From positions 5,222 to 69,221 of the forward strand of contig CAYYYH010000001.1 in the NCBI GenBank assembly GCA_964476395.1: a stretch of DNA of 64,000 bases. Direction: 5' to 3'. The position numbers were made by a program, and so were the translations under genes. The notes beneath the pieces are model-generated. The model was not told the origin of the DNA. It worked only from the letters and a program-made list of their open reading frames with translations, and ran no database searches. Shown here one piece after another: positions 1 through 64,000 of the stretch. Origin of the DNA: an uncultured Candidatus Saccharibacteria bacterium (lineage in GTDB: Bacteria; Patescibacteriota; Saccharimonadia; Saccharimonadales; Saccharimonadaceae). Position 1 is the stretch's first letter; each line of letters opens with the position of its first letter.

Positions 1-463
1 TTATGGCTTTCATCTCGTCGTCAAGAATGTTTATTACTTCCTCGCTGTTTGCATTTTCTTCCAAAAACTTCTCGTATTCTTGCTCCGACGTCGAAGTTTC
101 TACACTTTTTACGTTTTGATCTTGCTCAATTACGTTAGTCAAATCAGATAATGCTTGCTCAGATGTATTTGGCTTGAAATAAATCGTGATATCGATTTTA
201 TCCTTCATCATTTCGGCAGTACTAGTTAAAATCACACTCGCCACTACAGTCACAAAAAGAATAATAAGCGTAATTGCCATTACTACCGTTGCCGCCGTCG
301 AAAGCCAAATATTGCGCCCAAAACCCTTCGTCCCATATTTAACAATTCGTACTTTTTCACGCACAATATGACGATTGCGATTCTTTTGCATCGTCTTCAA
401 GCTTTTTTTGGAGACACTTTTTAGCTTCTTTTCTTTGCCTTCTTTTGTCCTACTTCCCACCAT
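1..463 (-). CDS. ftsX: Cell division permease FtsX (5' part; runs off window edge)
   Basis: Manual translation from ATG at 463 (overlapping ftsE stop): MVGSRTKEGK...IVKYGTKGFGRNIWLSTAATVVMAITLIILFV...KDKIDITIYFK; typical FtsX TM1 directly downstream of ftsE. Confidence 0.9.
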   Translation of the reverse strand, partial: MVGSRTKEGKEKKLKSVSKKSLKTMQKNRNRHIVREKVRIVKYGTKGFGRNIWLSTAATVVMAITLIILFVTVVASVILTSTAEMMKDKIDITIYFKPNTSEQALSDLTNVIEQDQNVKSVETSTSEQEYEKFLEENANSEEVINILDDEMKAI

Positions 464-1230
464 TAAATCACTCTCCTTCTTGGACGCAAAGCATGACCAG
501 GCGTCTGCACTTTACGCGCCGGTTGTTTTGGCACTGGCGTGCTATCAAGATTATAGATCCCATTATTCTTTTGATCGTTCACAATTTTACCATCTTTCAG
601 CGTTACTACCCTCTTCTGCAAATTATTAACGATATTTTCATTATGAGTTGTAACTAGAATCGTCGTCCCAAAATCATTAATTCTCTTTAACAAATCAATA
701 ATTTCTTTAGTTGTTAACTTATCCAAATTGGCCGTCGGCTCATCAGCAATTAAAATCTTTGGCTGCCTAGCTACTGAACGCGCAATCGAAACACGCTGCG
801 CCTGACCGCCCGAAAGCTGATCTGGAAATTTATTAGCTTGATCTAGCAAATCAACTAATTCCAATACTTTGGGTACCGTACGACGAATTTCCTTGCCGCT
901 CATCCCGGCGATCTCTAAGGCAAATGCCACATTCTCATAAACCGTTCGCCTTGGCAAAAGCTTAAAATCCTGAAACACCACGCCAAGTCTTCTGCGATAA
1001 CCAGGGATATGACGCTTTTTTACATAATCAAGATCAATTCCACCAATAATAATCTTTCCGGAATCAGGCACCTCTTCTTTAGTGATCATTTTCATCAGGG
1101 TCGACTTGCCAGCACCAGATTTTCCTACCAAAAACACAAACTCATTCGGCTCAATATGAAGAGACACCGAATCGAGTGCCGGCTCAGTATCACCGGGGTA
1201 CTTCTTTGTTACCGAGTCAAGCAATATCAT
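463..1230 (-). CDS. ftsE: Cell division ATP-binding protein FtsE
   Basis: Walker A GKSGAGKST, signature LSGGQAQRV, Walker B ILIADEPT; followed by ftsX. Confidence 0.95.
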   Translation of the reverse strand: MILLDSVTKKYPGDTEPALDSVSLHIEPNEFVFLVGKSGAGKSTLMKMITKEEVPDSGKIIIGGIDLDYVKKRHIPGYRRRLGVVFQDFKLLPRRTVYENVAFALEIAGMSGKEIRRTVPKVLELVDLLDQANKFPDQLSGGQAQRVSIARSVARQPKILIADEPTANLDKLTTKEIIDLLKRINDFGTTILVTTHNENIVNNLQKRVVTLKDGKIVNDQKNNGIYNLDSTPVPKQPARKVQTPGHALRPRRRVI

Positions 1231-1251
1231 ATAATATATTATAGCATAAGT

Positions 1252-3591
1252 TTATTTATGCTCAACTATTCTAAATGAAATGTTTCTTTCTGTTTGACCT
1301 TCAGGCTGATAAATCGAAAGTGGTAAGATCACCGCATCAGGATATTTGGCTTCAACTTCCTTCAGGGCTTCGGCATAAGTTTTATTTGTAGTGATAGTCA
1401 AATCTTCTTGTTTCTTCTCGCCCAACCATACAGCTTTCTTCGTGCCCATATTTTCTAAAACAACATCTAGATCAACAATTTCAAACCCAGCTAAATATGG
1501 CATTAGCTTAAACTGATTTCTCACTGAATTTTTAAATTCACCCACCACGCCAATCACCTCGCCATTAACCATTATATCTGCCGATCTCTTTGGTTCAAAT
1601 GGTTGCCATGCATCATCATTACATTTTTGAGGCACAAATTCCGCTACGATGTTTAATTCTTCCAATAGTTTGGCCACATAAAGCTTTGCCTTATAAAATG
1701 CTGTCTCATTATTCTTGCGCTCTGCCACTACAAACCCAAGCGACATTTTTTCTGCAGGCACTCCATCATCAACGCCCCACGTTTTATTGTAAACCTTATT
1801 CATTTCAAAAATCGCAAATCTTTCAACCGGAAGTTTTTGGTTCACATAAGTCTTTTCGAGCAAACTTGGCACTATCGATTGTCTAATATATTGAAGTTCT
1901 GGCGAAATTGAATTTATAATTTTGTATGATCGCAAAGGTTTTTGCCCAACTTTATCAAGCAATCTCTCGCTCACAAAACTATAAGTAAGGAGTTCATTCG
2001 CGCCAAAACGAGACATAATATTTCTAATCTGTTTCTTTAACTTCAACATTGGATTCTTTTCGGCAGTAGCGTGAAGAGGCAAAGTCGGCGTAATATTATC
2101 ATAACCAAGCAACCTACCAATTTCTTCAATAATGTCCTCTTTAATATGAATATCTGTCCGCCAAGTCGGAGTTTGAATCTCAAGAATCTCACCAGAAGAC
2201 ACCTTAAACCCAACATTACTGAGTGTCCTCACAATTAAATCATCGCCGTAGTTCGTGCCAAGCAGATCATTAATTTCTTTTGTTGTAATTTTTACAACAG
2301 ATGCTACTTGTGCCTCTGGATAGCAATCCCTAACCGCCAAAGGTTTACCACCAATTTCTTTCACTGCTTCAGCAAGCACATTAAACGTCTCACCTGCCGG
2401 CACGCCCTTAGTAAATCTCGTAATCGCTTCACTAAAAATCCCATGTGCCATTTGCGTTTTACGCAAGTTATACAAGCTAAACGAAGCAGACTCTAGAAGT
2501 ACATTCTTCGTTTCTTCATCAATCATTGTATTCTTTCCGCCCATCGCACCAGCCAGAGCCACTGGCGTGTCACCACTCGTAATCACGATATCGCTTTCGA
2601 TTAACTCAACTTCTGCATCATCGAGCAAAACCAACTTTTCGCCTTTTTTTGCCAATCTTACACCAATTTCGGGCACTTCCGTTTTACCAACTTTCAGAAA
2701 CTTATCGCAGTCAAAAGCGTGCAAAGGCTGACCAGTCAGTAACATCAAATAATTTGTCACATCCACAATGCGCGACACGCTCATCATACCAGACTTCGCA
2801 ATCAATACTTGCATCATCGATAAATACTTTTCTTTTTCAGTTGCTTCAGTTACTTTTAGAACCGCTGCCGAATACCGAGGGCAAATATCTTTATCTGCAA
2901 TTTTTACATTAATATCAGCCCCTTTGCTTTTTATTCCGTCCTTTGTGTATTCAAAAAAACCTTCAGGAAAGACATCTTCATGAAACAAAAACTCTGGATC
3001 TTTAAACTCTTGCCCCAAAATCCCAGCTATCTCTCTCGCAAACCCAATAATACCAAAACAATCTGGGCGATGTGTTAATGACTTATTCTCAATATCAAGA
3101 ATCAAATCATTTAAATCAAAAACATCAGCCAAAAGATCACCAGGTTTTGCCATTTCAGGATTAATTTCAACAATTCCACTATGGTCATCGCCAAAGTCCA
3201 ATTCATCTGCCCCCGCCAACATTCCATTAGATTCGTATTTATTTAGCATTTTGCGCGTACCAATCACAAAAGGCGCATCCTCATGCACACTCGCCGGCAC
3301 AATCGCACCCGGCGCAATCCAAGCCGCCAGCATCCCCGCATGTACATTTGGCGCACCACATACTACTTGCACCAATTCGGGCTCACCAACATTTATCTGA
3401 CAAAGAGAAAGATGCGTTTCTGGAATTTTCTCACAAGACTCTACCCGCACAACAAAAATCTTATCGTACTTATGCGTCTCATCAATTACGCCTTCAACTT
3501 CCACTAGCCTCGCACCGATCAGCTTTATCAACTCATCATTCGGAATTTTAATATCTACATATTTTTTTAGCCAATTCAAAGATACTTTCAT
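1252..3591 (-). CDS. pheT: Phenylalanine--tRNA ligase beta subunit (short C-terminal domain)
   Basis: VVCGAPNV, NRPDC-like THRPDC, DVTNY, GQPLHAFD, PTWRTDI motifs; downstream of pheS. Confidence 0.95.
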   Translation of the reverse strand: MKVSLNWLKKYVDIKIPNDELIKLIGARLVEVEGVIDETHKYDKIFVVRVESCEKIPETHLSLCQINVGEPELVQVVCGAPNVHAGMLAAWIAPGAIVPASVHEDAPFVIGTRKMLNKYESNGMLAGADELDFGDDHSGIVEINPEMAKPGDLLADVFDLNDLILDIENKSLTHRPDCFGIIGFAREIAGILGQEFKDPEFLFHEDVFPEGFFEYTKDGIKSKGADINVKIADKDICPRYSAAVLKVTEATEKEKYLSMMQVLIAKSGMMSVSRIVDVTNYLMLLTGQPLHAFDCDKFLKVGKTEVPEIGVRLAKKGEKLVLLDDAEVELIESDIVITSGDTPVALAGAMGGKNTMIDEETKNVLLESASFSLYNLRKTQMAHGIFSEAITRFTKGVPAGETFNVLAEAVKEIGGKPLAVRDCYPEAQVASVVKITTKEINDLLGTNYGDDLIVRTLSNVGFKVSSGEILEIQTPTWRTDIHIKEDIIEEIGRLLGYDNITPTLPLHATAEKNPMLKLKKQIRNIMSRFGANELLTYSFVSERLLDKVGQKPLRSYKIINSISPELQYIRQSIVPSLLEKTYVNQKLPVERFAIFEMNKVYNKTWGVDDGVPAEKMSLGFVVAERKNNETAFYKAKLYVAKLLEELNIVAEFVPQKCNDDAWQPFEPKRSADIMVNGEVIGVVGEFKNSVRNQFKLMPYLAGFEIVDLDVVLENMGTKKAVWLGEKKQEDLTITTNKTYAEALKEVEAKYPDAVILPLSIYQPEGQTERNISFRIVEHK

Positions 3592-4557
3592 TTAAAACTC
3601 CCTCAAAAAATTTAAATTACCAGCTTCAAAATGCCTCACATCATCTAGCCCATATTTAAACATTACCAAGCGATCAATCCCACCGCCCCAGGCAAAGCCG
3701 TGGTACTTAGTGGGGTCAATTCTAGCAGTTTTTAACACATTCGGGTGAATCATTCCACATCCAAGCATCTCGAGATAATCGCCCTTCTTCCCGCCAAGGC
3801 TTTTTGGCTTTTCAATCATAAATTCAAGAGAAGGTTCCGTAAACGGAAAATACCCCGGCTGAGTCCGAATATTCAGTTTTTGCCCATAGTACTTTTCAAA
3901 GAATTCCCTCAAAATCCCCAGCATATCCCCCATAGTACAGGTCTCCGATACATACACACCTTCACATTGATAAAAAGTATGCTCGTGCGTAGCGTCAACG
4001 TCCTCATTTCTAAATACTCTTCCTGGCACCACCACCGCAATCGCTTTGCCAGCTTCCAAATTCTTTTGATAAGCCTTTAGAACTCGGTACTGCATAGTCG
4101 AAGTATGCGCTGGCGGGATCAAACCCTCTTCTGTCCTAAAAGTATCATATCCATCACGCGCTGGATGGTCTTTTGCAAAATTCAAACTATCAAACATATG
4201 GAATTCATCATCCAGCTGTCGAGACTCCATCACGTCAAATCCCATCATCTGATATATCTCGACTACACGATCAAGCTCCGTCATTAATGGATGGCAAGAT
4301 CCAAGATCAGTCGGATAAAATTCTGGTAAAACTTCATTTGTACCCGACCACGCCGTTACATCAATAGGCTGAGCATCTTTATTCAGTAATTCGGCCTCAA
4401 TCTTTTCAATCTCCGTCAGAATTTCATTTTTTTGCTCATTCATTTTACGGCCAAACTCCGCCCGCTCTTCTACCGGTATCTCACGGATATTAGCATATTT
4501 AGCATTTAGCTCTTTTAGTTTTAATTTTAGCTTTTCTAGTTTTTCCGTGTCTTCCAT
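3592..4557 (-). CDS. pheS: Phenylalanine--tRNA ligase alpha subunit
   Basis: HPARD, AHTS, PGRVFR, DATH, YFPFTEPS, GCGMIHP, GFAWGGGIDRL motifs. Confidence 0.97.
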   Translation of the reverse strand: MEDTEKLEKLKLKLKELNAKYANIREIPVEERAEFGRKMNEQKNEILTEIEKIEAELLNKDAQPIDVTAWSGTNEVLPEFYPTDLGSCHPLMTELDRVVEIYQMMGFDVMESRQLDDEFHMFDSLNFAKDHPARDGYDTFRTEEGLIPPAHTSTMQYRVLKAYQKNLEAGKAIAVVVPGRVFRNEDVDATHEHTFYQCEGVYVSETCTMGDMLGILREFFEKYYGQKLNIRTQPGYFPFTEPSLEFMIEKPKSLGGKKGDYLEMLGCGMIHPNVLKTARIDPTKYHGFAWGGGIDRLVMFKYGLDDVRHFEAGNLNFLREF

Positions 4558-4566
4558 ATACTCCTT

Positions 4567-4608
4567 ATTATACCTCTAGTTGACAATTTTATCAATGTGT
4601 GGTATAAT
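4567..4608. promoter_or_regulatory. Overlapping back-to-back sigma70 promoters
   Basis: Minus: TTGATA(4590-4595)-17-TATAAT(4567-4572) before pheS. Plus: TTGACA(4580-4585)-17-TGG-TATAAT(4603-4608). Confidence 0.75.
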
Positions 4609-4624
4609 ATGAATATAGGTCAGT

Positions 4625-7231
4625 TTAAGCAATTAAACTACGGTTTCTTACGTTCGAGTATTCAAATCTACCACACCAAAAACAATATAAATCCTCTTTT
4701 AGCTTTTCGTCACGCACAAATGAAATCCTATGTTCAAGATTAAGGGCAAGCTCTCCAAATTGATATAAATTAGTCGGATCATAATTAGCAATAAATGAAA
4801 GATAAGATGCATAATTTAATGCTAAGGTCGCCTCATCCTTTGTCATACCTGACATCCTTGCAACCCTTCCCGCCACAGAGTTATCTCTTGGGAATTCTTT
4901 CCGGTATTCATCTTTTATTTTGGATACATTGCTCTGCGTACCGTCAATCAAAGATGACACCACGTCATAAAGTGTATATGCAGAGTATAATTCCATATTA
5001 GCTTGATCGCTATTGGAACTACTTAATGTATACTTAGAACCAGTCGCGATCCCAGAATCAACACCATCGCAAGCCTGAAAAATACCAAGCCAATCAAGAA
5101 TACCGCCACCACCTTTCTCGGCCTCACAAACTTGCGCACTTTTCACTCCCACCGTTGCGTCTCTCTCCATACTATATTTGACAAAATTCTGATACCCTTC
5201 ATCCTGCGCCATGTTACCCCATTGCGCCGCCGTACGTTTCATATATTTTGTGCTAATTGTATTATGCGAATTACAATACAAATCACCTTCAACATTTGCC
5301 GCTTTTTTGACAGTGGTACAATCCCCAGCCAAAGTAGTAAACTTTTGCTCACTGCCATTGGCCATTGCGTTACCAAGCAAACTATTCACTGAATCGCTTG
5401 TCAAATCCGCCACAGCCCCCATCGTAGAAGCAATACCAATACTACCAGAAGATGACGAATGGCTTATTAAGACCGTCGCAAAGCTATTTACAAGGCTTCC
5501 CATAAAAGTATTTGGTGAAGATATATCAAATGGGCTTAGCATAGCTCTATCCGCCTCCGCCTTCCGCGCCAAAGCAATATCGACATCATGCTGATATGCG
5601 GCAATCGTACCACTATCCGACGGCATCGCACCCAAAGACTTAGAATTAATAGTATTAGACAAATACGAACCACCCTCCACGATTCTATTGCCACCCACAA
5701 TACTGGAAAATACTTCATTGTTTAATTCAGCCGCAGACATCGCCACCGAACCAGTAGCCTTAGCCAAAGTATCGTCATCAGCCCCAGTCCATTCAAACAA
5801 ATTAGCAAGAATTGTTATACCAGATCTACCGCTATTTCCGTCGTTGATAGTTGTATCACCTACTTGATTATTACCAACAGTATCAGTAGCTATCAGCACG
5901 CGATCTCGCGAGAAATTGTTGGCCTCGTTTTTAGAATATCCTCCGCCCGATATTGCCGCTGCAAAATTTGTCGTCTCAAAAATAGATTTTTTAGCCACCA
6001 CATCTTCATTGGTATTTACATCTGTATATTTGATCTCCGTCGCCCTACTCAATGCATTCATGACTTGGTTAACCGGCCCATTTCCCTCAATCCTCGCACG
6101 CTGGATCGGCTCCTCAATTGCCAAAAATGCGCTCGCAGCCTGACGCGGTTCATTAGATGAAATTGCCGTATTCAAAAGCTGTGCTGCTTTATCCGTAGCG
6201 CTAGCACTGTCACTCCCCCGAGCCGCCTTTTTGACTTTACTAATCACCTCGCTAGCGTCACTACCAGTGGCTAGACTTGCCACATCGTCATCTGTACAGA
6301 CTAATTCCGTTCCACAACCAACCATATCCGACGACCCATCATTGCTCAAAACTTTGTCTAATATTGCATAAAAGGATTCTTCATCCTCCTCTTCATTTCC
6401 GGTACTCTTCCAACTATTAAACGAGCCTCTGGAAAGCCCAAGATCTCTATAAACTTGATCTACATCGCTACTATAATAAAACCTTGCTTTGACATCTAAA
6501 GCCTCAGAATAGGCCGCATACAACCTCGGATTCGACTCCACTGTAGCCACAAAATCATCCGCATTTACGACTTGCCCCTCAAACAGCACCGCTAGCTCAC
6601 CTTCAGAACCATTTCTATAATAATCAAAACCAGTGCCAGCTATTTCAAAAGTTTCGTCTATATTTGCAACATAATTATTAGTTCGCACAAAATCACCCTG
6701 GGCCGTTACTTGGCCAACAACTATTCCAGCATCCGCTAGATCGCCCGAAAACTCACCCGGCACTTTACCGTTAGCTAATTTCTCAGCCATTATATTTGTC
6801 GCTTGCGTTTCCAAAATAGCCATCGTACCTGAAAAACCTAAACTCTGCAATAAGTTAAAATCAACTGAGCCAATTTGCAACAAAGGAGAATTCAATATTA
6901 CCACTGCCACACCAGCAACCACTAACCCAAGGCCAGCTCCAATTGTCGCCGCTAGTTTAAATTTCTTCTTACCCTTTTCTGGCGTCGACGGCTGACCCTT
7001 ATTACCCGTAACAGAAGAACGCCAACCACCGGCAGCTTCACTCTGTGCTAAATTTTTTCCAGCATTTATAATGTTTCCCGCTGCTCCTTCTGCTGCGCCC
7101 AATTTATTTGCCGCCTGCTCATTTTTAGCGACAGGGCTAGGTGTATTTATTTTTTTACCTTTACCTCCATCACCACCCAAAAAATCAGGCAGTATACTAT
7201 TTTTTACGTCCTTTTTTACTGGATCATCCAT
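4625..7231 (-). CDS. Large membrane-anchored hypothetical protein (868 aa)
   Basis: Long ORF; charged low-complexity N-terminus, one hydrophobic segment (LAATIGAGLGLVVAGVAVVIL), large Ser/Ala/Gly-rich domain with paired Cys. Confidence 0.8.
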   Translation of the reverse strand: MDDPVKKDVKNSILPDFLGGDGGKGKKINTPSPVAKNEQAANKLGAAEGAAGNIINAGKNLAQSEAAGGWRSSVTGNKGQPSTPEKGKKKFKLAATIGAGLGLVVAGVAVVILNSPLLQIGSVDFNLLQSLGFSGTMAILETQATNIMAEKLANGKVPGEFSGDLADAGIVVGQVTAQGDFVRTNNYVANIDETFEIAGTGFDYYRNGSEGELAVLFEGQVVNADDFVATVESNPRLYAAYSEALDVKARFYYSSDVDQVYRDLGLSRGSFNSWKSTGNEEEDEESFYAILDKVLSNDGSSDMVGCGTELVCTDDDVASLATGSDASEVISKVKKAARGSDSASATDKAAQLLNTAISSNEPRQAASAFLAIEEPIQRARIEGNGPVNQVMNALSRATEIKYTDVNTNEDVVAKKSIFETTNFAAAISGGGYSKNEANNFSRDRVLIATDTVGNNQVGDTTINDGNSGRSGITILANLFEWTGADDDTLAKATGSVAMSAAELNNEVFSSIVGGNRIVEGGSYLSNTINSKSLGAMPSDSGTIAAYQHDVDIALARKAEADRAMLSPFDISSPNTFMGSLVNSFATVLISHSSSSGSIGIASTMGAVADLTSDSVNSLLGNAMANGSEQKFTTLAGDCTTVKKAANVEGDLYCNSHNTISTKYMKRTAAQWGNMAQDEGYQNFVKYSMERDATVGVKSAQVCEAEKGGGGILDWLGIFQACDGVDSGIATGSKYTLSSSNSDQANMELYSAYTLYDVVSSLIDGTQSNVSKIKDEYRKEFPRDNSVAGRVARMSGMTKDEATLALNYASYLSFIANYDPTNLYQFGELALNLEHRISFVRDEKLKEDLYCFWCGRFEYSNVRNRSLIA

Positions 7232-7263
7232 ATAATTTCATTATACCACTTATACTTATTTTC

Positions 7264-7497
7264 CTAAAAGAAAAAGATCGAAATTAATGACAGAATTGCC
7301 AAAGCAATTAACAAAATCCACACCCAGCCAAATTTACCTGTCTTTTTTAAATCTCTTAAATACTCTGCATCATCTACCAAATCAGGATCTTCGTTCTCTT
7401 CTTTTGAGTTACCGCTTAATTTGGCACGCAAATCAGCGTCAATCCTCCGCGACAATTCATCATTTTTAGTATTTTCTTTATTTACAATTACACCCAT
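7264..7497 (-). CDS. Small C-terminally anchored membrane protein
   Basis: Likely start at ATG 7497 (MGVIVNKE); charged body then GWVWILLIALAILSLISIFFF. Confidence 0.7.
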   Translation of the reverse strand: MGVIVNKENTKNDELSRRIDADLRAKLSGNSKEENEDPDLVDDAEYLRDLKKTGKFGWVWILLIALAILSLISIFFF

Positions 7498-7586
7498 ATT
7501 TTTCCTAAATAAATTACTAACTTTTTTATTATACCACACTAATTTTGTGATATAATAGCTAAAATATTATTTAAGGAGGTTTCCAA

Positions 7587-8504
7587 ATGGCGACGAAAAA
7601 GTCGAAGACGTCGAAGAAAGCCACTTCCAAGGCTACTGCGACGAAATCCAAAACTGCCGCGAAAACTGCGAAGAAGACAGAGCTCGAGGCCGTCAAAACC
7701 AACAAGGTGGAGCAAAAATCAAAAAATAAATCCTTCCTCAAAGGATTCTTTGCGCGAAAATATGAAGAAAAAGAGAGCATCCTCACCATTTTCAAAAACC
7801 GCAAATTCTACGGTTCGCTTCTTGGTGAAGTGCTTGGCACCATGCTTCTTGCATTATTGCTCTTCTCCATCTTCCTTATGGGCATTGCCAATATTGCGTC
7901 ATACGTTTTTGCCTTGATCGCAATCATCATCGCAATCTATGCATTTTCTGGCGCTTGTCTCAACCCAATCGTAGTTGTAGGCATGATGGCATCACGCCGC
8001 ATGTCAGTCATTCGCGGTATTATGTATATCATTGCTGAAATTGTCGGCGCATGGCTTGGTTGGCTAGTCTTTAACGGATTTCATGTTGCAGGCGGCGAAA
8101 CCGCTTACGATGTGTCAACCATAGCTGCTATTGCAGAAGGTGGCTTCTGGCCCATCGCTATGGTCGAGATCCTTGGCGCAATCATCATTGGATTCTTCTT
8201 TGCCAGAGCCATCGAATACAAACGCAGTGTATTTACTTTTGCCGCTATTATCGCTGGTGGTATTACGCTTGCAGCCGTTGTTGGATACGTAGTTTCGGCT
8301 GCTTTCCTTGGCGCCAACAACAACTTCATCTTTAACCCAGCTTTGGCCTTAATGATGAAAATTTTCCCATCAGCTGGTGACAGTTTTGGCGAAGTCCTCG
8401 GAGGCATCATGCAAGCTCTTTCAGCTTATGCAATCTTGCCAATGATTGGCGGAGTCCTTGGCTTCTACTTAGCAGACTTCACTACCAAGTTATCAGCCGA
8501 TTAA
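7587..8504 (+). CDS. MIP/aquaporin-family channel with Lys/Thr-rich N-terminal extension
   Basis: GEVLGT, SGACLNPI (first NPA variant), EIVGA, VEILG, FNPALA; six hydrophobic segments; SD AAGGAGG. Confidence 0.85.
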   Translation: MATKKSKTSKKATSKATATKSKTAAKTAKKTELEAVKTNKVEQKSKNKSFLKGFFARKYEEKESILTIFKNRKFYGSLLGEVLGTMLLALLLFSIFLMGIANIASYVFALIAIIIAIYAFSGACLNPIVVVGMMASRRMSVIRGIMYIIAEIVGAWLGWLVFNGFHVAGGETAYDVSTIAAIAEGGFWPIAMVEILGAIIIGFFFARAIEYKRSVFTFAAIIAGGITLAAVVGYVVSAAFLGANNNFIFNPALALMMKIFPSAGDSFGEVLGGIMQALSAYAILPMIGGVLGFYLADFTTKLSAD

Positions 8505-8513
8505 CCATCGACC

Positions 8514-8545
8514 AAAAAGACCACACTTAGTGTGGTCTTTTTTTT
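8514..8545. terminator. Bidirectional intrinsic terminator
   Basis: AAAAAGACCACAC-TTA-GTGTGGTCTTTTT between convergent MIP gene and metG. Confidence 0.9.
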
Positions 8546-9959
8546 ATTTCTTTGGAAACAGTGGTTCTTTTGGAGGTTTTATCTCTCCTCCGCCAAATAC
8601 ATCTTGCACCTTTTCCGCCGCACTTGGCAAGAATGGTAGAATCATTTTATTTACAACCAATAAATCGTATGCTAAAGTTTGCAAACATTTAGTTAGTCCA
8701 GAAACATCACCATTTTTAGCTAGTACCCATGGTTTTTCATCATCGATACGCTTATTTAAATCTTGAACTCTTTCCCAAACGTAGTCGAAAGCGCGTGAAA
8801 ATTCAAAGCTTTGCATCATGTTTTTGTAATCATCAGGAAGTTCAATATCTTCAACTATGCATTCGACGTGGTTTTTTGTCATTAAAATAGCTAACCTCTG
8901 CACCAAATTCCCAAAATCATTTGCTAGCTCGTTGTTATATGCATTTTCAAATTTTTCCCAACTAAAATCCGAGTCGGCAAAAGTATCAATATGTCTTAAG
9001 AAATAATACCTAAAGGCATCGATGCCGTACTGATTAATAACGTCCATTGGATCCACGACATTACCAATAGTCTTAGACATTTTTTGCCCATCACTTAATA
9101 CCATCCCGTGTGATACTATGACCTTTGGTAAAGGAAGCCCAAGCCCAAGCAACATTGCTGGCCAAATAATTGCATGAAATCTCAAAATATCTTTGCCCAC
9201 AAATTGAGCAATCGCTGGCCACCACTCCGAAATGTCCTTATCCGGATAGTTTAGAACAGTAATATAATTCGATAATGCATCGAGCCATACATACATAGTC
9301 TGCGAATCATCATCTGGCACCGGTATTCCCCAAGCCAACTGTGATTTAGGCCTAGAGATGGATACATCAGGAGACTCCTCCAAAAGCTTCAGTATCTCTT
9401 TGCGCCTAAAATCCGGCAAAATTAGCATTTCATTAGTTTCGATCGCCTGGCGAATCTGCTCTTTAAAATCAGAAATCCTATAATAATAGTTTTCTTCTTC
9501 TAATTTTTCATAAGGCTTCTGATGATCTGGACAAATTCCGTTGTTTTCATCATATTCTTTTTGCGTAATGAATCTTTCGCAACCAGTACAATACCAACCT
9601 TCATACTTAGCCAAATAAATATGGTCAGCTAGTTTTTTCCAAATCTTTTGCACCCGCTCTTTGTGCTCTTGATCTGAAGTCCTAATAAAATCTGTGTAAG
9701 AAATATCAAGCTCGGAAATAAAATCCCGAAACTTTTTTGCGTTACCATCTACATATTCTTGTGTAGGAACACCAACTTCCTTAGCTTTTTGGTCAATCTT
9801 ACTACCATGTTCGTCCGTACCAGCCTGAAGTCGCACTTCATCGCCTAATAAACGATAATACCTGGCACAAACATCCGCCAAGCAACAATCCATAGCATGC
9901 CCAATGTGCGGACGACCATTCATATATGGTATAGCAGTAGTAATATACCTTCTTGTCAT
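8544..9959 (-). CDS. metG: Methionine--tRNA ligase (short form)
   Basis: PYMNGRPHIGH, GTDEHG, WYCTGCE knuckle, YVWLDAL, GKDILRFH, KMSKT. Confidence 0.97.
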   Translation of the reverse strand: MTRRYITTAIPYMNGRPHIGHAMDCCLADVCARYYRLLGDEVRLQAGTDEHGSKIDQKAKEVGVPTQEYVDGNAKKFRDFISELDISYTDFIRTSDQEHKERVQKIWKKLADHIYLAKYEGWYCTGCERFITQKEYDENNGICPDHQKPYEKLEEENYYYRISDFKEQIRQAIETNEMLILPDFRRKEILKLLEESPDVSISRPKSQLAWGIPVPDDDSQTMYVWLDALSNYITVLNYPDKDISEWWPAIAQFVGKDILRFHAIIWPAMLLGLGLPLPKVIVSHGMVLSDGQKMSKTIGNVVDPMDVINQYGIDAFRYYFLRHIDTFADSDFSWEKFENAYNNELANDFGNLVQRLAILMTKNHVECIVEDIELPDDYKNMMQSFEFSRAFDYVWERVQDLNKRIDDEKPWVLAKNGDVSGLTKCLQTLAYDLLVVNKMILPFLPSAAEKVQDVFGGGEIKPPKEPLFPKK

Positions 9960-9968
9960 AAAAATATT

Positions 9969-11078
9969 TTACAATGCTTCACAGGTAAAGTCAAGCGATT
10001 CATAGTTCGCCTTGATAGCGGCATAGTCTAAAGTCACCTCACCAGCATCACTAATCGGCAAATAATAATCAAGCGCAGTTGTCGCAGTTAAGTCGCTAGC
10101 TGCAATTTCGGATGATGAATTACCATTTGAGCCATCCTCGGCTTCTACGGTCTCATCATATACAATCGACTCAGTCAAAGAAACATTCGTAAGTTTTTTT
10201 GCCGAAAAACTAGCTTTTATATTAATGGTGCCCGAAACCGCTTTTTCATGCTCAGACAATTCGTCCGCGTCCATTGCTCTATCACAACTCAATGTAGAAA
10301 CCGCAGTATCAGTAGTTGTCTCCTCCTCTTTTGTTGTTGTATCTTCGATCGCCACCGAACTATTCGGTTTGCTTCCACCACTACTACTGGAACCATCATT
10401 TGGTTCTGTCCCGCCAATAAACTGCAAAATAAACACCGCGGCAAGAGCAATTACTGTCATTACGGCAACGACAATCAGTATGATTAAAGTCATATTGTTT
10501 TTCTTGGGCGCACCAGCCATACCGTTTTGAGCGCTATTTACAGGCACATCCGGTTGCATAGCAGGATCATTAAAAGAAACACTGGGCGTTTGAGGCTCGG
10601 TACCAGCAAAACTATCAGCAGGGCCCGAAACAGCTGAACCAATCGAACCAGGCACAGGAGCAGCCGCCTTCATTGGAGCTTTTAATTCTTCTTCGACTGG
10701 ATCAGGCGCCGAAACTGGCTCAGGTCTTAAAATAGGATCCATCGGCTTAATACCATCAATCGAACCAGTACCCGCAGGACTTAATGGAACTACCGGCGGC
10801 GTAACTGGATTAGGGGCAACTGGGGACGCAGGTGTTACTGGCGCTGGTGGGGTTACAGGCTCAACTGGAGCTACTGGAGCAGGTGGCGTTACAGGAGCTA
10901 CTGGAGCAGGTGGCGTTACAGGAGCTACTGGAGCAGGTGGCGTTACAGGAGCTACTGGAGCCTCCGGGGCCACTGGCGCTACCGGAGCAACGGGATTTAA
11001 TGGTGCTGCACCACCCGCCACAGGCTCAGGACCTGGAACTGGTGCAGGCGTTGGTGTTGGGTTACTAATTGGATCCAT
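9969..11078 (-). CDS. Proline-rich single-pass membrane protein
   Basis: N-terminal PVTPPAPVA repeats, [23 protein letters not shown], acidic Ser/Thr-rich C-domain with two Cys. Confidence 0.8.
10867..10961. repeat. 27-bp perfect in-frame tandem repeat (about 3.5 copies)
   Basis: GGAGCTACTGGAGCAGGTGGCGTTACA at 10867, 10894, 10921, partial at 10948; encodes VTPPAPVAP. Confidence 0.95.
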
Positions 11079-11163
11079 TGTTTTTTCCTTTAAAATATTA
11101 AGTTCTTAAACTCTAACTCTATTTTAACGCTAATGCTTATTTTTGGCAAGACCAAGGCAAAAA

Positions 11164-13026
11164 CTAACGACCAGAAAAACCGCCTCCCCCACCGCCACCG
11201 CCAGAAAAACCGCCTCCCCCACCGCCAGAAAAGCCCGACGACGAACCGCCACCCGAACTCGACATAGTAGAAGCAGTAGTTGCATACGACGCCACATTAT
11301 GCAAGCCTCTCGAAATCTCAGAAATTGCAAGCCCATTCAAAAGATAATCCGGCTCTTCAATCTCTTCCACTTCACAGTATTCCTTCATTTCCTTCATCCA
11401 GCTCTCCTCCAAACCAAATACTGCCGCATACGGCAATAATTTTTCATATAATTTCACTATCCCCTCCGCCGAGGTATCCGCCCCCTCCACACTCTGCAAC
11501 ATTTTCATTCTGTCTGCTTCGGCCATCTCGATATATAATTTCATCCCATCCATATATCGAGCCATCTCCAGTCCCTTTTTAGTGTGGCTTTCGTACCTTT
11601 GTGCCTTGTCACTCAAATACACGCAAATCATCACCGTCAGCACAATTATTATAAAAGCTGTCATATAAAAATCTTCTTCAAATATCATTTCCTTGCCATA
11701 AACCATATCAAGCCCTAGTACGTCCGCCAGCATCCCTAATATAAAAATCCCAATCATTACTACTACCGGCACTACTACTATCGTCATTGCAATTACATTA
11801 GAAAACCCTCTCTTTGCACTGCCACCGATATTGTAATTACTTTCGACCAACTCATCTTTTTTTAGATCTCCTAATATTTTGTTTTCCATCGCTTTTCTTA
11901 GAGAAATCAACTTACTACTGGCCGAACGACGCTTAATTTCAATCGTATCGCCTACTGCCGGCTTCGTACCGTCATTTAAAATCGCCAGCAAATCAGCATA
12001 TTCCCCATTAATCTCTTCTTTTACGATAATCTCCCACTTTTTCTTTTCGGTTTTCTTTAATTCGATTTTCCTTTGAACCACCATCTCAAGCAGCATCGCT
12101 ACCTTTACGTCTTTCTTTTTGTCCAAATAGATCTCCGACATTTCCGCTAAGCTATAATCATTATTTGGCTGATACTCCGGCTTGACAAAAAATTCCTTAT
12201 AATAATTTGCTTTTTCGCGCGTTTTTCTATATTTCCTAAAGAAAACACCTATAAACACCAAGCTAATCACACCAATCGCCAACGTTAGCCAAACATAAGT
12301 ATAATCCTCTTCAGGCCCAGGCACAGTAAAACTATTAGGCTTTAGCTCTACATCGAATGTTAAAGTTTCTCTTGATTTTAGTTCCTTTGCCGAAAACTGC
12401 ACTCCATCATCAATCTCAGTGATCGTGCATCTGTCTTGACCACTTTCACCATAATATCCTACATAGCACCAACTATCGCCTGTAAAAACTTCTTTATCAT
12501 CAAAATGCAATCTTGCCGTCACCGAGTCAAACCTCTGCATTGCACCATTACCATTCGCATCCCAATAAAGCTCTTGAAAAGTCCTACCTTTCTCCGTAAA
12601 CTCCGTTACTACCTTCGAAAACTCATATTCAAACACATAGATTTGCTCACCTAAAACATATTCTTCTGTCCCTGTACAAACATCATAATAATCATCTCCT
12701 CTTTCTATACTATAGATCGACTCCGCTTCGCCATTTCGCATGATTTTTATATTTTCTCTTGTTAAGTTTGGCAAAGTAATGTTGGTTTTATTCTGATTAG
12801 TAAAAGGAATCTGCCGGCAAATCCCCTTGTTTTGATTAAAATTCGGAAAAACCGCCGTTACGCTTTCTACTACTTTTAGATGCGAAATCCCCTCTGCATC
12901 TTGGCTTAAATAATAATCACCAGTAAAATCGCTAAAATAAAAATCGTTTACGCTAGCATTAACTGGAAGTCTTATCAATCCACTACCAATTATTAAACTA
13001 AGCACAAACAACAATACTCTCTTCAT
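11164..13026 (-). CDS. DUF2207-like predicted membrane protein
   Basis: Signal peptide, ELYWD, YEKLLPYAAVFGLEESW, Gly/Ser-rich tail GGGFSGGGGGGGG. Confidence 0.85.
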   Translation of the reverse strand: MKRVLLFVLSLIIGSGLIRLPVNASVNDFYFSDFTGDYYLSQDAEGISHLKVVESVTAVFPNFNQNKGICRQIPFTNQNKTNITLPNLTRENIKIMRNGEAESIYSIERGDDYYDVCTGTEEYVLGEQIYVFEYEFSKVVTEFTEKGRTFQELYWDANGNGAMQRFDSVTARLHFDDKEVFTGDSWCYVGYYGESGQDRCTITEIDDGVQFSAKELKSRETLTFDVELKPNSFTVPGPEEDYTYVWLTLAIGVISLVFIGVFFRKYRKTREKANYYKEFFVKPEYQPNNDYSLAEMSEIYLDKKKDVKVAMLLEMVVQRKIELKKTEKKKWEIIVKEEINGEYADLLAILNDGTKPAVGDTIEIKRRSASSKLISLRKAMENKILGDLKKDELVESNYNIGGSAKRGFSNVIAMTIVVVPVVVMIGIFILGMLADVLGLDMVYGKEMIFEEDFYMTAFIIIVLTVMICVYLSDKAQRYESHTKKGLEMARYMDGMKLYIEMAEADRMKMLQSVEGADTSAEGIVKLYEKLLPYAAVFGLEESWMKEMKEYCEVEEIEEPDYLLNGLAISEISRGLHNVASYATTASTMSSSGGGSSSGFSGGGGGGFSGGGGGGGGFSGR

Positions 13027-13066
13027 ACCTTTATTTTAACAGATTTTATACTTTTTACATAAAAAT

Positions 13067-14428
13067 CTATTGTTGGTATTCAGACTCAAACAGCGACTCA
13101 AAGTATAGTTTTAACTCTTCCGCCACAAATTCATCTTTTTCGTAAGCCAGCTCAAGTTCAGCCAAAAAATTTGGAGCAATCCGCTCAAGACGTGTTTTTC
13201 GATATGCCTGCCAACGCTCATTCTCACTTTCCGACAAAGTTTGAGGGAAATTTCGACCTTTGTAATGCAACAAAAGCTCTGGCAATCTTTCATCTCCAAA
13301 GTCTGGATGAAAATCAGCCAATTTGTTAACATCGGCATTACGTACTGCCTCAACCTTAGCCCGATCTGTATCATCCAAAAAACCATCATAAAGGGCTGCC
13401 TCGGGCTCAAGCGCCACTGGAAAATCCGGCCGGTTTTCTGCCTCCTCTCGCATTTTCTCAGCAAACTCAGGATGCGCTAATAACGTTTTTAGATTTCTTT
13501 CTACAATTGTTTTATCTAATCCAATCTTCTCCCACCCCCCATTTTCTAGCACCGAAATTGGCGCTACCGCTGGGCACTTATTGAAACAAAGCTCCTTTAC
13601 CACCGGATAAAAGGAAGTCATTGAATCATTTTTTAAGAGCTCGTCCAAATTATAACGTAAATCATAAACTAGCACATTACCATTCCGCCCACTAGTTAGC
13701 GGAAAAGCTACCGTAGTCTTATTAAACTCCGAAGGATACCTACCAGACGCATACACAAATGGTCGCTTGTTTTCTAAATTTACTAGCCTTTTGACTTCAT
13801 TTTTAGTCCGCATTTTCAAAAGATAGCTAAACAATTTAGGTTGTTTTTCTCGGATTAACCGCGCAACTGCAATTGTCGCATACACATCAGAAAGCGCATC
13901 ATGTGCATGCGAATGCTCTAAATTATTTAGCTTAGTCAAAAGTTCAAGTCTATTCGTTGGCTGCCCCTTTTCAGTAAACGGCCACTCAATCCCCTCAGGC
14001 CTCAGTGCCCGAGTTAGCCTAACCACATCTAACATATCCCAACGCGATCTACCGTCTCTCCACTCCCATTCATACGGATCATAAAAATTCCGCCACAAAA
14101 TCGCACGCATAAACTCATCGTCAAATCGCACCGTATTATAACCCACCGCAATCGTCCCCGGTGTAAAAATCTCATCCATCGCATATTTAGCGAATTCAGC
14201 TTCGCTAATCCCGTCCCTCAAAGTGTCCTGCGGTGTAATCTTAGTCACCAAAATGGCACCAGGGCTAGGCAAAGCATCGTCAGTTAGTTTAACCAAAATA
14301 TTCACCGGTTCGCCAATCGGCTCTAAGTCCATATTTGTCCTCTGCCCAGCAAACTGCATAATGCGATCTTCGCGCGCATTTAACCCACTAGTTTCAAGAT
14401 CATAAAAGAAAAAACTATCACTCTCCAT
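13067..14428 (-). CDS. sbcB: Exodeoxyribonuclease I
   Basis: FYDLETSG, QFAGQRT, GYNTVRFDDE, HAHDALSDV, NKCPAVAP. Confidence 0.93.
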   Translation of the reverse strand: MESDSFFFYDLETSGLNAREDRIMQFAGQRTNMDLEPIGEPVNILVKLTDDALPSPGAILVTKITPQDTLRDGISEAEFAKYAMDEIFTPGTIAVGYNTVRFDDEFMRAILWRNFYDPYEWEWRDGRSRWDMLDVVRLTRALRPEGIEWPFTEKGQPTNRLELLTKLNNLEHSHAHDALSDVYATIAVARLIREKQPKLFSYLLKMRTKNEVKRLVNLENKRPFVYASGRYPSEFNKTTVAFPLTSGRNGNVLVYDLRYNLDELLKNDSMTSFYPVVKELCFNKCPAVAPISVLENGGWEKIGLDKTIVERNLKTLLAHPEFAEKMREEAENRPDFPVALEPEAALYDGFLDDTDRAKVEAVRNADVNKLADFHPDFGDERLPELLLHYKGRNFPQTLSESENERWQAYRKTRLERIAPNFLAELELAYEKDEFVAEELKLYFESLFESEYQQ

Positions 14429-14451
14429 ACCATATATTATACCTTATTTTA

Positions 14452-14508
14452 AACAAAAGAGTGCCCCCAGGCACTGCTGGGGGCGTCGAGCCCCCAAAAC
14501 CCGGGGGC
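14452..14508 (-). terminator. Tandem GC hairpins plus U-rich tail downstream of the 130-aa gene
   Basis: GCCCCCAG-6-CTGGGGGC (14463-14484) and GCCCCC-7-GGGGGC (14490-14508); minus strand continues ACTCTTTTGTTT. Confidence 0.7.
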
Positions 14509-14518
14509 AAACTCTCCT

Positions 14519-14911
14519 TCACCATCTCAGTTCTCGCCGTGCCTCGCGCGCAAGGCGCTTAGCATATCGGTCTTGCATCAGGTCATGATACTTGCAGGCA
14601 TCGTGACCAATCCACCCAAAGAGGATGGCGACAACAAGGCCGACCAGCGTCAAGACCAGCCAAAGGCCAGTCTCTCCGGCGAGAAGCTCGTACGGCCTCT
14701 CAGGACGAGCCTCGAAGTACTGGTATATTGCATCCAGCCCTCCGAGCGACAGGATGATTGCCGCAAAGGCAATCATTCCGCCCGCCACGCACCATCCGTA
14801 GATGACTGCGTGACTCGCACGCTGATCGGCGAGAACGCCAACCACGTACTTTGTCGCGAAAAACGCGACAAAAGCGAGAATGGCGGAGAAGATGTTAATG
14901 AAAATGCCCAT
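14519..14911 (-). CDS. Hypothetical 3-TM membrane protein
   Basis: Three hydrophobic segments, basic C-terminus; own promoter TTGACT-17-TATAAT near 14977-15004; visibly GC-richer than neighbours. Confidence 0.7.
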   Translation of the reverse strand: MGIFINIFSAILAFVAFFATKYVVGVLADQRASHAVIYGWCVAGGMIAFAAIILSLGGLDAIYQYFEARPERPYELLAGETGLWLVLTLVGLVVAILFGWIGHDACKYHDLMQDRYAKRLAREARRELRW

Positions 14912-15024
14912 TTTTCCCCCTTTATTCTTCGATTTTAGGCATTACGAGGTTTTTCGTTTGAAAACCTATATTCACATTATACCACAAGCATCATAAAAAG
15001 TCAAGTATACCTCTGTTGTTTTGC

Positions 15025-15750
15025 CTATTCTTCAGCACCCATCATCTCATCATAATCTACGCCATAATTAGCGTATTGCAAACGCATATAAGCCGTATCT
15101 AAATCACTAGCAAGAGTTTTCAGAGGATCTTCCTTAGCCTTAGTCATCACCAAAAACTTCAGTGGCTTGTTATATCCACCACAGATCTCCATCGAATCAC
15201 CATAAGCCAATTCACCAGGGATCGTAATCTCACGAATCCCCCCCAGGCGCATCCCTTTTACCCCTTCATTCCACCCCTCAATCATTCCAAGAGAAGCATC
15301 CAAAATCTTTGCAAAAGACGTAGGATTATCATTGTCGTCAAAAGAAGAGTCAAAGATAGTCTCATCGGCACACCAACCTACATAATAAGCTAGGTATTCC
15401 GTATCTTCATCTATCTTGCTACCAGAGCCTTTCAAGAGATCCTTGGTTTGCACGCCATCATCGTTAGCGCTTGTCTCATTATAGGCTTTTATCTCTGATT
15501 TATAAGAAATAAATTGATCATAATCATCCTTAGTTTTTTCAGAAAATTCCTTCAAAAGTTCGTCGTACGCTGTCTGATATTCAGCAACCTTAGCATCATC
15601 TACTCCAGTATCACCAGAAGCGGTAGAAGATCCACTCCCGTTTAAGATGATCGCTGTGTAACTAGCGATAATTGATCCAAGCATTAATACTGCGATAATA
15701 CCGATGATGACCCGCTGTTTAGTACTGGTTTTTAATTCCTTCTCATCCAT
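15025..15750 (-). CDS. Membrane-anchored FKBP-type peptidyl-prolyl isomerase
   Basis: Start likely ATG 15750 (SD GGAG); N-terminal TM; YVGW, FDSS, MIEGWNEGVKGMRLGGIREITIPGELAYG. Confidence 0.85.
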   Translation of the reverse strand: MDEKELKTSTKQRVIIGIIAVLMLGSIIASYTAIILNGSGSSTASGDTGVDDAKVAEYQTAYDELLKEFSEKTKDDYDQFISYKSEIKAYNETSANDDGVQTKDLLKGSGSKIDEDTEYLAYYVGWCADETIFDSSFDDNDNPTSFAKILDASLGMIEGWNEGVKGMRLGGIREITIPGELAYGDSMEICGGYNKPLKFLVMTKAKEDPLKTLASDLDTAYMRLQYANYGVDYDEMMGAEE

Positions 15751-15788
15751 AATAGAAACTCCACTTAATAATAGATACATTATAGCAC

Positions 15789-15816
15789 AAAATAACCCCG
15801 ATGAGCGGGGTTATTT
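15789..15816 (-). terminator. Terminator after rplO
   Basis: AAATAACCCCG-ATGAG-CGGGGTTATTT. Confidence 0.8.
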
Positions 15817-15830
15817 CGATTTTTAAGCTA

Positions 15831-16295
15831 TTATTCAGCTTTCTTAGCCGGTTTTTTAAAGATAGCAACTTTTTTGAACGATCCGCCAGCCTTCTTGATG
15901 GCTTCTACTGCCGTCTTAGATGCAAATTGAGTCTCAAGATCAATCTTTGCGGTTAGTTCACCCCTGGTGATCACCTTGACCTTAGCAAATGGCGTTGAAA
16001 TCAAACCAGCTTCAGCCAAAGAATAATTATCAACCTTACCCTTAAGATCATTCAAACGATCAGTATAAACCACTTCGGCTTTAGCATGGATCGACTTAAA
16101 ACCTTTAATCTTTGGCACAGCCTGCATAATTGCACGCTGACCACCCATAAAGCCTCTCGGCATCTTGTTGTGGCCGGCACGAGCCTTTTGCCCCTTGGTA
16201 CCACGACCAGCCGTCTTGCCCTGACCAGCTGCAATTCCACGACCTTTACGAGATGGCCTAGTATTCTTTTCAACTTTTAAATCATTGTACTTCAT
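15831..16295 (-). CDS. rplO: 50S ribosomal protein uL15
   Basis: GRGIAAGQGKTAGRGTKGQKAR, FMGGQ. Confidence 0.97.
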   Translation of the reverse strand: MKYNDLKVEKNTRPSRKGRGIAAGQGKTAGRGTKGQKARAGHNKMPRGFMGGQRAIMQAVPKIKGFKSIHAKAEVVYTDRLNDLKGKVDNYSLAEAGLISTPFAKVKVITRGELTAKIDLETQFASKTAVEAIKKAGGSFKKVAIFKKPAKKAE

Positions 16296-17059
16296 TATTT
16301 GGTCTCCTTCTTGGAAGTTTTCTTAGTAGAAACCTTCTTCGTAGTGGCGGCTTTTGGTTTAGCAACTGTTTTAGCCTTAGCTGGGGCCTTAGCCTTAGCC
16401 GAAGCCTTAGCTTCAGCTTTTTCAGTTACTTTTTCAGCCATTGGCGCCTTACCATTGTTACCAACCCAATCTTTGCGTGGTACCTGTTGGCGCAAACCCT
16501 CAATCACTGCATAAGCAATGTTGACTTTGTTGGTCGAACCAAGAGATTTAGAAATCAAGTTCTTAACTCCAGTTAAACCCATAATTGCACGTACCGTACC
16601 ACCAGCGATAATACCAGTACCAGGAGCAGCTGGCTTCATCAAAACATCAGCACCAGTTACCTTAGTACGAGTTTCGTGGCAAATAGTCTCGCCATCAATG
16701 TTAAAGGTAATCATAGACTTCTTGGCTTTAGAAGTAGCCTTAGCTACTGCCGTAGTTACATCGTTACCTTTAGCTACACCAATACCAACTTTGTTCTTGT
16801 GGTTGCCAATCGCGACCAATGCTTTAAAACGCATTCTACGACCACCAGCTACAGTACGAGAAACTCTGTCTACTGCAATGGTAATATCGTCAAATTCTTT
16901 TGGCCCTGCATCTGCGCGTACGCGATCACGGCGATTGCGACGATCCATTCTCTTACCAGAGATATCGCGAGTAACCTTGCGTGCCGCAGTTTCGTCAGAC
17001 ATCTTCAAAGTGCCTGACTCATTTATTACTCTTGGGGCTTTTTTGTCATTCTCTGCCAT
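16295..17059 (-). CDS. rpsE: 30S ribosomal protein uS5 with N- and C-terminal extensions
   Basis: RVSRTVAGGRRMRF, LMKPAAPGTGIIAGG, KSLGSTN. Confidence 0.97.
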   Translation of the reverse strand: MAENDKKAPRVINESGTLKMSDETAARKVTRDISGKRMDRRNRRDRVRADAGPKEFDDITIAVDRVSRTVAGGRRMRFKALVAIGNHKNKVGIGVAKGNDVTTAVAKATSKAKKSMITFNIDGETICHETRTKVTGADVLMKPAAPGTGIIAGGTVRAIMGLTGVKNLISKSLGSTNKVNIAYAVIEGLRQQVPRKDWVGNNGKAPMAEKVTEKAEAKASAKAKAPAKAKTVAKPKAATTKKVSTKKTSKKETK

Positions 17060-17061
17060 AA

Positions 17062-17391
17062 TTAAAACTCCAATCCTTCCTTACGAGCGGCTTCCGCAAC
17101 AGCGGACATACGCCCAGCGTATAGTTTTGAACCACGGTCAAAAACGACCTTCTTGATTTTAGCGGTTTTTGCCTTCTTGGCAATTTCTTCACCAATTTTA
17201 GTAGCTTTTTCCGTCTTGGTGCCGGTCATTTTTGTGCCTACCGTAGTAGCGTAGACCAAAGTTGCTTTTTTATCATCATCAATAATCTGCGCAGTAATGT
17301 GCTGATTCGAAAAATGAACCGAAAGCCTTGGCCTATCAGCCGTGCCATGAATCTTAGCACGAGTTCTTTTTGCTCTAAAAATCTTATTCAT
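17062..17391 (-). CDS. rplR: 50S ribosomal protein uL18
   Basis: RPRLSVHFSNQHITAQIIDD, VVFDRG, AARKEGLEF. Confidence 0.97.
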   Translation of the reverse strand: MNKIFRAKRTRAKIHGTADRPRLSVHFSNQHITAQIIDDDKKATLVYATTVGTKMTGTKTEKATKIGEEIAKKAKTAKIKKVVFDRGSKLYAGRMSAVAEAARKEGLEF

Positions 17392-17927
17392 TATTTTTTA
17401 CCAGCCTTTCCTGCCTTACGAAGGATCACTTCGTCGACATACTTAATGCCTTTACCCTTGTAAGGTTCCGGCTTCTTGAGGCTACGAATCTCAGCTGCCA
17501 CTTGACCAACTTTTTGCTTGTCAATTCCTGAAACGGTAATCTCCATTTTGTTGGTAGAAAGCTGTACACCTTCAGGCGCCTTATACTTGACTGGATGTGA
17601 AAACCCAAGCGCCATCTCGATTTCTTGTCCACCACCAGAAAGGCGATAACCTACGCCGTTAATCTCTAGTTTTTTCTCGTAACCTTTAGTTACACCTACA
17701 ACGGCATTATTAATTAGTGCCCGTTGCAAACCGTGCCAAGCACGGGATTTTGGCTCGTCATCCTCACGGGTAACGGTCAAGATGTTGCCATCGATTTTAA
17801 CCTTAGTTTTCGGCTGAACCGGGACGATGAGCTGACCCTTCGGGCCCGCAACAGTAATCTCGCTGTCGCCGACCGTGATTGTCACTCCCGCCGGAATCTC
17901 GATGGGTTGTTTTCCGATACGACTCAT
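17391..17927 (-). CDS. rplF: 50S ribosomal protein uL6
   Basis: MSRIGKQP, GPKG, LGFSHP, PEPYKGKGI. Confidence 0.98.
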   Translation of the reverse strand: MSRIGKQPIEIPAGVTITVGDSEITVAGPKGQLIVPVQPKTKVKIDGNILTVTREDDEPKSRAWHGLQRALINNAVVGVTKGYEKKLEINGVGYRLSGGGQEIEMALGFSHPVKYKAPEGVQLSTNKMEITVSGIDKQKVGQVAAEIRSLKKPEPYKGKGIKYVDEVILRKAGKAGKK

Positions 17928-17958
17928 ATCTTTTCCCTTTTATGTTAATATCCGGACT

Positions 17959-17987
17959 ATTATACCACAGATCACTATAAATGTAAA
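17959..17987 (-). promoter_or_regulatory. Dedicated promoter for rplF-rplR-rpsE-rplO
   Basis: TTTACA(17982-17987)-17-TGG-TATAAT(17959-17964). Confidence 0.8.
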
Positions 17988-18005
17988 TCTATAAATAGCA
18001 AAAAT

Positions 18006-18716
18006 CTATCTATTGTTCAAAATCTTATTAGGATTTGTCACTAGTAGTTGCTTCAGCTCGCCGTCACTATAGTATTTATTTAGTTTTCTCTTTGCCAAAA
18101 CTAGATAATCGCTCCTACTGCAATGGTGAATATCACTGCCAAAAGTGAAGATCATCTTGTCTTTTGCCATCCGTCGCACCAACTTTTTGGCTTCGCGACC
18201 GTACTTGCCTACTACACTACCCATATTGCACTGCAGCAACACTCCCATATCAAACAGATTTTTCGCCACTTCATAATCTTCCTGAATAATCGTATATCTT
18301 TCTGGGTGTGCCAATATCACCTTGTAGCCATAATCCATCAATTCTCGCAAAAAATCATCATAATTTGGCCATTTCTCATCCAAAGGTAATTCCACCAACA
18401 AATACTTACTACCCGCCATCGTCGAAATCTTGCCTCGCTTGATTAAATCAATCATCTCTCTGTCAATATATATTTCATTGCCCAAAAACAGGTTAATCTT
18501 GATGTTTTCTAGCGCCAATCTATCTTTAAGCTCATTCAAAATCCGCACGTTTTCAAGACGTGGTGACATATAAATTGATTCGTTCACATAATGAGGCGTT
18601 GCGATGATATCGGTCACGCCCTGCCTCATCAATTCTTTAATAATATTTATACTGTCTTCAAATGTTTTTGCCCCATCGTCTATGCCCGGCAAGATATGCG
18701 CGTGCACATCAATCAT
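18006..18716 (-). CDS. CpsB/Wzb-type PHP phosphotyrosine phosphatase
   Basis: Start likely 18716; DVHAH, ATPH, GNE, HPER, GSDIH metal-binding motifs. Confidence 0.92.
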   Translation of the reverse strand: MIDVHAHILPGIDDGAKTFEDSINIIKELMRQGVTDIIATPHYVNESIYMSPRLENVRILNELKDRLALENIKINLFLGNEIYIDREMIDLIKRGKISTMAGSKYLLVELPLDEKWPNYDDFLRELMDYGYKVILAHPERYTIIQEDYEVAKNLFDMGVLLQCNMGSVVGKYGREAKKLVRRMAKDKMIFTFGSDIHHCSRSDYLVLAKRKLNKYYSDGELKQLLVTNPNKILNNR

Positions 18717-18717
18717 T

Positions 18718-20076
18718 CTACTTGGAACTACCATAATAATAATTATTATAATACTTTGAAGCTTTTCGGTTCACCATATTAAATACAACTCCAGCCACCT
18801 TAGCACCTACCTTTTCAAGCGAGTCCTTTGCAGTAATCAAATCAGCTTTGGTAGTATTTCCATCCTTTACTACTATTAACGTTTCATCCATCAAGCTAGA
18901 CAAAATCACCGAATCAGCAAGCCCACCTACCGGCGCCCCATCAAAGATGATCAAATCATAATAACCGCACAAAGCCTTAATCAAACGCTTGTTTTTCTTA
19001 GAAGCAAGCAACTCGCTTGGATTTGGTGGATACGTTCCACAAGTAATAATATCTAAGTTTTTGATCTTAGTAGAACGAATGTATTTGCCGAGGCTTCTTA
19101 AATCACTTGTCAAGAGGTTTGATAAACCACCAGTGTTTGCAATATCAAACAACTTGTGCAACCTGCCCCTTCGTAAATCACAGTCAATGAGCAGCACCTT
19201 TTTGTCTGCCTGAGCAAACGAAATCGCAAGATTAGCCGACACAAAGCTCTTGCCCTCGCTTGCATTGGTACTAGTTACTAAAATCGTCCTCAAGTCTTTA
19301 TCTACGGCCGTGAATTGCAAATTCGTTCTAAGACTCTTAATATTTTCACTTACTATTGCCTTTGGCATTTTCTCCGCGATCAACTCGCCACTAGCCTTCC
19401 TACTTTTAACATCGCCCTTCAAAATCTGCCCAGTCACCGGCAAACCGATTATTTTTTCTACATCATCATTGTGCTTAACGGTATCATCGAGATAAAATCT
19501 AAGGAAGGCAAAGCCAGTCACCGCTAGCACCGCAATCGCTACTGCTAATACCATATCACGCGTCAAAGTATTATTCGCCGGGTTTTCGGGTGCCACTGCC
19601 ACAGAAAGTTGAGTAACATTTTCAATCTTGTAAATATCAATCACCTCAGCAGAAAACACTTTTGCAATTTCGTTTGCTATCGTGGCTGCCAACTTAGCAT
19701 TTGGATCCTTTACAGTAATACTAAGTATCGAAGTATCATTTACTGGCTTAATCGTTAAACTCTTGCTTAATTCTTTCACGCCGACGTGAAGGCCTAAGCT
19801 CTCAATTACCTTTTTTAAAACTAATTCGCTTTTGGCAATTTCGCTATACGTAGTCGCAAGTTTTTGGCTAGCATTAATATCATTAAGCGAAGCCGCTGTG
19901 CCATCAGTCATATCAGATTTTGCAATAACTACTGTAGTCTGCGCCTGATAAATCGGCTGCTTTATCATACTGTCATACACGAAGACTCCGCCTACAACCA
20001 AGACGGTCAAAATTATAAAAGCCAGAATATAACGTTTTAAATAGCTAAAAAAATCTTTTATATTTATTTCATCCAT
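18718..20076 (-). CDS. Fused CpsC-CpsD (Wzz/Wzc-type) chain-length regulator and tyrosine autokinase
   Basis: Two TMs, Walker A EGKS, LLIDCDLRR, Walker B IIFDGAP, C-terminal Tyr cluster YYNNYYYG. Confidence 0.92.
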   Translation of the reverse strand: MDEINIKDFFSYLKRYILAFIILTVLVVGGVFVYDSMIKQPIYQAQTTVVIAKSDMTDGTAASLNDINASQKLATTYSEIAKSELVLKKVIESLGLHVGVKELSKSLTIKPVNDTSILSITVKDPNAKLAATIANEIAKVFSAEVIDIYKIENVTQLSVAVAPENPANNTLTRDMVLAVAIAVLAVTGFAFLRFYLDDTVKHNDDVEKIIGLPVTGQILKGDVKSRKASGELIAEKMPKAIVSENIKSLRTNLQFTAVDKDLRTILVTSTNASEGKSFVSANLAISFAQADKKVLLIDCDLRRGRLHKLFDIANTGGLSNLLTSDLRSLGKYIRSTKIKNLDIITCGTYPPNPSELLASKKNKRLIKALCGYYDLIIFDGAPVGGLADSVILSSLMDETLIVVKDGNTTKADLITAKDSLEKVGAKVAGVVFNMVNRKASKYYNNYYYGSSK

Positions 20077-20136
20077 AATAACTCCTGCCCATCATTATAA
20101 CATAAGCATCTTAATTGTAAACAATTATTAAAACTA

Positions 20137-21612
20137 TTATTCATCCTCAATTGTCATATAACTATTTATTTTGTCTTTTGCTTCCTGCATTGACTCATCA
20201 AACGGCACCATCACATAAAGTGGTTCGTCCGCACCCATGCTATAAGTTGGTTCCATCAATCCATATCCATCAAGCCCAATTGATTCAATTTGCCATTTTG
20301 TTAAATCATCTAACTGCATTTGGATAAATGCCGCAATATCATCACGACTTAGGGTAGTTTCAAATGAATCCGCCGCAATACTTAAAATAGTAGGTAACTT
20401 CAAAAGGTAATCTCGAGAAGTAGATAGTTTGTTGATTATACTAGTAAGAACTTGCTGCTGGTTCTCACCCCGACGTCTATCTCCTCTATTGTAGGATTTT
20501 CTCTCACGTGCAAACCTTAAAGCACAATCACCATCTACAGTCTGTGTACCTACCACATAATAACAAACTTTTGATTCACCCTTATCTTCTCCTCTTGCTA
20601 TTACGCTAAAATGCATTGCTTTGTCTGAATAGATTTCTATCCCATCTAGCTCATCCACAACATCAACCACTGTTTCAAAACTCACCTTAATAGTATGATC
20701 TATCTTAATATCAAGAAAATCTTCGATCGTAGTTTTGCTCATATTGATTCCATACAATCCCGAATGTGACAATTTGTCCTTCAGGCCAGTAGTACCACGT
20801 AGTTGTACATAAGTATCGCGCGGGATCGATAACAATAGTATCTTTCTTTGTTTAGGATTTACCACCGCAATAATATTCACGTCCGTACGCGCTACGGTTT
20901 TTAATCCGCTCCTCGAATCGCTGCCAGAAATATAAACCATGAAAGGTTCTTCGGTTAAATTCTTCTCCGATATGCCTACACCTTCAGCCACTAATTCAAT
21001 TTCAAAAGTACCTATTACTCGCGTATCGTCTAAAACATCTGCCTCTTCCTTGGCCATTTCCAGCCGATCCGTTTCTAATACTATTGCATTTACTACATTG
21101 TTCTTTAGTACATCTGCCATAATATTTACATCATCATAAAACTCAGTTTTTACGCTTACAATCTCTTGCAAATGCTGTTCTGCTTCGGCCACCATATTAT
21201 CGATCTTAAGAAATCCTACATACTTTTGGTTTAACTGTTCAAGCTCGTTTATGTCACTTTCATTCATCACGATGACACTGTATTCTTTCATTTCCGGCTT
21301 TTGCTCAGTAATTCTATTCAAAAAATCATTAAATGCATCAGTAAAACGCAGGGCAAAACATGCTCCAATAATACATACCACCGCCAAAATCGTACAAATG
21401 ATTCTACCAGTAAGTGACGCTTTGTTTTTGATTGCCAGTACTACTAAATTTAATACAAATAGTAAAAGCAAAACTACAGCCACTATTATTATAATCCAAT
21501 TAGCAACAATGCCAGTATTCACTAATGAAAAAACTAATAGCACCGACGTCACTAATTGTACGGCTACCAAAATTGCGCCAATTACCCGCCAAATCAGAGT
21601 CCTTTTTTCCAT
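20137..21612 (-). CDS. LCP-family (CpsA-like) glycopolymer transferase
   Basis: Three N-terminal TMs, GSDSR, RTDVNI, SIPRDTYV, ARER, RGENQQ. Confidence 0.92.
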   Translation of the reverse strand: MEKRTLIWRVIGAILVAVQLVTSVLLVFSLVNTGIVANWIIIIVAVVLLLLFVLNLVVLAIKNKASLTGRIICTILAVVCIIGACFALRFTDAFNDFLNRITEQKPEMKEYSVIVMNESDINELEQLNQKYVGFLKIDNMVAEAEQHLQEIVSVKTEFYDDVNIMADVLKNNVVNAIVLETDRLEMAKEEADVLDDTRVIGTFEIELVAEGVGISEKNLTEEPFMVYISGSDSRSGLKTVARTDVNIIAVVNPKQRKILLLSIPRDTYVQLRGTTGLKDKLSHSGLYGINMSKTTIEDFLDIKIDHTIKVSFETVVDVVDELDGIEIYSDKAMHFSVIARGEDKGESKVCYYVVGTQTVDGDCALRFARERKSYNRGDRRRGENQQQVLTSIINKLSTSRDYLLKLPTILSIAADSFETTLSRDDIAAFIQMQLDDLTKWQIESIGLDGYGLMEPTYSMGADEPLYVMVPFDESMQEAKDKINSYMTIEDE

Positions 21613-21630
21613 CAAACTCCTTCCTTATTA

Positions 21631-22815
21631 TTAATCCCGCGCAAACAAATCACGCGTATAGACGATATCCGCCACATCACGAAGTTGATCTTCTAAGCGA
21701 TTTGCGAGAATAAGATCGCTACGTTCTGCAAAACTGTTAAAATCGTTTTCGACTTCAAATCCAGCAATTTTTTTCTCAGAGAGCGTTGGCTCGTAGATTA
21801 TTACTTCAATTCCCTCACCGCGAATATATTTAATAATATCCTGAATCGCAGCCGAACGGAAATTGTCTGAGCCACTTTTCATAGTTAGCCTGTACACTCC
21901 GACCGTCTTTGGCTTGCGTTTGCAAACATCCTTTGCAATAAATTCTTTACGAGTTTTATTCGCCTGAACAATAGCTCTAATAATATCCTGAGGCACATTA
22001 CGATAATTTGCAAGCAGTTGCTTCGTATCCTTAGGCAAACAGTATCCGCCATAGCCAAAAGATGGATTATTATAGTGTGCCCCAATACGAGGATCAAGAC
22101 AAACTCCTTCAATAATAGCTTTTGCATCAAGATTTTTAACCTGAGCATAAGTGTCTAGTTCATTGAAATAGGAAACGCGCAACGCAAGATAAGTGTTAGC
22201 AAATAGTTTCACGGCCTCAGCCTCGGTCGGTGGCATAAACAAAACTGGTACATCTTTATTCAGTGATGCTTTTTGCAAAAGTTTCGCGAATGTCTTAGCT
22301 TGCTTAGTCTCGTCACCAACAATAATTCTTGCCGGATAAAGATTATCATACAACGCTTTGCCCTCGCGCAAAAATTCCGGCGAAAAGAAAATGTTTTTAA
22401 TGCCATATTTTTCGCGGACTTTTTCGACATATCCAACCGGGATCGTAGATTTAATAACCGTCGTTATGTTGTCGTCCTTCATTCGAATGACTTTTTCGAT
22501 AATATCTTCAACAGCAGAAGTATCAAAAGTATTACTATCGTCATCGTAATTAGTTGGCGTAGCAATAATTACAAACTCAGCTCCTTTCATGGCGTCTTTA
22601 AAATCAATCGTTCCACGAAGATCTAGTTTTCGTTTTCCGCTTTTCGCTTCATCAAAATATTTTTCAATATATTCATCCTTAATTGGTGAAACAAAATCAT
22701 TGATTTTATCAACCTTTTCCTGATGTATCTCAAGCAAAACTACTTCATTTCTTTGGCTTAACAACGTGGCTAAAGACAAGCCAACATAGCCACCACCCGC
22801 TACAGTTATTTTCAT
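21631..22815 (-). CDS. ugd: UDP-glucose 6-dehydrogenase
   Basis: GGGYVG, FSPEFLREG, YNNPSFGYGGYCLPKD, SDNFR. Confidence 0.96.
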   Translation of the reverse strand: MKITVAGGGYVGLSLATLLSQRNEVVLLEIHQEKVDKINDFVSPIKDEYIEKYFDEAKSGKRKLDLRGTIDFKDAMKGAEFVIIATPTNYDDDSNTFDTSAVEDIIEKVIRMKDDNITTVIKSTIPVGYVEKVREKYGIKNIFFSPEFLREGKALYDNLYPARIIVGDETKQAKTFAKLLQKASLNKDVPVLFMPPTEAEAVKLFANTYLALRVSYFNELDTYAQVKNLDAKAIIEGVCLDPRIGAHYNNPSFGYGGYCLPKDTKQLLANYRNVPQDIIRAIVQANKTRKEFIAKDVCKRKPKTVGVYRLTMKSGSDNFRSAAIQDIIKYIRGEGIEVIIYEPTLSEKKIAGFEVENDFNSFAERSDLILANRLEDQLRDVADIVYTRDLFARD

Positions 22816-22845
22816 TTTATCTCCACTATTAATAACTCAAACTTA

Positions 22846-22874
22846 ATTATAAACTATTATCAAATCTCCGTCAA
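22846..22874 (-). promoter_or_regulatory. Promoter upstream of ugd
   Basis: TTGACG(22869-22874)-17-TATAAT(22846-22851). Confidence 0.75.
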
Positions 22875-22879
22875 CGAGT

Positions 22880-23920
22880 TTAAAAGTAAAATTCTTTGTA
22901 CCACTCGGCAAATTTTCGAAGACCATCACGAAGTGAAGTAGTAGGCTTAAAGCCAAAATCTTTTTCTAGCGCGCTGGTATCCGCATAAGTCACCGGCACA
23001 TCACCAGGCTGCATTGGCACGAGTTCCTTATGTGCTTCAAAATCATAATCTTCCGGTAACACTCCAGCCCGAATTAATTCTTCTTGCAAAATCTGCACGA
23101 AATCTAGCAAATTCTCCGGGCTCGAATTGCCTATATTATATACAGCATATGGTGCCAAAGGCAAACCGTCCTCACCGTCCTTTTTTTCCGGCGCCTTCGC
23201 CATCACTCGCATCACGCCCTCCACGATGTCGTCAATGTAAGTAAAATCTCGCTTACAATTTCCGAAATTAAATATCTGAATCTTCTCACCTTTAATTAAC
23301 TTATTGGTGAAGCCAAAATACGCCATGTCCGGACGCCCCGCCGGCCCATAGACCGTGAAGAAACGCAAACCCGTAGACGGTATATTATATAGTTTTGAAT
23401 ATGCATGCGCGAGAAGCTCATTGGATTTCTTGGTCGCCGCATATAGACTCACCGGATTATCCACCTTGTCTTCCGTATCAAACGGCACCTTCTTATTTCC
23501 ACCATATACGGACGATGACGAAGCATACACTAAATGCTCCACCGGATAGTGCCGACACGCTTCCAATATGTTATAAAAGCCAATCAAATTCGCCTCAATA
23601 TACGCATCCGGATGATCAATTGAATACCGCACCCCAGCCTGCGCCGCCAGATTCACCACAATCTCCGGATGATATTTTTCAAACAACTTGTTTACGGCTT
23701 CCTTATCCGCTAAATTTCCTTTAATGAATGCAAAATTCTTGTATTGCTCCAGATCCTTCAACCGATATTCCTTCAATTTCACATCATAGTAATCATTTAC
23801 ACTATCAAATCCAATCACCTTAGCCTTCGGGTTTTCTTCGCACACTCGCTTCACGAGCGCCCATCCGATAAACCCCGCCGCCCCCGTAATCAAAATTGTT
23901 TTACCATTAAAATCACTCAT
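22880..23920 (-). CDS. NAD-dependent epimerase, UDP-glucuronate 4-epimerase-like
   Basis: TGAAGFIG, LAAQAGVRYS, ASSSSVYG, YAATKK, GRPDMAYF, MQPGDV. Confidence 0.92.
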   Translation of the reverse strand: MSDFNGKTILITGAAGFIGWALVKRVCEENPKAKVIGFDSVNDYYDVKLKEYRLKDLEQYKNFAFIKGNLADKEAVNKLFEKYHPEIVVNLAAQAGVRYSIDHPDAYIEANLIGFYNILEACRHYPVEHLVYASSSSVYGGNKKVPFDTEDKVDNPVSLYAATKKSNELLAHAYSKLYNIPSTGLRFFTVYGPAGRPDMAYFGFTNKLIKGEKIQIFNFGNCKRDFTYIDDIVEGVMRVMAKAPEKKDGEDGLPLAPYAVYNIGNSSPENLLDFVQILQEELIRAGVLPEDYDFEAHKELVPMQPGDVPVTYADTSALEKDFGFKPTTSLRDGLRKFAEWYKEFYF

Positions 23921-23929
23921 ATTATTTCC

Positions 23930-24226
23930 TTATGATTCTTCCATACCTTCTTGGGTATACTCTGATACAATCTTTACCACCTGCTGAATAGTCGGGGAAC
24001 AGTTCTTGAAACTAACTTTTTCAAAGAACAAATCCCCAAATTCACGCATCGGTCCGACTATTAATGCATGAATGAACGATTGCGTTGCTCCAATCATGCC
24101 TTCAAAATCAAGAATTACCTCCTCACCATCAACTAACGCCGGCATAATTTGTTTAATCCTAATCCGCCTAGCTGTGTCTTTATTCTCCCCAAATTCCCCC
24201 GCCATTTTCGCCAATTTTATAATCAT
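23930..24226 (-). CDS. STAS-like (DUF4325-like) small protein
   Basis: VILDFEGM...SFIHAL pattern; overlaps stop of upstream HATPase gene. Confidence 0.75.
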   Translation of the reverse strand: MIIKLAKMAGEFGENKDTARRIRIKQIMPALVDGEEVILDFEGMIGATQSFIHALIVGPMREFGDLFFEKVSFKNCSPTIQQVVKIVSEYTQEGMEES

Positions 24227-25188
24227 ACGAACTTCACCTCCTTATATTTAGCTTTTTTGCGCTCGCGTATAGCTTTGCTATATGATACTTTAATTCTTTC
24301 CAAAATTTCGCTAAATGTTTCCGTATCAGTTAAAGTCAAATCAAGACCTATCAAAGTACCTCCAAAATTTGGCAAATCGTCATAAACTGCACATTTATCG
24401 GCAAATGGGTTCTCGTTTAACCGCGGACTATATTTTACTCTTTTATCAAATTTGTGCAATTTATAGGCTGCACTCCCGCTATATACTAGGAAGTAATTCC
24501 GGGTTGTTTTCACAATAGATTTAACGATATATAATCCCGCCCCGGCATTATCACCAGTACCACCCCTATATGCCGTTCCAGAAACGCCCGGCATCAATGC
24601 AAGTCGTATCGCATCAAGATCATCGACCGGATTATGGTATTTCTCAAGACTAGCCCTAAGACCGACTCCGGTATCACATATACCCACACTCAACTTATTT
24701 TTCTCGGCCGTATATTGCACAGCGACGAAGGCGCCATTCTGCGCGTTTGAATGTTCAATCACATTCCGAATCAATTCCCCCAAGACGTATTTAACAGTTT
24801 CAGACTTTTCCGGAGAAAGATGCAAAATCGGATGTAAATCCGCGATAAACCGCGACTGCTCCTGCTCGGTCTTAAGCTGTGTTATAGGGATGAAACGCCC
24901 CGTCTCCTCATGCTGATTATACTCGATCGGGCAATTACTCGATGAATAATCATATAAACCCATCCTGTCTAAATACATCGCCGCCCGAGGCACCCCAATA
25001 TCAATCGTTGTATTTTCCTTCCCGACCTCAGACGCCAAAGCCGCCGCAAAAGCCAAGCAAACGGGATGAACATATATCCAACTTTTCTCCGCGCAAATTT
25101 CAAGTTTACTACTATCAGACAGGTCATTAGTCCTCAAAAAATAGTTAATACTCTTTAGCTGGTCCACATTCGAAAACGATATTTTCAT
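24223..25188 (-). CDS. GHKL/HATPase_c-domain protein (anti-sigma/kinase-like)
   Basis: ELIRNVIEHS (N box), CDTGVG (G1), NAGAGLY (G2). Confidence 0.8.
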   Translation of the reverse strand: MKISFSNVDQLKSINYFLRTNDLSDSSKLEICAEKSWIYVHPVCLAFAAALASEVGKENTTIDIGVPRAAMYLDRMGLYDYSSSNCPIEYNQHEETGRFIPITQLKTEQEQSRFIADLHPILHLSPEKSETVKYVLGELIRNVIEHSNAQNGAFVAVQYTAEKNKLSVGICDTGVGLRASLEKYHNPVDDLDAIRLALMPGVSGTAYRGGTGDNAGAGLYIVKSIVKTTRNYFLVYSGSAAYKLHKFDKRVKYSPRLNENPFADKCAVYDDLPNFGGTLIGLDLTLTDTETFSEILERIKVSYSKAIRERKKAKYKEVKFV

Positions 25189-25194
25189 ATCTTC

Positions 25195-25223
25195 ATTATA
25201 ACGGTTAGACGTATTTTTGTCAA
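25195..25223 (-). promoter_or_regulatory. Consensus promoter of the HATPase-STAS pair
   Basis: TTGACA(25218-25223)-17-TATAAT(25195-25200), ATG 6 nt downstream. Confidence 0.85.
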
Positions 25224-25313
25224 TATACGCTTAACCGTAGATTAACAGGGGTAAAAAAGTTATAATTCTGCGGTTAGACGTATTTTCCCAAAAACACGCT
25301 TAACAGTAGATTA
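25202..25313. repeat. Two 43-bp imperfect direct repeats, each partly palindromic
   Basis: 25202-25244 and 25271-25313, 36/43 identical; CGGTTA-GA-CGTAT...ATACG-CT-TAACCG dyad. Confidence 0.85.
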
Positions 25314-25352
25314 TTGTCTCACTCTCCCCACGACGTTTTCACTAACCACCTC

Positions 25353-25381
25353 TTGACTTTTTCAACCACTCGCGCTATAAT
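25353..25381 (+). promoter_or_regulatory. Promoter with no downstream ORF (drives candidate sRNA)
   Basis: TTGACT-17-TATAAT. Confidence 0.8.
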
Positions 25382-25387
25382 AAAACC

Positions 25388-25439
25388 ATATTCGGGGATA
25401 CCCGTCCACCCTAATCGAAAGATTAGGGGACATTTTTTT
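25388..25439 (+). ncRNA. Candidate ~52-nt small RNA convergent on the PemK-like gene
   Basis: Promoter, hairpin CGGG-GATA-CCCG, terminator GTCC(A)CCCTAATC-GAAA-GATTAGGGGAC plus T7 reaching the PemK stop codon. Confidence 0.6.
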
Positions 25440-25833
25440 AGCAAAACAAATTGTGAAAACCAATCCTTATTGTTTGTAAATCAGAATCTGGCAATGCCCC
25501 CATTTTCTTATAAAGCCTAGAAACACTAAAAACTCGCGCCTGTGCAAGAACGGCATATTCCTGTCGATTTTTAAATACAAATGGAGCATACCAGCTGCCA
25601 TTATGCTCCTGTGAAGTTAGCGGGACGCCCATAAAACCATACTTGCTTAACTTTTTCAAAACAACGACAGGCCGAGCGAATGTTTCACTTTTCCCGTTAA
25701 TCTCTACACCGACGCTCTCTCCAACAGCGCACCAATATACATCTCCATCCTTAATATCACGCAGGACACCTTTTCCATGTAAATCCGACTTCACCACAAT
25801 CCACTCCTCAAAATGTTTTTCTTTTTCTTCCAT
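25438..25833 (-). CDS. PemK/MazF-like endoribonuclease toxin (no adjacent protein antitoxin)
   Basis: GDVYWCAVGESVGVEINGK...RPVVVLKK...GVPLTSQ...LAQARVFSVSRL; SD AAGGAG. Confidence 0.8.
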   Translation of the reverse strand: MEEKEKHFEEWIVVKSDLHGKGVLRDIKDGDVYWCAVGESVGVEINGKSETFARPVVVLKKLSKYGFMGVPLTSQEHNGSWYAPFVFKNRQEYAVLAQARVFSVSRLYKKMGALPDSDLQTIRIGFHNLFC

Positions 25834-25845
25834 AGAACTCCTTAA

Positions 25846-25923
25846 TTTATTTCCAACTACCCTACCACACCCACTCCGCTAAATCAACCCAACCAACACT
25901 CTTATGCCAATCCACCCCTTAAA
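25846..25923. repeat. 78-bp direct repeat, copy 1
   Basis: 72/78 identical to 28106-28183; C/A-rich on plus strand, non-palindromic. Confidence 0.92.
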
Positions 25924-25934
25924 TTTATGTCCGC

Positions 25935-27176
25935 TCAAACACCCAATTCCTCGCACTTTTCGAATTCCAAAGTCTCTTTCATTAAATTGTCACAATTATT
26001 TGAAATCTCTTTTCTAATCTCTTCGCCAAACTCGCTATACGAATTTGTTTCAGAAATCAAGCGATAAAATTTTGCAACATTGGGCTGTACTCTTTTTATG
26101 ACTTCAGGCATTTCACGGTATATTCCATCAGTCTTAAACAATTGCCAAAGCACTTTACTAAGTTCGTCAAGTTCTGCGTCTCCCACAACAGTAGGACTGA
26201 CTACTACGTAATACGCAAGCGTCCCAAACCAACACTCATACTTATCAAAACGTTTCTCCGAATCGTCAGTCACGGCAGCTTTTACATACTCGGAAATAGC
26301 GTTTAGCCACATTTTCTTACGCCACGTAGCGTGTTCGTTGGCATAGCCAAACAATAAAGGCTGTATAATTGAACATCCGACACCGACTTGCTCTATATTA
26401 TAAAAATCAATCATATGATTTGAAAAATTTAGAAACCCCTTCTGGGCATACGCCATGTCCTCACCAGATATTTGGCTAAGAAAAGATAGGTACAAAACGG
26501 CGTACATAGCAAAATCATCTCTTGCTAAAAATTCATAAGTTTTAGAATCATCCCACAGCATAGACCACTTCTTCTGCTGCATACTAACAGACCCACACCG
26601 CAGGTAAGCTAAGCGCAGCTGCTTCCTCGTGCCGATATCTATCAAATCCATAATCTTACTAGAATCATCTTCAGATAACGGTGTACCCGTATTTATCTTT
26701 ACGTTACCCATGTTGTCGAGTACTGGAGTACTAGACGGATTATTGTCATTGAACGACGGCACATCATAAAGCCAATTAAAAGCATTGTTTAGTGCTTCTG
26801 TTGAATGATATCCCAACCTTACAGAAAATACTATCATCCCAGATAATAAAACTAACAAAATAAACCTCCTAATTGGACCCCTTCGTTTTATGCTATTCAT
26901 AATCAAAAAAGCTAAACTTAAAAAAGCAATCATCAAAATCTGTTCCAACAATTCGGGTAAACCGACTACGGCGTCTGAAATAACCAAATAATCTACATCA
27001 ATAATCGCATTATCCTGCAACATAAAGATAGTGACCGGTATAAAAACGGCAATCACCACGCCTACATAAGCAAAGAATCCAGCAGAAATACCACTATGAT
27101 TGAAAAGATCATCTAGGTGTCCCCTCAGAAAATTTTTCACATCAATAAAACGTTCTTTTATATCATTTTTGGTCAT
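25935..27176 (-). CDS. Hypothetical membrane protein (413 aa)
   Basis: Three to four N-terminal hydrophobic segments followed by a soluble helical-looking domain; no family recognised. Confidence 0.7.
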   Translation of the reverse strand: MTKNDIKERFIDVKNFLRGHLDDLFNHSGISAGFFAYVGVVIAVFIPVTIFMLQDNAIIDVDYLVISDAVVGLPELLEQILMIAFLSLAFLIMNSIKRRGPIRRFILLVLLSGMIVFSVRLGYHSTEALNNAFNWLYDVPSFNDNNPSSTPVLDNMGNVKINTGTPLSEDDSSKIMDLIDIGTRKQLRLAYLRCGSVSMQQKKWSMLWDDSKTYEFLARDDFAMYAVLYLSFLSQISGEDMAYAQKGFLNFSNHMIDFYNIEQVGVGCSIIQPLLFGYANEHATWRKKMWLNAISEYVKAAVTDDSEKRFDKYECWFGTLAYYVVVSPTVVGDAELDELSKVLWQLFKTDGIYREMPEVIKRVQPNVAKFYRLISETNSYSEFGEEIRKEISNNCDNLMKETLEFEKCEELGV

Positions 27177-27231
27177 AGTTACAACTATTATACCATATCA
27201 TCATCTGGCAAAAATGCCACCCTAGCACCAA

Positions 27232-27807
27232 TCATTCTTCCTCGCCTATCACCAAATCATTTTCATAAATCAAATTGATAATTATCGCAGAAAAATCAAT
27301 CATTTGTTCAGCATCCTTCTTTGTTAAAAACTTAATCTCGTGGGTAGCATCGTTGCCTTTCTTTCGAATTATGTCTACCCACTTCTTTGAACCCCTCGGA
27401 ATATAATTCTCCTTATCAAGATAGTCGACGTAGTCCATGAAACTCAAACCTTCTTTTGCACCCAAATTTACACAGATGTTCATCAAAAGCTTCCTACAAC
27501 ACATTCCCGCAGCAGTAAAAGCATTCACGCTATAGGCCGCTCTGGCCTCTTCATATATTTTTTTCACTTCTAGCGGAATTGGTAAATCAAAATACTTTCC
27601 ATACTTCGGACCAGGAAATTGTTTAACCCCGGACAGCATATTAAAAAAAGTTGGCGACAAACAATTATGACAGATATAAATCTTAAGCTTTGGGTATTTA
27701 CTATTAAAATAGCCAACCTCTGAACATATTTCCCTACCACAATACGAACAGACATAAGTTTTACTATCTATTTTTTCCGAACCATACCAACCAGTAGAAT
27801 TACTCAT
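27232..27807 (-). CDS. DUF4145 (HEPN-like) protein with N-terminal Zn finger
   Basis: Start likely ATG 27807 after TGG-TATAAT; CSYC/CHNC, YEEARAAYSVNAFTAAGMCCRKLL, RKKGNDATH. Confidence 0.8.
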   Translation of the reverse strand: MSNSTGWYGSEKIDSKTYVCSYCGREICSEVGYFNSKYPKLKIYICHNCLSPTFFNMLSGVKQFPGPKYGKYFDLPIPLEVKKIYEEARAAYSVNAFTAAGMCCRKLLMNICVNLGAKEGLSFMDYVDYLDKENYIPRGSKKWVDIIRKKGNDATHEIKFLTKKDAEQMIDFSAIIINLIYENDLVIGEEE

Positions 27808-27824
27808 ATCACATATTATACCAC

Positions 27825-27880
27825 AAAAAAGAGGGCGATGTCCCGCATATATCCAATGCAGGTCCTGCCCCCCATCGCCC
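27825..27880 (-). ncRNA. Candidate ~55-nt structured small RNA downstream of CdiA-CT-like gene
   Basis: Promoter TTGACT(27906-27911)-16-TATAAT(27884-27889); outer stem GGGCGATG/CATCGCCC, inner hairpin CCTGCAT/ATGCGGG, then T6. Confidence 0.6.
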
Positions 27881-27894
27881 CTCATTATAGCGCA

Positions 27895-28110
27895 TCATTT
27901 CATAAAGTCAAGTATTTTTCCTCTCTTAGAAACAACCATCAAACGCTGTAAACTTTTTGATCGTTCGAATTCCCGCCGTAATTCATTTGTGCACTTTGAT
28001 TGATGACGCTTTGTCCTGCGTAAATCCACAATAACATAACGAGACTGTTTCACCGCTTTCTGAATCGTATTCGCCATGAGATATTTACTTTCTCCAATCG
28101 GTGATTTTAT
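27895..28110 (-). pseudogene. 5'-truncated CdiA C-terminal-like (tRNase-type) nuclease
   Basis: EIKSP...NTIQKAVKQSRYVIVDLRRT...LMVVSKRGKILDF matches C-terminal half of solo CdiA_C-like nucleases as I recall them; sequence upstream of EIK is the 78-bp repeat. Confidence 0.6.
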
Positions 28111-28183
28111 TTCCAACCACCCTACCACACCCACTCCGCTAAATCAACCCTGCCATCACTATTATGCCAATCCACCCCTAAAA
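28106..28183. repeat. 78-bp direct repeat, copy 2
   Basis: 72/78 identical to 25846-25923. Confidence 0.92.
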
Positions 28184-28198
28184 TCGAAACCCGAACCC

Positions 28199-28227
28199 TT
28201 GACTTTTTCAACCTCCCAACCTATAAT
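28199..28227 (+). promoter_or_regulatory. Promoter of abiF-like module
   Basis: TTGACT-17-TATAAT; shares CTTGACTTTTTCAACC-N7-CTATAATAAAA with 25352-25385. Confidence 0.85.
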
Positions 28228-28233
28228 AAAATC

Positions 28234-28287
28234 AACATCTCCTCCAGGCTTGGTTACGGCCAGCACACTTGGAGGAGTTCTGTTTGT
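28234..28287 (+). ncRNA. abiF-type structured leader RNA (candidate RNA antitoxin)
   Basis: Stem CTCCTCCAGG(28239-28248)/CTTGGAGGAG(28268-28277) enclosing TGGTT-AC-GGCCA hairpin, between promoter and Abi gene. Confidence 0.65.
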
Positions 28288-28295
28288 GAGGTAAA

Positions 28296-29192
28296 ATGCT
28301 TAAGGAATTCAAGACAATCGAAGATCAAATTGAGTTACTTAAATCCCGCGGCCTAAACATAGACGATGAGGATATTGCAAAGAAGTTCCTATTAGAAAAC
28401 AACTACTACCGCATAAGCGGCTATTCATTAACACTCCGCACAAACAATACTTTTCACGAAAATGCAACCTTTCAAAATATCATTGATATTTATAATTTCG
28501 ACCATGAACTACGAAACATATTGATAAAATATATTGAAATCATTGAAGTTAAGCTAAAATCGGTATTTGCATATGAGTTTTCAAAACAATATGGCCCAAC
28601 CAGTTATTTGGACCCTAATTATTTTTCCGACCCTATAAAGCACCAGGAAATCATACTAAAATCTGAAAAACTAAAAGTGCAACGACTCCCGCACGAAGCT
28701 TTTCTTAAACACTTTATTAACGAGTTACAAGAAACCGTACCACTATGGGCGTACGTCGAATTATTTTCCATTTCGGATATCTCTTTATTTTATAAAATAT
28801 CGCCAGAACAAATTAAAAAATCCGTCGTCTCAGCGTTCAATATAGAAATTGAAAAATATAAACTATTAGAAAGCTTTATGCATAGCATCACGATACTCCG
28901 AAATCTTTGCGCCCACGATAGTAGAATATTCAATCGACTATTCGAGCAAAAACCTCGACTTAGCACAATAGAAAAAGCTTGGCTAAGACAGAAAGAAGAT
29001 GGCAACATAGATAACGAACATCTTTTTAGCTTCGTACTAATAATGAAAAGACTACTCGACCCCACTCAGTTTACCCAAATGGTGAAAGACATAGAGAAAT
29101 TACATCAGGAAATTCCTTTTGTCAAAATGAGCCACTACGGTTTCCCTGACGATTGGCAAGAATTATTCACAAACACTTTGGAGGCTCCCTAA
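28296..29192 (+). CDS. Abi_2/AbiF-family HEPN abortive-infection RNase
   Basis: FKTIEDQIELLKSRGL, NYYRISGY, IYNFDHELR, PLWAYVE, HEPN motif RNLCAH. Confidence 0.9.
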   Translation: MLKEFKTIEDQIELLKSRGLNIDDEDIAKKFLLENNYYRISGYSLTLRTNNTFHENATFQNIIDIYNFDHELRNILIKYIEIIEVKLKSVFAYEFSKQYGPTSYLDPNYFSDPIKHQEIILKSEKLKVQRLPHEAFLKHFINELQETVPLWAYVELFSISDISLFYKISPEQIKKSVVSAFNIEIEKYKLLESFMHSITILRNLCAHDSRIFNRLFEQKPRLSTIEKAWLRQKEDGNIDNEHLFSFVLIMKRLLDPTQFTQMVKDIEKLHQEIPFVKMSHYGFPDDWQELFTNTLEAP

Positions 29193-29433
29193 GACGACTC
29201 AATACCCCATAATCCACCATCAACACGATGATCGATTTTGCAGACCTACAAACCCAAGAATTCGAAATACATCCAAAAGGAAATAGTCAAAAATGGCTCT
29301 TTTGCAATATGGATATCAAATATAAAACACTGTTAGATAGTATCTCGACTTAGTTTGGCCAATCACCCTTCCTCACCCATCACTCAACCATTTCTATGAA
29401 CCAAATTGCACTATCGCCACAGCAAACCAATAA

Positions 29434-29973
29434 TTATACTACTCTATTTACATACCCATCCGTCGCATCCTGTCTTGGGATAATCCGACCAGGATTGCCC
29501 ACAACAATAGAATTACTCGGCACATCAAAATTTACATAACAAAGCGGAGCAATCAAAACATTATCTCCTATCTCAATATTGCCAACTACTACAGCATTTG
29601 CACCTATCCAAACCTTATTCCCTATCTTCGGACAGCCTTTTCTTTTGCCACGGTTTTCCTGACCAATTACCACTCCGGTCGCAACATTGCAATTGTCCCC
29701 AATCCTTGTTTTTTCATTAATAATAATTCGCCCATTATGACCTATGTAAAACCCTTTACCTATATTGGTTCTATGCGGTATCTGTATAAATGTTTTCTTT
29801 TTCAACCTGTTTAAAATAAATCGATAATATGCTCTCGTCACACCCAGTTTGCAACTATTGCTTTTTCGAAAGACTATCATATACCGTAATCCGTCCGGTC
29901 GCAAAAGACGTTGAGTAATCGTCTCTCTATACTTGCCGTAGTATCTGTATATGTCAAACTTATATTTTTTCAT
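29434..29973 (-). CDS. Hexapeptide-repeat O-acetyltransferase (CysE/LacA-like)
   Basis: IGKGFYIGH, IGDNCN, CPKIGNKVWIGANAVVVG, VVGNPGRII. Confidence 0.88.
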   Translation of the reverse strand: MKKYKFDIYRYYGKYRETITQRLLRPDGLRYMIVFRKSNSCKLGVTRAYYRFILNRLKKKTFIQIPHRTNIGKGFYIGHNGRIIINEKTRIGDNCNVATGVVIGQENRGKRKGCPKIGNKVWIGANAVVVGNIEIGDNVLIAPLCYVNFDVPSNSIVVGNPGRIIPRQDATDGYVNRVV

Positions 29974-29975
29974 CC

Positions 29976-31502
29976 TTACCTCCTAATTCGAAATCTTAAA
30001 AATTTCTTTAATATGCGCCTTACGATATCATTAAAACTAGAATTGGCATGATACATCACAAAGAAAACTGCAAAGAAAATAATAGTCGATATGATCGCAT
30101 TCTTCAGCAGCTCCAAAATAGAATTATTAAACACTACGATGTTCGATAAACAGACGGCTATTAAGCTCATAACTACAGCAGACAACAAATACAGAAAATG
30201 TTGCTTAAAATATAAATTTGCTGATTCATTAAAAATCTTCCTATAAACGATAAATGGATACGAGCCGAAACATAATACTAGTGTACTAATAATCGTCCCC
30301 ATTATAATACCAGGAACCCCAAATACCTTCGCGCAAATAAGTGAAGCAATGATATTTACTACAGATTCGATAATCGGAATGAATCTATCCTCATAGAAAA
30401 TACCAGCTGCATTTTTAAAAGCTATCGTCGTCAGCTTCATCATTCTTAAATACAAATAAACTGATAACGTTCCGACCATCAACTCAGACATCAAGTATTC
30501 GTCACCAATCCATATTTTCACTAAAGGTTGCACGCACGCATAAAAAGTACAAGAAACATATGCGGCCAAAATAAAATTAATAGCCTGAATGCCCCTATAT
30601 GCGTGTAAATTGCTACGTTCATTTTTCATCACCAGCAGATTCCCAATACTCGCCGTAATACCAGAAAAAACGCTACTAATTAAATTGAAAATTGAAGATA
30701 CCACCAAAAAGTAATTATTATAAAAGCCGACCTGGGTCACACCAAACATCATCGATATCATGATATTATCTGTACCGTTAACAACAAATCCTCCAATCTG
30801 ATGGTAAAACATTGCGCGAATCTTTTTAGTTAAGCTTTTCTTTATTGAAATAGGAAGCGGCTTAGCCTTCTCAGTGATATAAGGATATTTCTTATTCGCT
30901 ATACCAGCAATAATGATATTTTCTAAACCAGTAAATAATACCTTTACCAAAAGGAATAAATAAAAATTCTTAGTAAGATATAATAGTAAAATTTGGACAA
31001 CATTCATTAAAACTATTTTGCCAATATGGACATATTTTGTAATGCGCTCCTTCTGATCAGCTATAATTATTGACCGCTTATATGAAAGCAAGTAAGAAAG
31101 AACGGCCTCCAAAAGAAAAAGAATATAAGCGATGTAGATGTTTACATCAATATCTAAGCTCCCAATAATTGAATGCAAAAAGGGGATAATAATAACTCCG
31201 ACAGCAGAAACAACGAAAGCAATTATCCTATAACATTTTTTGTAGAAATTCATGAGCGATTTCGTTAATTCGATATTCTTCTTATGAATCGGTTCATATA
31301 GGAAAAAAATAATAGTAGTACCTATTCCCAGTTCCGCAATTGACAAAATCGAAATAATGCTCGTAAGCAAACTATTTAACCCATTATATTCTGCTCCCAG
31401 AATATCAATAAAAATCTTTCGAGCAACAAAATTCACAATCAGATTGACCCCAAAAGCAAAAACAGACCAAAACACATTTTTTAAAGAATTCTCTGTCCTC
31501 AT
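29976..31502 (-). CDS. Wzx-type polysaccharide flippase
   Basis: About 12-14 TMs; ILSIAELGIG, GTDNIMIS, GNLLV, NIIASLI; inside cps locus. Confidence 0.88.
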   Translation of the reverse strand: MRTENSLKNVFWSVFAFGVNLIVNFVARKIFIDILGAEYNGLNSLLTSIISILSIAELGIGTTIIFFLYEPIHKKNIELTKSLMNFYKKCYRIIAFVVSAVGVIIIPFLHSIIGSLDIDVNIYIAYILFLLEAVLSYLLSYKRSIIIADQKERITKYVHIGKIVLMNVVQILLLYLTKNFYLFLLVKVLFTGLENIIIAGIANKKYPYITEKAKPLPISIKKSLTKKIRAMFYHQIGGFVVNGTDNIMISMMFGVTQVGFYNNYFLVVSSIFNLISSVFSGITASIGNLLVMKNERSNLHAYRGIQAINFILAAYVSCTFYACVQPLVKIWIGDEYLMSELMVGTLSVYLYLRMMKLTTIAFKNAAGIFYEDRFIPIIESVVNIIASLICAKVFGVPGIIMGTIISTLVLCFGSYPFIVYRKIFNESANLYFKQHFLYLLSAVVMSLIAVCLSNIVVFNNSILELLKNAIISTIIFFAVFFVMYHANSSFNDIVRRILKKFLRFRIRR

Positions 31503-32473
31503 TTTTTTATTCTACCATGTTTTATTATCCATAAAACTATTTTCTTTTTAAGCGAATAGTCTGGATAAAAACATGACAAATCCGCCTTATTAATTATTTT
31601 TCCTAATTCTTTCAAACTAGTTCTGCTCCCTCTTGTAAAAAAATGCTGTGCAATAAGTCTACAATAAACATCTAAAGCAATCGATCCATATGATGATACA
31701 ATCTCCTTATTATGTATTAGCGATGAACCTTTTATGATATTTTCAGAACGTTCCATTAAAGTATTCATCTTATAGTCTTTCGAGTCAGTCAATGAATTTC
31801 TATCATTAGAATGATTAGAAATATAAAAATAATTATTTACGCACATTATTTTTTTACATTTATCCAAACAAATATATGACGCAACTAAATCCTCATAGTT
31901 CAAAAACCCGACAAAGGCATTTTCTGTAACTATTTCTTTTCTAAAAATCTTAGTACTCATATTGCCCACTATTGTTCTACTACTAAAAATGCTCAGGTCA
32001 TATATACCTGAACGAATCTCTTTTCCAACAAAAGAACTTAAAACAATATCTGAAGGAAAGGCTTTCCGCTTAGCTATGCACGCATCAATATCAGGATATC
32101 TACAAAACAATTCATTAATCTCAGCAAAAGTATTTGGCCTAGATAGCCAATCGTCACTATCCAAAAAGAACAACAAATCACCCTTACTTTTTAAATACCC
32201 CAATCTCCGAGCGGGACCAGGTCCTTCGTGCTTTTTTCTATACACACGAATCTTATCATTGCCCAAACTATACTTTCTTAAAAAAGAATAAGTGCCATCA
32301 GACGATCCGTCGTCTATAAAAACCACTTCATACGCATTATACGCTTGACGTTCCACGCTTTCTAGAAGCCTTTGAACCTTATCTCTCGAGTTATAAGTTG
32401 GCACTATAAGAGAAATCAGATTATTCCTATATATACTATTATTGCTTTTAAGATTATTCATGCGTCTTTCCAT
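31499..32473 (-). CDS. GT2 glycosyltransferase
   Basis: SLIVPTYN, IDDGSSDGT, FLDSDD. Confidence 0.92.
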   Translation of the reverse strand: MERRMNNLKSNNSIYRNNLISLIVPTYNSRDKVQRLLESVERQAYNAYEVVFIDDGSSDGTYSFLRKYSLGNDKIRVYRKKHEGPGPARRLGYLKSKGDLLFFLDSDDWLSRPNTFAEINELFCRYPDIDACIAKRKAFPSDIVLSSFVGKEIRSGIYDLSIFSSRTIVGNMSTKIFRKEIVTENAFVGFLNYEDLVASYICLDKCKKIMCVNNYFYISNHSNDRNSLTDSKDYKMNTLMERSENIIKGSSLIHNKEIVSSYGSIALDVYCRLIAQHFFTRGSRTSLKELGKIINKADLSCFYPDYSLKKKIVLWIIKHGRIKK

Positions 32474-33398
32474 CTTGTTTTTTTCTTAAATCGACCAGCA
32501 ACGGCTCTAAATCAATATAATCACCCAGTTTTATATTCCAAACTTCATCTGCAAATGGCACCATTCCAGCACAAGTCGAAAAAGTCAATTCACCAAAGTA
32601 CAATTTACCATTAATTTCATACCAGTCTACCCTTAAATGAGGTATCCCCTTAGATAATATGGAGCTAAACATCTTCATCTTATCAAAATTTGCTGGTTTT
32701 TTCGGCTTATAATCTAACGGCTTATAATCTTTTCTTCTACATGTCGTAATATTCATATTCATATCGTAGAAACTCATTTTTGCTGTTTTGTGATCTTCTA
32801 GCCCTTCAGATATGTACATTATTTTTGGCTCACCATTAAAACAAAAGAATTTATAATCCCTCATCGATTTCTTATTATTATCCTCCATATACTTTTCAAT
32901 TATTATTCTCGGACGGACATTTTTATAAGGCCACTCCCGGTGTTGATAATAAAAATTATTCTTCAAAAGCGAATTAAATCTTTTTCTTATAGTTTTTATA
33001 TCTAGGTTCTTTTTATCCTTGCAAATTACTATTCCGCCAGAATCATGGGTGCATTTCATAACAAACCTATTCGGTAATTTTGAAAAATCAATGTCGTCAA
33101 ACCTTTCATATATACCAATCGTGGGTATTATATATTCTTTTCCAATTGCTTCGGCAACAATCAGTTTTGCCTCATACTTATCAACCATAGATGTATAGAT
33201 ATCTTTTCTATCATATAGTTTCAACCACTGTAATTTTTCATTAAACGTCCTAGGATTGTTCAAATCTAATTCTTTCCCGCACCATAACAAGTATTCCTTC
33301 TTAAGATATTTATCATCAGCCATCATATTATATAATCCAATTCTAGACAAAATACTGAATCGAACTCTTCTATTAAAAATACTCTTCAATTTATTCAT
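32454..33398 (-). CDS. TupA-like ATP-grasp ligase
   Basis: PRTFNEKLQWLK, VDKYEAK, KCTHDSG, PRIIIEKY, DYKFFCFNG, GELTF. Confidence 0.88.
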   Translation of the reverse strand: MNKLKSIFNRRVRFSILSRIGLYNMMADDKYLKKEYLLWCGKELDLNNPRTFNEKLQWLKLYDRKDIYTSMVDKYEAKLIVAEAIGKEYIIPTIGIYERFDDIDFSKLPNRFVMKCTHDSGGIVICKDKKNLDIKTIRKRFNSLLKNNFYYQHREWPYKNVRPRIIIEKYMEDNNKKSMRDYKFFCFNGEPKIMYISEGLEDHKTAKMSFYDMNMNITTCRRKDYKPLDYKPKKPANFDKMKMFSSILSKGIPHLRVDWYEINGKLYFGELTFSTCAGMVPFADEVWNIKLGDYIDLEPLLVDLRKKQDGKTHE

Positions 33399-34734
33399 TC
33401 AATTCCTTTCTTTCACCACAAATAAACTGTGCGGAAATAATATAAACAACAGAGCCAAACATGCTAAGTAAAATAGGAGACAAATCAATAAATGTCGCAA
33501 AAGATTGCATTCTGTGGATCCCAAAATAATAATAGATTATTGTGTAAAAAGCAATGTCCCTATACCCAGCCAAAAGCTTTTCGGTAAGCGCAATCAACCA
33601 GCCGTAAAACATGGGCACAAGTGCTAAACCGACCCAACCTAAAGTCATAATTGAACCAGAAACCAGGTCAACTGGTAGCTGACCAGTTGTGCTCTTATAG
33701 AGGGATGTATTAAACTGGTTCATGTTCTGTAAATCCTTAGGCTTAACACTTATTGGTAACCAACTAAATGGTATACTTATTAGATTATCTTTTATCCTAA
33801 AACCATCAATTATGCCATTATCATACATATAAAAAGTGTTTACCATATTTGTGTATACATACGAAAACTCTTTAACCATAAAGCCAGAAAATTCGCTATC
33901 AACGCCAGAATCATCTAATTCATTATTACTTGAACTTATAACTCCTATAGAAGTACAAAACAAGACGACAATCAAAATAACAAATGTTGCTAAAGGAGAG
34001 CTAATCCTTCTAATTCTTTTATCAAAAAGAATAAATACAAACATAAGTATAAAGATAATTACAAGACCTCGACCATCTAGGTTAATCAAATTCACGATAG
34101 TACCGAATAACGACGCAATACATAATAGCAAAGAAGGGATGAACCTTTTCGACCTATTTTTAAAATCACGAATAGATATTTTTAAAAATGCGAAGAATAC
34201 GAGTGGAAACGCAGTACAGAATCTAGAAAAAATAGCCAGCGGATTATTCATTTCTGCTCCGTCGCGAATTGCAGACGCATATTGAAACATACCAAAAATA
34301 GATCCATATTGTAAAGTCCACAAGAAAAGACATAAAAACAGAAACCCTAAATAAAATGCACAAAACAACCAGAACTTTTTAGAATATATGTCTACAACCC
34401 GTTTTATTGTATACGTCCTTTTGCCTCTACGGAATAGCTTAAAACTTAGAAGTATTACTAAATAAACGAATACTGTAGCCAAAGCCGACCACAAATGATA
34501 TCTATCTTGACTTGTCATCAAATATCTAAAATAAACACCACGGTTAACCTCGTCAAGCACAAGCGATGATGTCAAACAATGAGAAATAAAAAAGTACAGA
34601 CTAAAGAAATCAAACATGTTTAATTTTTTATTCTTTCTAAAACTATTCCATACAAGAATCAAAATAAATATTCCGAGGGAAATATATATTGTTTTGCATA
34701 GCATAAAAGTGTCATCACTGATTGAACCTATCAT
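33391..34734 (-). CDS. Wzy-type polysaccharide polymerase (probable)
   Basis: About 10-11 TMs, very AT-rich, central position in GT cluster. Confidence 0.7.
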   Translation of the reverse strand: MIGSISDDTFMLCKTIYISLGIFILILVWNSFRKNKKLNMFDFFSLYFFISHCLTSSLVLDEVNRGVYFRYLMTSQDRYHLWSALATVFVYLVILLSFKLFRRGKRTYTIKRVVDIYSKKFWLFCAFYLGFLFLCLFLWTLQYGSIFGMFQYASAIRDGAEMNNPLAIFSRFCTAFPLVFFAFLKISIRDFKNRSKRFIPSLLLCIASLFGTIVNLINLDGRGLVIIFILMFVFILFDKRIRRISSPLATFVILIVVLFCTSIGVISSSNNELDDSGVDSEFSGFMVKEFSYVYTNMVNTFYMYDNGIIDGFRIKDNLISIPFSWLPISVKPKDLQNMNQFNTSLYKSTTGQLPVDLVSGSIMTLGWVGLALVPMFYGWLIALTEKLLAGYRDIAFYTIIYYYFGIHRMQSFATFIDLSPILLSMFGSVVYIISAQFICGERKELNE

Positions 34735-34741
34735 TTATTAA

Positions 34742-35824
34742 TCACCTCCCACCTCCTTTGTCTTTTAATAAAATAGCTTCCCACATTTCAAAAACAGTCT
34801 TTCTGGAATATTTTTTCATATCTATAATCCTGTTCTCATAGCTTTTCAATATACTTTCGTACATAGCATTTGCCAGCCCTCTTACGTCACCGCATTTGAC
34901 TAGCATAGAACTATGACGCCCCAATAAATCCCTTGGTCCACCACACGGACAATCGGTAGAAACACATGGAACTCCTACTACCATAGCTTCCATTAAAGAA
35001 TTAGGCATACCCTCATAGTCAGAAGACAACACAAAAAGCTTAGCCTTAGCTAACTCTTTTTCTATATTATTTACTTCACCCATGAATACTATTCTATTGC
35101 ACATTCCCATACTTCTCACATAATTCCGCAAAGGCACTTCTAGGGAGCCTGCACCATATATCAGAAGTTTATCTTTCCCAATTTTGTCCTCTATCATAGC
35201 AAAGGCGTCAATCAATAGTTTATGATTCTTCTGTGGCTCTAAACGACCCACAGTTGCAATATTTTTTGGCTTTTTTGCTCTTTCAGTATTAAAAAACTTC
35301 TCGTCAACCGGATTGGGTATTACAAAAGACTTTTTTTGAATAGAACGATTAAAAAACATTTTTGCTTCTCTTGTTTGAAACACGCAAATATCTGCAAGGG
35401 AGAATAATCTATTTGCCAACCATTTTTTTAGCCGTCCATCTCCATACTCTCTTCTGGGATCATTCCGCACTGAAACACATTTACGACATTTTAGTCCAAA
35501 CGTAGATATTAGCATTCTATAGTTTTGTTTTCCCAGAAAGGACAAAATGACATCAGCCTTTTCATTCTTCACAATTCGTCTTAATCGTTTTATTCTGTAA
35601 AGATTTTTTTTGAAAAAATTCTTATACGGTGATTCAATCGATACACATTTAATATCTTCCAGTAATGAATAGTTTTTTCCATCATTCTTTACAGGTATAT
35701 CAGTAACCAATGTGACATCATATCCAATCTCAGCAAACGAATTAGCCAATATCGACATCACCCTTTCGGCCCCGCCCCTATGCATTGACACAGTATACAT
35801 TACTATATGATTCTTAGCCATCAA
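34742..35824 (-). CDS. GT4 glycosyltransferase
   Basis: GGAERV, IPNPV, VGRLEPQKN, SDYEGMPNSLMEAM. Confidence 0.92.
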   Translation of the reverse strand: MMAKNHIVMYTVSMHRGGAERVMSILANSFAEIGYDVTLVTDIPVKNDGKNYSLLEDIKCVSIESPYKNFFKKNLYRIKRLRRIVKNEKADVILSFLGKQNYRMLISTFGLKCRKCVSVRNDPRREYGDGRLKKWLANRLFSLADICVFQTREAKMFFNRSIQKKSFVIPNPVDEKFFNTERAKKPKNIATVGRLEPQKNHKLLIDAFAMIEDKIGKDKLLIYGAGSLEVPLRNYVRSMGMCNRIVFMGEVNNIEKELAKAKLFVLSSDYEGMPNSLMEAMVVGVPCVSTDCPCGGPRDLLGRHSSMLVKCGDVRGLANAMYESILKSYENRIIDMKKYSRKTVFEMWEAILLKDKGGGR

Positions 35825-36858
35825 TTGTTCTCCTTCAAGTCATCCATGAATGGCTTCATAGCTATGTCAGGCATATATTTCAAAGCAGCATCATGGGCAT
35901 TTTTTGACATTTCAACCAAAGTTCTTTCATCATTTGCTAGCAAGCTCATCGCATCAGCAATGCTACCAGGTTTTCGTACCTCAGCCATAATACTGTTTTT
36001 GCCAGCTTCAAGAATAGAAAAATTATCATTCCAATCAGAAGCTATAACAGGGGTAGAAGCGAAAAAAGAGTCTAATAGGGTACCGGGGAATCCCTCACCC
36101 TTCCAATATGTTGGAAACAGTAAAACATCGTATTTATTAATAATTCTCGAAGAATCGCTAGAATTCACTTCCCCCATATATCGCACAGATTGTTTGTTAG
36201 CCTCAAGTAGGGCACTGAACTCTTTACTGTATTCTTTTGATATTCTACCGTAAATATCTAATTTATATTCTATTCCATCATGTCTATCATTTACCAATCT
36301 TATAGCGTCAATTGCGTCAGAAATACCTTTTTCCTTTATTATGCGACTAAATATGCATCCAACGAACTCTTTTGATTTAATATAACTGTTCTTCGGTGGA
36401 TACAGTTTAAGGCTTTTAAAATTGGGTATAATATCTACGTTCATTACCCCGCGCTTCTCATACTCTTTTTTCATTCTTTCTGTTTCAACATATATTTTCG
36501 TAAACGCCTTAGCAGTTTCTTTTAATGATGGATGTTTATCAAAAAGCTTAAACCTTGCCCCACCGATAACAAAATCGAAGACTTTTTTATGACAATGTTT
36601 GCCATTCTTTAGCAAAACTTTTGCAATCAATTTATAACCTCGAGAAGAAACCATCAAAATCGTAGCATCGCTATTCGCGACTCCTCTTTTAATATCTGAA
36701 AGAATCCCCAGGGGGTTTCTCTTTAACAAAAAAGTGTCTATAGCATTCACAGTCATCCCATTTTTCACCAAAAAATCATATACCTCTTTCGTCTTTACCG
36801 TTTGCCCATCAGTAAAGTTCTTCTTTCCACCAAAGTGTCCAATAATGCAAATCCTCAT
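35821..36858 (-). CDS. GT4 glycosyltransferase
   Basis: IIPNF, SRIIKEKG, FPTYWKGEGFPGTLLDS. Confidence 0.88.
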   Translation of the reverse strand: MRICIIGHFGGKKNFTDGQTVKTKEVYDFLVKNGMTVNAIDTFLLKRNPLGILSDIKRGVANSDATILMVSSRGYKLIAKVLLKNGKHCHKKVFDFVIGGARFKLFDKHPSLKETAKAFTKIYVETERMKKEYEKRGVMNVDIIPNFKSLKLYPPKNSYIKSKEFVGCIFSRIIKEKGISDAIDAIRLVNDRHDGIEYKLDIYGRISKEYSKEFSALLEANKQSVRYMGEVNSSDSSRIINKYDVLLFPTYWKGEGFPGTLLDSFFASTPVIASDWNDNFSILEAGKNSIMAEVRKPGSIADAMSLLANDERTLVEMSKNAHDAALKYMPDIAMKPFMDDLKENN

Positions 36859-37733
36859 ACGCCTACCTCCAATTTCTCTCCGAGTTTTAAATTACCATCA
36901 TCGCTATAATATGGCGCGCACGAACAAGCAGGCGTAAAAGTTAACTCTCCGAAAATAATTTTCCCATTGTCATTATACAAATCCACCCGCACGAATGGAA
37001 AACCCTCAGATAATTTTTCGGCATATTCTCTCATTTTCTTTAAGTTTTTTGGCTTTTCAATATCTTTTCTAGAACTCCAAGACTTTTTTTCGTAAGGCAA
37101 CCTATTCCATTCCGAATCATAATAGCTGAGTCTCAATTTGTCATCTCGTTCTGAGCAAACCAAAACGCACTTCACCTCACCATTCATGCAATAAAACTTA
37201 TAATCAAGCGGCATCTTGCCGTCTTTTCCGCATAGATATTTCTCCGCAATTATTCTCGGCTTTATTCTCGTATAATGGAGTTCAGAAGTTGCATAACCAT
37301 ATTTTTCCTTCTGCCATTTCTTGATCCTCTTGCGGGCATTGTCGACATCCAGTTTACCCTTATCATCAACGATAATATTGTACGCACAACCGTGCACACA
37401 TTTCAAAGCAAATCTATCTGGCAATTGAGCAAAATCTATCTCATCAAAATTATCATAAACACCAAATAGCTCATTAAGAATTTCACCACACCCTTTCGAC
37501 TCCACGTATTCACGCACCGCATATTTATCGGCACATCGCGAGACCAACTCATTATGATTATAATTGTGTAATTTTAGCCAAGTAGTTTTTTCGTTAAATG
37601 TTTTTGGATTTTTTAAGTTTGGCCATTTATGTGTTCGCATTAAAAATAAAACTTTTGCATTCAAGACTGGAGCAACTTTCCCAAAAACCGCCAAAACATC
37701 TTTTGCGCAGCTTTTTATAACATTCCCCATCAC
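36855..37733 (-). CDS. TupA-like ATP-grasp ligase (second copy)
   Basis: PKTFNEKTTWLK, ADKYAVR, KCVHGC, PRIIAEKY, DYKFYC, VRVDLY, GELTFTP. Confidence 0.88.
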   Translation of the reverse strand: MMGNVIKSCAKDVLAVFGKVAPVLNAKVLFLMRTHKWPNLKNPKTFNEKTTWLKLHNYNHNELVSRCADKYAVREYVESKGCGEILNELFGVYDNFDEIDFAQLPDRFALKCVHGCAYNIIVDDKGKLDVDNARKRIKKWQKEKYGYATSELHYTRIKPRIIAEKYLCGKDGKMPLDYKFYCMNGEVKCVLVCSERDDKLRLSYYDSEWNRLPYEKKSWSSRKDIEKPKNLKKMREYAEKLSEGFPFVRVDLYNDNGKIIFGELTFTPACSCAPYYSDDGNLKLGEKLEVGV

Positions 37734-38506
37734 ACTCTCCTCCTCACCGCATTAAAGCAATACACTATGAAACACTCACAGCTCTTACAGAATCCCAGCC
37801 CTTCCACATTTCGATACAGATTCCAAGTTCGCTTCAAAGCCGTCAGTTTGTTCGAAGATAACGACCCAGCACTTCGCCGATAAAACGACAACACCTCATT
37901 TAGCCCATAGGCATAATCAATCTTCTTTAGCACTTTCCACCACGTCGCCGTGTCTTGCCCACGCCTCACATCCGGCATTAAGACATCATCCACATCCAAT
38001 TTCTCCATGTCAAACATCACCGTCGAAGTCCAAATCGTCGTATTCTTTAGCGCTTGTTTATACGAAATTCGTGCTGGCACCGAAACCACTTTACCATTTG
38101 GTCGTCCAGAAGCATCCGCAAACTCATACCCCGTAAATGAAAAAGTGCAGTCGTTTTCCCGCATAAAGTCCACCTGCCGCGCCAATTTATCATGCGCCCA
38201 CAAATCATCCGCATCCAAAAACGCCAAAAACCTACCTCGCGCCGCCTTAATCCCGGCATTCCGAGCTTTCGCTGCACCACTATTCCTGTCTAGCTTTATT
38301 AAGCGAATTCTTTTATCCCCAGTTTGCTTCAATGTTTCATTGATTATCGCCACCGTATTATCATCAGATTTATCGTCAACAATAATCCATTCCCAATTAC
38401 GATAGCTCTGCTCGCAAACAGTTTTAATCGTTTCAGCAAAAAAAGCTTCACCATTATGCACTGGCGTCACAATACTAACTAGCGGCTCATTTTCTATTTT
38501 TCCCAT
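37730..38506 (-). CDS. GT2 glycosyltransferase (TuaG-like)
   Basis: VSIVTPVHN, VDDKSDD, GAAKARN, FLDADD, GQDTATW. Confidence 0.92.
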   Translation of the reverse strand: MGKIENEPLVSIVTPVHNGEAFFAETIKTVCEQSYRNWEWIIVDDKSDDNTVAIINETLKQTGDKRIRLIKLDRNSGAAKARNAGIKAARGRFLAFLDADDLWAHDKLARQVDFMRENDCTFSFTGYEFADASGRPNGKVVSVPARISYKQALKNTTIWTSTVMFDMEKLDVDDVLMPDVRRGQDTATWWKVLKKIDYAYGLNEVLSFYRRSAGSLSSNKLTALKRTWNLYRNVEGLGFCKSCECFIVYCFNAVRRRV

Positions 38507-39221
38507 TTTCCCTCTTCAAATCCTTTATATCATTATGAACACGCGCCTTACCAGCATCAGCCTCTTTACGGGACAATACTGTCTTCACCGTCAATAGCAC
38601 CACTTTCACATCCTGCCCAAGCGAATAGTTTCGCACATATTCCAAATCATACCCAATCTTCTCAAACACCGATAGCCCGTTCCGGCCTTTCGCCGCCGCG
38701 AGCCCCGTAATCCCCGGTCTCACCTTCGCCCGTTCTCGTTCCCTCTCGTTCATATTCTCCCAGTATTCTGGCACCCACGGGCGCGGCCCAATGAATGACA
38801 TTTGCCCCTTAAATACATTTATAAGCTGTGGCAACTCATCCACCGAAGATTTACGCAATTTCTCGCCCAGCCTCGTGTATTTATCATCGCACGACGTATC
38901 TCTCATATCATTATCCGCCACCATACTACGGAATTTCAACATTTCAAACTCTTTGCCCTTCTTGCCAGTGCGTTTTTGCCGGAAAAAAACTGGCCCAGGA
39001 CTATCAATCTTTATCGCTAGTGCCACTACTACAAACAAAGGCGACAACCCCACTAGTAATACTCCAGAAGTCACCAAGTCAAACAATCTTTTCAACGCAC
39101 CAAAAGAAACCAGCCTCATAATCTTAGCCTTACTTGGCACTACTACTGGCATTGTCATATAAACCGGCTTCACTAGCACCGCCTCGCTCCCCACGGCACT
39201 ACTCACAGTATTTTTTGGCAT
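38487..39221 (-). CDS. Priming sugar-phosphate transferase (Bac_transf family)
   Basis: KRLFD, DSPGPVFFRQ, KFRSM, DELPQLINV, MSFIGPRP, PGITGLA. Confidence 0.93.
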   Translation of the reverse strand: MPKNTVSSAVGSEAVLVKPVYMTMPVVVPSKAKIMRLVSFGALKRLFDLVTSGVLLVGLSPLFVVVALAIKIDSPGPVFFRQKRTGKKGKEFEMLKFRSMVADNDMRDTSCDDKYTRLGEKLRKSSVDELPQLINVFKGQMSFIGPRPWVPEYWENMNERERERAKVRPGITGLAAAKGRNGLSVFEKIGYDLEYVRNYSLGQDVKVVLLTVKTVLSRKEADAGKARVHNDIKDLKRENGKNRK

Positions 39222-39255
39222 AATTCTCCACGATAATATAAATTATCCTGTTTAT

Positions 39256-39284
39256 ATAATATACAATACTCCCCCAAAAGTCAA
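39256..39284 (-). promoter_or_regulatory. Probable cps operon promoter
   Basis: TTGACT(39279-39284)-17-TATTAT(39256-39261). Confidence 0.6.
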
Positions 39285-39424
39285 ACACGCTTATGCCACA
39301 CTTTTGCAAACCAAATTCCCCGAAAATTGCCATTTTTGGGGATTTTAAGCCCATTTTACAGATATTTCGCAGAATCTCACCCCCGTCAAACAGGGGTGGG
39401 GCACCATATATAATAATATAGTTA

Positions 39425-42400
39425 CTATTTCTGCCTTCTCGCCACAATCGTAGCGCCAGCCAATACGAATACCGACACCACACCCATCACCACCGAAGCA
39501 CTAGCTACAGCCCCACCATTAGCGCTACCCCGCTCCGTCGTAAACGCACCCGTCTCCGGCGTCACCGGCGGCTCGATAATACCACCACAACCGCCAATCA
39601 AACACACATCTGTAATCGTATTATTAATCACATAGTCATAGCCATTGTGCTCATACGAAGTATCATAGTTCTCCACCACTGTCTCATTGATCGTGTACTC
39701 AATTTCCTCACCATCTTTATACTTACGCAACCCTTCAAATACATACTCCCAATTGCCATCCTCATCCGGCTCAATTTCAACCGTGTCAATCACTTCACTG
39801 TCCGCCAAAAGTTCCACGACGATACTAGCTGGACGCGTGTTGCCAAGATTATCTTCGTCATCCCATTTCTTCGTCACCACCAACTGGCCATCGTTATCCG
39901 GATCGTCATCATCGTTCTTAATCAATTCCGGCTCGTGGTAGTTTACAAACGTCATCGAATACTGATCACCGCTAACCCACACCATCTCATAGTCATCAGA
40001 CGCTAGAACCTCTTCCGCAATATATTCAATCACTTCAGCGTTCTCGTCCGCTACTGGCAAATCCGTAAATTCATACATCCAAACATCATAGCCCTTCAGC
40101 TCTTCTGGCAAATCTTCCTCAGCCACCAAATTACTATCCGACAAACCTTCATTCTCTACTACTTCGTCACCAACTAGCAAGTTCACCATCAAAGTACCCG
40201 GCCTCTTACCATCATTATCATACTCATCATCCCAAATCTTCACCACGGTATATTTAGTTTTGTTCACTTCATATTCATTCTTCATCTTAAATACCGCATC
40301 CTGCCCCTTCGTCACCGAAATTTCCTCATCGCTAGTTGCTTTCAAGGTAAAGTTCTCAATCTCCGCATTCTTTTCTGTAACCGTATATTTACCAGTCGGG
40401 ACCTTTCCTTTCAGTTCACAAGTAATCACATCGCCAACAGTCTTACAACCCTCACTTACCTTCAAAGTCACTTCCGCAAAGTCTTCTGGACCACTTACTA
40501 CAAACTCCAAATCTTTCAATACCGTCGCCGATACACCCGTCACCGTCTTTTCAATCCTAAACGACTTAGCCAAGCTCCGCTTGTTCAGGACCGTCAGAGT
40601 CAAACTATCCTCATCCCACACAAATGCCCCATCCGCTTCGTCGCTAAACACACAGGTCTTAGTATAAGTATTCACTAGCGTATCCACATTTACACCGGAT
40701 AACACACTCGTGCAAGTTACCGTAATCGTCGCCGAACCCGATACGATATCATAGCCCTCTAGAGCCTCCTTCTCGGCGATTTGATATTCAAAGTTTTCCT
40801 CCTTTTTGTTCTTAGTTAGCGGCACCGTAATCTTAATCTCACCATTCTTATCCGTCGTATAATCCTTGTCACCAACCGTAAACACTACACCCTGCAATGC
40901 CTTTCCATCGCCATCGTACTTCTTGATCGAAAACTCATCTTCACCATCATATTCAATCTCCTCAGTTGACTTTGTCCAGGTATTCGTCACTTCATGTTTG
41001 TCATTATCTACACTCTTAGTCCAGCTACCCTCAACTGCACCGTCATTTGATAATACAACTATCGCACTTTCATCTTCACCAAATGTAGTTTCACCAAGCT
41101 TAGATTCTTGCACCGAATATATAATCGGCTCACCGTCTTCATTTAGATACAAATTCTTAAAAGTATGTTTCCACTCATTCGCTGCCGAAACCGTAACTGG
41201 CTCACCTAGTCTCGAACCGTTAGCATAAAGCTCAATCGTAATCGTAGTCGGTCTAGCCAATTCATTACCTTCGCCGTTCCAAATCTTTTGTACAGTCAAT
41301 TCACCAGTTTCATCATATAGCGCCGGCTCATGGAAGTTAGTAACCACACCATTCTCAATCGTTACAGCATAATCATCATCACCAGCAAATTCAGTACATT
41401 TAATACTACTGCCACTACCACTGCAAGTAGACGCTTCTACAATCTCGTAAGTAATAGCCTCACCATTCACAGTCTTTGTCGGCAAATGTGTGAAACTATA
41501 ATCATCCTTATTCTCAAGCGCTAATTTTTGGTACGCCACATACTTACCACTATTATTCTTTACTGCCACATAATAGTTCGCATAATTTTTTCGTAAGCCA
41601 TCACGGTTCTCGCCATCGTTCCAAACTTTAGCAGCAGTCACATCAATATATGGAATCGCCTCATTTTTTACCGTATATGTACGACTTTCGGTATCATAAG
41701 TATACCCAGTCACATTCGTAGCCGAAATCGAAAAGACATACTCAAATATGTTATTCAAATTTACCAAATCGACTTGGTTCAGTTTTTTAATCTTAGTGAT
41801 ATTAACACTTGCCTCGCTTGAAATAGCTTGGTAATCCGTAGGAGCCTCGGTCTCTTTAAGCGAATACTCACCGGCGTCAAGTTTATCAAAAGTTGCTTCA
41901 CCGTTTTCATCGGTGGTTTTAGAAATCGTCGTGCCATTGTTCAGTTTAAGTTCAAATACGGCACCTTCAAGCGGCTCTTCAGTTGAAGCATCAATCTTTT
42001 TAATGCTAAAGCTAGTTAGCCCACTGACAGATTCAGTAGCAGGTGTCCAAGTGTTTCGAAGGACATATTCGTCGAAAGTCATTACTTTCCATCTACCTAC
42101 GACGGCATGCTGACCATTGTTTTCCTCAGCATCGTATTCAAAGAAAGCATCCTGCTGCTCATTGTAAGTAGCACCCTCAATCACGCTTTCTTTGATCGAA
42201 TAGACGATCTCCACGCCATTATCGTATTTTGGTAAATCCGTAAATGAGGCCTTCCAGTTATTGTCAGCATTAGCGTCCTCAGTTCTGCCAGTAGAAACTT
42301 CATTTCCATCAGCACCCTTCTTAAACAATTCAACCGTAATACTACCAGGAAGAGTCTTTCCGCTTAATACATTCCCGTCCGCATCATACCAAGTCTTCTC

Positions 42401-44857
42401 AAAATCAACCCTAGTTTTCTCGTCAAGAAACTTATTAGTTACAGTAACAGACGAGGCTGTGTTACCAGAGACTACATAGTAGTTATCAGCCGTACTAGTG
42501 GATGGAACCAAATCCCCATCGCTACCATATTTTTCTTCATAAGTAATTACAGGATTCGCATCATACCCGGCCTTAACCTCTTCTTCGACATAGTATTCCA
42601 CGCCGGCATCTACGTTGACGATACGGATAGTATCACCAAGATAAAGAGTCTCAGTCAAAGTTCCTTCGCCGTAAATGTGATTACTACGACTAAATCTGAA
42701 ATTGCCTTCCGCATCATACACTTTGTGCGATTCGTATTCTGGATTCTTCTCGCCATAGTAAATACGGTAATCATAGCTGTAAGGATTTCCATCGGCATCA
42801 ATGAGATGTGCAGTTATTTCGAACGAGTCATTAGTGTCGACTGACTTACCATCTTTATCGACTACCTTCTTTTCAATATTAATACCACCCTTCAATGTGT
42901 TCGTAGCAGAAAGCGTATCAAGATTTTCAATCCTTTCAATACCGGTAATATTACCATCAGCATCTCGACTGAAGAAGACATCTTTAACCGCATTACCGAT
43001 TTTCATTGGATGATGGATGTAAGAAGTGAGTTCGAAGTGATTATTGATACCTTTTTCCTCAAAGGTATACTCATGACCGGCCTCAAGAATAGCATACGTT
43101 ACACCACCATAGGATACCTGAGGTGCATTAGGATCGTAGGCAGCGCTGTTTTCTGCAACCATAAGACCAGGAGCCACACTAATGCCAGGGTCAATCTTCC
43201 AATCACTAGTTTCAGTAAGAAGAATTTCGTCCGTCAAATTATCGCCGACTTTAATCTCATATGGTTTACCGTCCATAAGAAGATTAAGCGTCACTTCACC
43301 ACCAACTTCTTCGCGTTGAGTTGGGTCAAGAGAATCTTCCCATTTCTTTTCAAGAGCTAATTTAGCTTCAGAAAGATTAACAGGTTCAGGATTATTAATG
43401 TCAACAGTAGTCGGGTCAGAAGTAACAGATGTAGGAACACCATCTACGGTAGTAGTGGTAATTGTCGAATAAGTGAGAGTAGGAAAGTCGGTATTAGTTT
43501 TAAGTGCATATTTATCGCCATTTTGCTTAATTTGAGATTTCTGAGAATCGGTAAGGTCGTCATAAGATATGATGCCATTATTTAAATCAGCGACCAAATC
43601 GAGCGAAGATTGCTTTGGCCAGACCACAAACGTTATAGTATAAGTTACGCCATTTTCGAGAATCAAATCATCAAGATCCCAATCCACCTCATTATCCGCA
43701 TTAATGGTTGCTTCAGGAGCATTGGTCCATTCCTCACCGAGGCCATTATTAGCAGTTGAGCTATAGGAGCCACCAGAGCGATAATACTTAAGGCCAGTTA
43801 CTTTACCACTAGCTGAAGCTTTAACACTAGAAGCCGTCATTGCCGTGATTCCATCTTCCAATTCAACGTCTGTATAGCCCACGCCAGTAGTAATGTTATG
43901 TACAATCTGGTTTAGCGCATTAATAAGGGCAGTGGTACTACTTGCGTCGGTATAGTATTCAGCATAATCAGAGCTTAGAGAACTGCTATAAGTTCCAGTT
44001 CCAGTGTATGCATATTGGACTAAACTTTTGAGAAAAGCGGAAGGAGTCTGCGAATAACCCGAGCTGTTGCTTGAACTACCCCAAGTAAAGAGACCGTAGA
44101 AAGTATACCCAGCCGAAACAATGGCTCTCGCATCATCGCTAGCATAACCCCATTCTTCACCATAATTCATGTTGACATTATGGTTATTCCGAGCACGAGT
44201 TTCGTCGGTCGTTGGCTCACCGTCGGTTAGAAAAATAACATAAACATCCTCATCCGACTGTGCTTGCTTTTTTGCATCGGCAAGATTTTTCGCTATCTGC
44301 AGAGCACCCTCCCAGTTAGTACCAGTCGAAGTCGTTAGACCATTAATGGTATTTTTCAAAGTAGTTCCATTCGTAGTCCATGTTTGAGCAGTATGCCCTT
44401 CAGTACCAAAGTTTACTACGGCAACTTCGATAATATCAGACCTCACAGAATCTCCAGGAACATTTTGAGCAAGGAGTTTGTCAACGATGCCGTCGTCTTT
44501 GGTTAAGGCATCTTTCTCTGCGTCAATCCTTGAAATGGACTGACCAGAAGCAGTAGTTTCACCACTACTACTATTCATCGAGTTAGAAGTATCAACGACA
44601 AGAATAACGTTAGCCTTCGTAGCACTCGTAGTCTCGCTACTTTCCCTAGAACCAGTTACGCTAAGAGCAATGGTATAGGTTCCGTCACCATTAGGTATAA
44701 GCGTTTTACTATGTGCCGGTGCATCACTCGAAGTATTAGTGTTCGTAGCTCCCGGTTCGTCGTCTGCAGCATAGGTATCAAAAAAGGTCATTGGTACCGA
44801 ACCAAAAACCATCACCACAGCTGCGAAAATATTTAGTATTCTTCGCTTTAAACTCAT
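39425..44857 (-). CDS. vWA-tipped CnaB/SpaA-repeat surface adhesin with sortase-type sorting signal (~1,810 aa)
   Basis: Start likely ATG 44857 (SD GAAGGAG); signal peptide; MIDAS DTSNS, TNWEGAL, FLTDGEP; CnaB repeats KVWND/KIWDD/KKWDD; KKIDA..EPLEGAVF; C-terminal TPETG, hydrophobic segment, RRQK. Confidence 0.9.
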   Translation of the reverse strand: MSLKRRILNIFAAVVMVFGSVPMTFFDTYAADDEPGATNTNTSSDAPAHSKTLIPNGDGTYTIALSVTGSRESSETTSATKANVILVVDTSNSMNSSSGETTASGQSISRIDAEKDALTKDDGIVDKLLAQNVPGDSVRSDIIEVAVVNFGTEGHTAQTWTTNGTTLKNTINGLTTSTGTNWEGALQIAKNLADAKKQAQSDEDVYVIFLTDGEPTTDETRARNNHNVNMNYGEEWGYASDDARAIVSAGYTFYGLFTWGSSSNSSGYSQTPSAFLKSLVQYAYTGTGTYSSSLSSDYAEYYTDASSTTALINALNQIVHNITTGVGYTDVELEDGITAMTASSVKASASGKVTGLKYYRSGGSYSSTANNGLGEEWTNAPEATINADNEVDWDLDDLILENGVTYTITFVVWPKQSSLDLVADLNNGIISYDDLTDSQKSQIKQNGDKYALKTNTDFPTLTYSTITTTTVDGVPTSVTSDPTTVDINNPEPVNLSEAKLALEKKWEDSLDPTQREEVGGEVTLNLLMDGKPYEIKVGDNLTDEILLTETSDWKIDPGISVAPGLMVAENSAAYDPNAPQVSYGGVTYAILEAGHEYTFEEKGINNHFELTSYIHHPMKIGNAVKDVFFSRDADGNITGIERIENLDTLSATNTLKGGINIEKKVVDKDGKSVDTNDSFEITAHLIDADGNPYSYDYRIYYGEKNPEYESHKVYDAEGNFRFSRSNHIYGEGTLTETLYLGDTIRIVNVDAGVEYYVEEEVKAGYDANPVITYEEKYGSDGDLVPSTSTADNYYVVSGNTASSVTVTNKFLDEKTRVDFEKTWYDADGNVLSGKTLPGSITVELFKKGADGNEVSTGRTEDANADNNWKASFTDLPKYDNGVEIVYSIKESVIEGATYNEQQDAFFEYDAEENNGQHAVVGRWKVMTFDEYVLRNTWTPATESVSGLTSFSIKKIDASTEEPLEGAVFELKLNNGTTISKTTDENGEATFDKLDAGEYSLKETEAPTDYQAISSEASVNITKIKKLNQVDLVNLNNIFEYVFSISATNVTGYTYDTESRTYTVKNEAIPYIDVTAAKVWNDGENRDGLRKNYANYYVAVKNNSGKYVAYQKLALENKDDYSFTHLPTKTVNGEAITYEIVEASTCSGSGSSIKCTEFAGDDDYAVTIENGVVTNFHEPALYDETGELTVQKIWNGEGNELARPTTITIELYANGSRLGEPVTVSAANEWKHTFKNLYLNEDGEPIIYSVQESKLGETTFGEDESAIVVLSNDGAVEGSWTKSVDNDKHEVTNTWTKSTEEIEYDGEDEFSIKKYDGDGKALQGVVFTVGDKDYTTDKNGEIKITVPLTKNKKEENFEYQIAEKEALEGYDIVSGSATITVTCTSVLSGVNVDTLVNTYTKTCVFSDEADGAFVWDEDSLTLTVLNKRSLAKSFRIEKTVTGVSATVLKDLEFVVSGPEDFAEVTLKVSEGCKTVGDVITCELKGKVPTGKYTVTEKNAEIENFTLKATSDEEISVTKGQDAVFKMKNEYEVNKTKYTVVKIWDDEYDNDGKRPGTLMVNLLVGDEVVENEGLSDSNLVAEEDLPEELKGYDVWMYEFTDLPVADENAEVIEYIAEEVLASDDYEMVWVSGDQYSMTFVNYHEPELIKNDDDDPDNDGQLVVTKKWDDEDNLGNTRPASIVVELLADSEVIDTVEIEPDEDGNWEYVFEGLRKYKDGEEIEYTINETVVENYDTSYEHNGYDYVINNTITDVCLIGGCGGIIEPPVTPETGAFTTERGSANGGAVASASVVMGVVSVFVLAGATIVARRQK

Positions 44858-45029
44858 TTTGTACTCCTTCGCTCTAGATTTAATGCTAGAATTGCCGTCA
44901 TTATACCACACCTGTCAAACAGGGGCAACGATAAGCGTCTTCAAAGACAACAAAAACAACTCCACTTTAACCAAGAGCATCATCAAAATAACCACAAATT
45001 TTTCAAAACACCCCGAAGCAACTTTCCCC

Positions 45030-45058
45030 TTGACAATTCCACTTCCAACCTGTATCAT
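45030..45058 (+). promoter_or_regulatory. Promoter driving candidate antisense sRNA
   Basis: TTGACA-17-TATCAT with no plus-strand ORF downstream. Confidence 0.75.
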
Positions 45059-45064
45059 TAAATC

Positions 45065-45136
45065 ATAAGGAATATAGCGTTAGGAACTATATTCTAGTTG
45101 GTTGGTTCTAACCGGTCTTACCGGTTAGAATTTTTT
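45065..45136 (+). ncRNA. Candidate ~70-nt two-hairpin antisense RNA
   Basis: GAATATAG-9-CTATATTC hairpin; terminator TTCTAACCGG-TCTTA-CCGGTTAGAA-T6; overlaps 3' end of 29-aa ORF. Confidence 0.6.
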
Positions 45137-45207
45137 CTTCGGCTTCCTCGCCGTACTGAGAGTTTTACAGTAATCCGAATCCGCCATAACGAAAACTTTA
45201 TACTCAT
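45118..45207 (-). CDS. 29-aa basic peptide, candidate type I toxin (below ORF-track cutoff)
   Basis: MSIKFSLWRIRITVKLSVRRGSRRKNSNR*; AAAGGAGG just upstream (short spacing); stop lies in the loop of the sRNA terminator. Confidence 0.5.
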   Translation of the reverse strand: MSIKFSLWRIRITVKLSVRRGSRRKNSNR

Positions 45208-45491
45208 CTTCCTCCTTTCCGAACTTCTGGCATACCTAACATAGCTGTTTAATGAAGCTCCACACCCGCACGAATGCTCTATGGCACATTCCTACTGTTT
45301 TCAAACCCACTAAACTCCGAAGCCAACCCGACATTATCTAAACACACCTTAAAATCTTAATCAACCCCTCTTCAACTAAAATTGAAGCATAAGAATTGTG
45401 CAATCTGTTATTTCACCATTAATCCTTCCGCTTAACTAAACCATAAAAACTTTTTCAAAAAGCACGAGAAGCTTTCTGTAGACTCGAAAAC

Positions 45492-45540
45492 AAAAAAGCA
45501 GGGGGGCAGAATTTCTTCTACCAGGCCCTGCTATTTTTTT
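45492..45540 (-). terminator. Terminator after rpsH
   Basis: AGCAGGG/CCCTGCT stem extended by GGTAGAA-GAAA-TTCTGCC, followed by T6 on minus strand. Confidence 0.8.
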
Positions 45541-45543
45541 AAC

Positions 45544-45945
45544 TTACCAAACCTTCACCAAGATCTCACCACCCAACCGATTCTTCTTCGCTTCGCGGCC
45601 AGTCATTAAGCCCTTCGAGGTAGATACAATGATCATACCGCGTCCAGATTTAATCGTCGGCAAATCGTCCGCACTAGAATACACGCGACGACCCGGCTTA
45701 GACACCTTAGAAATCTCGTTGATTTTTGCAATAGCACCCGGTTCGTTGATGACGACACGGAGCATTCCACGTGGCGAACCATCGACAATTTCAAAGCTAG
45801 AAACGTAACCGTTCTTGACTAAAACTTCTACTACACCAGCCTTCAGCTTAGAAGTCGGGACGAGGATTTCATTTTTGCCAACTAGTACCGCATTGCGAAT
45901 TCGCGTGATGAGGTCTGCAATTTGATCAGTTGATTGTATAGACAT
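45544..45945 (-). CDS. rpsH: 30S ribosomal protein uS8
   Basis: [32 protein letters not shown]. Confidence 0.98.
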
Positions 45946-45960
45946 ATCTTCTCCTTTCTC

Positions 45961-46230
45961 CTACCAGCTACTCTTAGTTACACCAGGAATTTCGCCTTTA
46001 GATGCTTTTTCCCGGAAATTAATACGTGAAATTCCAAACCTACGCATATATCCACGCGGACGTCCATCCAACATATCGCGGTTTTTTAGCCTAGTTGGCG
46101 ATGAATTACGTGGCAACTTTTGAAGTCCTTCCAAATCGCCAGCTGCCTTTAGCTCTGCACGCTTGTCTTTATATTTTTCGTACATTTTGCGACGCTTAAT
46201 GTCGCGATAAACTGCAGATTTCTTAGCCAT
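45961..46230 (-). CDS. rpsN: 30S ribosomal protein uS14, 89-aa zinc-free type
   Basis: [24 protein letters not shown]; no Cys; [11 protein letters not shown]. Confidence 0.97.
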
Positions 46231-46845
46231 CTACTTGCCCTCCTTTTCGAATGGCATTCCAAAATATTCTAGCAATTTTAGACTTCCTTCCTTTGAGCCA
46301 TTTTTAATTATAAACGTTACCTCTAGGCCATGAACAGCCGCTGCATCCTCAAAAGTAATTTCTGGAAAAACAGTTTGCTCTTTGAGGCCCAAATTGTAAT
46401 TACCTTGCGCATCAAATGCCTTGCGAGAAACACCATGAAAATCTCGCACGTGTGGCAACGCGATGTTGATTAACCTATCGACGAACTCGTACATTTTGTC
46501 ATTACGTAAAGTCGTTAGATAACCAACTGGCGCACCCATACCTTTACGAATTTTAAAGGTAGCGATCGATTTCTTGGCTAGGCGCGAAGTTGCAGCCTGA
46601 CCGGTAATCTTAGCAAGGGTCAATTCTACCGTCTCGGTAAATCTCTTATCCTCACGTTTTTTGCCTACGCCAGACGAAACAATCACTTTCTTTAGCTCTG
46701 GGACTTGATTAATATTTTTAAGCCCAAGCTCTTTCTTGAGTTTTGCCTTTAGCTCGTTATTGTAGAGAGCTTTAAGGCGTGGTTGTGCTTTAGCATTTGC
46801 GCTAGCTTTAGCGCTTGCTTTGGCAGCCGTTTTCTTTTCCGCCAT
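46231..46845 (-). CDS. rplE: 50S ribosomal protein uL5
   Basis: KITGQ, KKSIATFKIRKG, LPHVRDFHG, GNYNLG. Confidence 0.97.
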   Translation of the reverse strand: MAEKKTAAKASAKASANAKAQPRLKALYNNELKAKLKKELGLKNINQVPELKKVIVSSGVGKKREDKRFTETVELTLAKITGQAATSRLAKKSIATFKIRKGMGAPVGYLTTLRNDKMYEFVDRLINIALPHVRDFHGVSRKAFDAQGNYNLGLKEQTVFPEITFEDAAAVHGLEVTFIIKNGSKEGSLKLLEYFGMPFEKEGK

Positions 46846-47150
46846 TACTTAGCTCCTTTCTTAACTTTAGTTTCCTTCTTAGCTGTTTTCTTTTCTGATT
46901 TCTTAGCTGATTTTTCAAACTTAGCAGATTCTACTAGCTTCAAATTAGACAAATCAATCCCAGCGTGCACGGTTTTCTTGCCACCAGCAGGATTAAGATA
47001 TGACTTCCTCATATGACGTTCAATCATACCAATGCCTTCAAGGCAAGCCTTACGTGCTTCGCGATCAATCTTCACAATCTTTGCTTCTTTGCCTTTGTTT
47101 ACACCAGCAATTACTCTAACTTTGTCATTTACTTTTAATTTCTGTGCCAT
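46845..47150 (-). CDS. rplX: 50S ribosomal protein uL24
   Basis: DKVRVIAGVNKGK KOW motif; position in spc operon. Confidence 0.93.
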   Translation of the reverse strand: MAQKLKVNDKVRVIAGVNKGKEAKIVKIDREARKACLEGIGMIERHMRKSYLNPAGGKKTVHAGIDLSNLKLVESAKFEKSAKKSEKKTAKKETKVKKGAK

Positions 47151-47151
47151 T

Positions 47152-47520
47152 TTAGAGTACCTCCGGTGCTAAGCTAACGATCTTCATAAAGCCAAGCTCA
47201 CGTAATTCGCGAGGAATCGGACCAAACACGCGCGTTCCCTTTGGCGTTTTATCGTCATTTACAAGTACAGCTGCATTTTCGTCAAAACGTATCGTTGAAC
47301 CATCTGGCCTACGAATTGGTTGGCGCGTGCGTACGATTACAGCACGTACTACAGCTTTTTTCTTAACGCCACCATTTGGAGTGGCATCCTTAACTGAGCA
47401 AGTAACAATATCACCAACCCTAGCATAACGAGCCCTCGTACCACCAAGCACGCGGATCACTCCGAGCTCCTTAGCGCCACTGTTATCTGCTACTTTTAAT
47501 CTACTTTCTTGCTGAATCAT
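47152..47520 (-). CDS. rplN: 50S ribosomal protein uL14
   Basis: [30 protein letters not shown]. Confidence 0.98.
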
Positions 47521-47880
47521 TTAAGCCTCCTCGCCTTCCTTGTTAGCTTCTTCAGCCTTTTTGGCTTTGGCCTCAGCGTCAGCGCCAACTTTTTCGGGCA
47601 ATTCAACTTTATTGACGTCTTCCTTTAGCTCAACTGTACCATGTGATTTCTCAAGTACTTTTACTAATGTATAGGATTTAGTCTTTGAAATTGGACGACC
47701 CATCGCAATTTGCACGCGATCGCCCACGTGAGCTTCATTTTTCTCATCGTGTGCAGTATATTTACGAGTCTTCGTGTACTGCTTGCGATAAAGCGGATGA
47801 GTCTCGCGACTCGTGATGGAGACGGTAATGGTCTTATCACGCTTGTCGGAGGTTACAATACCTATGAGTGTGTGTGCCAT
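47521..47880 (-). CDS. rpsQ: 30S ribosomal protein uS17 with C-terminal extension
   Basis: GIVTSDKRDKT, HPLY, AHDE, RPISKTK. Confidence 0.97.
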   Translation of the reverse strand: MAHTLIGIVTSDKRDKTITVSITSRETHPLYRKQYTKTRKYTAHDEKNEAHVGDRVQIAMGRPISKTKSYTLVKVLEKSHGTVELKEDVNKVELPEKVGADAEAKAKKAEEANKEGEEA

Positions 47881-47881
47881 C

Positions 47882-48301
47882 TTAGAACTCCTCTTTCTTA
47901 ATTATTTTACATTTGACCGGCAACTTATGCGAAGCAAGCCTCAAAGCCTCACGTGCTCTAGGCTCTTCTACATCAGCAATCTCAAACATTACTGTACCAG
48001 CCTTCACCTTAGCTACATAAAATTGTGGTTCACCCTTACCAGAACCCATTTTCACATCAAGTGGCTTCTTCGATACTGGTGTATGTGGGAAAATTCGAAT
48101 CCAAATTTTACCACCACGTTTTACGTACCTAGTAATCGCCTGACGAGCAGCCTCAATTTGGCGCGAGGTAATGCGCTCATTGTCAAGCGACATCAAACCG
48201 AAGTCGCCGAATGCTACAGTATTACAACGTGTAGCTACGCCTTCGTTTTTGCCTTTACGCACCTTGCGATGCGGAACTTTCTTTGGTACTAATATAGCCA
48301 T
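47882..48301 (-). CDS. rplP: 50S ribosomal protein uL16
   Basis: [27 protein letters not shown]. Confidence 0.98.
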
Positions 48302-48302
48302 C

Positions 48303-48929
48303 TTACTTTTCCCCCTTATAAATCCAAACTTTCACGCCTACGATGCCTGCAATCGTTGGAGCATGATGACAATAAAAGTCAATATCTGCTCTAAGGGTAT
48401 GTAGAGGCACTGAACCTTCAATGAATTTCTCACGACGGCTCATCTCAGCACCGTTCAAACGACCGGCCACTTCGATACGTACACCTTTAGCGCCAGCATT
48501 CATCGACGACTGTAAAGCCATCTTCACTGCGCGACGGAAATTCATCCTTTTACCTAGCTGAAAACCAATATTTTCAGCTACCAACTTGGCGTTAAGTTCT
48601 GGTTTTTTAACTTCTTCTACGTTGATCCTAATCGGACCTTCTACAATTTTTTCAAGCTGTTTTTTTAGCTCGTTGATACCGGCACCCTGCTTACCGATTA
48701 CTGCGCCTGCCTTAGCAGTCAAAATTGTAATCGTAGTAAGATTAGCGGAGCGCTCGATATTAATCCGCGCAATCGTTGGACGAGCTTTAAATCTCTCCTC
48801 GATAATCTTGCGAATCTTGTCGTCTTCGTATAGCCAGCGACGAAAATCACTCTTCTTGGTAAACCATTTGGAGGCCCAGTCCTTGCTGACCTGGAGACGG
48901 TAAGAGATGGGATTAACCTTCTGACCCAT
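48303..48929 (-). CDS. rpsC: 30S ribosomal protein uS3
   Basis: [40 protein letters not shown]. Confidence 0.98.
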
Positions 48930-48930
48930 A

Positions 48931-49305
48931 TTACTTCTTCTCCTTCTTTACTTTTTCTTCGCCAGCAACTTCGACGAAGATATTACTTGAGATTTTCTCG
49001 TATGGCAAAGCTCGACCACGCGATGCCGGTTTGTATCTACGAATTCTTGTTCCACTCGTGACAATAATTCTTGCAATTCGAACAGTTTTAGGATCAATGC
49101 TAACTTTTGAATTATTTAATAAATTCGCATTAGCAGATTCTATTGCCTTTCGTACTGCACGAGCAGCACGCCTTGGGGTATGTTCCAAAATCACCACAGC
49201 ATCTGCTACATAGCGATCACGTACTAACGCTGCCACTATGTTCGTCTTGCGTGGCTGAGAATCGATCCCCTTTTCATATGCATGTGCAAAATGAGTATCC
49301 GCCAT
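48931..49305 (-). CDS. rplV: 50S ribosomal protein uL22
   Basis: QPRK, SANAN, PASRGRA; position between rpsS and rpsC. Confidence 0.93.
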   Translation of the reverse strand: MADTHFAHAYEKGIDSQPRKTNIVAALVRDRYVADAVVILEHTPRRAARAVRKAIESANANLLNNSKVSIDPKTVRIARIIVTSGTRIRRYKPASRGRALPYEKISSNIFVEVAGEEKVKKEKK

Positions 49306-49307
49306 AG

Positions 49308-49601
49308 TTATGCCTTTCCTTTCGCCGCCGCAGCTTCAGCTGCTTTCTTGCCACCATGGCGCTTAAATTTGCGAGTTGGCGCAAATTCGCCAAGCTTGTG
49401 ACCTACCATGTTTTCTGAAACAAATACTGGGACATGCACCTTGCCATTATGCACAGCAATTGTCCGACCAACCATTTCTGGAGAAATTGTTGATTGTCTC
49501 GCCCAAGTCTTTATTACGGTGCGGTCTTCGCTAGAGAGAGCGGCAATCTTTTTCGCGAGTTTTGCGTCCACAAACGGACCCTTCTTTAGACTCCTCGACA
49601 T
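49308..49601 (-). CDS. rpsS: 30S ribosomal protein uS19
   Basis: [26 protein letters not shown]. Confidence 0.98.
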
Positions 49602-50437
49602 TATTTCCTCTTTCCTTCGTGGCGACTGCGCACGATCATTTTATTAGTTTTCTTATTATGACGAGTACGATATCCAAGCGTAAGTTGTCCCCATGGAGTA
49701 CGCGGGGCCTTACCAGTACCGTGACGACCGCCATCACCACCACCATGTGGGTGGTCTGCGGCATTCATCACAACGCCACGTACTGTTGGGCGAATACCCT
49801 TACGACGCTTACGACCTGCAGCACCAATCTTTACGTTTTGATGTTGCAAGTTAGAAACTGTACCAATCGACGCTTCGCATGCTACCAACACCTTGCGCAC
49901 CTCGCCAGATGGCATTTTAAGAGTGGCATAGCCATTTTCCTTTGCCATCAACTGTGCCGAGCTACCAGCTGCACGTACCATTTGTGCGCCCTTACCAGGA
50001 GCTAACTCCACCGCATAAACAAACGTACCGACTGGAATATTTTCAAGTGGCATGCGATTACTGTTTTCAACTTCAACCTCAGTGCCAGTCTTGAAAGTAG
50101 CACCCTTAGTCATCTTAGTATCAGCGATTACATAATAATACGTACCGTTTTCGTCTTTCACTCGAGCAATCCTTGCCGAACGGTTTGGATCATACTCAAT
50201 TTCTTCTACGGTAAAGGTCAAGTCCTTTGGTAGATTATAAGTTACTACCCGGTAATGACGCTTTACACCACCACCACGGTGCCTTACCGTAATTCGGCCT
50301 TGGTTATTTTTACCGGCCTGTTGTTTTTTCGCCCTAGTCAACGATTTTAATGGTTTTTTCGTTGTGATTTGGTCATAATCTTCAGTCGTCTTTTGACGCT
50401 GAGCCGGCGTAATCGGGCGATATTGTTTGATAGCCAT
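49601..50437 (-). CDS. rplB: 50S ribosomal protein uL2
   Basis: [35 protein letters not shown]. Confidence 0.99.
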
Positions 50438-50808
50438 TACTTGTCCTCCTTCTTAGCAGACTTTGCTGGCTTAGCTTTAGGCTCTTCGGTTTGTTCTTCG
50501 AATACACGAATCGAATCGCCTTTCTTTAGTCTTACATAAGCATATTTCTTATCTTGACGATATGTTGTGCCAGGATAAGCATGCTTGCCCTTGCTATATT
50601 TAGTCTTTTTACCATTACGAATCAACGTCCTAACATCTGTTACGGTTACGTTGAATTCCTTTTCCACCATCTTAGCAATCTCTTGTTTACTCATCGTTCG
50701 CTTTACTGGAAAAACGTAAATACGATTAGTTTGTTCAAGATAGCTTTTTTCAGTAGCTCTTGGCTCTAAGAGATGAAGTTCGATATTAGTATTGTCGTTT
50801 TTAGCCAT
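50437..50808 (-). CDS. rplW: 50S ribosomal protein uL23 with C-terminal extension
   Basis: PRATEKS, YVFPV, KKYAYV. Confidence 0.93.
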   Translation of the reverse strand: MAKNDNTNIELHLLEPRATEKSYLEQTNRIYVFPVKRTMSKQEIAKMVEKEFNVTVTDVRTLIRNGKKTKYSKGKHAYPGTTYRQDKKYAYVRLKKGDSIRVFEEQTEEPKAKPAKSAKKEDK

Positions 50809-50809
50809 C

Positions 50810-51409
50810 TTACTTCTCCTCTCCCATTAGCCACTTCTCCGTAGCCTTAAGTGCAGCCTCCGAAAACACAATTGCATCTGCATTCATAATGTCAAACACA
50901 TTAAGATATGTCGCACGTACTAATTTAACGTTCGACAAATTGTTGGTTGAACGTAAAACTTCTGGAGTTTTTTCGTTGGCTACTGCCAATACGTTCTTAC
51001 CTTCGAGCTTCATGTCTTTCAAAACTTTTACTGCACTCTTGGTTTTGCCGTCTAATTTAACGGTTGGATCAAGTACAAATACTGCTTTGTCGGCATTTTT
51101 CATTGAAAGTGCCTGACGAACAGCAAGTAACTTTGCGCTCTTTGAAATCTTCTTTGTGAAGTTTTCTTCGCCAGTGCGACCACCAGCCACACCACCATGG
51201 CGCCAAATCGGGTTACGAGTGGAGCCAAAACGAGCTCTACCGGTACCTTTTTGCTTCCATGGTTTCTTACCACCACCACGTACTTCACCACGCTTCAAAG
51301 TTTTAGCGTGAGCAGAACGAGAATTAGCTAGATATGCATCATAAGCGAGCTTGACGAGTTCATGATTTTCAACTTTCAAGCCAAAGATGTCTTTACTTAG
51401 TGTAGCCAT
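50810..51409 (-). CDS. rplD: 50S ribosomal protein uL4
   Basis: RGEVRGGGKKPWKQKGTGRAR, GGVA, LNVFDI. Confidence 0.97.
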   Translation of the reverse strand: MATLSKDIFGLKVENHELVKLAYDAYLANSRSAHAKTLKRGEVRGGGKKPWKQKGTGRARFGSTRNPIWRHGGVAGGRTGEENFTKKISKSAKLLAVRQALSMKNADKAVFVLDPTVKLDGKTKSAVKVLKDMKLEGKNVLAVANEKTPEVLRSTNNLSNVKLVRATYLNVFDIMNADAIVFSEAALKATEKWLMGEEK

Positions 51410-51410
51410 A

Positions 51411-52031
51411 TTACTCCTTTCCCTCCACGCTTACGATACCCTTGCGAGGTCCAGGAACTGCGCCCTTTAGTCCAATCAGATTATTCTCTACGTCGATATA
51501 AGCAACAACGAGATTCTTAACTGTTACCTGATCGTGGCCCATCCGGCCTGGCATCTTTTTGCCCTTAAAGACTTTTTGTGGGTACATCGAGCCGATTGAA
51601 CCAACTCTACGGATATTCCCCTTAAAGCCATGCGTGTTACGAGATTCGTTAAAGTTGTGGCGCTTAATTGTACCAGCATAGCCTTTACCCTTGCTCGTAC
51701 CAGTTACCGCAACTTTATCCCCCAATTTAAAACTCTCGACCGTTAATACGTCGCCGAGTTTTGCACCTTCAGGAATCTCCTCAACGCGAAACTCCTTTAG
51801 GACTTTAGGATTGATATTTTCACCAGCCTTTTTTATGTGGCCAGCAACCGACTTGCTCAGATTCTTACCCTGACCGTAGCCCACTTGCACAGCATTATAA
51901 CCGTCGGTTTCGACAGTCTTTATCTGAGTCACTGTGCACGGACCGGCTTGGATGATTGTAACTGGGGTTACCACACCATCTTCGCCGATAATCTGGGTCA
52001 TACCAATTTTGGTGCCGAGAATGACTTGCAT
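51411..52031 (-). CDS. rplC: 50S ribosomal protein uL3
   Basis: GTKIGMTQ, DGYNAVQ, SKGKG, GSIG, KKMPGRMG, GAVPG. Confidence 0.98.
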   Translation of the reverse strand: MQVILGTKIGMTQIIGEDGVVTPVTIIQAGPCTVTQIKTVETDGYNAVQVGYGQGKNLSKSVAGHIKKAGENINPKVLKEFRVEEIPEGAKLGDVLTVESFKLGDKVAVTGTSKGKGYAGTIKRHNFNESRNTHGFKGNIRRVGSIGSMYPQKVFKGKKMPGRMGHDQVTVKNLVVAYIDVENNLIGLKGAVPGPRKGIVSVEGKE

Positions 52032-52242
52032 CCTATTCCTTTCCTTTATTATTTAGTTTTGTCACAATAAGTGACGACTCCACGCCCCTATAAGGCGCTA
52101 TGAGAGTTTTGCCTCTGTACAACAAGCAAAACTGCACTATTAAAACTAGACTTTTAGGAAGGTTTCCGCTCGTGAGTTTTACGGACCTCTCCTTATGTCT
52201 AGATAACAAACCAATTATATCACACCTTTTTTCTCTTGCCAA
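52032..52242 (-). promoter_or_regulatory. Promoter and ~175-nt structured 5' leader of the rplC operon
   Basis: TTGGCA(52237-52242)-17-TGA-TATAAT(52214-52219); leader contains CTAGAC/GTCTAG, GTTTTGC/GCAAAAC and GCGCC/GGCGT stems. Confidence 0.7.
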
Positions 52243-52261
52243 CCCCTAATTTGAAATGGCG

Positions 52262-52285
52262 GAGCCCCAGCACATGCCGGGGCTC
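52262..52285 (-). terminator. GC hairpin downstream of 52292 gene
   Basis: GAGCCCC-N10-GGGGCTC. Confidence 0.55.
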
Positions 52286-52291
52286 GCAGGA

Positions 52292-52531
52292 TCAAGGATA
52301 GCGCAACGTATCAATCCGATAAACCCCCTCACGAAGTTTTTGCCACTTCTCATCGGCTTTCTGGTAGAAGTAATCTACCAGATCGGTGCCAGAAATTACC
52401 GGAGAAACACCTCCTACCATCTGCAGTCGGCTCCAGTCTTCGCAATTCCCCCCAAGCTTTGTTATCACTGCCGCTAGTTCCAACGGGCTAAGTTCCCCGC
52501 AGAACAATTTCATCAGCTCACCGATCTCCAT
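52292..52531 (-). CDS. Small hypothetical protein
   Basis: Start more likely ATG 52531 (GAGGTG upstream) than 52555; own TTGCCG-17-TATAAT promoter at 52576-52604. Confidence 0.6.
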   Translation of the reverse strand: MEIGELMKLFCGELSPLELAAVITKLGGNCEDWSRLQMVGGVSPVISGTDLVDYFYQKADEKWQKLREGVYRIDTLRYP

Positions 52532-52623
52532 ACGTTTATGTTCACCTCTTTCCATTGCTAAGGTACGGTTTTGATATTATACCACAAAAAACAAATTCCG
52601 GCAAAAAGCTATGCCTTCTAATA

Positions 52624-53694
52624 TTACATCTCTAGATAAGCATCAATAAAACCATCAATTTTACCATCTAGTACTGCATCTGGGTCGGTATCTTCATACT
52701 CTGTACGAGTATCTTTTACCAATTTATAAGGCTGTAATACATAATTTCTAATCTGTTGGCCCCAACCTGCAGATTCTCCTGCTCGAAGCTCCCCAATCGT
52801 TGCCGCGTGTTGCTCTAATTGCATCTGCACCAACTTACCTCTTAAAATCTCCATTGCTTTTTCTCTATTTTGAATCTGGCTCCGCTCATTTTGAATCGCC
52901 ACCACAGTATTAGTCGGAATATGCGTAATTCTTACCGCCGAATCAGTCGTATTCACCCCTTGGCCACCATGCCCACCCGAACGGTAAACATCAATTCTTA
53001 GATCTTTTTCATCAATTTCAACCTCAGTATCAGCCTTGATTACTGGCAATATTTCAACCAAAGCAAACGACGTTTGTCTTAAATTATTAGCATTAAACGG
53101 CGAAAGCCGTACCAAGCGATGCACCCCATGCTCAGATTTCAAAAGACCATAGGCATTTGCTCCTGTCACCTCATATACGGCAGTCTTTATCCCCGCCTCC
53201 TCACCAACTACTCGCTCTAAGCAAGAAACCTTTAAACCTTTGCGTTCGCAAAATCTTAAATACATTCGCTCTAACATCGAAGCCCAATCCATCGCCTCTG
53301 TACCACCCGCCCCAGAAGTAATCCGAATAATGGCATCTTTTTGATCATGTAGTCCCTGAAATCTCAAGGCTTTTTTTAGCTCCTGAAAATTTGACTCCAT
53401 CCCAGCAATTTGGCCTTCTATTTCTTCCTTCAAGCCACTATCCGCAATTGTCAATAATTCTTTTAGATCCTCAATTTGAGTTTTAAGAAGTTCCCATGGC
53501 TGGATTTTATCCTGTAATTTAGCTAATTCCTGATTTGCCTCTGTGGCCCTACCAACATTTTTCCAAATATCAGGGTCAGAAACTACTTTCTCTAGTTTCC
53601 TAAGCCTCGAAATCTCATCAAAAATCCCCAATTTCTGATAAACCTTCAAAAAATCTGCCTCTAATTCTTTCAATCGCTTTTCCAAGTCCTGCAT
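52624..53694 (-). CDS. prfB: Peptide chain release factor 2 (continuous frame)
   Basis: GAGGTEA, GVHRLVRLSPF (SPF), SGGHGGQGVNTTDSAVR, QIRNYVLQPY. Confidence 0.97.
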   Translation of the reverse strand: MQDLEKRLKELEADFLKVYQKLGIFDEISRLRKLEKVVSDPDIWKNVGRATEANQELAKLQDKIQPWELLKTQIEDLKELLTIADSGLKEEIEGQIAGMESNFQELKKALRFQGLHDQKDAIIRITSGAGGTEAMDWASMLERMYLRFCERKGLKVSCLERVVGEEAGIKTAVYEVTGANAYGLLKSEHGVHRLVRLSPFNANNLRQTSFALVEILPVIKADTEVEIDEKDLRIDVYRSGGHGGQGVNTTDSAVRITHIPTNTVVAIQNERSQIQNREKAMEILRGKLVQMQLEQHAATIGELRAGESAGWGQQIRNYVLQPYKLVKDTRTEYEDTDPDAVLDGKIDGFIDAYLEM

Positions 53695-53777
53695 ATCCTA
53701 TATTATAGCATATTCAGACCATGAAAAAGGGAGGCCTAAGCTAATACAAAAAACCAGCCCCACGAAGGGGCCGATCT

Positions 53778-54026
53778 TTATTGTGTGAGGTGCCAGGAAA
53801 GATTGCCCGAGTCAAACTCGAGGCGTTTTTGTTCCCGACCAACCAGAACGTCGAAGATGTGTAACGCAACGCCGCCTACGAACCTAATCTGAGTTCGAAG
53901 TAGCTCCGTTACCTCGGTTTCTTTTTCCCCTTTCCGCCTAAAAGTAAGTGGCTGACAGGGGGTCATTTCATAACCGAAAAGGGCCATGACCTCGACACGT
54001 TCCTTGTTTTTGTTAAAGTTTTGCAT
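53778..54026 (-). CDS. Small beta-rich hypothetical protein
   Basis: SD AAGGAG; HIFDV...LEFDSGNLSWHL; hairpin GGCCCC/GGGGCT just downstream. Confidence 0.7.
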   Translation of the reverse strand: MQNFNKNKERVEVMALFGYEMTPCQPLTFRRKGEKETEVTELLRTQIRFVGGVALHIFDVLVGREQKRLEFDSGNLSWHLTQ

Positions 54027-54056
54027 AATTGACTCCTTAAAATTAGATTTCTTAGA

Positions 54057-54107
54057 GTCATTTATGTGAGCCCGTTTTATTGGCTCCTGGCCACGGGGCC
54101 AAATGAC
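54057..54107 (-). promoter_or_regulatory. Three-way-junction RNA in 5' leader of the 82-aa gene
   Basis: Closing stem GTCATTT/AAATGAC enclosing GGCC/GGCC and GAGCC/GGCTC hairpins; promoter TGC-TATACT at 54152-54160. Confidence 0.55.
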
Positions 54108-54190
54108 AAAAACCCGCGCAGCTTTAAACTTTTCTCATTGCCAGTGACCGAAGTATAGCATGAGCACTTTAATTATATCATGAAAAAGGC

Positions 54191-54214
54191 TGGCCAGCAC
54201 ATACGTGCTGGCCA
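54191..54214 (-). terminator. Terminator after 174-aa gene
   Basis: Perfect 10-bp stem TGGCCAGCAC-4-GTGCTGGCCA then GCCTTTTT. Confidence 0.75.
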
Positions 54215-54224
54215 AAACCAAGGT

Positions 54225-54749
54225 CTAGTACGTCACAGGACGAAAGCTAAATCCACATCCTCTCGCTCCGTATTCCACGCTTACGTTGCCATCCGCGGCA
54301 AGCGACAAAATCGCTACGCCAAGATGACCTTCAGAGTCGGACAGGTAGCACCCACAATCACCGACGTATTTAACATCGGTGAAGCCCTCCGGATCAGCAT
54401 TGTACCTGTCCATGTCCTCAGCGTCAATCCAGCCGTTCATGCCAAAACCAAGAGATTGCTCCAGGACCTCCACTGCAGTACAACCTTCATAGCCGTAATT
54501 GCAGCGAATATACTTAATGACATTAGAGACAATCTGGTAAAACTCATCCTCAGTCGGGACAACCGCGCCGTAAGGCATCTTATGTTCCGACTGCAAGGCA
54601 GCCAACTCGTCGAAGGTAAAATACCTCTTGCCCTTCTTCATCACTGTGCCATCAGACATCTTAATGTCCTCAGGCAAAACCATGTCCGCCCCCGCGAGGA
54701 AACGCCCATTCGGGATAGCCACATTAATAAAACGCATCATTCCGCCCAT
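54225..54749 (-). CDS. FISUMP (Fib_succ_major)-like domain protein
   Basis: YFTFDE...P.G..VPT..EF..I...GF..NG...G..GCY.S.S...GFSFRPV resembles the FISUMP pattern; SD AGGAGG. Confidence 0.6.
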   Translation of the reverse strand: MGGMMRFINVAIPNGRFLAGADMVLPEDIKMSDGTVMKKGKRYFTFDELAALQSEHKMPYGAVVPTEDEFYQIVSNVIKYIRCNYGYEGCTAVEVLEQSLGFGMNGWIDAEDMDRYNADPEGFTDVKYVGDCGCYLSDSEGHLGVAILSLAADGNVSVEYGARGCGFSFRPVTY

Positions 54750-54850
54750 ACAGACCTCCTAAAGAACTTTACCGATCGCCACCACCAGATAACTTACCCT
54801 ATACAATATCACATTTATCGTCTAATAGCAAAACATGGTATAATATCAAA

Positions 54851-55900
54851 ATGAATTTTGAAAAAGTCAATATCTGGAACAATTTGCCCCGACCATTCCT
54901 CGTTCTCGCACCCATGGAAGGCGTGACAGATATCGTGTTTCGCCAAGTTATCGCTAAAGCCGGCCGACCAGATTTATTTTTTACCGAATTTACTAATGTC
55001 TCTAGCTACGCTTCCGAAAAAGGTCGCGCTAACGCTCTGGAACGCCTTGAAGTTGCCGAATCCGACAAGCCGATTATTGCCCAAATTTGGGGCAAAAATC
55101 CCGAACATTTTTCGGAATGCGCCGAGGCGCTCGAATCGTTAGGTTTTTCTGGAATTGATCTTAATTTCGGCTGCCCAGATAAGCACGTCAATAAGGCCGG
55201 CGGCGGCGCAGCCATGATCAAAACTCCTGACCTCGCAATTAAATGCTACAAAAATGCCTTAAAATCTACCAATCTTCCTGTTTCTATCAAAACTCGCCTC
55301 GGCTGGAATGATATCGAAGAATATAAGACTTGGCTCCCAACTCTTTTGAATGAGCATCCCGTCGCTCTCACCGTACACCTTCGTACGCGTAAAGAAATGA
55401 GTAAAGTCCCCGCCCACTACGAGCTCATTCCTTCCATCATTAAATTACGCAACGAAATCTCTCCAGAGACCAAACTCATCATCAATGGCGATATTCGCGA
55501 CAAAGCTCACGCTTTAGAATTACATCAAAAATTCCCCGAGGTGGACGGCTTCATGATCGGCCGCGGTGTTTTTGCTAACCCCTATTGCTTTACCAATCAC
55601 ACCCCCACCCAAGACGAATTGATAGAACTTTTGAAACTACATTTAGATTTGTATGAGGCTCATGCGAATAATTCTTTTCGGGGACGCTCCTCACGCCCGT
55701 CTTCACGGGGTTCGTCGCTTCGTCCTCGTAGCAACTGCGGATGCCCCCGAAAAGAACTTTCGCATGAGCCTAATTACGAACCTTTGAAGCATTTTTTCAA
55801 AATTTACATCAACAATTTTCCAGGTGCGAAAGAAATTAGAGCCAAACTCATGGAAACTCACTCCGTCACCGAAGCTCGCAAAATTGTCAATTCCATATAG
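54851..55900 (+). CDS. tRNA-dihydrouridine synthase (Dus family) with C-terminal insertion
   Basis: LAPMEGVTD, DLNFGCP, SIKTRLG, TVHLRT, NGDI, MIGRG. Confidence 0.93.
   Translation: MNFEKVNIWNNLPRPFLVLAPMEGVTDIVFRQVIAKAGRPDLFFTEFTNVSSYASEKGRANALERLEVAESDKPIIAQIWGKNPEHFSECAEALESLGFSGIDLNFGCPDKHVNKAGGGAAMIKTPDLAIKCYKNALKSTNLPVSIKTRLGWNDIEEYKTWLPTLLNEHPVALTVHLRTRKEMSKVPAHYELIPSIIKLRNEISPETKLIINGDIRDKAHALELHQKFPEVDGFMIGRGVFANPYCFTNHTPTQDELIELLKLHLDLYEAHANNSFRGRSSRPSSRGSSLRPRSNCGCPRKELSHEPNYEPLKHFFKIYINNFPGAKEIRAKLMETHSVTEARKIVNSI
55656..55771. repeat. Palindromic element inside the dus reading frame
   Basis: Arms AGGCTCATGCGAA-TAA-TTCTTTTCGGGG / CCCCGAAAAGAA-CT-TTCGCATGAGCCT; inner hairpin CCCGT-CTTC-ACGGG. 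Confidence 0.85.
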
Positions 55901-55902
55901 CA

Positions 55903-55931
55903 GAAAAGGCCGCACAAAGTGCGACCTTTTC
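55903..55931. terminator. Bidirectional terminator between dus and 220-aa gene
   Basis: GAAAAGG-CCGCAC-AAA-GTGCG-ACCTTTTC. Confidence 0.75.
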
Positions 55932-55952
55932 AGTAGTGCAAACTCCTCGGAA

Positions 55953-56615
55953 TTACCAAGACACGTAGACATCGAGATTGCCGTAGCCGGAGCCACAGTC
56001 ATACACGACGCCCGTGCCACATCCAAACGGGACACTCACAACAGTGCCATAGGGGAAGTCATCCGAGGCTAGGCAAAGATTGCCATTGCCATCGCAAACA
56101 TACCCTTCGTCACCTACGTGACGTCCCGGAATGGAGAGTCCGCCTCCAGGGAGCACATTCTCCGAATAGTAGGTGTAAGAAAACCCACTACCCGAATCAT
56201 AGTGCACCCCCATCCAGCAGAAGTCAGAACCAGCGATCCAGACACCATCAACATTTGCGTTGACATAACCAGAGTCGTAGCTGGCAGAAGAGCCATAATC
56301 CTCTTCGACCGCTGCTTCTTCGGCCTCCGGCTCACTGGCAACCTCTACCTCTGCCATCGGTTCGCCAATGATAGAATCGCCACTTTCTTCTTCAAATTCG
56401 AAAGAGATAGTCTTGAGATCATCCTTACAAGGCGATGACGCCTTTCCATCGACATAATCGACATCAATCCGATCATACACAACGACTGCCGGAATGGCGG
56501 CACGCTCACTTGTGTAAGCAACCTCGGCATCCACAGCATCGCAATGCTGGAATACCAAAAATGCTCCGAAAAGAAAACCAACGATGATGATAAAGCTGCG
56601 TTTGACGATGTTCAT
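55953..56615 (-). CDS. Exported protein with C-terminal 3D/RlpA-like (cell-wall-active) domain
   Basis: N-terminal signal/TM, acidic linker, TYY...LPGGGL.IPGRH...LCLASDDFPYGTVV...VYDCG...DVY. Confidence 0.55.
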   Translation of the reverse strand: MNIVKRSFIIIVGFLFGAFLVFQHCDAVDAEVAYTSERAAIPAVVVYDRIDVDYVDGKASSPCKDDLKTISFEFEEESGDSIIGEPMAEVEVASEPEAEEAAVEEDYGSSASYDSGYVNANVDGVWIAGSDFCWMGVHYDSGSGFSYTYYSENVLPGGGLSIPGRHVGDEGYVCDGNGNLCLASDDFPYGTVVSVPFGCGTGVVYDCGSGYGNLDVYVSW

Positions 56616-56764
56616 TGTTCGTCCTTCCTCGTTGTAACACTACTTCTAAACTACAGCAGGCCACAAAAACCAACCTACCAATTACTAATTATAGCACAAA
56701 CACTATAAAATGTCAATGCTTAACCCATATACTCCTGTAAAGCAAATCATGTTATAATCAAGCT

Positions 56765-58015
56765 ATGAAAATTGCATTACTCGGCTACGGCAAAGAGGGC
56801 CAAGCCACCGAAAAATATTTTAAGTCACATTTCCCCAATATAGTTTGTGATATTTTCGAGAATTTTACCACCGAGAAGATTCGCCAGAAGGATTTTTCTG
56901 ATTACGACCTCGTTTTTCGCAGCCCCTCTGTCCCGCCTCTTGGCATACCCAATGAAACATCCGCCACACGCTACTTCTTCGAGCATTGCCCGTGCCAGAT
57001 TATCGGTGTCACTGGTACCAAAGGCAAAGGTACCACCTGCTCTCTCATCGACGCCATTTTGAAGTCACTCAATCTGCCCTCGCATTTAGTCGGCAACATT
57101 GGCTATCCCGCCATCGACATTCTTGATAGCCTTGATCAAGACGACGTCGTAGTATTTGAAATGTCCAGTTTCCAGCTCTGGGATCTCAATAAATCGCCTC
57201 AGACCGCCGTGGTGCTCCGCATCGAACCAGACCATCTCAACGTCCACAGAGATTTCGACGATTACGTCAATGCCAAAAGCCACATCGCCGAGTTCCAAAC
57301 CTCAAACAACAACCTAATCTATTTCAAAGATAACCAAAATTCGGTGCAAATTGCTAAAAAAAGCCCTGGCCACAAATATCCTTACCCAATCGAGCATCCA
57401 TCAAAACAGCTCACCGATTTACTAGATTCTCTTCAAGTCCCAGGCCAACACAATAGAGAAAACGCCGAAGCCGCTATCATCACCTGCGCCGCTTTTCTCA
57501 GCATCCCTCTAGAAAAATTCATCGACCAAAACTTCGACCAAATTTCATCCGCACTTGAGGATTTCAAAGGCCTGCCACATCATCTGGAATTCGTGCGGCG
57601 CCTAAATGACGTCGATTACTACGACGATTCTTTTTCCGCTTCTTCCCCTTCGCTCGAAGTCGCAATTAAAGCTTTTCCGGAGCGTCCAGTCATTTTAATT
57701 GCCGGCGGCAAAGACCGCGGGCTCGATCTCGCTCCTCATAAAGAAGCTATTTTTAAAGCCCCTAATCTCGTAAAGGCCTTTCTCATCGGCGAGACCAAAG
57801 CCGCTCTCTCTGTCGGTGAAGATCCCGAGAAATTCCTCCTCTATGATAATTTAAAAGATGCAGTTTTGGCCGCCCAGTCTCACGCCGAATCGCTGGTCGC
57901 ACCAGAAAACCAGCCCGTAGTACTACTCAGCCCCGGCGCCGCCAGTTTTGACATGTTTAAAGATTTCTATGATCGTGGCGATCAATTTAAACGAATCGTA
58001 AAGGAGCTAAAATAA
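56765..58015 (+). CDS. murD: UDP-MurNAc-L-Ala--glutamate ligase (MurD, probably L-Glu-adding MurD2)
   Basis: SPSVP, VTGTKGKGTT, GNIG, EMSSFQL, PDHL, HHLEFV, DDSFS, LIAGGKDR, LLSPGAASFDMF. Confidence 0.92.
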   Translation: MKIALLGYGKEGQATEKYFKSHFPNIVCDIFENFTTEKIRQKDFSDYDLVFRSPSVPPLGIPNETSATRYFFEHCPCQIIGVTGTKGKGTTCSLIDAILKSLNLPSHLVGNIGYPAIDILDSLDQDDVVVFEMSSFQLWDLNKSPQTAVVLRIEPDHLNVHRDFDDYVNAKSHIAEFQTSNNNLIYFKDNQNSVQIAKKSPGHKYPYPIEHPSKQLTDLLDSLQVPGQHNRENAEAAIITCAAFLSIPLEKFIDQNFDQISSALEDFKGLPHHLEFVRRLNDVDYYDDSFSASSPSLEVAIKAFPERPVILIAGGKDRGLDLAPHKEAIFKAPNLVKAFLIGETKAALSVGEDPEKFLLYDNLKDAVLAAQSHAESLVAPENQPVVLLSPGAASFDMFKDFYDRGDQFKRIVKELK

Positions 58016-59262
58016 TGTTTGAATTTAAAAGTTATAGTTTTGACTATCTAACTGGCACTGCCACATTTAGCTACAAAGGCTCTAACGATATTACCTATAT
58101 TGAAAGAATCGAATTTAATCTCCCATCTCACCCACTATCCCCCGCCAGGCAAGCACTTCTTATGAATGCATTGTTTTTGGCTTCAGTCATTCTTGGCACC
58201 TCTTATTACAAAACCGCCCCCACGCCCAAGGTCAAGCTAAACACACCAATTGATCAAGTTCAAGCCGATTTCTTCACTCAAATCTATCAAGAAGGGCTCG
58301 GACAATTTGCATTCGAAAATAATCTCACCCGCAATAACCTTGCCACATTTGAAGCTACCAAAACCGATAAAGATACCGATCCGGCGTTCCCTATTCAATC
58401 TGACACCATCGCCCCAACCACACCCAACATCATATCTGACCAAGAACTAGGTATGCCACTGCTGCTTTTAAGCGGAGGCAAAGATTCTTTGCTTACCGCC
58501 GAGATGCTTTCCCGCAATAATACCACTTTTAAGTCTGTCTATATCTCAAACAGTGACACAGACCTCCCCGATATTATCTCGTCATATGGCAACCCGCTCG
58601 TTATCCGTCGGCATATCGACAAAGAAGCCTTGCAAAAATCCGCTGGGCTTAATGGCCACGTGCCAATCACACTTATTAACGAAGTCGTCGCGCTCATCCA
58701 AGCCATCCTGTCCGATTCAGCCGAAATCTACATCGGCTTAGGGCGCGAAGGCGAAGAACCACATGCCCGTATCGACGATCTAGTCGTTAACCATCAATGG
58801 TCCAAAACTCCAACCACGCAACATGCACTCAAATCTTATATTAAGTCCTATATTACCCCAGATATCCAAATAAAATCGCTCCTCGAATCCAAAAATGAAC
58901 TTGAAATCGCCGGAGAGTTCGTAAAACTTTGTTGGGAGAAATTTGGTGACCAGTTTTCCTCTTGTAATGTCGCAAACTATAAACAAGGTAGCCAAAACAA
59001 GTCGCTCAAATGGTGCGGCAAATGTCCAAAATGCGCTAACTCCTTTCTATTATTTGCGCCATATCTACCACTGGAAAAACAACCTTTTGGCCATGACTTA
59101 TTCTTAGATCCAGATCTGACCGATACGTTTAAAGGATTACTCGGCGTAGATGGCTTCATGAAACCATTTGAATGTGTCGGCGAAATTTCCGAGCTCCGCG
59201 AGGCATACGCTAATCGCCAAAAAAGCTATGGTAGCCTCCCGTTTACCGTTCCAAACTCATAG
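58015..59262 (+). CDS. murL: MurL-like UDP-MurNAc-L-Ala-L-Glu epimerase
   Basis: SYYK, EGLGQFA, SGGKDS, NGHVP, VNHQWSK, SSCN, WCGKCPKC, KPFECVGE; overlaps murD stop by 1 bp. Confidence 0.78.
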   Translation: MFEFKSYSFDYLTGTATFSYKGSNDITYIERIEFNLPSHPLSPARQALLMNALFLASVILGTSYYKTAPTPKVKLNTPIDQVQADFFTQIYQEGLGQFAFENNLTRNNLATFEATKTDKDTDPAFPIQSDTIAPTTPNIISDQELGMPLLLLSGGKDSLLTAEMLSRNNTTFKSVYISNSDTDLPDIISSYGNPLVIRRHIDKEALQKSAGLNGHVPITLINEVVALIQAILSDSAEIYIGLGREGEEPHARIDDLVVNHQWSKTPTTQHALKSYIKSYITPDIQIKSLLESKNELEIAGEFVKLCWEKFGDQFSSCNVANYKQGSQNKSLKWCGKCPKCANSFLLFAPYLPLEKQPFGHDLFLDPDLTDTFKGLLGVDGFMKPFECVGEISELREAYANRQKSYGSLPFTVPNS

Positions 59263-59272
59263 TATTCTTATG

Positions 59273-60544
59273 TCAAAAATTTAATCTTGTCTCTAAACTA
59301 GAAATAAATGCTTTGTCAGTAGAAGATACAGCTGCAAAGCCCTTCACTCCCGATCCGGCAAACTCACGCGCAAGCTCCACCATCTTAAACTTATCTATTG
59401 CCCTAATCATATTCGCCATGTCATCATATTTTTCGATTGTTTCATTGGTAAAGTAGCCCTCAGCATAATAATCTGCAATTTGACCCACCGTCTGTGCACC
59501 CATCTGCAATCTACCGAGCGCGTAAGATTTTGCCGCATCAAAATCCTTATCCGAAATCTCGCCATTCAAAGCCTTGGTTAGCTCTACCTGAATTAAATCA
59601 AATAATTCTTCAGCATTTTCTACATTTACCTCGCCGTCAAAATCCCAATAAGAACTGTTGGCATTGCTCGCCACCGAACTACCCATACCATACACTAATC
59701 CGCGCTTACGCGCCGTGCCAAAAATCCTTGAATTTGTCGTACCATTCAAAATATGATTAAGACAATTCATCGCAAACACCTCATTTGGCTCCAAATGCCT
59801 TGGCGTAACTAGCGAAAACCCAAAAGTCACATTAGATGCGTCCTTACGCCTGATCGACACCGCCTCTCCCGCGTGCAAATCTGCTACCGGAATTTCGAAT
59901 TTTTCGCCTTCTTTCAAATTCCAAGCTTCAAGCATTCGCATAATCTTGTGCTTACGCCCCCTAATCTTACCCGCAACTACAAAAAGCATATTTTTTGCAG
60001 TGTGCGTACGTCGATAGTGTTCACGAATATCTTTGAGCTCGATATTTTTAATCGTCTCAAGTCGCTCCGGCAATGCCAGGATATCTTCGCCGACTGCTTG
60101 CTGGACTCGTGGCCAAAGCAAGCGATAATAATCATTCATATAGCCGGTCAGCTCACTTCTAACATTAGATTTCTCAGATTTTAACTCCTCTTCATTAAAT
60201 CTCGGCTCACAGATCGAGACTTGTTGCAAATCCATGATCCTTTCCCATTCGAAATCTGCACATTCTGTTTCATAACACACCGAAATATCCGACGTCCATG
60301 CATTATGGTAAGCACCATTTTTGGTAAACTCAGCCTCAAAGGCTTGCTCGTCACGAAACTTTGCATTCGCGCCAAAAGCCAAATGCTCCACCACATGTGG
60401 TATTTCGTAAACATCCTTATTCTTGGCATACATCATCCCTGCGCGAAACTGAATCCTCGTAGACATCACGCTCGCGCCAGGAATGTCGATAAGAAGCCCC
60501 TTTGCCCCATTTTTTAAAGTTATTTCTTCAACAGAATGTTTCAT
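59273..60544 (-). CDS. M16 (insulinase/pitrilysin) family zinc peptidase
   Basis: Inverted zinc motif HVVEH, NAWT, SSRLF-like NSRIF. Confidence 0.92.
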   Translation of the reverse strand: MKHSVEEITLKNGAKGLLIDIPGASVMSTRIQFRAGMMYAKNKDVYEIPHVVEHLAFGANAKFRDEQAFEAEFTKNGAYHNAWTSDISVCYETECADFEWERIMDLQQVSICEPRFNEEELKSEKSNVRSELTGYMNDYYRLLWPRVQQAVGEDILALPERLETIKNIELKDIREHYRRTHTAKNMLFVVAGKIRGRKHKIMRMLEAWNLKEGEKFEIPVADLHAGEAVSIRRKDASNVTFGFSLVTPRHLEPNEVFAMNCLNHILNGTTNSRIFGTARKRGLVYGMGSSVASNANSSYWDFDGEVNVENAEELFDLIQVELTKALNGEISDKDFDAAKSYALGRLQMGAQTVGQIADYYAEGYFTNETIEKYDDMANMIRAIDKFKMVELAREFAGSGVKGFAAVSSTDKAFISSLETRLNF

Positions 60545-60560
60545 TCATGCACCTAGTCAG

Positions 60561-63287
60561 CTATTTGCGACCTTTTTTGCGAGTAGCTTTTTTACGCTTC
60601 TTGGAAGCTCCTTTTTTCTTGGTACCACCACGTTGCTTTGATGTAGCCTTCTTAAATTCGTCATCTAAATTCTTTTCACCTTTAGAAATCTCATTTACAC
60701 CACGTTCAGTTTGCGATTCCGCCATTTTGGTGAGTTCGGATTCATATTCTTCACCATCAGTTACGTCTTCCGCTCTGGCTTCAGCCGGAGTAATAGTAAG
60801 CAGAATCTTCAAAACTTCCTCGCGCAAATTCCTCTGCAAACCGTCAAACAATTTTTGCGACTCACTTCTGTATTCAACTAATGGATCGCGTTGGCCCACA
60901 CTACGCCAATGAATACCCTCACGCAAGTGTTGCATATTCTCAAGATGTTGCATCCATAGCATATCAAGCACCTTAAGATATACCTCACGCTCAACTTTGC
61001 GCATCGTTTCTTCGCCAAACTCAAGCTCCTTTTTATGATAAGCCTCCTCAACAGCTTCAAGTGCAACCTTGTAGCGTTCTTTTTCTTTACGAATTAAACC
61101 AATTCCGTGGACTAAATCGTCATCAAAATCAAATACCGCCTTAAATTCTTCATCGAAGTGTTTATTCACGCGCGACGAAAACTCAGTTAGCATTTTTACT
61201 TCTTCGCGCATCAAACGCTTAATTTCAGGATAGATTTCCTCACCATCCAAGATTCGCCTGCGCATCATGTATACTACCTTACGGTGACGATTAATCACGT
61301 TATCATATTGCACTACGTTTTTACGTGAATCAAAGTTAAAGCCTTCAATTCGCTTTTGCGCCGCCTCCAAAGTTTTAGAAATAGCTTTAGTCTGGATTGG
61401 CGTATCTTCATCTACCCCTAATCTCGTCATTAATACTTTTACTCTGTCACCTTGAAAAATACGCATCAGATCGTCTTCGCAAGATACAAAGAACTGAGTA
61501 GTGCCTGGATCACCCTGACGTCCACCTCGGCCTCTAAGCTGGTTGTCAATTCGACGAGCATCGTGCCGCTCTGAACCGATCACTACTAACCCACCAAGCT
61601 CCTTGACACCTTTCCCGAGCTTAATATCTGTGCCACGACCAGCCATATTGGTAGCTAGCGTAATCGCGCCCTTTTCACCAGCCTTGGCAATAATCGCCGC
61701 CTCACGCTCGTTATTCTTAGCGTTCAAAAGTTCATAATGCATACCAAGACCATCTAGATAACGTGCAATTTCCTCATTGTTTTCAATCGAACCTGAACCG
61801 ACGAGTACTGGTTGGCCCTTGTCATGATATTTTTTAATTTCATTCGCGATTGCTTTCAATTTAGCCGCTTTGGTTTTATAAATCAAATCATCCTTATCAA
61901 CACGCGCAATTGGCTTGTTCGGTGGAATCTGAATCACGTCTAGCGCATAAATCTGCTGAAATTCTTCTGCTTCTGTAAAGGCTGTACCAGTCATACCGGA
62001 CAACTTCTTGTATAGTCTAAAGAAATTCTGAAACGAAATTGTCGCAAGCGTCATCGACTCCTGCTTAACCACTACACCTTCTTTTGCTTCAATCGCCTGA
62101 TGAAGACCTTCATTATAACGACGCCCCTGCATCAAACGCCCAGTATGCTCATCAACGATAATTACTTCGCCAGAATTCGTTACCACATAATCCTTATCAC
62201 GCTTAAACACAATCTCCGCCCGAATTGCTTGCTCCAAGTGATAGACTAAACGCATATTCTTTGTAGAGTAAAGATTATCAACGCCCAAAATCTTTTGTAC
62301 TTTTTCAATGCCTGCATCGGTTAAAGTTACCGCTCGGCGTTTTTCTTCAAAGATATAGTCATCCGGCGTTAATCTCGCTGCAACTTTGGCAAACTGGTAA
62401 TAAGATTCTGGGTTGTCACCTGCCGGTGCAGAAATAATAAGTGGCGTCCTTGCCTCATCAATCAAAATCGAGTCTACCTCATCCACAATCGCAAAATTTA
62501 GCTCTCTCTGGCGCAAATACTGCACTTCCGACGCCATATTATCGCGCAAATAATCAAAACCAAATTCATTATTTGTGCCGTAAGTTACATCTGCTTCATA
62601 AGCTTCCCTACGCGTAGCCGGTCGAAGATGCAAAAATCTCTCGTCATCATGTTCGTCATTCTCGTATTCTGGATCATAAATAAATGACGCTTCATTGATA
62701 ATTACGCCCACCGAAAGACCAAGAAAATCATAAATTGGACCATTCCAGCCCGCATCACGCTGAGCCAAATAATCATTTACCGTTACAATATGTACACCAC
62801 GCCCAGTCAAACCATTAAGATAAGCCGGCAACATTGCCACCAAAGTCTTACCTTCGCCAGTCTTCATTTCGGCTACCGCACCCTCATGAAGAACCATACC
62901 ACCGATTAACTGTACATCATAAGGCCTCAGTCCGGTCACACGTTTAGACGCCTCCCTTGCCACTGCAAACACATCTGGCAAAAGTTCGTTCAATATTTTT
63001 GTATCATCCACTGGCGGACGCTTTTTGCCGGTCTTGTTGATACCTTCTTCGGCTCGTGCCACCTTAAGAGCCTTATCAATTTTACGTCGAAAAACCTCCG
63101 TTTGCTCTTTCAGCTCTTCATCAGACATCGCCTCATACTTAGGCTCTAGCTTATTAATTTCTTGAGCCCTACGCCAAAGCCTTTTTAAGACTCTTTTTTG
63201 CGCATCACCAAACACCCCCTGCAAAAACTTAGTGAGTGCGGTTTTGTCAGCCAATTTATCAGTTGGTTTCTTTTCTTTTTTCGCCAT
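60561..63287 (-). CDS. secA: Preprotein translocase subunit SecA
   Basis: Start likely ATG 63287 (SD GGAG); MKTGEGKT, VTVNDYLA, DEVDSILIDEARTPLIIS, NMAGRGTDI, QLRGRGGRQGDPG; Lys-rich tail instead of Cys zinc motif. Confidence 0.98.
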   Translation of the reverse strand: MAKKEKKPTDKLADKTALTKFLQGVFGDAQKRVLKRLWRRAQEINKLEPKYEAMSDEELKEQTEVFRRKIDKALKVARAEEGINKTGKKRPPVDDTKILNELLPDVFAVAREASKRVTGLRPYDVQLIGGMVLHEGAVAEMKTGEGKTLVAMLPAYLNGLTGRGVHIVTVNDYLAQRDAGWNGPIYDFLGLSVGVIINEASFIYDPEYENDEHDDERFLHLRPATRREAYEADVTYGTNNEFGFDYLRDNMASEVQYLRQRELNFAIVDEVDSILIDEARTPLIISAPAGDNPESYYQFAKVAARLTPDDYIFEEKRRAVTLTDAGIEKVQKILGVDNLYSTKNMRLVYHLEQAIRAEIVFKRDKDYVVTNSGEVIIVDEHTGRLMQGRRYNEGLHQAIEAKEGVVVKQESMTLATISFQNFFRLYKKLSGMTGTAFTEAEEFQQIYALDVIQIPPNKPIARVDKDDLIYKTKAAKLKAIANEIKKYHDKGQPVLVGSGSIENNEEIARYLDGLGMHYELLNAKNNEREAAIIAKAGEKGAITLATNMAGRGTDIKLGKGVKELGGLVVIGSERHDARRIDNQLRGRGGRQGDPGTTQFFVSCEDDLMRIFQGDRVKVLMTRLGVDEDTPIQTKAISKTLEAAQKRIEGFNFDSRKNVVQYDNVINRHRKVVYMMRRRILDGEEIYPEIKRLMREEVKMLTEFSSRVNKHFDEEFKAVFDFDDDLVHGIGLIRKEKERYKVALEAVEEAYHKKELEFGEETMRKVEREVYLKVLDMLWMQHLENMQHLREGIHWRSVGQRDPLVEYRSESQKLFDGLQRNLREEVLKILLTITPAEARAEDVTDGEEYESELTKMAESQTERGVNEISKGEKNLDDEFKKATSKQRGGTKKKGASKKRKKATRKKGRK

Positions 63288-63318
63288 ATAACTCCAATCT
63301 ACCCCCCATTCTACCACA

Positions 63319-63681
63319 TTATTTTCTCTTAATAAAGAGATTGCGCCAGTTTCTTTTTTGGCGATGTGGTTGGATCTCCAATTTGTACCGACGAATCTGA
63401 CCAGTTAATTTAGCTTCAATCAAATCTACTCCCGCAAAGATATTCGAACACTCATCTTTGGCCGCAATCACTTTACCACCAGGAATCTCCATTGCTGCCG
63501 ACAACATATATTTTTCATTCTTATTTCTACCAATCTCAGACACTACCACCTTCAAAACCACGTCTTTCTTGGCATTACGAGGTAAATATTTATCCAATTT
63601 CCCCAATCTTTTCTCGATGTATTTTTTCAAAGAATCATCAACTTTATAGCCATTACCGCTAATTTCGGTTTTTTCAATCAT
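63319..63681 (-). CDS. hpf: Ribosome hibernation factor (HPF/RaiA)
   Basis: LKKYIEKRLGKLDKY, FAGVDLIEAKLTGQIRRYK; upstream of secA. Confidence 0.88.
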   Translation of the reverse strand: MIEKTEISGNGYKVDDSLKKYIEKRLGKLDKYLPRNAKKDVVLKVVVSEIGRNKNEKYMLSAAMEIPGGKVIAAKDECSNIFAGVDLIEAKLTGQIRRYKLEIQPHRQKRNWRNLFIKRK

Positions 63682-64000
63682 TTATAACTCCTCCTTATTA
63701 TTTAAATATGGCTTTAATACTTCAGGAATCTTAAGTTTACCATTTTTGGTAGCATAATTTTCAATCACCGCTACCATTGTACGCGCCAAAGATACTGCCG
63801 TACCATTCAAAGTATGCAATACTTCTACCGACCCATCCTCGCGACGCACTCTAATATTAAGATTTCGCGCCTGAAAATCCGTACAGTTACTACAGCTAGT
63901 TAGCTCACGATATGTCTGATCCACTGGCGACCAGTATTCAATATCATACTTTTTTGCTGCCGGGGCGCCAAGGTCACCCGCTGCAATATTTATCACGCGA
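63682..64000 (-). CDS. serS: Serine--tRNA ligase (3' part; 5' beyond window)
   Basis: GDLG..AAKKYDIE, ELTSCSNCTDFQAR, HTLNGTA, IPEVLKPY. Confidence 0.95.
   Translation of the reverse strand, partial: RVINIAAGDLGAPAAKKYDIEYWSPVDQTYRELTSCSNCTDFQARNLNIRVRREDGSVEVLHTLNGTAVSLARTMVAVIENYATKNGKLKIPEVLKPYLNNKEEL

Follow-up and report, generated by a model that had tools for sequence, protein, structure and literature searches.

A solo CdiA-CT-like nuclease family in Saccharibacteria and its candidate hairpin RNA partner

Closest described systems

[quoted passage not shown] The locus described here, from an uncultured Candidatus Saccharibacteria bacterium, shares this arrangement. It also resembles the type III systems in having family-specific RNAs, in the occurrence of some tandem RNA units, and in its setting among defence and TA genes. 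As far as can be read from sequence alone, a conserved structured noncoding RNA takes the place of a protein antitoxin. The presumed toxin, however, is a PD-(D/E)xK protein of the CdiA-CT type and not a ToxN, CptN or TenpN protein. In type III systems the repeat array lies upstream of the toxin gene with a terminator in between, whereas here the RNA lies downstream and its promoter is located in the last codons of the toxin gene. Furthermore, the type III RNAs are processed pseudoknot repeats, whereas here a single hairpin is usual and arrays of two to four units occur in a minority of the loci.

The protein itself resembles CdiA-CT(II) Bp1026b, known together with CdiI from structure 4G6V, in its HMM match, its fold (TM 0.71) and its acidic and lysine residues. 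The PF18451 members CdiA-CTII-Bp1026b and SitA3 have been tabulated as tRNases (PMC9990079). In contrast to contact-dependent inhibition (CDI) systems, the nuclease described here stands alone as a protein of about 127 aa. It is not attached to a CdiA filament or to a pre-toxin or delivery domain, and its loci have neither CdiB nor a CdiI-like neighbor. In CDI loci the CdiI immunity gene immediately follows the toxin sequence, whereas here a conserved RNA is found in that place. By these features, we assign the nuclease to the CdiA_C family as a member that stands outside any CDI system.

The enterobacterial sRNAs DapZ and MicL, which are derived from 3′-UTRs, are Hfq-dependent and base-pair with their targets in trans. 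They share with the present RNA a promoter within the 3′ end of the upstream coding sequence and a terminator that is common to the sRNA and the mRNA. The present RNA differs in that it co-diversifies with the adjacent protein, and in that no antisense target was found in the toxin start region: duplexes of the sRNA with the region of toxin translation start had a mean energy z of −0.01 over 24 loci, no better than those of shuffled sRNAs. The RNA is in sense orientation, and base pairing of the type I kind was not found.

The same CdiA_C domain occurs C-terminal to Phage_min_cap2/VG15 in phage MuF-type polymorphic toxins, where nested hairpins also follow the gene. These differ in being fused virion proteins of 385–560 aa, and their hairpins often have no U-run. 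Capsid-fused carriers of this kind were present on IMG/VR contigs (L124–L136) and in 29 Streptococcus Javan prophages. A hairpin lies past the stop codon of the fused CdiA_C gene in Javan345 (L138, 1916–2024) and Javan46 (L139, 1994–2092); its core is conserved between the two prophages and the changes in the outer stem are compensating. Further downstream, the Javan-type loci contain small ORFs, which are possible protein immunity genes. In the literature on CdiA-CT we found no paper joining CdiA-CT with an RNA antitoxin, and in the literature on Saccharibacteria or Patescibacteria with type III TA systems or noncoding RNA the module was not found described.

The nuclease gene and the hairpin RNA in the window

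The whole stretch of DNA that was analyzed, 64,000 nt long, is referred to here as the window. The ORF, promoter and hairpin RNA of the module are all on its minus strand. The ORF (27895–28134, −) encodes 79 aa when read from a GTG codon, and a 60-aa call starting at M20 is on record. It matched the Pfam family CdiA_C (PF18451) over profile positions 13–81 of 81 with an E-value of 1.5e-8 and a score of 35.1 bits, the cut-off being 26.6. This HMM search bears out the preliminary description of the locus, made from the DNA letters and their translations, in so far as it had proposed a nuclease of a CdiA-CT-like family. What had been taken for the gene, however, is an N-terminally truncated fragment. 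Homologues have 126–132 aa, and alignments place the remnant at approximately residues 52–127 of the 127-aa full-length form, with its start at about residue 52–55 (near W55). The reading frame 5′ of the ORF is blocked by stop codons. The catalytic-type residue set comprises E18, D47, E56 and K58 in the numbering of a full-length homologue, P0012. The window copy keeps E-x-K and lacks the conserved E18 and D47, so that two of the four residues are missing. Judged by what is left of this set, it is a remnant of the CdiA_C family and does not have the status of a functional member.

A repeat search revealed a 79-nt direct repeat, D1, with copy 1 at 25846–25924, just upstream of a PemK-like gene, and copy 2, which is 92% identical to it, at 28106–28184. 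The two copies flank a cassette of 2.26 kb. The E-I-K codons of the nuclease remnant are supplied by the minus-strand end of D1 copy 2, GGAAATAAA, and from this overlap the truncation junction of the nuclease gene is assigned to D1 copy 2. A second repeat, D2 (37 nt, 84% identical, 25352–25388 and 28198–28234, +), is a near-consensus TTGACT-17-TATAAT promoter in two copies. One copy is positioned to drive an RNA convergent with the PemK-like gene, and the other the leader of an Abi_2 gene. Copy 2 of D2 is 14 nt from copy 2 of D1, and from this proximity it seems that promoter modules were reused during rearrangement of the cassette.

The −35 hexamer TTGACT (27911–27906, −) is dual-coded in the codons CTT GAC TTT for L-D-F at the C-terminus of the nuclease. 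It begins 14 nt before the stop, as it does in most homologues. The stop codon TGA occupies 27897–27895 (−), and the −10 hexamer TATAAT (27889–27884, −) follows 5 nt after it. The proposed position of this promoter, with the −35 in the last nuclease codons and the −10 just past the stop, was thus confirmed. The spacer is 16 nt long and 11 of 12 positions match the consensus. Since the region is AT-rich and contained 10 promoter-like matches where 7.9 were expected, a single match is not above chance, and the window promoter owes its significance to conservation in the homologues.

The RNA that follows (27825–27877, −) was delimited using a covariance model, covariation and folds, and belongs to the class that we call A. 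It matched the covariance model with 68.3 bits (E-value 6e-22). The outer stem GGGGGC/GCCCUC pairs 27872–27867 with 27836–27831, the internal loops are AGGA/ACAUC, and the inner stem CCUGCAU/AUGCGGG pairs 27862–27856 with 27848–27842. The loop UGGAUAU is at 27855–27849 and the U6 terminator tail at 27830–27825. The hairpin has a minimum free energy (MFE) of −21.1 kcal/mol with a z of −2.8, and none of 200 shuffled sequences folded equally well. The inner stem CCTGCAT/ATGCGGG and the U6 of the hairpin as originally drawn are present, but the outer stem then proposed, GGGCGAUG/CAUCGCCC, is not the conserved one. That pairing (−21.7 kcal/mol) is found in the window copy alone. The family-conserved outer-stem fold has −19.9 kcal/mol and becomes the MFE structure when the transcript begins at least 7 nt after the −10 box. 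With the Rfam 15 covariance models, there was no match in the window at gathering scores and none around the locus at E-values up to 10; a search of 15 related loci covering all RNA classes returned only tRNAs and noise.

By these signatures, the window locus is a decayed module in which a dead toxin fragment adjoins an intact orphan RNA gene. With the toxin dead and the RNA gene kept, the RNA would have no cognate toxin in the genome to neutralize.

The adjacent DUF4145 gene had been named as another possible owner of the RNA. This we reject because the RNA accompanies the nuclease into many unrelated contexts, and the DUF4145 gene moreover has its own TGnTATAAT promoter past the U-run. The gene (27232–27807, −) encodes 191 aa from an ATG at 27807 and weakly matches the PADLOC single-gene defence candidate PD-T7-4 (E-value 7.5e-8). 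Its TGnTATAAT box (27823–27815) ends about 7 nt before the ATG, and the corresponding −35 (GGGACA) lies inside the RNA hairpin. The short distance from the −10 box to the ATG suggests that the DUF4145 mRNA may be leaderless.

The nuclease family and its RNAs

Full-length homologues are solo proteins of 126–132 aa that are 53–74% identical to the window ORF; wider relatives, also solo proteins, have 125–165 aa. An AF2 model of the full-length homologue P0012 had a pLDDT of 92.9. In a Foldseek search with this model the sole strong match in the PDB was 4G6V_A, the CdiA-CT of B. pseudomallei 1026b (E-value 2.9e-7, TM 0.71/0.69), and weak structural matches to other PD-(D/E)xK nucleases were also obtained. 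A sequence profile run against the PDB matched only 4g6v as well. Across orthologues and paralogues D47, E56 and K58 are invariant and E18 is present in at least 90% of the sequences, which corresponds to a PD...ExK pattern. Searches with PADLOC and NCBIfam matched nothing for the nuclease, and Pfam yielded CdiA_C alone.

The family comprises 2,037 clusters (50% identity) at E-values up to 1e-3 among 1.84 billion representatives, and nearly all of the best 150 of these 2,037 clusters have a length of 125–140 aa. No relative of the nuclease was found among the PLSDB plasmids. Within the window's own family, 32 of 151 genomes had matches to PF18451, as compared with 6 of 401 sampled genomes of the phylum. 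Some 700-kb genomes among the carriers have up to 12 copies. The relatives are Candidatus Saccharibacteria, including some Nanosyncoccus, mostly from ruminant guts. The module, as identified from these matches, is widespread in gut Saccharibacteria.

The host genome of the window (677 kb, 98.9% complete) contains six CdiA_C copies. The five further paralogues, located at C6:282–653(−), C20:13088–13342(−), C5:34242–34610(+), C14:19060–19311(+) and C6:16385–16735(+) of this genome (G000), scored 37.9–62.4 bits with PF18451 and are 27–43% identical; one of them has an internal TAA. All six copies have the same layout with a promoter at the stop, and their hairpin RNAs are different. The layout also occurs in family members outside Saccharibacteria, namely L047, L039 (Elusimicrobiota) and L048 (a Lachnospiraceae contig). 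Of these, L047 has an 11/12 promoter and a hairpin, and L048 combines a truncated gene with an RNA resembling class A. Such members suggest transfer between gut phyla. Full-length toxin genes have an apparent −10 box about 7–9 nt before the start codon (L001:3985–4003, L003:335–376), a distance that may leave the toxin mRNA with little or no leader.

For all loci, a fixed rule was applied that called for a promoter with at least 9 of 12 matches and a −35 starting 5–21 nt before the stop, and then for a hairpin with a folding energy of at most −10 kcal/mol and T4 behind it. Of the 38 close loci, which come from named genomes, 33 had a promoter at the stop, as had 49 of 60 loci sampled family-wide. 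The complete combination of promoter, hairpin and T-run was present in 32 of the close loci and in 38 of the broad-family loci (63–84%). Control frames of at least 120 codons from the window's own genome (841 in total) had a promoter at the stop in 42 cases and the full composite in 11 (1.3%); three of these 11 frames are family members. In the homologues, C-terminal codons for (L/I/V)-(D/E)-(F/I) dual-code the −35, and the −10 starts 3–9 nt past the first base of the stop codon. In L001, L003 and L004 a promoter with a 17-nt spacer has the same after-stop layout, and a nearly identical hairpin follows. The preliminary description had raised the question of a conserved downstream RNA in full-length solo homologues, and these do keep the stop-embedded promoter and a covarying hairpin RNA.

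In the module RNA an outer stem of 6 bp and an inner stem of 7 bp are separated by a conserved asymmetric internal loop; the inner stem is capped by a loop of 7–8 nt, and the RNA ends in a U-run terminator. In the class A/B RNAs 88% of the cells are paired, a value in which helix 2 is under-counted for class B because the class-B inner stems are one column out of register in the covariance model; counted separately, class B is 99% paired. Double changes occur at 10 of 13 pairs. The class A/B covariation score was reached by none of 500 shuffles, and slid controls were 36–55% paired. G-U pairs far outnumber A-C in the stems, which fits an RNA with the same orientation as the nuclease gene.

Among 20 class-A loci the identity was 87.6% for the RNA, 67.5% for the coding sequence, 35.7% for third codon positions and 60.7% for the spacer. 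Synonymous sites in the nuclease coding sequence are saturated. The higher identity of the RNA as compared to the coding sequence indicates far stronger constraint on the hairpin, loops included, than on the adjoining gene. There are at least seven RNA classes. In a quick IQ-TREE phylogeny they are clustered by protein clade: 19 label changes were counted, where shuffling gave 47 on average. The count rests on crude regex labels with 43 of 93 rows unlabelled, and linkage alone would also give such clustering. The loops were compared by eye with anticodon, T-loop and acceptor-stem features, and tRNA mimicry was dismissed as there was no consistent match across the classes.

Some loci deviate from the common pattern. 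Locus L046 was considered as a toxin without RNA and discarded, since its different 3′ end is only about 130 nt from the contig end; the protein is nearly identical to class-B members. In three class-A loci (L030, L031 and L034) both partners of the conserved inner-stem U-G wobble have changed, so that an A faces an A. This coordinated change hints that the position is a recognition feature, beyond plain base pairing. A subfamily with EVIK, EVLK or EVVK tails at the C-terminus (L051, L063, L066, L068) has a downstream hairpin, and in these loci no recognizable sigma-70 promoter was found at the stop. The RNA of this subfamily may be a 3′ UTR only or may have a different promoter.

The absence of a protein immunity gene, observed initially beside the window copy, extends to the family. 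All ORFs of 50 aa or more within 1.5 kb at 38 loci were compared with one another by BLAST; no shared neighbor protein gene was found and no flanking protein family was common to the 38 loci. Widely shared frames lie antisense within the nuclease coding sequence, and were therefore treated as artefacts of its conservation.

Promoter-bearing RNA genes without an intact nuclease occur in the window, on contig C5 of the same genome, and in L040, L117, L118 and L121, the last three of which are among 14 metagenome contigs found by an RNA search. Nuclease remnants are present in L119 and in contig C2 of genome G534. In L117 and L121 the sole surviving nuclease sequence is the stretch of about 11 nt that forms the −35 box. 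The orphan class-A RNA genes of these two contigs (L117:1400–1640(−), L121:1700–1960) directly follow an XRE-type helix-turn-helix gene. The orphan class-B RNA of the window's genome (C5:34101–34150(−)) is head-to-head with the C5 paralogue, and this genome lacks an intact toxin for both class A and class B. Toxin genes seem to be lost before RNA genes, but the 5:1 ratio of target sizes would by itself lead to a bias of about this strength, so we gave this pattern little weight.

Tandem arrays of two to four hairpin units behind one promoter are present in L028 (1745–1945), L045 (1760–1858), L091, L114 (45–128) and L121 (1872–1956). The array of L028 mixes two RNA sub-types. Such arrays recall the repeat arrays of type III antitoxins.

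Explanations for the nuclease–RNA pair

We consider it probable, although well short of certain, that nuclease and RNA make up a type III-like toxin/RNA-antitoxin module in which both the toxin fold and the layout are new. The presumed toxin would be the solo PD-(D/E)xK protein of about 127 aa, a homologue of the CdiA-CT(II) Bp1026b tRNase. The small RNA, of some 50 nt, is predicted to begin about 7 nt past the −10 box. A constitutive promoter of its own would produce it in excess, it would arise in addition as the 3′ end of the toxin mRNA, and it would bind and neutralize the cognate nuclease as a type III-like RNA antitoxin. In the window the toxin half was removed at the 79-nt repeat, and the promoter and RNA gene were left intact. 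Transcription of the RNA, its binding to the protein, the toxicity of the nuclease and its neutralization are what we infer from this arrangement. The architecture and conservation described above lend support to the RNA-antitoxin role that was suggested for the window locus at the outset, and which we keep as a putative role. Several observations fit an RNA antitoxin less well. Most loci have one hairpin, whereas known type III antitoxins are repeat arrays that undergo processing. The toxin mRNA, moreover, has this RNA as its 3′ end, and there it may act in cis on stability or autoregulation. The subfamily with EVIK-type tails retains the hairpin with no recognizable promoter at the stop, and the small ORFs downstream of the capsid-fused phage relatives could be protein immunity genes.

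A more far-reaching proposal is possible but doubtful. The CdiA_C domain is neutralized by the CdiI protein in proteobacterial CDI. According to this proposal, small cognate hairpin RNAs would do so in Saccharibacteria and perhaps also in phage MuF-type toxins, those of streptococcal prophages among them. Orphan RNAs such as that of the window would be retained because they confer immunity to incoming toxins of their class, and the classes of RNA would amount to a specificity code evolving together with the nuclease.

The tight linkage of RNA and protein and their joint diversification would also be expected if the nuclease needed the RNA as a cofactor or guide, or had it as a dedicated substrate, so that the two acted as a ribonucleoprotein effector, and the conserved internal loops do suggest a specific protein-binding site. 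We nevertheless regard this explanation as unlikely. The loop sequences are constant within each class whereas those of guides would vary, RNA genes with an intact promoter persist where the nuclease is broken or deleted, and up to 12 copies per 700-kb genome better suits selfish TA modules.

The orphan RNA genes also bear on an explanation in which the hairpin is a cis-acting 3′-UTR element, that is, a terminator, an mRNA stabilizer or a site of nuclease autoregulation, and the embedded promoter is secondary. These genes retain the promoter and have no upstream coding sequence to regulate. The two promoter boxes, 17 nt apart, keep a fixed offset from the stop across paralogues that are only 27–40% identical, and loop and bulge conservation is well above what a terminator needs. 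A cis role is consistent with the fact that the toxin mRNA must traverse the hairpin and has the same U-run end, and with the one subfamily that has the hairpin and no recognizable promoter, but on balance we find it improbable as the full explanation.

A plain intrinsic terminator combined with a chance promoter-like sequence arising from the conserved L-D-F codons is very improbable. The U-run hairpin would end the nuclease transcript in any case, and promoter-like matches are common in this AT-rich region (10 against 7.9 expected), but the composite occurs in 1.3% of control frames as compared to 63–84% of family loci. Furthermore, conservation of the RNA is far above that of synonymous sites, covariation extends to the inner stem, the loops are fixed, and there are orphan copies and tandem arrays. 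A DNA-level element, such as a folded attC-like recombination or cassette site at the 3′ end of a mobile cassette gene, would suit the many unrelated contexts of the module and the repeat-bracketed cassette of the window copy, but we give it hardly any credence because nearly every copy has a promoter before the hairpin and a U-run after it, G-U pairs are tolerated and A-C pairs are not, the sequence class follows the adjacent protein clade and not any recombinase, and the truncation junction is in the 79-nt repeat and not at the hairpin.

If the RNA is the antidote of the nuclease, a large new family would join the few known systems of a protein toxin and an RNA antitoxin, with a toxin fold unrelated to that of the known type III toxins and a gene layout that is new. 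The same toxin domain would then be countered by the CdiI protein in one lineage and by an RNA in another. An RNA antidote would explain why many toxin-like genes of CPR bacteria seem to have no antitoxin, and the RNA classes with their cognate nucleases would be a natural set of specific, compact RNA–protein pairs. The window locus would record a path of module decay in which the toxin is lost and the RNA gene retained.

In the window's own genome, four small genes outside the family (126–191 codons) likewise combine a promoter-like site at the stop with a hairpin and T-run behind it. Their stop offsets along the named strand are 68016 on C2 (+), 71371 on C2 (−), 35783 on C6 (+) and 1021 on C14 (+). 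These genes may represent further small-protein/RNA pairs.

Follow-up and report, generated by a model that had tools for sequence, protein, structure and literature searches.

An intact abiF gene behind a divergent AbiF-associated leader RNA in a Saccharibacteria genome

Introduction

Does a Saccharibacterium with a genome of 677 kb (98.9% completeness) carry an intact AbiF-type HEPN ribonuclease gene, and does the structured RNA in front of that gene belong to the kind that accompanies AbiF elsewhere? The question is raised by a locus in a 64-kb stretch of DNA (the whole stretch analysed, hereafter the window), for which an initial annotation made from the sequence had proposed an abortive-infection module with a promoter, a structured leader and a HEPN gene. 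The assignment of the host to the CPR bacteria is borne out by its uL2, which is 88-93% identical to Candidatus Saccharibacteria proteins. The sequencing runs (DNA) that contain the stretch are animal gut metagenomes; a search for RNA-seq runs containing it listed none.

AbiF and its noncoding RNA (ncRNA) form a type III toxin-antitoxin system that has been proposed as the ancestor of Cas13 (PMC12373285, PMC12737573, PMC13064643), in agreement with the literature claim of the initial annotation. In the two studied systems, PbAbiF and AbiFCd of C. difficile, the upstream ncRNA is co-transcribed with abiF and a terminator before the gene ends most transcripts, and the ncRNA tightly binds the AbiF dimer, with the HEPN site blocked (for both points, PMC12373285 and the PbAbiF study via PMC12737573 and PMC13064643). 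For both proteins, the literature describes a homodimer with a composite active site, non-specific cleavage of single-stranded RNA and toxicity (PMC12373285, PMC12737573), which is abolished by mutation of the R and H residues (PMC12373285).

Layout of the locus

The locus comprises the following features, given in coordinates of the window:

28199-28227, plus strand: sigma-70-type promoter, with -35 TTGACT (28199-28204), a 17-nt spacer and -10 TATAAT (28222-28227)
28234-28286, plus strand: AbiFr-like non-coding leader RNA of 53 nt, probable antitoxin and attenuator (model R2; conservation at 27 loci)
28239-28248, plus strand: 5' arm of the outer stem, CUCCUCCAGG (RNAfold; covariation)
28250-28263, plus strand: inner hairpin UUGGU / GCCAG with a UACG loop (RNAfold; comparison with relatives)
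28263-28267, plus strand: GCACA segment, nearly invariant in the subfamily, the counterpart of the 3' internal loop in the Rfam abiF motif
28268-28277, plus strand: 3' arm of the outer stem, CUUGGAGGAG (RNAfold; covariation)
28278-28286, plus strand: U-rich tail, UUCUGUUUG, terminator-like, directly 3' of the stem and conserved
28288-28291, plus strand: Shine-Dalgarno site GAGG, 4 nt before the ATG
28296-29192, plus strand: abiF, encoding a 298-aa Abi_2/AbiD/F HEPN ribonuclease and predicted toxin, stop codon included (Pfam, PADLOC, PHROG, 8VZ6)
28401-28424, plus strand: codons of the NYYRISGY motif (residues 36-43, N-terminal)
28899-28916, plus strand: R202-N-L-C-A-H207 codons (HEPN motif, residues 202-207), which align with R...H in PbAbiF

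The reading frame of abiF is unbroken in the ORF listing, from the ATG at 28296 through 298 codons to the end at 29192. Among the ORFs of at least 110 aa between 13 and 48 kb that are not nested in a larger minus-strand ORF, all except abiF lie on the minus strand, so that its description as the only plus-strand gene of the region stands. A 72-codon open frame at 28076-28294 was dropped as a gene candidate, since it starts upstream of the promoter and overlaps the conserved RNA.

The distance from the inferred transcript start (~28234) to the ATG is 62 nt. Only 18 nt separate the hairpin from the ATG, which is too short for a promoter, and abiF must therefore be transcribed through the RNA. 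The Shine-Dalgarno site lies 11 nt from the stem, and equivalent GGAG/GAGG sites are present in homologues.

Family, fold and catalytic residues of the protein

By sequence and by modelled fold, the window protein is a member of the Abi_2/AbiD/F HEPN family, as had been proposed. It matches Pfam Abi_2 (PF07751) at 1.8e-45 and 155.9 bits (cut-off 25.6) over profile positions 2-184 of 184, PADLOC AbiD, the best PADLOC model, at 8.3e-83 and 276 bits over positions 4-275 of 277, and PHROG 2158 ('abortive infection resistance protein') at 3.7e-67. Among solved structures, PbAbiF (PDB 8VZ6) is the only real match by sequence (E 2e-22, residues 3-288 on 9-294). An AlphaFold2 model built from 25 homologues has a pLDDT of 91.8, and its sole significant PDB match in Foldseek is again 8vz6_A (TM 0.80/0.80, E 4.9e-13; next match E 0.55), with 24% identity in the structural alignment.

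Both sequence motifs reported in the initial annotation are present in the intact gene. RNLCAH aligns with RNSCCH, the catalytic motif of 8VZ6, and the HEPN Rx4-6H motif is placed as the catalytic R210/H215 of PbAbiF and R202/H207 of AbiFCd. R202, N203 and H207 are invariant across the alignment of 25 homologues, as are N36, Y37, Y38, G42 and Y43 of the N-terminal motif, and the window AbiF carries every residue that is invariant in this alignment. Homologues of full length have 290-305 aa, by which comparison the 298-aa protein is complete; the description of it as compact has to be given up, as this is a normal AbiF size (the PbAbiF chain has 300 aa). Database homologues of 332-380 aa begin well upstream of the conserved ATG, as was seen directly for one locus (L048), so their N-terminal extensions probably run through the leader.

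CRISPR-Cas13 (type VI) was considered and rejected. Such a system needs two HEPN domains in one large effector and a repeat-spacer array, whereas the window protein has 298 aa with a single Abi_2 domain as its lone Pfam match, no repeat array lies around the gene, and the RNA occurs once in the genome.

Promoter and leader RNA

The promoter that the initial annotation called perfect is present, but TTGACT-17-TATAAT is near-consensus, with matches at 11 of 12 positions. Promoter-like sites are no more frequent in the region than in shuffled sequence (5 observed, 5.1 expected), so what supports this promoter is its position: in all homologous loci a -35/-10 pair ends 6-8 nt before the conserved AACAUC 5' end of the RNA. 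A copy of the promoter, 84% identical, occurs at 25352-25388.

The leader opens with a tail of 5 nt (AACAU) and ends with the U-rich tail; between them lie the outer stem, an apical part that varies, and GCACA. RNAfold predicts the 10-bp stem with internal hairpin that had been noted earlier, namely an outer helix (28239-28248 with 28268-28277) around the UACG-loop hairpin at 28250-28263, with a dG of -21.3 kcal/mol. This folding energy is unexceptional (z -1.38; 14 of 200 shuffles fold equally well). Since neither promoter nor hairpin is significant alone, the case for both rests on comparative evidence.

Such evidence comes from about 30 genome loci and 6 viral contigs in which the same leader precedes homologous genes. 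The loci derive from Lachnospiraceae, Oscillospiraceae, other gut Clostridia and Saccharibacteria-like contigs, and in them the RNA is found behind a promoter and immediately 5' of the start codon. They share a common plan: the RNA starts with AACAUC as its 5' tail and continues with a C-rich arm that ends in CAGGC, an apical part that varies, the sequence GCACAC and a G-rich arm, and the closing GUUYUGUU follows the stem nearly unchanged in all 27 gene-linked leaders. In the alignment that includes the window, 4 of the 10 pairs of the outer stem change on both sides, a number that none of 500 shuffles reached and that fell to 0-1 in slid controls. When the window was left out and the inner hairpin was added to the outer stem, 7 of 14 pairs changed on both sides; again none of 500 shuffles reached this, and slid controls gave at most 4 pairs with far lower scores. 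A coordinated change from AGG/CUU to GAG/UUC in one locus (L047) backs the three innermost pairs of the 10-bp helix.

A covariance model (R2) was built from 22 leaders, with the window and its near-twin L033 left out. On the 64-kb window it gave one match, exactly at 28234-28286 (54.2 bits, E 1e-13), and this leader is also the sole match in the 677-kb genome, where neither extra copies nor a tandem array of the RNA were found. The comparative sequence evidence thus supports the upstream structure as an AbiF-associated leader RNA that is conserved and covaries, as the initial annotation had suggested.

Copies of the leader RNA also occur alone, with a promoter of their own, downstream of abiF and in phages. 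In gut phages, these lone promoter-driven copies adjoin packaging genes, and the well-formed phage copies include loops that lack CUCU. A wider viral pattern search for loops of the window type gave 111 stretches; among the 80 that were scored with model R2 there were 3 real motifs, and the remainder were set aside as chance matches.

Relation to the Rfam abiF motif

The consensus of the Rfam abiF motif (RF03085) spans 37 positions. Its outer stem has 6 bp and is separated by an A bulge from an inner stem of 3 bp, which closes an 11-nt CUCUCAACGAU loop; the 3' internal loop reads CAAAUC. The cmsearch with this model that had been proposed as a check returned no match for the window leader at the gathering cut-off of 37 bits, nor at E<=10 (28000-28500, 501 nt), and none at the leader when the whole genome was searched. 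Its weak matches elsewhere (L001 in the same genome, 14.7 bits; L036 and L037 in Faecalibacterium, 20.7 bits) lie off AbiF leaders and look like noise. The model also found 0 of the leaders at 18 homologous loci, which indicates that it is blind to the whole subfamily and not only to the window copy. Because the subfamily model matches strongly where RF03085 misses 18 of 18 homologous loci, this failure does not refute the reading of the leader as an AbiF RNA.

Intermediate forms are found among the relatives. The sister leader L038, in a 76-nt search, aligns to RF03085 positions 1-37 with 15.2 bits, below the cut-off, and has the RF03085 signature GCCUCUCA..GA.GC.CA and a CUCUCA..GAAGC loop; L038, L041 and L044, all Saccharibacteria-like, bear the CUCUCACGGAA loop (11-nt in L038). 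In the leaders of Clostridia, CUCU is retained and a GNRA-type or longer hairpin is inserted in the loop, in L048 in mid-loop, within CUCUCA...CGAU. The CUCU loop, which is also conserved in the Rfam consensus, is present in 24 of the 27 gene-linked leaders; only the window, L033 and L043 have a hairpin in its place. The apical loop is the freely varying part of the family, with insertions of 4 to 20 nt.

Like the RF03085 motif, the window leader is located directly upstream of abiF on the same strand, behind its own promoter. Of the motif's architecture it has the outer stem, with one C-rich and one G-rich arm, and the CA-rich segment on the 3' side, together with the A that follows the stem and the G-C pair inside. 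It differs in that its 3' segment reads ACACUU, the CUU of which can pair with AGG to give a longer stem, and in that a UACG hairpin replaces the CUCU-type apical loop. Homology and a partly common architecture make the window leader a well-supported divergent relative of the abiF motif, albeit one that formally falls outside the Rfam model.

Genomic setting and distribution

In the window, abiF is located in a variable segment between sugar-nucleotide genes and a flippase. The sugar-nucleotide genes belong to a polysaccharide cluster:

21631-22815: ugd, UDP-glucose dehydrogenase
22880-23920: epimerase gene, after ugd

About 4.4 kb of cargo lies between the epimerase gene and abiF, comprising a HATPase-domain gene, a PemK/MazF gene, a gene for a 413-aa protein that matches no family, a DUF4145 gene (PD-T7-4-like) and a CdiA-CT remnant of 79 aa. 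Direct repeats of 79 nt bracket the PemK/MazF gene, the DUF4145 gene and the CdiA-CT remnant. Neither an integrase nor a tRNA was found near abiF, nor any other gene linked to mobility.

The gene is accessory in this genome. The AbiF protein query found no counterpart in 36 genomes of the same genus and 24 of the same order, and a Pfam search for Abi_2 across 400 other genomes sampled from the phylum gave no match. The closest relatives of the window AbiF, with 71-75% identity, are in Saccharibacteria-like contigs, in several of which abiF occupies the same relative position, directly after the gene for UDP-glucose dehydrogenase in a polysaccharide cluster and in the opposite orientation. The next clade belongs to gut Clostridia (56-61% identity). 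In the AbiF tree the Saccharibacteria and Clostridia clades are well separated, and with an only outgroup on a very long branch the tree gives no reliable root or direction of transfer. In L033, which comes from a related Saccharibacteria MAG, the leader is kept and abiF is a truncated pseudogene with a stop at codon 16, which shows that the module can decay in a Saccharibacteria lineage.

Comparison with known systems

The nearest solved relative is PbAbiF-AbiFr from a Prevotellaceae bacterium (PDB 8VZ6; Zilberzwige-Tal et al., Cell 2025). The two systems are alike in family, fold, length (298 aa in the window, 300 aa in PbAbiF) and aligned R/H residues, and each has one short hairpin ncRNA directly upstream. 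Compared with PbAbiFr as described, the window RNA differs in its outer helix, which is extended to 10 bp, in the hairpin inserted at its apex and in the absence of the CUCU loop.

AbiFCd-RCd22 of the C. difficile prophage phi027 (PMC12373285) is a type III system with the order of promoter, ncRNA, partial termination and abiF that the window appears to repeat, its termination step being assumed from this analogy, and the catalytic residues of AbiFCd bear the same numbers, R202 and H207, as those of the window AbiF. RCd22 is an RNA of 100-130 nt that contains two Rfam-type abiF motifs, has a terminator distinct from them and begins 168 nt upstream of the ATG (PMC12373285), whereas the window has a single variant motif that starts 62 nt before the ATG and whose stem and U-tail seem to be the terminator. 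The window module also resides in a Saccharibacterium and outside a prophage. The lactococcal AbiD / AbiD1 / AbiF / AbiD-like group (PMC13064643) belongs to the same Abi_2 family and likewise has an upstream region that is more conserved than the gene.

The ToxIN and AbiQ type III systems resemble the window in that an RNA antitoxin lies upstream of an RNase toxin with termination between them, a step that would apply to the window by analogy. They differ in their tandem repeat array, the window RNA being single copy in both window and genome. The toxin folds also differ, AbiF being a HEPN protein and ToxN/AbiQ having an unrelated fold.

Proposed mechanism and alternative explanations

We consider it very probable that the locus is a single-copy AbiF-AbiFr type III toxin-antitoxin or abortive-infection module. 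Its anatomy, protein family, fold, catalytic residues, RNA conservation and covariation, single copy and accessory status are directly supported, while termination, RNA-protein binding, toxicity and an anti-phage effect are inferred by analogy with the published AbiF systems. Transcription would be initiated at about 28234 by a strong constitutive promoter, and the first ~50 nt would fold as the AbiF-associated hairpin with its 10-bp outer stem, GCACA segment and U-rich tail. The majority of transcripts would probably stop at this tail and provide an abundant small RNA, and a minority would read through into abiF; by analogy with RCd22 (PMC12373285), the stem and U-rich tail of the motif itself may serve as the terminator, 18 nt before the ATG. 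The GC-rich leader stem with UUCUGUUUG was not flagged by a consensus terminator scan, presumably because its criteria permit loops of 3-8 nt only. The AbiF dimer would form its HEPN active site from R202/H207, and the small RNA would bind each monomer and block that site. Should the supply of RNA fail or the RNA be displaced, for example upon phage infection, free AbiF would be expected to cut single-stranded RNA non-specifically and arrest growth.

The leader could instead be a device for expression control in cis only, either a transcription attenuator or an AbiD1-like translation switch, and not an antitoxin acting in trans. A U-rich tract directly after the stem and a Shine-Dalgarno site 11 nt away would suit such a role, and there are precedents for it: the C. 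difficile leader in cis lowers abiF transcription 17-fold (PMC12373285), and in the lactococcal AbiD1 system, translation of the abiD1 mRNA is activated by a phage protein that binds to it (PMC13064643). Nevertheless, we regard control in cis only as unlikely, considering that in both studied systems this RNA acts in trans as well, where it binds the protein and neutralises it (PMC12373285, PMC12737573), that the conserved single-stranded parts (AACAUC tail, GCACA and GUUYUGUU) exceed what a plain terminator needs, and that the lone promoter-bearing copies downstream of abiF and in phages fit a trans-acting RNA. The divergent apical loop raises a different doubt, namely whether the module is a decaying or silenced relic in which abiF is still open, the RNA has drifted with loss of the CUCU loop, and defence no longer works. 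The loss of this loop could alter the binding of the RNA by AbiF. The window loop is unlike that of 24 of 27 relatives, the nearest locus of this loop type in Saccharibacteria, L033, has the interrupted gene described above, and the GC content of abiF is 35% against 41% for the window. A relic is nonetheless very unlikely: the ORF is of full length with all residues that are invariant in the homologues; promoter, Shine-Dalgarno site, outer stem and conserved single-stranded segments are intact; and the altered loop is the one part of the family that varies freely and lacks CUCU in well-formed phage copies as well.

The surroundings of the gene suggest yet another role, that of an addiction module which serves mainly to keep the variable cargo segment stable within the polysaccharide locus and is not primarily a phage defence. 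The module is sited in this segment beside the PemK/MazF gene, the DUF4145 gene and the CdiA-CT remnant with their 79-nt direct repeats, and other Saccharibacteria-like contigs have it at the corresponding place. On the other hand, no mobility gene is nearby, and the stabilising and phage-defence roles are not exclusive; that stabilisation is the main role thus seems improbable to us. With these alternatives considered, the preferred reading of the locus is still that of an AbiF-AbiFr module, an intact copy of a known kind of phage-defence system which is ordinary in kind and rare in its phylum.

Implications

Since the Rfam model fails to detect an entire subfamily of well-conserved leaders, which occurs in gut Clostridia, Saccharibacteria and their phages, Rfam-based surveys undercount AbiF antitoxin RNAs. 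The series of apical loops, which extends from the 11-nt loop through GNRA or UNCG hairpins to inserts of about 20 nt, offers material for finding out which parts of the RNA the toxin reads. A speculative and rather unlikely extension is that the AbiF antitoxin RNA has in its apical part a determinant of specificity or escape, that the lone phage RNAs are plausibly decoys which neutralise host AbiF, and that the UACG swap in the window is one outcome of an arms race keeping toxin-RNA pairs insensitive to decoys; equally speculative is the separate proposal that a CPR episymbiont whose genome has 677 kb maintains a suicide defence gated by RNA. An intact AbiF-AbiFr pair in Saccharibacteria would mean that minimal episymbiont genomes can carry RNA-gated HEPN toxins.

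Genomic surroundings of abiF in the window

The genes and repeats surrounding abiF in the window are listed here with their coordinates.

Repeats and genes upstream of abiF in the window
25352-25388: copy of the abiF promoter (84% identity over 37 nt)
25438-25833, minus strand: PemK/MazF gene
25846-25924 and 28106-28184: 79-nt direct repeat (92% identical, spaced 2260 nt)
27232-27885, minus strand: protein of 217 aa with a C-terminal DUF4145 domain (Pfam, 1.6e-14)
27895-28134, minus strand: CdiA_C-matching ORF of 79 aa (Pfam CdiA_C, 1.5e-08)

The two repeat copies flank a gene encoding a 413-aa protein, the DUF4145 gene and the probable CdiA-CT remnant, and the abiF promoter begins 14 nt past the end of the second copy. 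The match of the 79-aa ORF is confined to the C-terminal part of CdiA_C (positions 13-81 of 81 in the profile), and the ORF is probably a truncated toxin remnant, because its GTG start falls within the repeat. The 217-aa protein, which has a CxxC...CxxC region at its N-terminus, weakly matches PD-T7-4 in PADLOC (1.1e-07) and PHROG 1305, and it is possible that its gene represents a second defence gene beside abiF. The promoter copy drives another short RNA with two hairpins, which extends to approximately position 25440, has a U7 tract at its end and runs convergently into the PemK/MazF stop; this RNA has no sequence relation to the abiF leader.

Plus-strand GC skew is strongly negative across the window (1-64000), with values of about -0.15 to -0.38 in 2-kb steps, and the minus strand carries almost all window genes. 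The transcription direction of abiF opposes this bias.

Related loci and additional RNA elements

In a Saccharibacteria MAG (L033, 2939-3450), a leader of the window type is kept intact, while the adjoining abiF (78% identity across residues 1-107) is interrupted by a stop at codon 16 and cut off after approximately residue 95, with an acyltransferase gene next. The abiF genes of two related contigs have a further defence-type gene downstream of them on the same strand, an Abi_C gene in one (L044, 4910-5725) and, in the other, an AAA_13 ATPase gene overlapping the abiF stop (L043, 1736-3961). A partner of this kind is absent from the window. An Rfam abiF motif near threshold (36.8 bits) in a Faecalibacterium genome (L035, 1501-1537) has its own promoter and U-tract, and the gene downstream is tyrosine-integrase-like rather than Abi_2.

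Ten Clostridia loci contain a second abiF-like hairpin, distinct from the leader, 10-80 nt 3′ of the abiF stop.

Downstream abiF-like hairpins in Clostridia
L003: 3946-3994
L004: 3906-3954
L009: 3901-3950
L012: 3892-3941
L013: 3905-3954
L014: 3873-3920
L015: 926-974
L019: 3893-3943
L023: 860-908
L024: 3897-3944

In each, a -10-like box precedes a CUCCCACGAGCC arm, which a short loop separates from GGCGCAAUACUGUGGG, and a strong terminator comes last, an arrangement that looks like a separate small-RNA gene. No comparable hairpin was detected 3′ of the window abiF (model R1, zero matches at E<=1).

Leader RNA copies in phages

Well-formed copies of the leader RNA were found on approximately 20 phage contigs from IMG/VR, and no AbiF homologue was present in the fetched stretch of any of them.

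Viral contigs with a lone leader RNA
L050, L052, L054, L056, L057, L060-L062, L064-L068
L070-L075, L105, L125, L127

Most of these copies are followed by a U-rich tail, and a -10 box is visible 5′ of several. Several adjoin packaging genes: TerL (L065), portal genes (L060 and L050) and, at a distance of 20 nt downstream, an HNH endonuclease (L071). Six further viral contigs carry the leader RNA together with abiF. The lone phage RNAs are candidate antitoxin decoys.

Follow-up and report, generated by a model that had tools for sequence, protein, structure and literature searches.

Most type I toxins are hydrophobic peptides with a transmembrane α-helix (PMC12390103). In the txpA/RatA, yonT/SR6 and bsrG/SR4 systems, the duplex formed by the toxin mRNA and its antitoxin is cut (PMC3834814, PMC12390103), and the 3′-overlapping antitoxin of bsrG/SR4 both drives mRNA decay and blocks translation (PMC3834814). 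Type I systems were previously known only from Proteobacteria, Firmicutes and Tenericutes, and a first cyanobacterial candidate has been proposed (PMC12390103). In the literature, no paper was found that links type I toxin–antitoxin systems to Saccharibacteria or to the candidate phyla radiation (CPR).

The par locus of the Enterococcus faecalis plasmid pAD1, encoding the Fst mRNA RNA I and the antitoxin RNA II, is transcribed convergently and has an antisense RNA of ~65-75 nt. The two RNAs share one bidirectional terminator and interact at the terminator loop via U-turn (YUNR) motifs, while direct repeats add 5′ complementarity to the translation start region; the 5′ region of the toxin mRNA is structured. 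In hok/sok of plasmid R1 and aapA1/IsoA1 of Helicobacter pylori, long-distance pairing between the 5′ and 3′ ends closes the full-length toxin mRNA. The antisense RNA of these two systems targets the 5′ region or the translation start, and activation of the mRNA needs 3′ processing.

The cassette analysed here comes from an uncultured Candidatus Saccharibacteria bacterium with a genome of 677 kb (98.9% complete). It is probably a type I toxin–antitoxin-like module with a non-membrane, β-amphipathic peptide as putative toxin, a reading to which we give a probability of roughly 0.6 on the strength of sequence comparison; its two-gene architecture is very probably real. Within the window, i.e. 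the whole stretch of 64,000 nucleotides that was analysed, the cassette is located in a 683-bp spacer between rpsH and the gene for an 1811-aa VWA/Cna_B/SpaA surface protein, hereafter the adhesin. The whole unit covers ~45030-45364, roughly 330 bp, and consists of two convergent genes. Read along the sense strand, its parts are a promoter, the conserved 5′ end GGGTTGGCTTCGGAGTTTARTGG, a ~120-nt leader, GGAAAGGAG with the ATG and the short ORF, an A-run with hairpin 1, the linker CAACCC with hairpin 2, and the promoter of the opposite strand. A preliminary description had confined the module to 45030-45216, which is right for the 3′ half, while the mRNA promoter and the leader extend to ~45364; it did not include the 120-nt leader, a separate promoter and terminator for the mRNA, or the two further copies that the genome contains. 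The features are as follows:

45544-45945, minus strand: rpsH
ATG at 44860, minus strand: adhesin gene, on the same strand as the peptide ORF
45333-45364, minus strand: promoter of the peptide mRNA, with the family-conserved -35 region GGGGTTGA at 45364-45359
45060-45329, minus strand: peptide mRNA of ~270 nt with predicted ends, starting with the conserved 5′ end GGGTTGGCTTCGG and finishing with hairpin 2 and a U-rich tail
45329-45323, minus strand: 5′ strand of helix P1, GGGTTGG, pairing with the linker CCAACC at 45105-45100
45322-45317, minus strand: 5′ strand of helix P2, CTTCGG, pairing with CCGAAG at 45142-45137, inside the last codons of the ORF
45247-45315, minus strand: leader hairpin P3, in which GTTTAGTGG (45315-45307) pairs with TCATTAAAC (45255-45247); its apical part is variable
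45235-45241, minus strand: leader element (T)GTTAGG, forming a pseudoknot with the hairpin 2 loop CCTAAC at 45084-45079
45218-45211, minus strand: Shine-Dalgarno (SD) sequence AAAGGAGG, whose GGAGG ends 3 nt before the ATG
45118-45207, minus strand: peptide ORF of 29 codons, encoding MSIKFSLWRIRITVKLSVRRGSRRKNSNR of subfamily B
45106-45130: hairpin 1, 10 bp and a 5-nt loop with the stop codon (45120-45118), stem of the antisense terminator
45070-45094: hairpin 2, which serves the mRNA as a terminator-like 3′ hairpin with a conserved YUNR-type loop and the antisense RNA as its 5′ hairpin
45065-45139, plus strand: predicted antisense RNA of 75 nt, two hairpins and a U-run
45030-45058, plus strand: antisense RNA promoter TTGACA-17-TATCAT, agreeing with the consensus at 11 of 12 positions

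The ORF, which the preliminary description had reported as missed by the gene track, is indeed present at 45118-45207 (minus strand) with its SD upstream, and the conservation that was to be checked extends across the family: the frame is open in every copy over 21-32 codons, with SD and ATG conserved, and GGAAAGGAG represents the SD region conserved family-wide. The distance of 3-4 nt between SD and start codon had been raised as a possible argument against translation. Short spacing recurs in most of the subfamily B copies listed, for example L042, L046, L052 and L064, and on this comparison it is a trait of the family and no defect. The encoded peptides can be divided into three subfamilies:

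Subfamily A: MTIQINLLCIIFP followed by RKRRSKKS, 22-27 aa, the two other copies of the genome
Subfamily B: M-x-I-K-F-S-L-W-R-I-x-I-T-V-x-L-S-x-R-R-x-S-R-R-K-K, 22-32 aa (mostly 28-31), with the window copy as a typical member
Subfamily C: MFQIALIIxNRxKDxKPKKKD, 20-25 aa, other genomes

The ratio pN/pS is 0.29 in frame for subfamily A, compared with 0.60 and 2.68 in the other frames (48 distinct sequences), and 0.38 in frame for subfamily B, compared with 0.87 and 1.65 (25 distinct sequences). Codon position 2 is the least variable, and Arg9 of subfamily B is written by both CGN and AGA codons. By these measures the peptides are under purifying selection and the ORF is a predicted real gene. 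One subfamily B copy (L046:1627-1692) contains a premature TGA that removes the basic tail, and its antisense promoter is intact.

Profiles of Pfam and NCBIfam gave no match to the peptides at E-values up to 10. A search of 1.84 billion protein representatives returned ten matches, nine of which are longer, mis-called ORFs that contain the peptide; the tenth, a 7,228-aa protein without an aligned stretch, is taken as false. The four of these ten that were looked up are all unnamed. The mean Kyte-Doolittle hydropathy of residues 2-19 is 0.39, with K4, R9, R11 and K15 inside the hydrophobic stretch, and the β hydrophobic moment is 2.1-3.1 compared with an α moment of 0.9. The internal charges, the hydropathy and the low α moment agree with the earlier view that this is not a classic helical type I toxin. 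The N-terminus had also been called β-hairpin-like: the alternating hydrophobic/polar pattern is borne out by the β moment, but the hairpin fold is not, as AlphaFold2 models the 30-mer as one helix (pLDDT 77). The modelled helix conflicts with the β-type periodicity, and neither is trusted as a structure. The peptide is classed as cationic and β-amphipathic, with no transmembrane helix. Its basic tail is partly dictated by RNA, with CCGAAG forming P2 and the A-run forming the antisense U-run; the latter (45131-45136) encodes Lys and Asn on the mRNA and is the U-run on the antisense RNA.

The opposite-strand promoter TTGACA-17-TATCAT and the two-hairpin RNA that it would drive, with the stop codon of the peptide in the terminator loop, had both been noticed from the letters and are both recovered. 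The predicted antisense RNA is complementary over its full length to the mRNA's 3′ end, including the last seven sense codons and the stop codon. A 79-nt RNA of the plus strand folds into two hairpins with -24.6 kcal/mol (z = -3.8 relative to shuffled sequences), and a terminator scan calls a 13-pair stem with a T-run at 45104-45132 (plus strand). Each of the 49 modules examined in full has the convergent promoter immediately past hairpin 2. From 42 of these, a two-hairpin RNA with a U-run could be extracted, 65-93 nt and mostly 70-78 nt long, in the order 5′ hairpin, GGGUUGG linker, terminator hairpin and U-run; in the remaining seven, the U-run search cut the antisense RNA short. The antisense -10 element is near-invariant (ATTATA columns of the 49-sequence alignment A3), with a mean score of 5.4 out of 6 in 88 modules, and the whole-promoter mean is 9.6 out of 12 for the antisense compared with 8.9 out of 12 for the sense promoter.

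Internal G·U wobbles tell which strand each hairpin belongs to. Across 88 modules, hairpin 1 has 20 in the antisense and 3 in the sense orientation, which implies that it folds in the antisense strand and forms the terminator there. For hairpin 2 the counts are 125 in the sense and 14 in the antisense orientation, which assigns its folding to the mRNA, where it is the 3′ hairpin. In this way, the 5′ hairpin of the antisense RNA doubles as the terminator-like stem of the mRNA, and its loop sequence is identical, not complementary, to the leader hexamer. A gene for RNase III is present in the genome (138 bits).

The promoter of the peptide mRNA is called by the promoter scan as TTAAGA-16-GATAAT at 45360-45333 (minus strand). 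With 9 of 12 matches, it is weaker here than in the two other copies of the genome (11 of 12); a -35 GGGTTGA is invariant in the five-sequence alignment A1. Downstream of it, the locus scores 121.5 bits with the covariance model R1, which comprises the leader and the start of the ORF. The leader engages in long-distance pairings with the 3′ part of the mRNA, and these covary. In alignment A3 (49 sequences), P2 is paired in 84% of cells, with double compensatory changes in four of six pairs, and P3 in 95.2% of cells over nine pairs, three of which change on both sides. The pseudoknot is paired in 93.8% of cells and shows both-side changes in all seven pairs; its family consensus is TCTAGG:CCTAGA, of which the window copy carries the compensated version GTTAGG:CCTAAC. 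Taken over all 22 pairs, 91.7% of cells are paired and 14 pairs show double changes. When the 3′ partners were slid by 1-3 columns, only 37-57% of cells were paired, and the observed values were not attained in any of 500 shuffles of the complete 22-pair structure.

Helix P1 reaches at least five contiguous base pairs in 84 of 87 modules, with a mean length of 6.3 bp compared with 4.7 bp for shuffled linkers. Partner swaps scored by duplex energy are weakly significant for P1 and P2 (p ~0.03 and p ~0.09, respectively) because the strands of both helices are mostly conserved, and column-wise counting is clearer. By this comparison the predicted mRNA folds shut, its 5′ end being paired with the 3′ end of the ORF (P2) and with the linker (P1). 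In a nested-structure model, the accessibility of the SD was the same with the 3′ end blocked or free (6.6 versus 6.5 kcal/mol, p = 0.37), so that control of translation by refolding is unsupported.

Of 151 genomes assigned to the genus Candidatus Nanosyncoccus, 46 match R1, with one to six copies each, and weak matches with the same architecture were also obtained from three further genera of this family. As ORF, antisense promoter and hairpins are found again in ~90 distinct cassettes from other genomes, these features are not due to chance; related records are of gut origin, from ruminants and other hosts. When 185,579 species genomes were scanned with an exact pattern, 62 matches emerged, comprising 59 true cassettes and three chance hits. 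Of the true cassettes, 58 are in Saccharibacteria or Ca. Nanosyncoccus records and one is in a metagenome-assembled genome (MAG) labelled 'uncultured bacterium'. A 16-nt pattern with one mismatch allowed performed no better than its reversed control, with chance matches inside genes. In a BLAST comparison of the spacer with relatives, the sole match was a short stretch upstream of the ORF, and complete look-alike units, on the strand of the ORF, were recognised by reading the loci of relatives that this stretch had matched. Ten metagenome contigs with an identical S8 protein carry a spacer that is identical except for one extra A and an N-masked stretch; as same-strain contigs are identical, they offer no within-species variation to use as evidence.

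The source genome contains three cassettes, i.e. the window locus, one where contig 8 begins and one where contig 10 ends. The latter two (contig 8:137-445, plus strand, and contig 10:29100-29400, minus strand; loci L136/L137) belong to subfamily A (MTIEINLLCIIIP...). Both are located at contig ends, and they share 93% identity over 487 bp. Upstream of them is a repeat of ~52-71 bp that is also found at the ends of contigs 6 and 20, which indicates that the assembly is broken by these repeats. A decayed copy in another genome of the genus (L023:1446-1520) retains just the sense promoter and the first ~35 nt of the leader.

The conserved minus-strand RNA was also considered as SRP RNA or 6S RNA. 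This identity is rejected because the RNA bears a coding signature, is multi-copy and is patchily distributed. Across the whole genome, no match at E-values up to 1 was obtained with the Rfam models of 6S RNA and of the small and large bacterial SRP RNAs; the SRP RNA may be missing from the assembly or, in this lineage, have diverged beyond the reach of the models. The cassette RNAs match no Rfam family, the lone hit being an unrelated eukaryotic lncRNA family at an E-value of 1.7, and ARAGORN found no tRNA or tmRNA in the cassette region.

Family-wide, the downstream gene points the same way as the cassette in 24 cases and the opposite way in 27, and the 103 flanking proteins match 108 Pfam families. 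The commonest neighbour, RecJ/DHH, accounts for six cases that are taken as one orthologous site. In the source genome, a large gene on the same strand follows all three copies, encoding the adhesin, a P-type ATPase and LeuRS. The random orientation and the unrelated neighbours mark the cassette as an autonomous unit and not as a leader or attenuator of the gene downstream. The preliminary description had seen in it an addiction module at the edge of a 27-kb island. The comparison lends no support to this idea: the surroundings of the 62 matches consist of housekeeping genes unrelated to one another, their 25 commonest Pfam families include neither an integrase nor a transposase, and in a comparison with 13 relatives of the genus the cassette adjoins rpsH in the source genome only.

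In the region 17391-45543, an insertion divides the ribosomal protein operon, with rpsH on one side and the presumed rplF (17391-17927) and rplR (17062-17391) on the other; the latter two were identified by tblastn synteny with the genes of relatives downstream of S8 and not by Pfam. The insert of ~27 kb contains genes for glycan synthesis, adhesins and defence. The gap between rpsH and rplF is 5-23 nt in all eight other families of the order and exceeds 1.5 kb in 10 of 13 genus relatives, which makes the S8-L6 junction a recurrent insertion site in the genus. In one relative (L147:1900-2330), the S8-L6 spacer is 431 nt long and contains a 37-codon ORF with an SD; in our own reading of the sequence, the encoded peptide has a signal-peptide-like hydrophobic core, and it is unrelated to the cassette. 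Directly after rpsH, at 45480-45540 (minus strand), a GC-rich hairpin (CAGGG...CCCTG) is followed by TTTTTTG. By eye it is terminator-like and would end the truncated ribosomal operon, but it failed the terminator scan. On the other side of the cassette, a promoter-like site with an upstream TG (TTGCCC-17-TATAAT, 44928-44900, minus strand) lies ahead of the adhesin gene. This site and the antisense RNA promoter point away from each other, ~100 bp apart, and may share or compete for the upstream region.

Several of these observations could be accommodated by a cassette that is not a toxin–antitoxin pair. We consider it unlikely, if well worth keeping in mind, that the ORF encodes a benign micropeptide, e.g. 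one that binds the ribosome, nucleic acids or the envelope, whose level is tuned by the antisense RNA. A cationic peptide with no membrane helix and no match to a toxin family would suit such a function, the neighbours are housekeeping genes with no mobile elements seen, and purifying selection is expected of any useful protein. A housekeeping peptide should, however, be found in most genomes, whereas the cassette is patchy (46 of 151), varies from one to six copies in unrelated contexts and has diverged into three subfamilies. Moreover, the locking of the mRNA and the constitutive-looking antisense gene, seen in every copy examined in full, are hallmarks of type I systems.

The varying copy number of a ~330-bp unit that is always intergenic and in unrelated contexts would also befit a selfish mobile element of the MITE/REP kind, with RNAs and an ORF that serve its own spread or persistence and no cellular role. 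The near-identical copies at contig ends of the source genome (93% over 487 bp) and the orphan 5′ fragment L023 in another genome point in the same direction. That this is the main explanation is very improbable: no transposase or integrase is found nearby, and the ORF, both promoters and the RNA pairings are under selection, unlike those of passive repeats; selfishness also overlaps with a toxin–antitoxin function and is compatible with it. We give hardly any credence to the minus-strand RNA being a non-coding RNA or a leader/attenuator of the downstream gene, here the adhesin, with the ORF as an incidental or leader peptide. Its strong structure, the terminator-like hairpin at its end and the large same-strand gene after each of the three source-genome copies would agree with this; the near-equal split of downstream orientations (24 versus 27) over genes of unrelated function, the adhesin's own promoter-like site at 44928-44900 and the lack of an Rfam match do not, and translation is favoured by the frame specificity of pN/pS and by the conservation of SD and ATG.

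If the cassette is a type I toxin–antitoxin-like module, as we prefer, the antisense RNA would contact the mRNA by loop–loop kissing at the YUNR-type loop of hairpin 2. The antisense loop, having the same sequence as the leader hexamer, would there compete with the pseudoknot for the hairpin 2 loop. Zipping would then yield a 75-bp duplex, RNase III would cut it and peptide synthesis would stay off, while the closed 5′-3′ fold would keep the full-length mRNA poorly translatable. Once the antisense RNA falls, the peptide would be made and the cell harmed or arrested. A more far-reaching version of this proposal, offered tentatively and with the odds somewhat against it, is that the cassettes form a superfamily new to the phylum, with a non-membrane, cationic β-amphipathic toxin directed at a new kind of target, in which the leader/terminator-loop pseudoknot holds the mRNA inert and the antitoxin RNA opens the lock by mimicking the leader element.

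Saccharibacteria are epibionts with genomes of ~0.7 Mb, yet many of them keep up to six cassettes. This copy number suggests a role in genome stability, stress arrest, phage defence or the interaction with the bacterial host. The peptide does not resemble known toxins and may for this reason act on a new target. The covarying pseudoknot between leader and terminator loop would represent a compact natural RNA switch, and the invisibility of the cassette to gene callers illustrates a blind spot of annotation.

Measured against the definition of type I systems, which asks for a toxin gene of less than ~60 aa, the cassette has a small predicted gene (29 codons, with SD, ATG and pN/pS as given above) and, in silico, an antisense RNA as antitoxin; its peptide lacks the transmembrane helix. 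On these sequence grounds it is regarded as a type I-like variant. It is not filed as a member of any described family because the membrane helix is missing and there is no homology to the described families.

The convergent, 3′-overlapping layout proposed in the preliminary description is strongly supported by the comparative data and matches the bsrG/SR4 type of Bacillus (PMC3834814). As in bsrG/SR4, txpA/RatA and yonT/SR6 of Bacillus subtilis (PMC3834814, PMC6562991, PMC5848175), the genes for a small peptide and an antisense RNA converge and overlap at their 3′ ends. Further likenesses are the first contact expected at a loop, the availability of RNase III and an mRNA that is highly folded around the SD. 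The cassette differs from the Bacillus systems in having no sequence, Pfam or Rfam relationship to them and an overlap of merely ~75 nt. Its peptide of 29 residues is cationic and β-amphipathic without a transmembrane helix, its phylum is Saccharibacteria (CPR), and it possesses a covarying pseudoknot that connects the 5′ leader to the loop of its own 3′ hairpin.

With par, the cassette shares convergent transcription, a short antisense RNA, a YUNR loop and a structured 5′ region of the mRNA. Unlike par, it has two hairpins, each mainly strand-specific, and a peptide that is not Fst-like; its leader element is identical to the antisense loop and pairs with the hairpin 2 loop of the mRNA itself. 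In hok/sok and aapA1/IsoA1, the antisense RNA acts at the other end of the message, whereas that of the cassette covers just the 3′ end of the mRNA. What the cassette has in common with these two systems is a 5′-3′ pairing, by P1 and P2, that closes the mRNA around the ORF, and this closure would be expected, as in hok and aapA1, to keep the mRNA inert and to hide the target of the antisense RNA.
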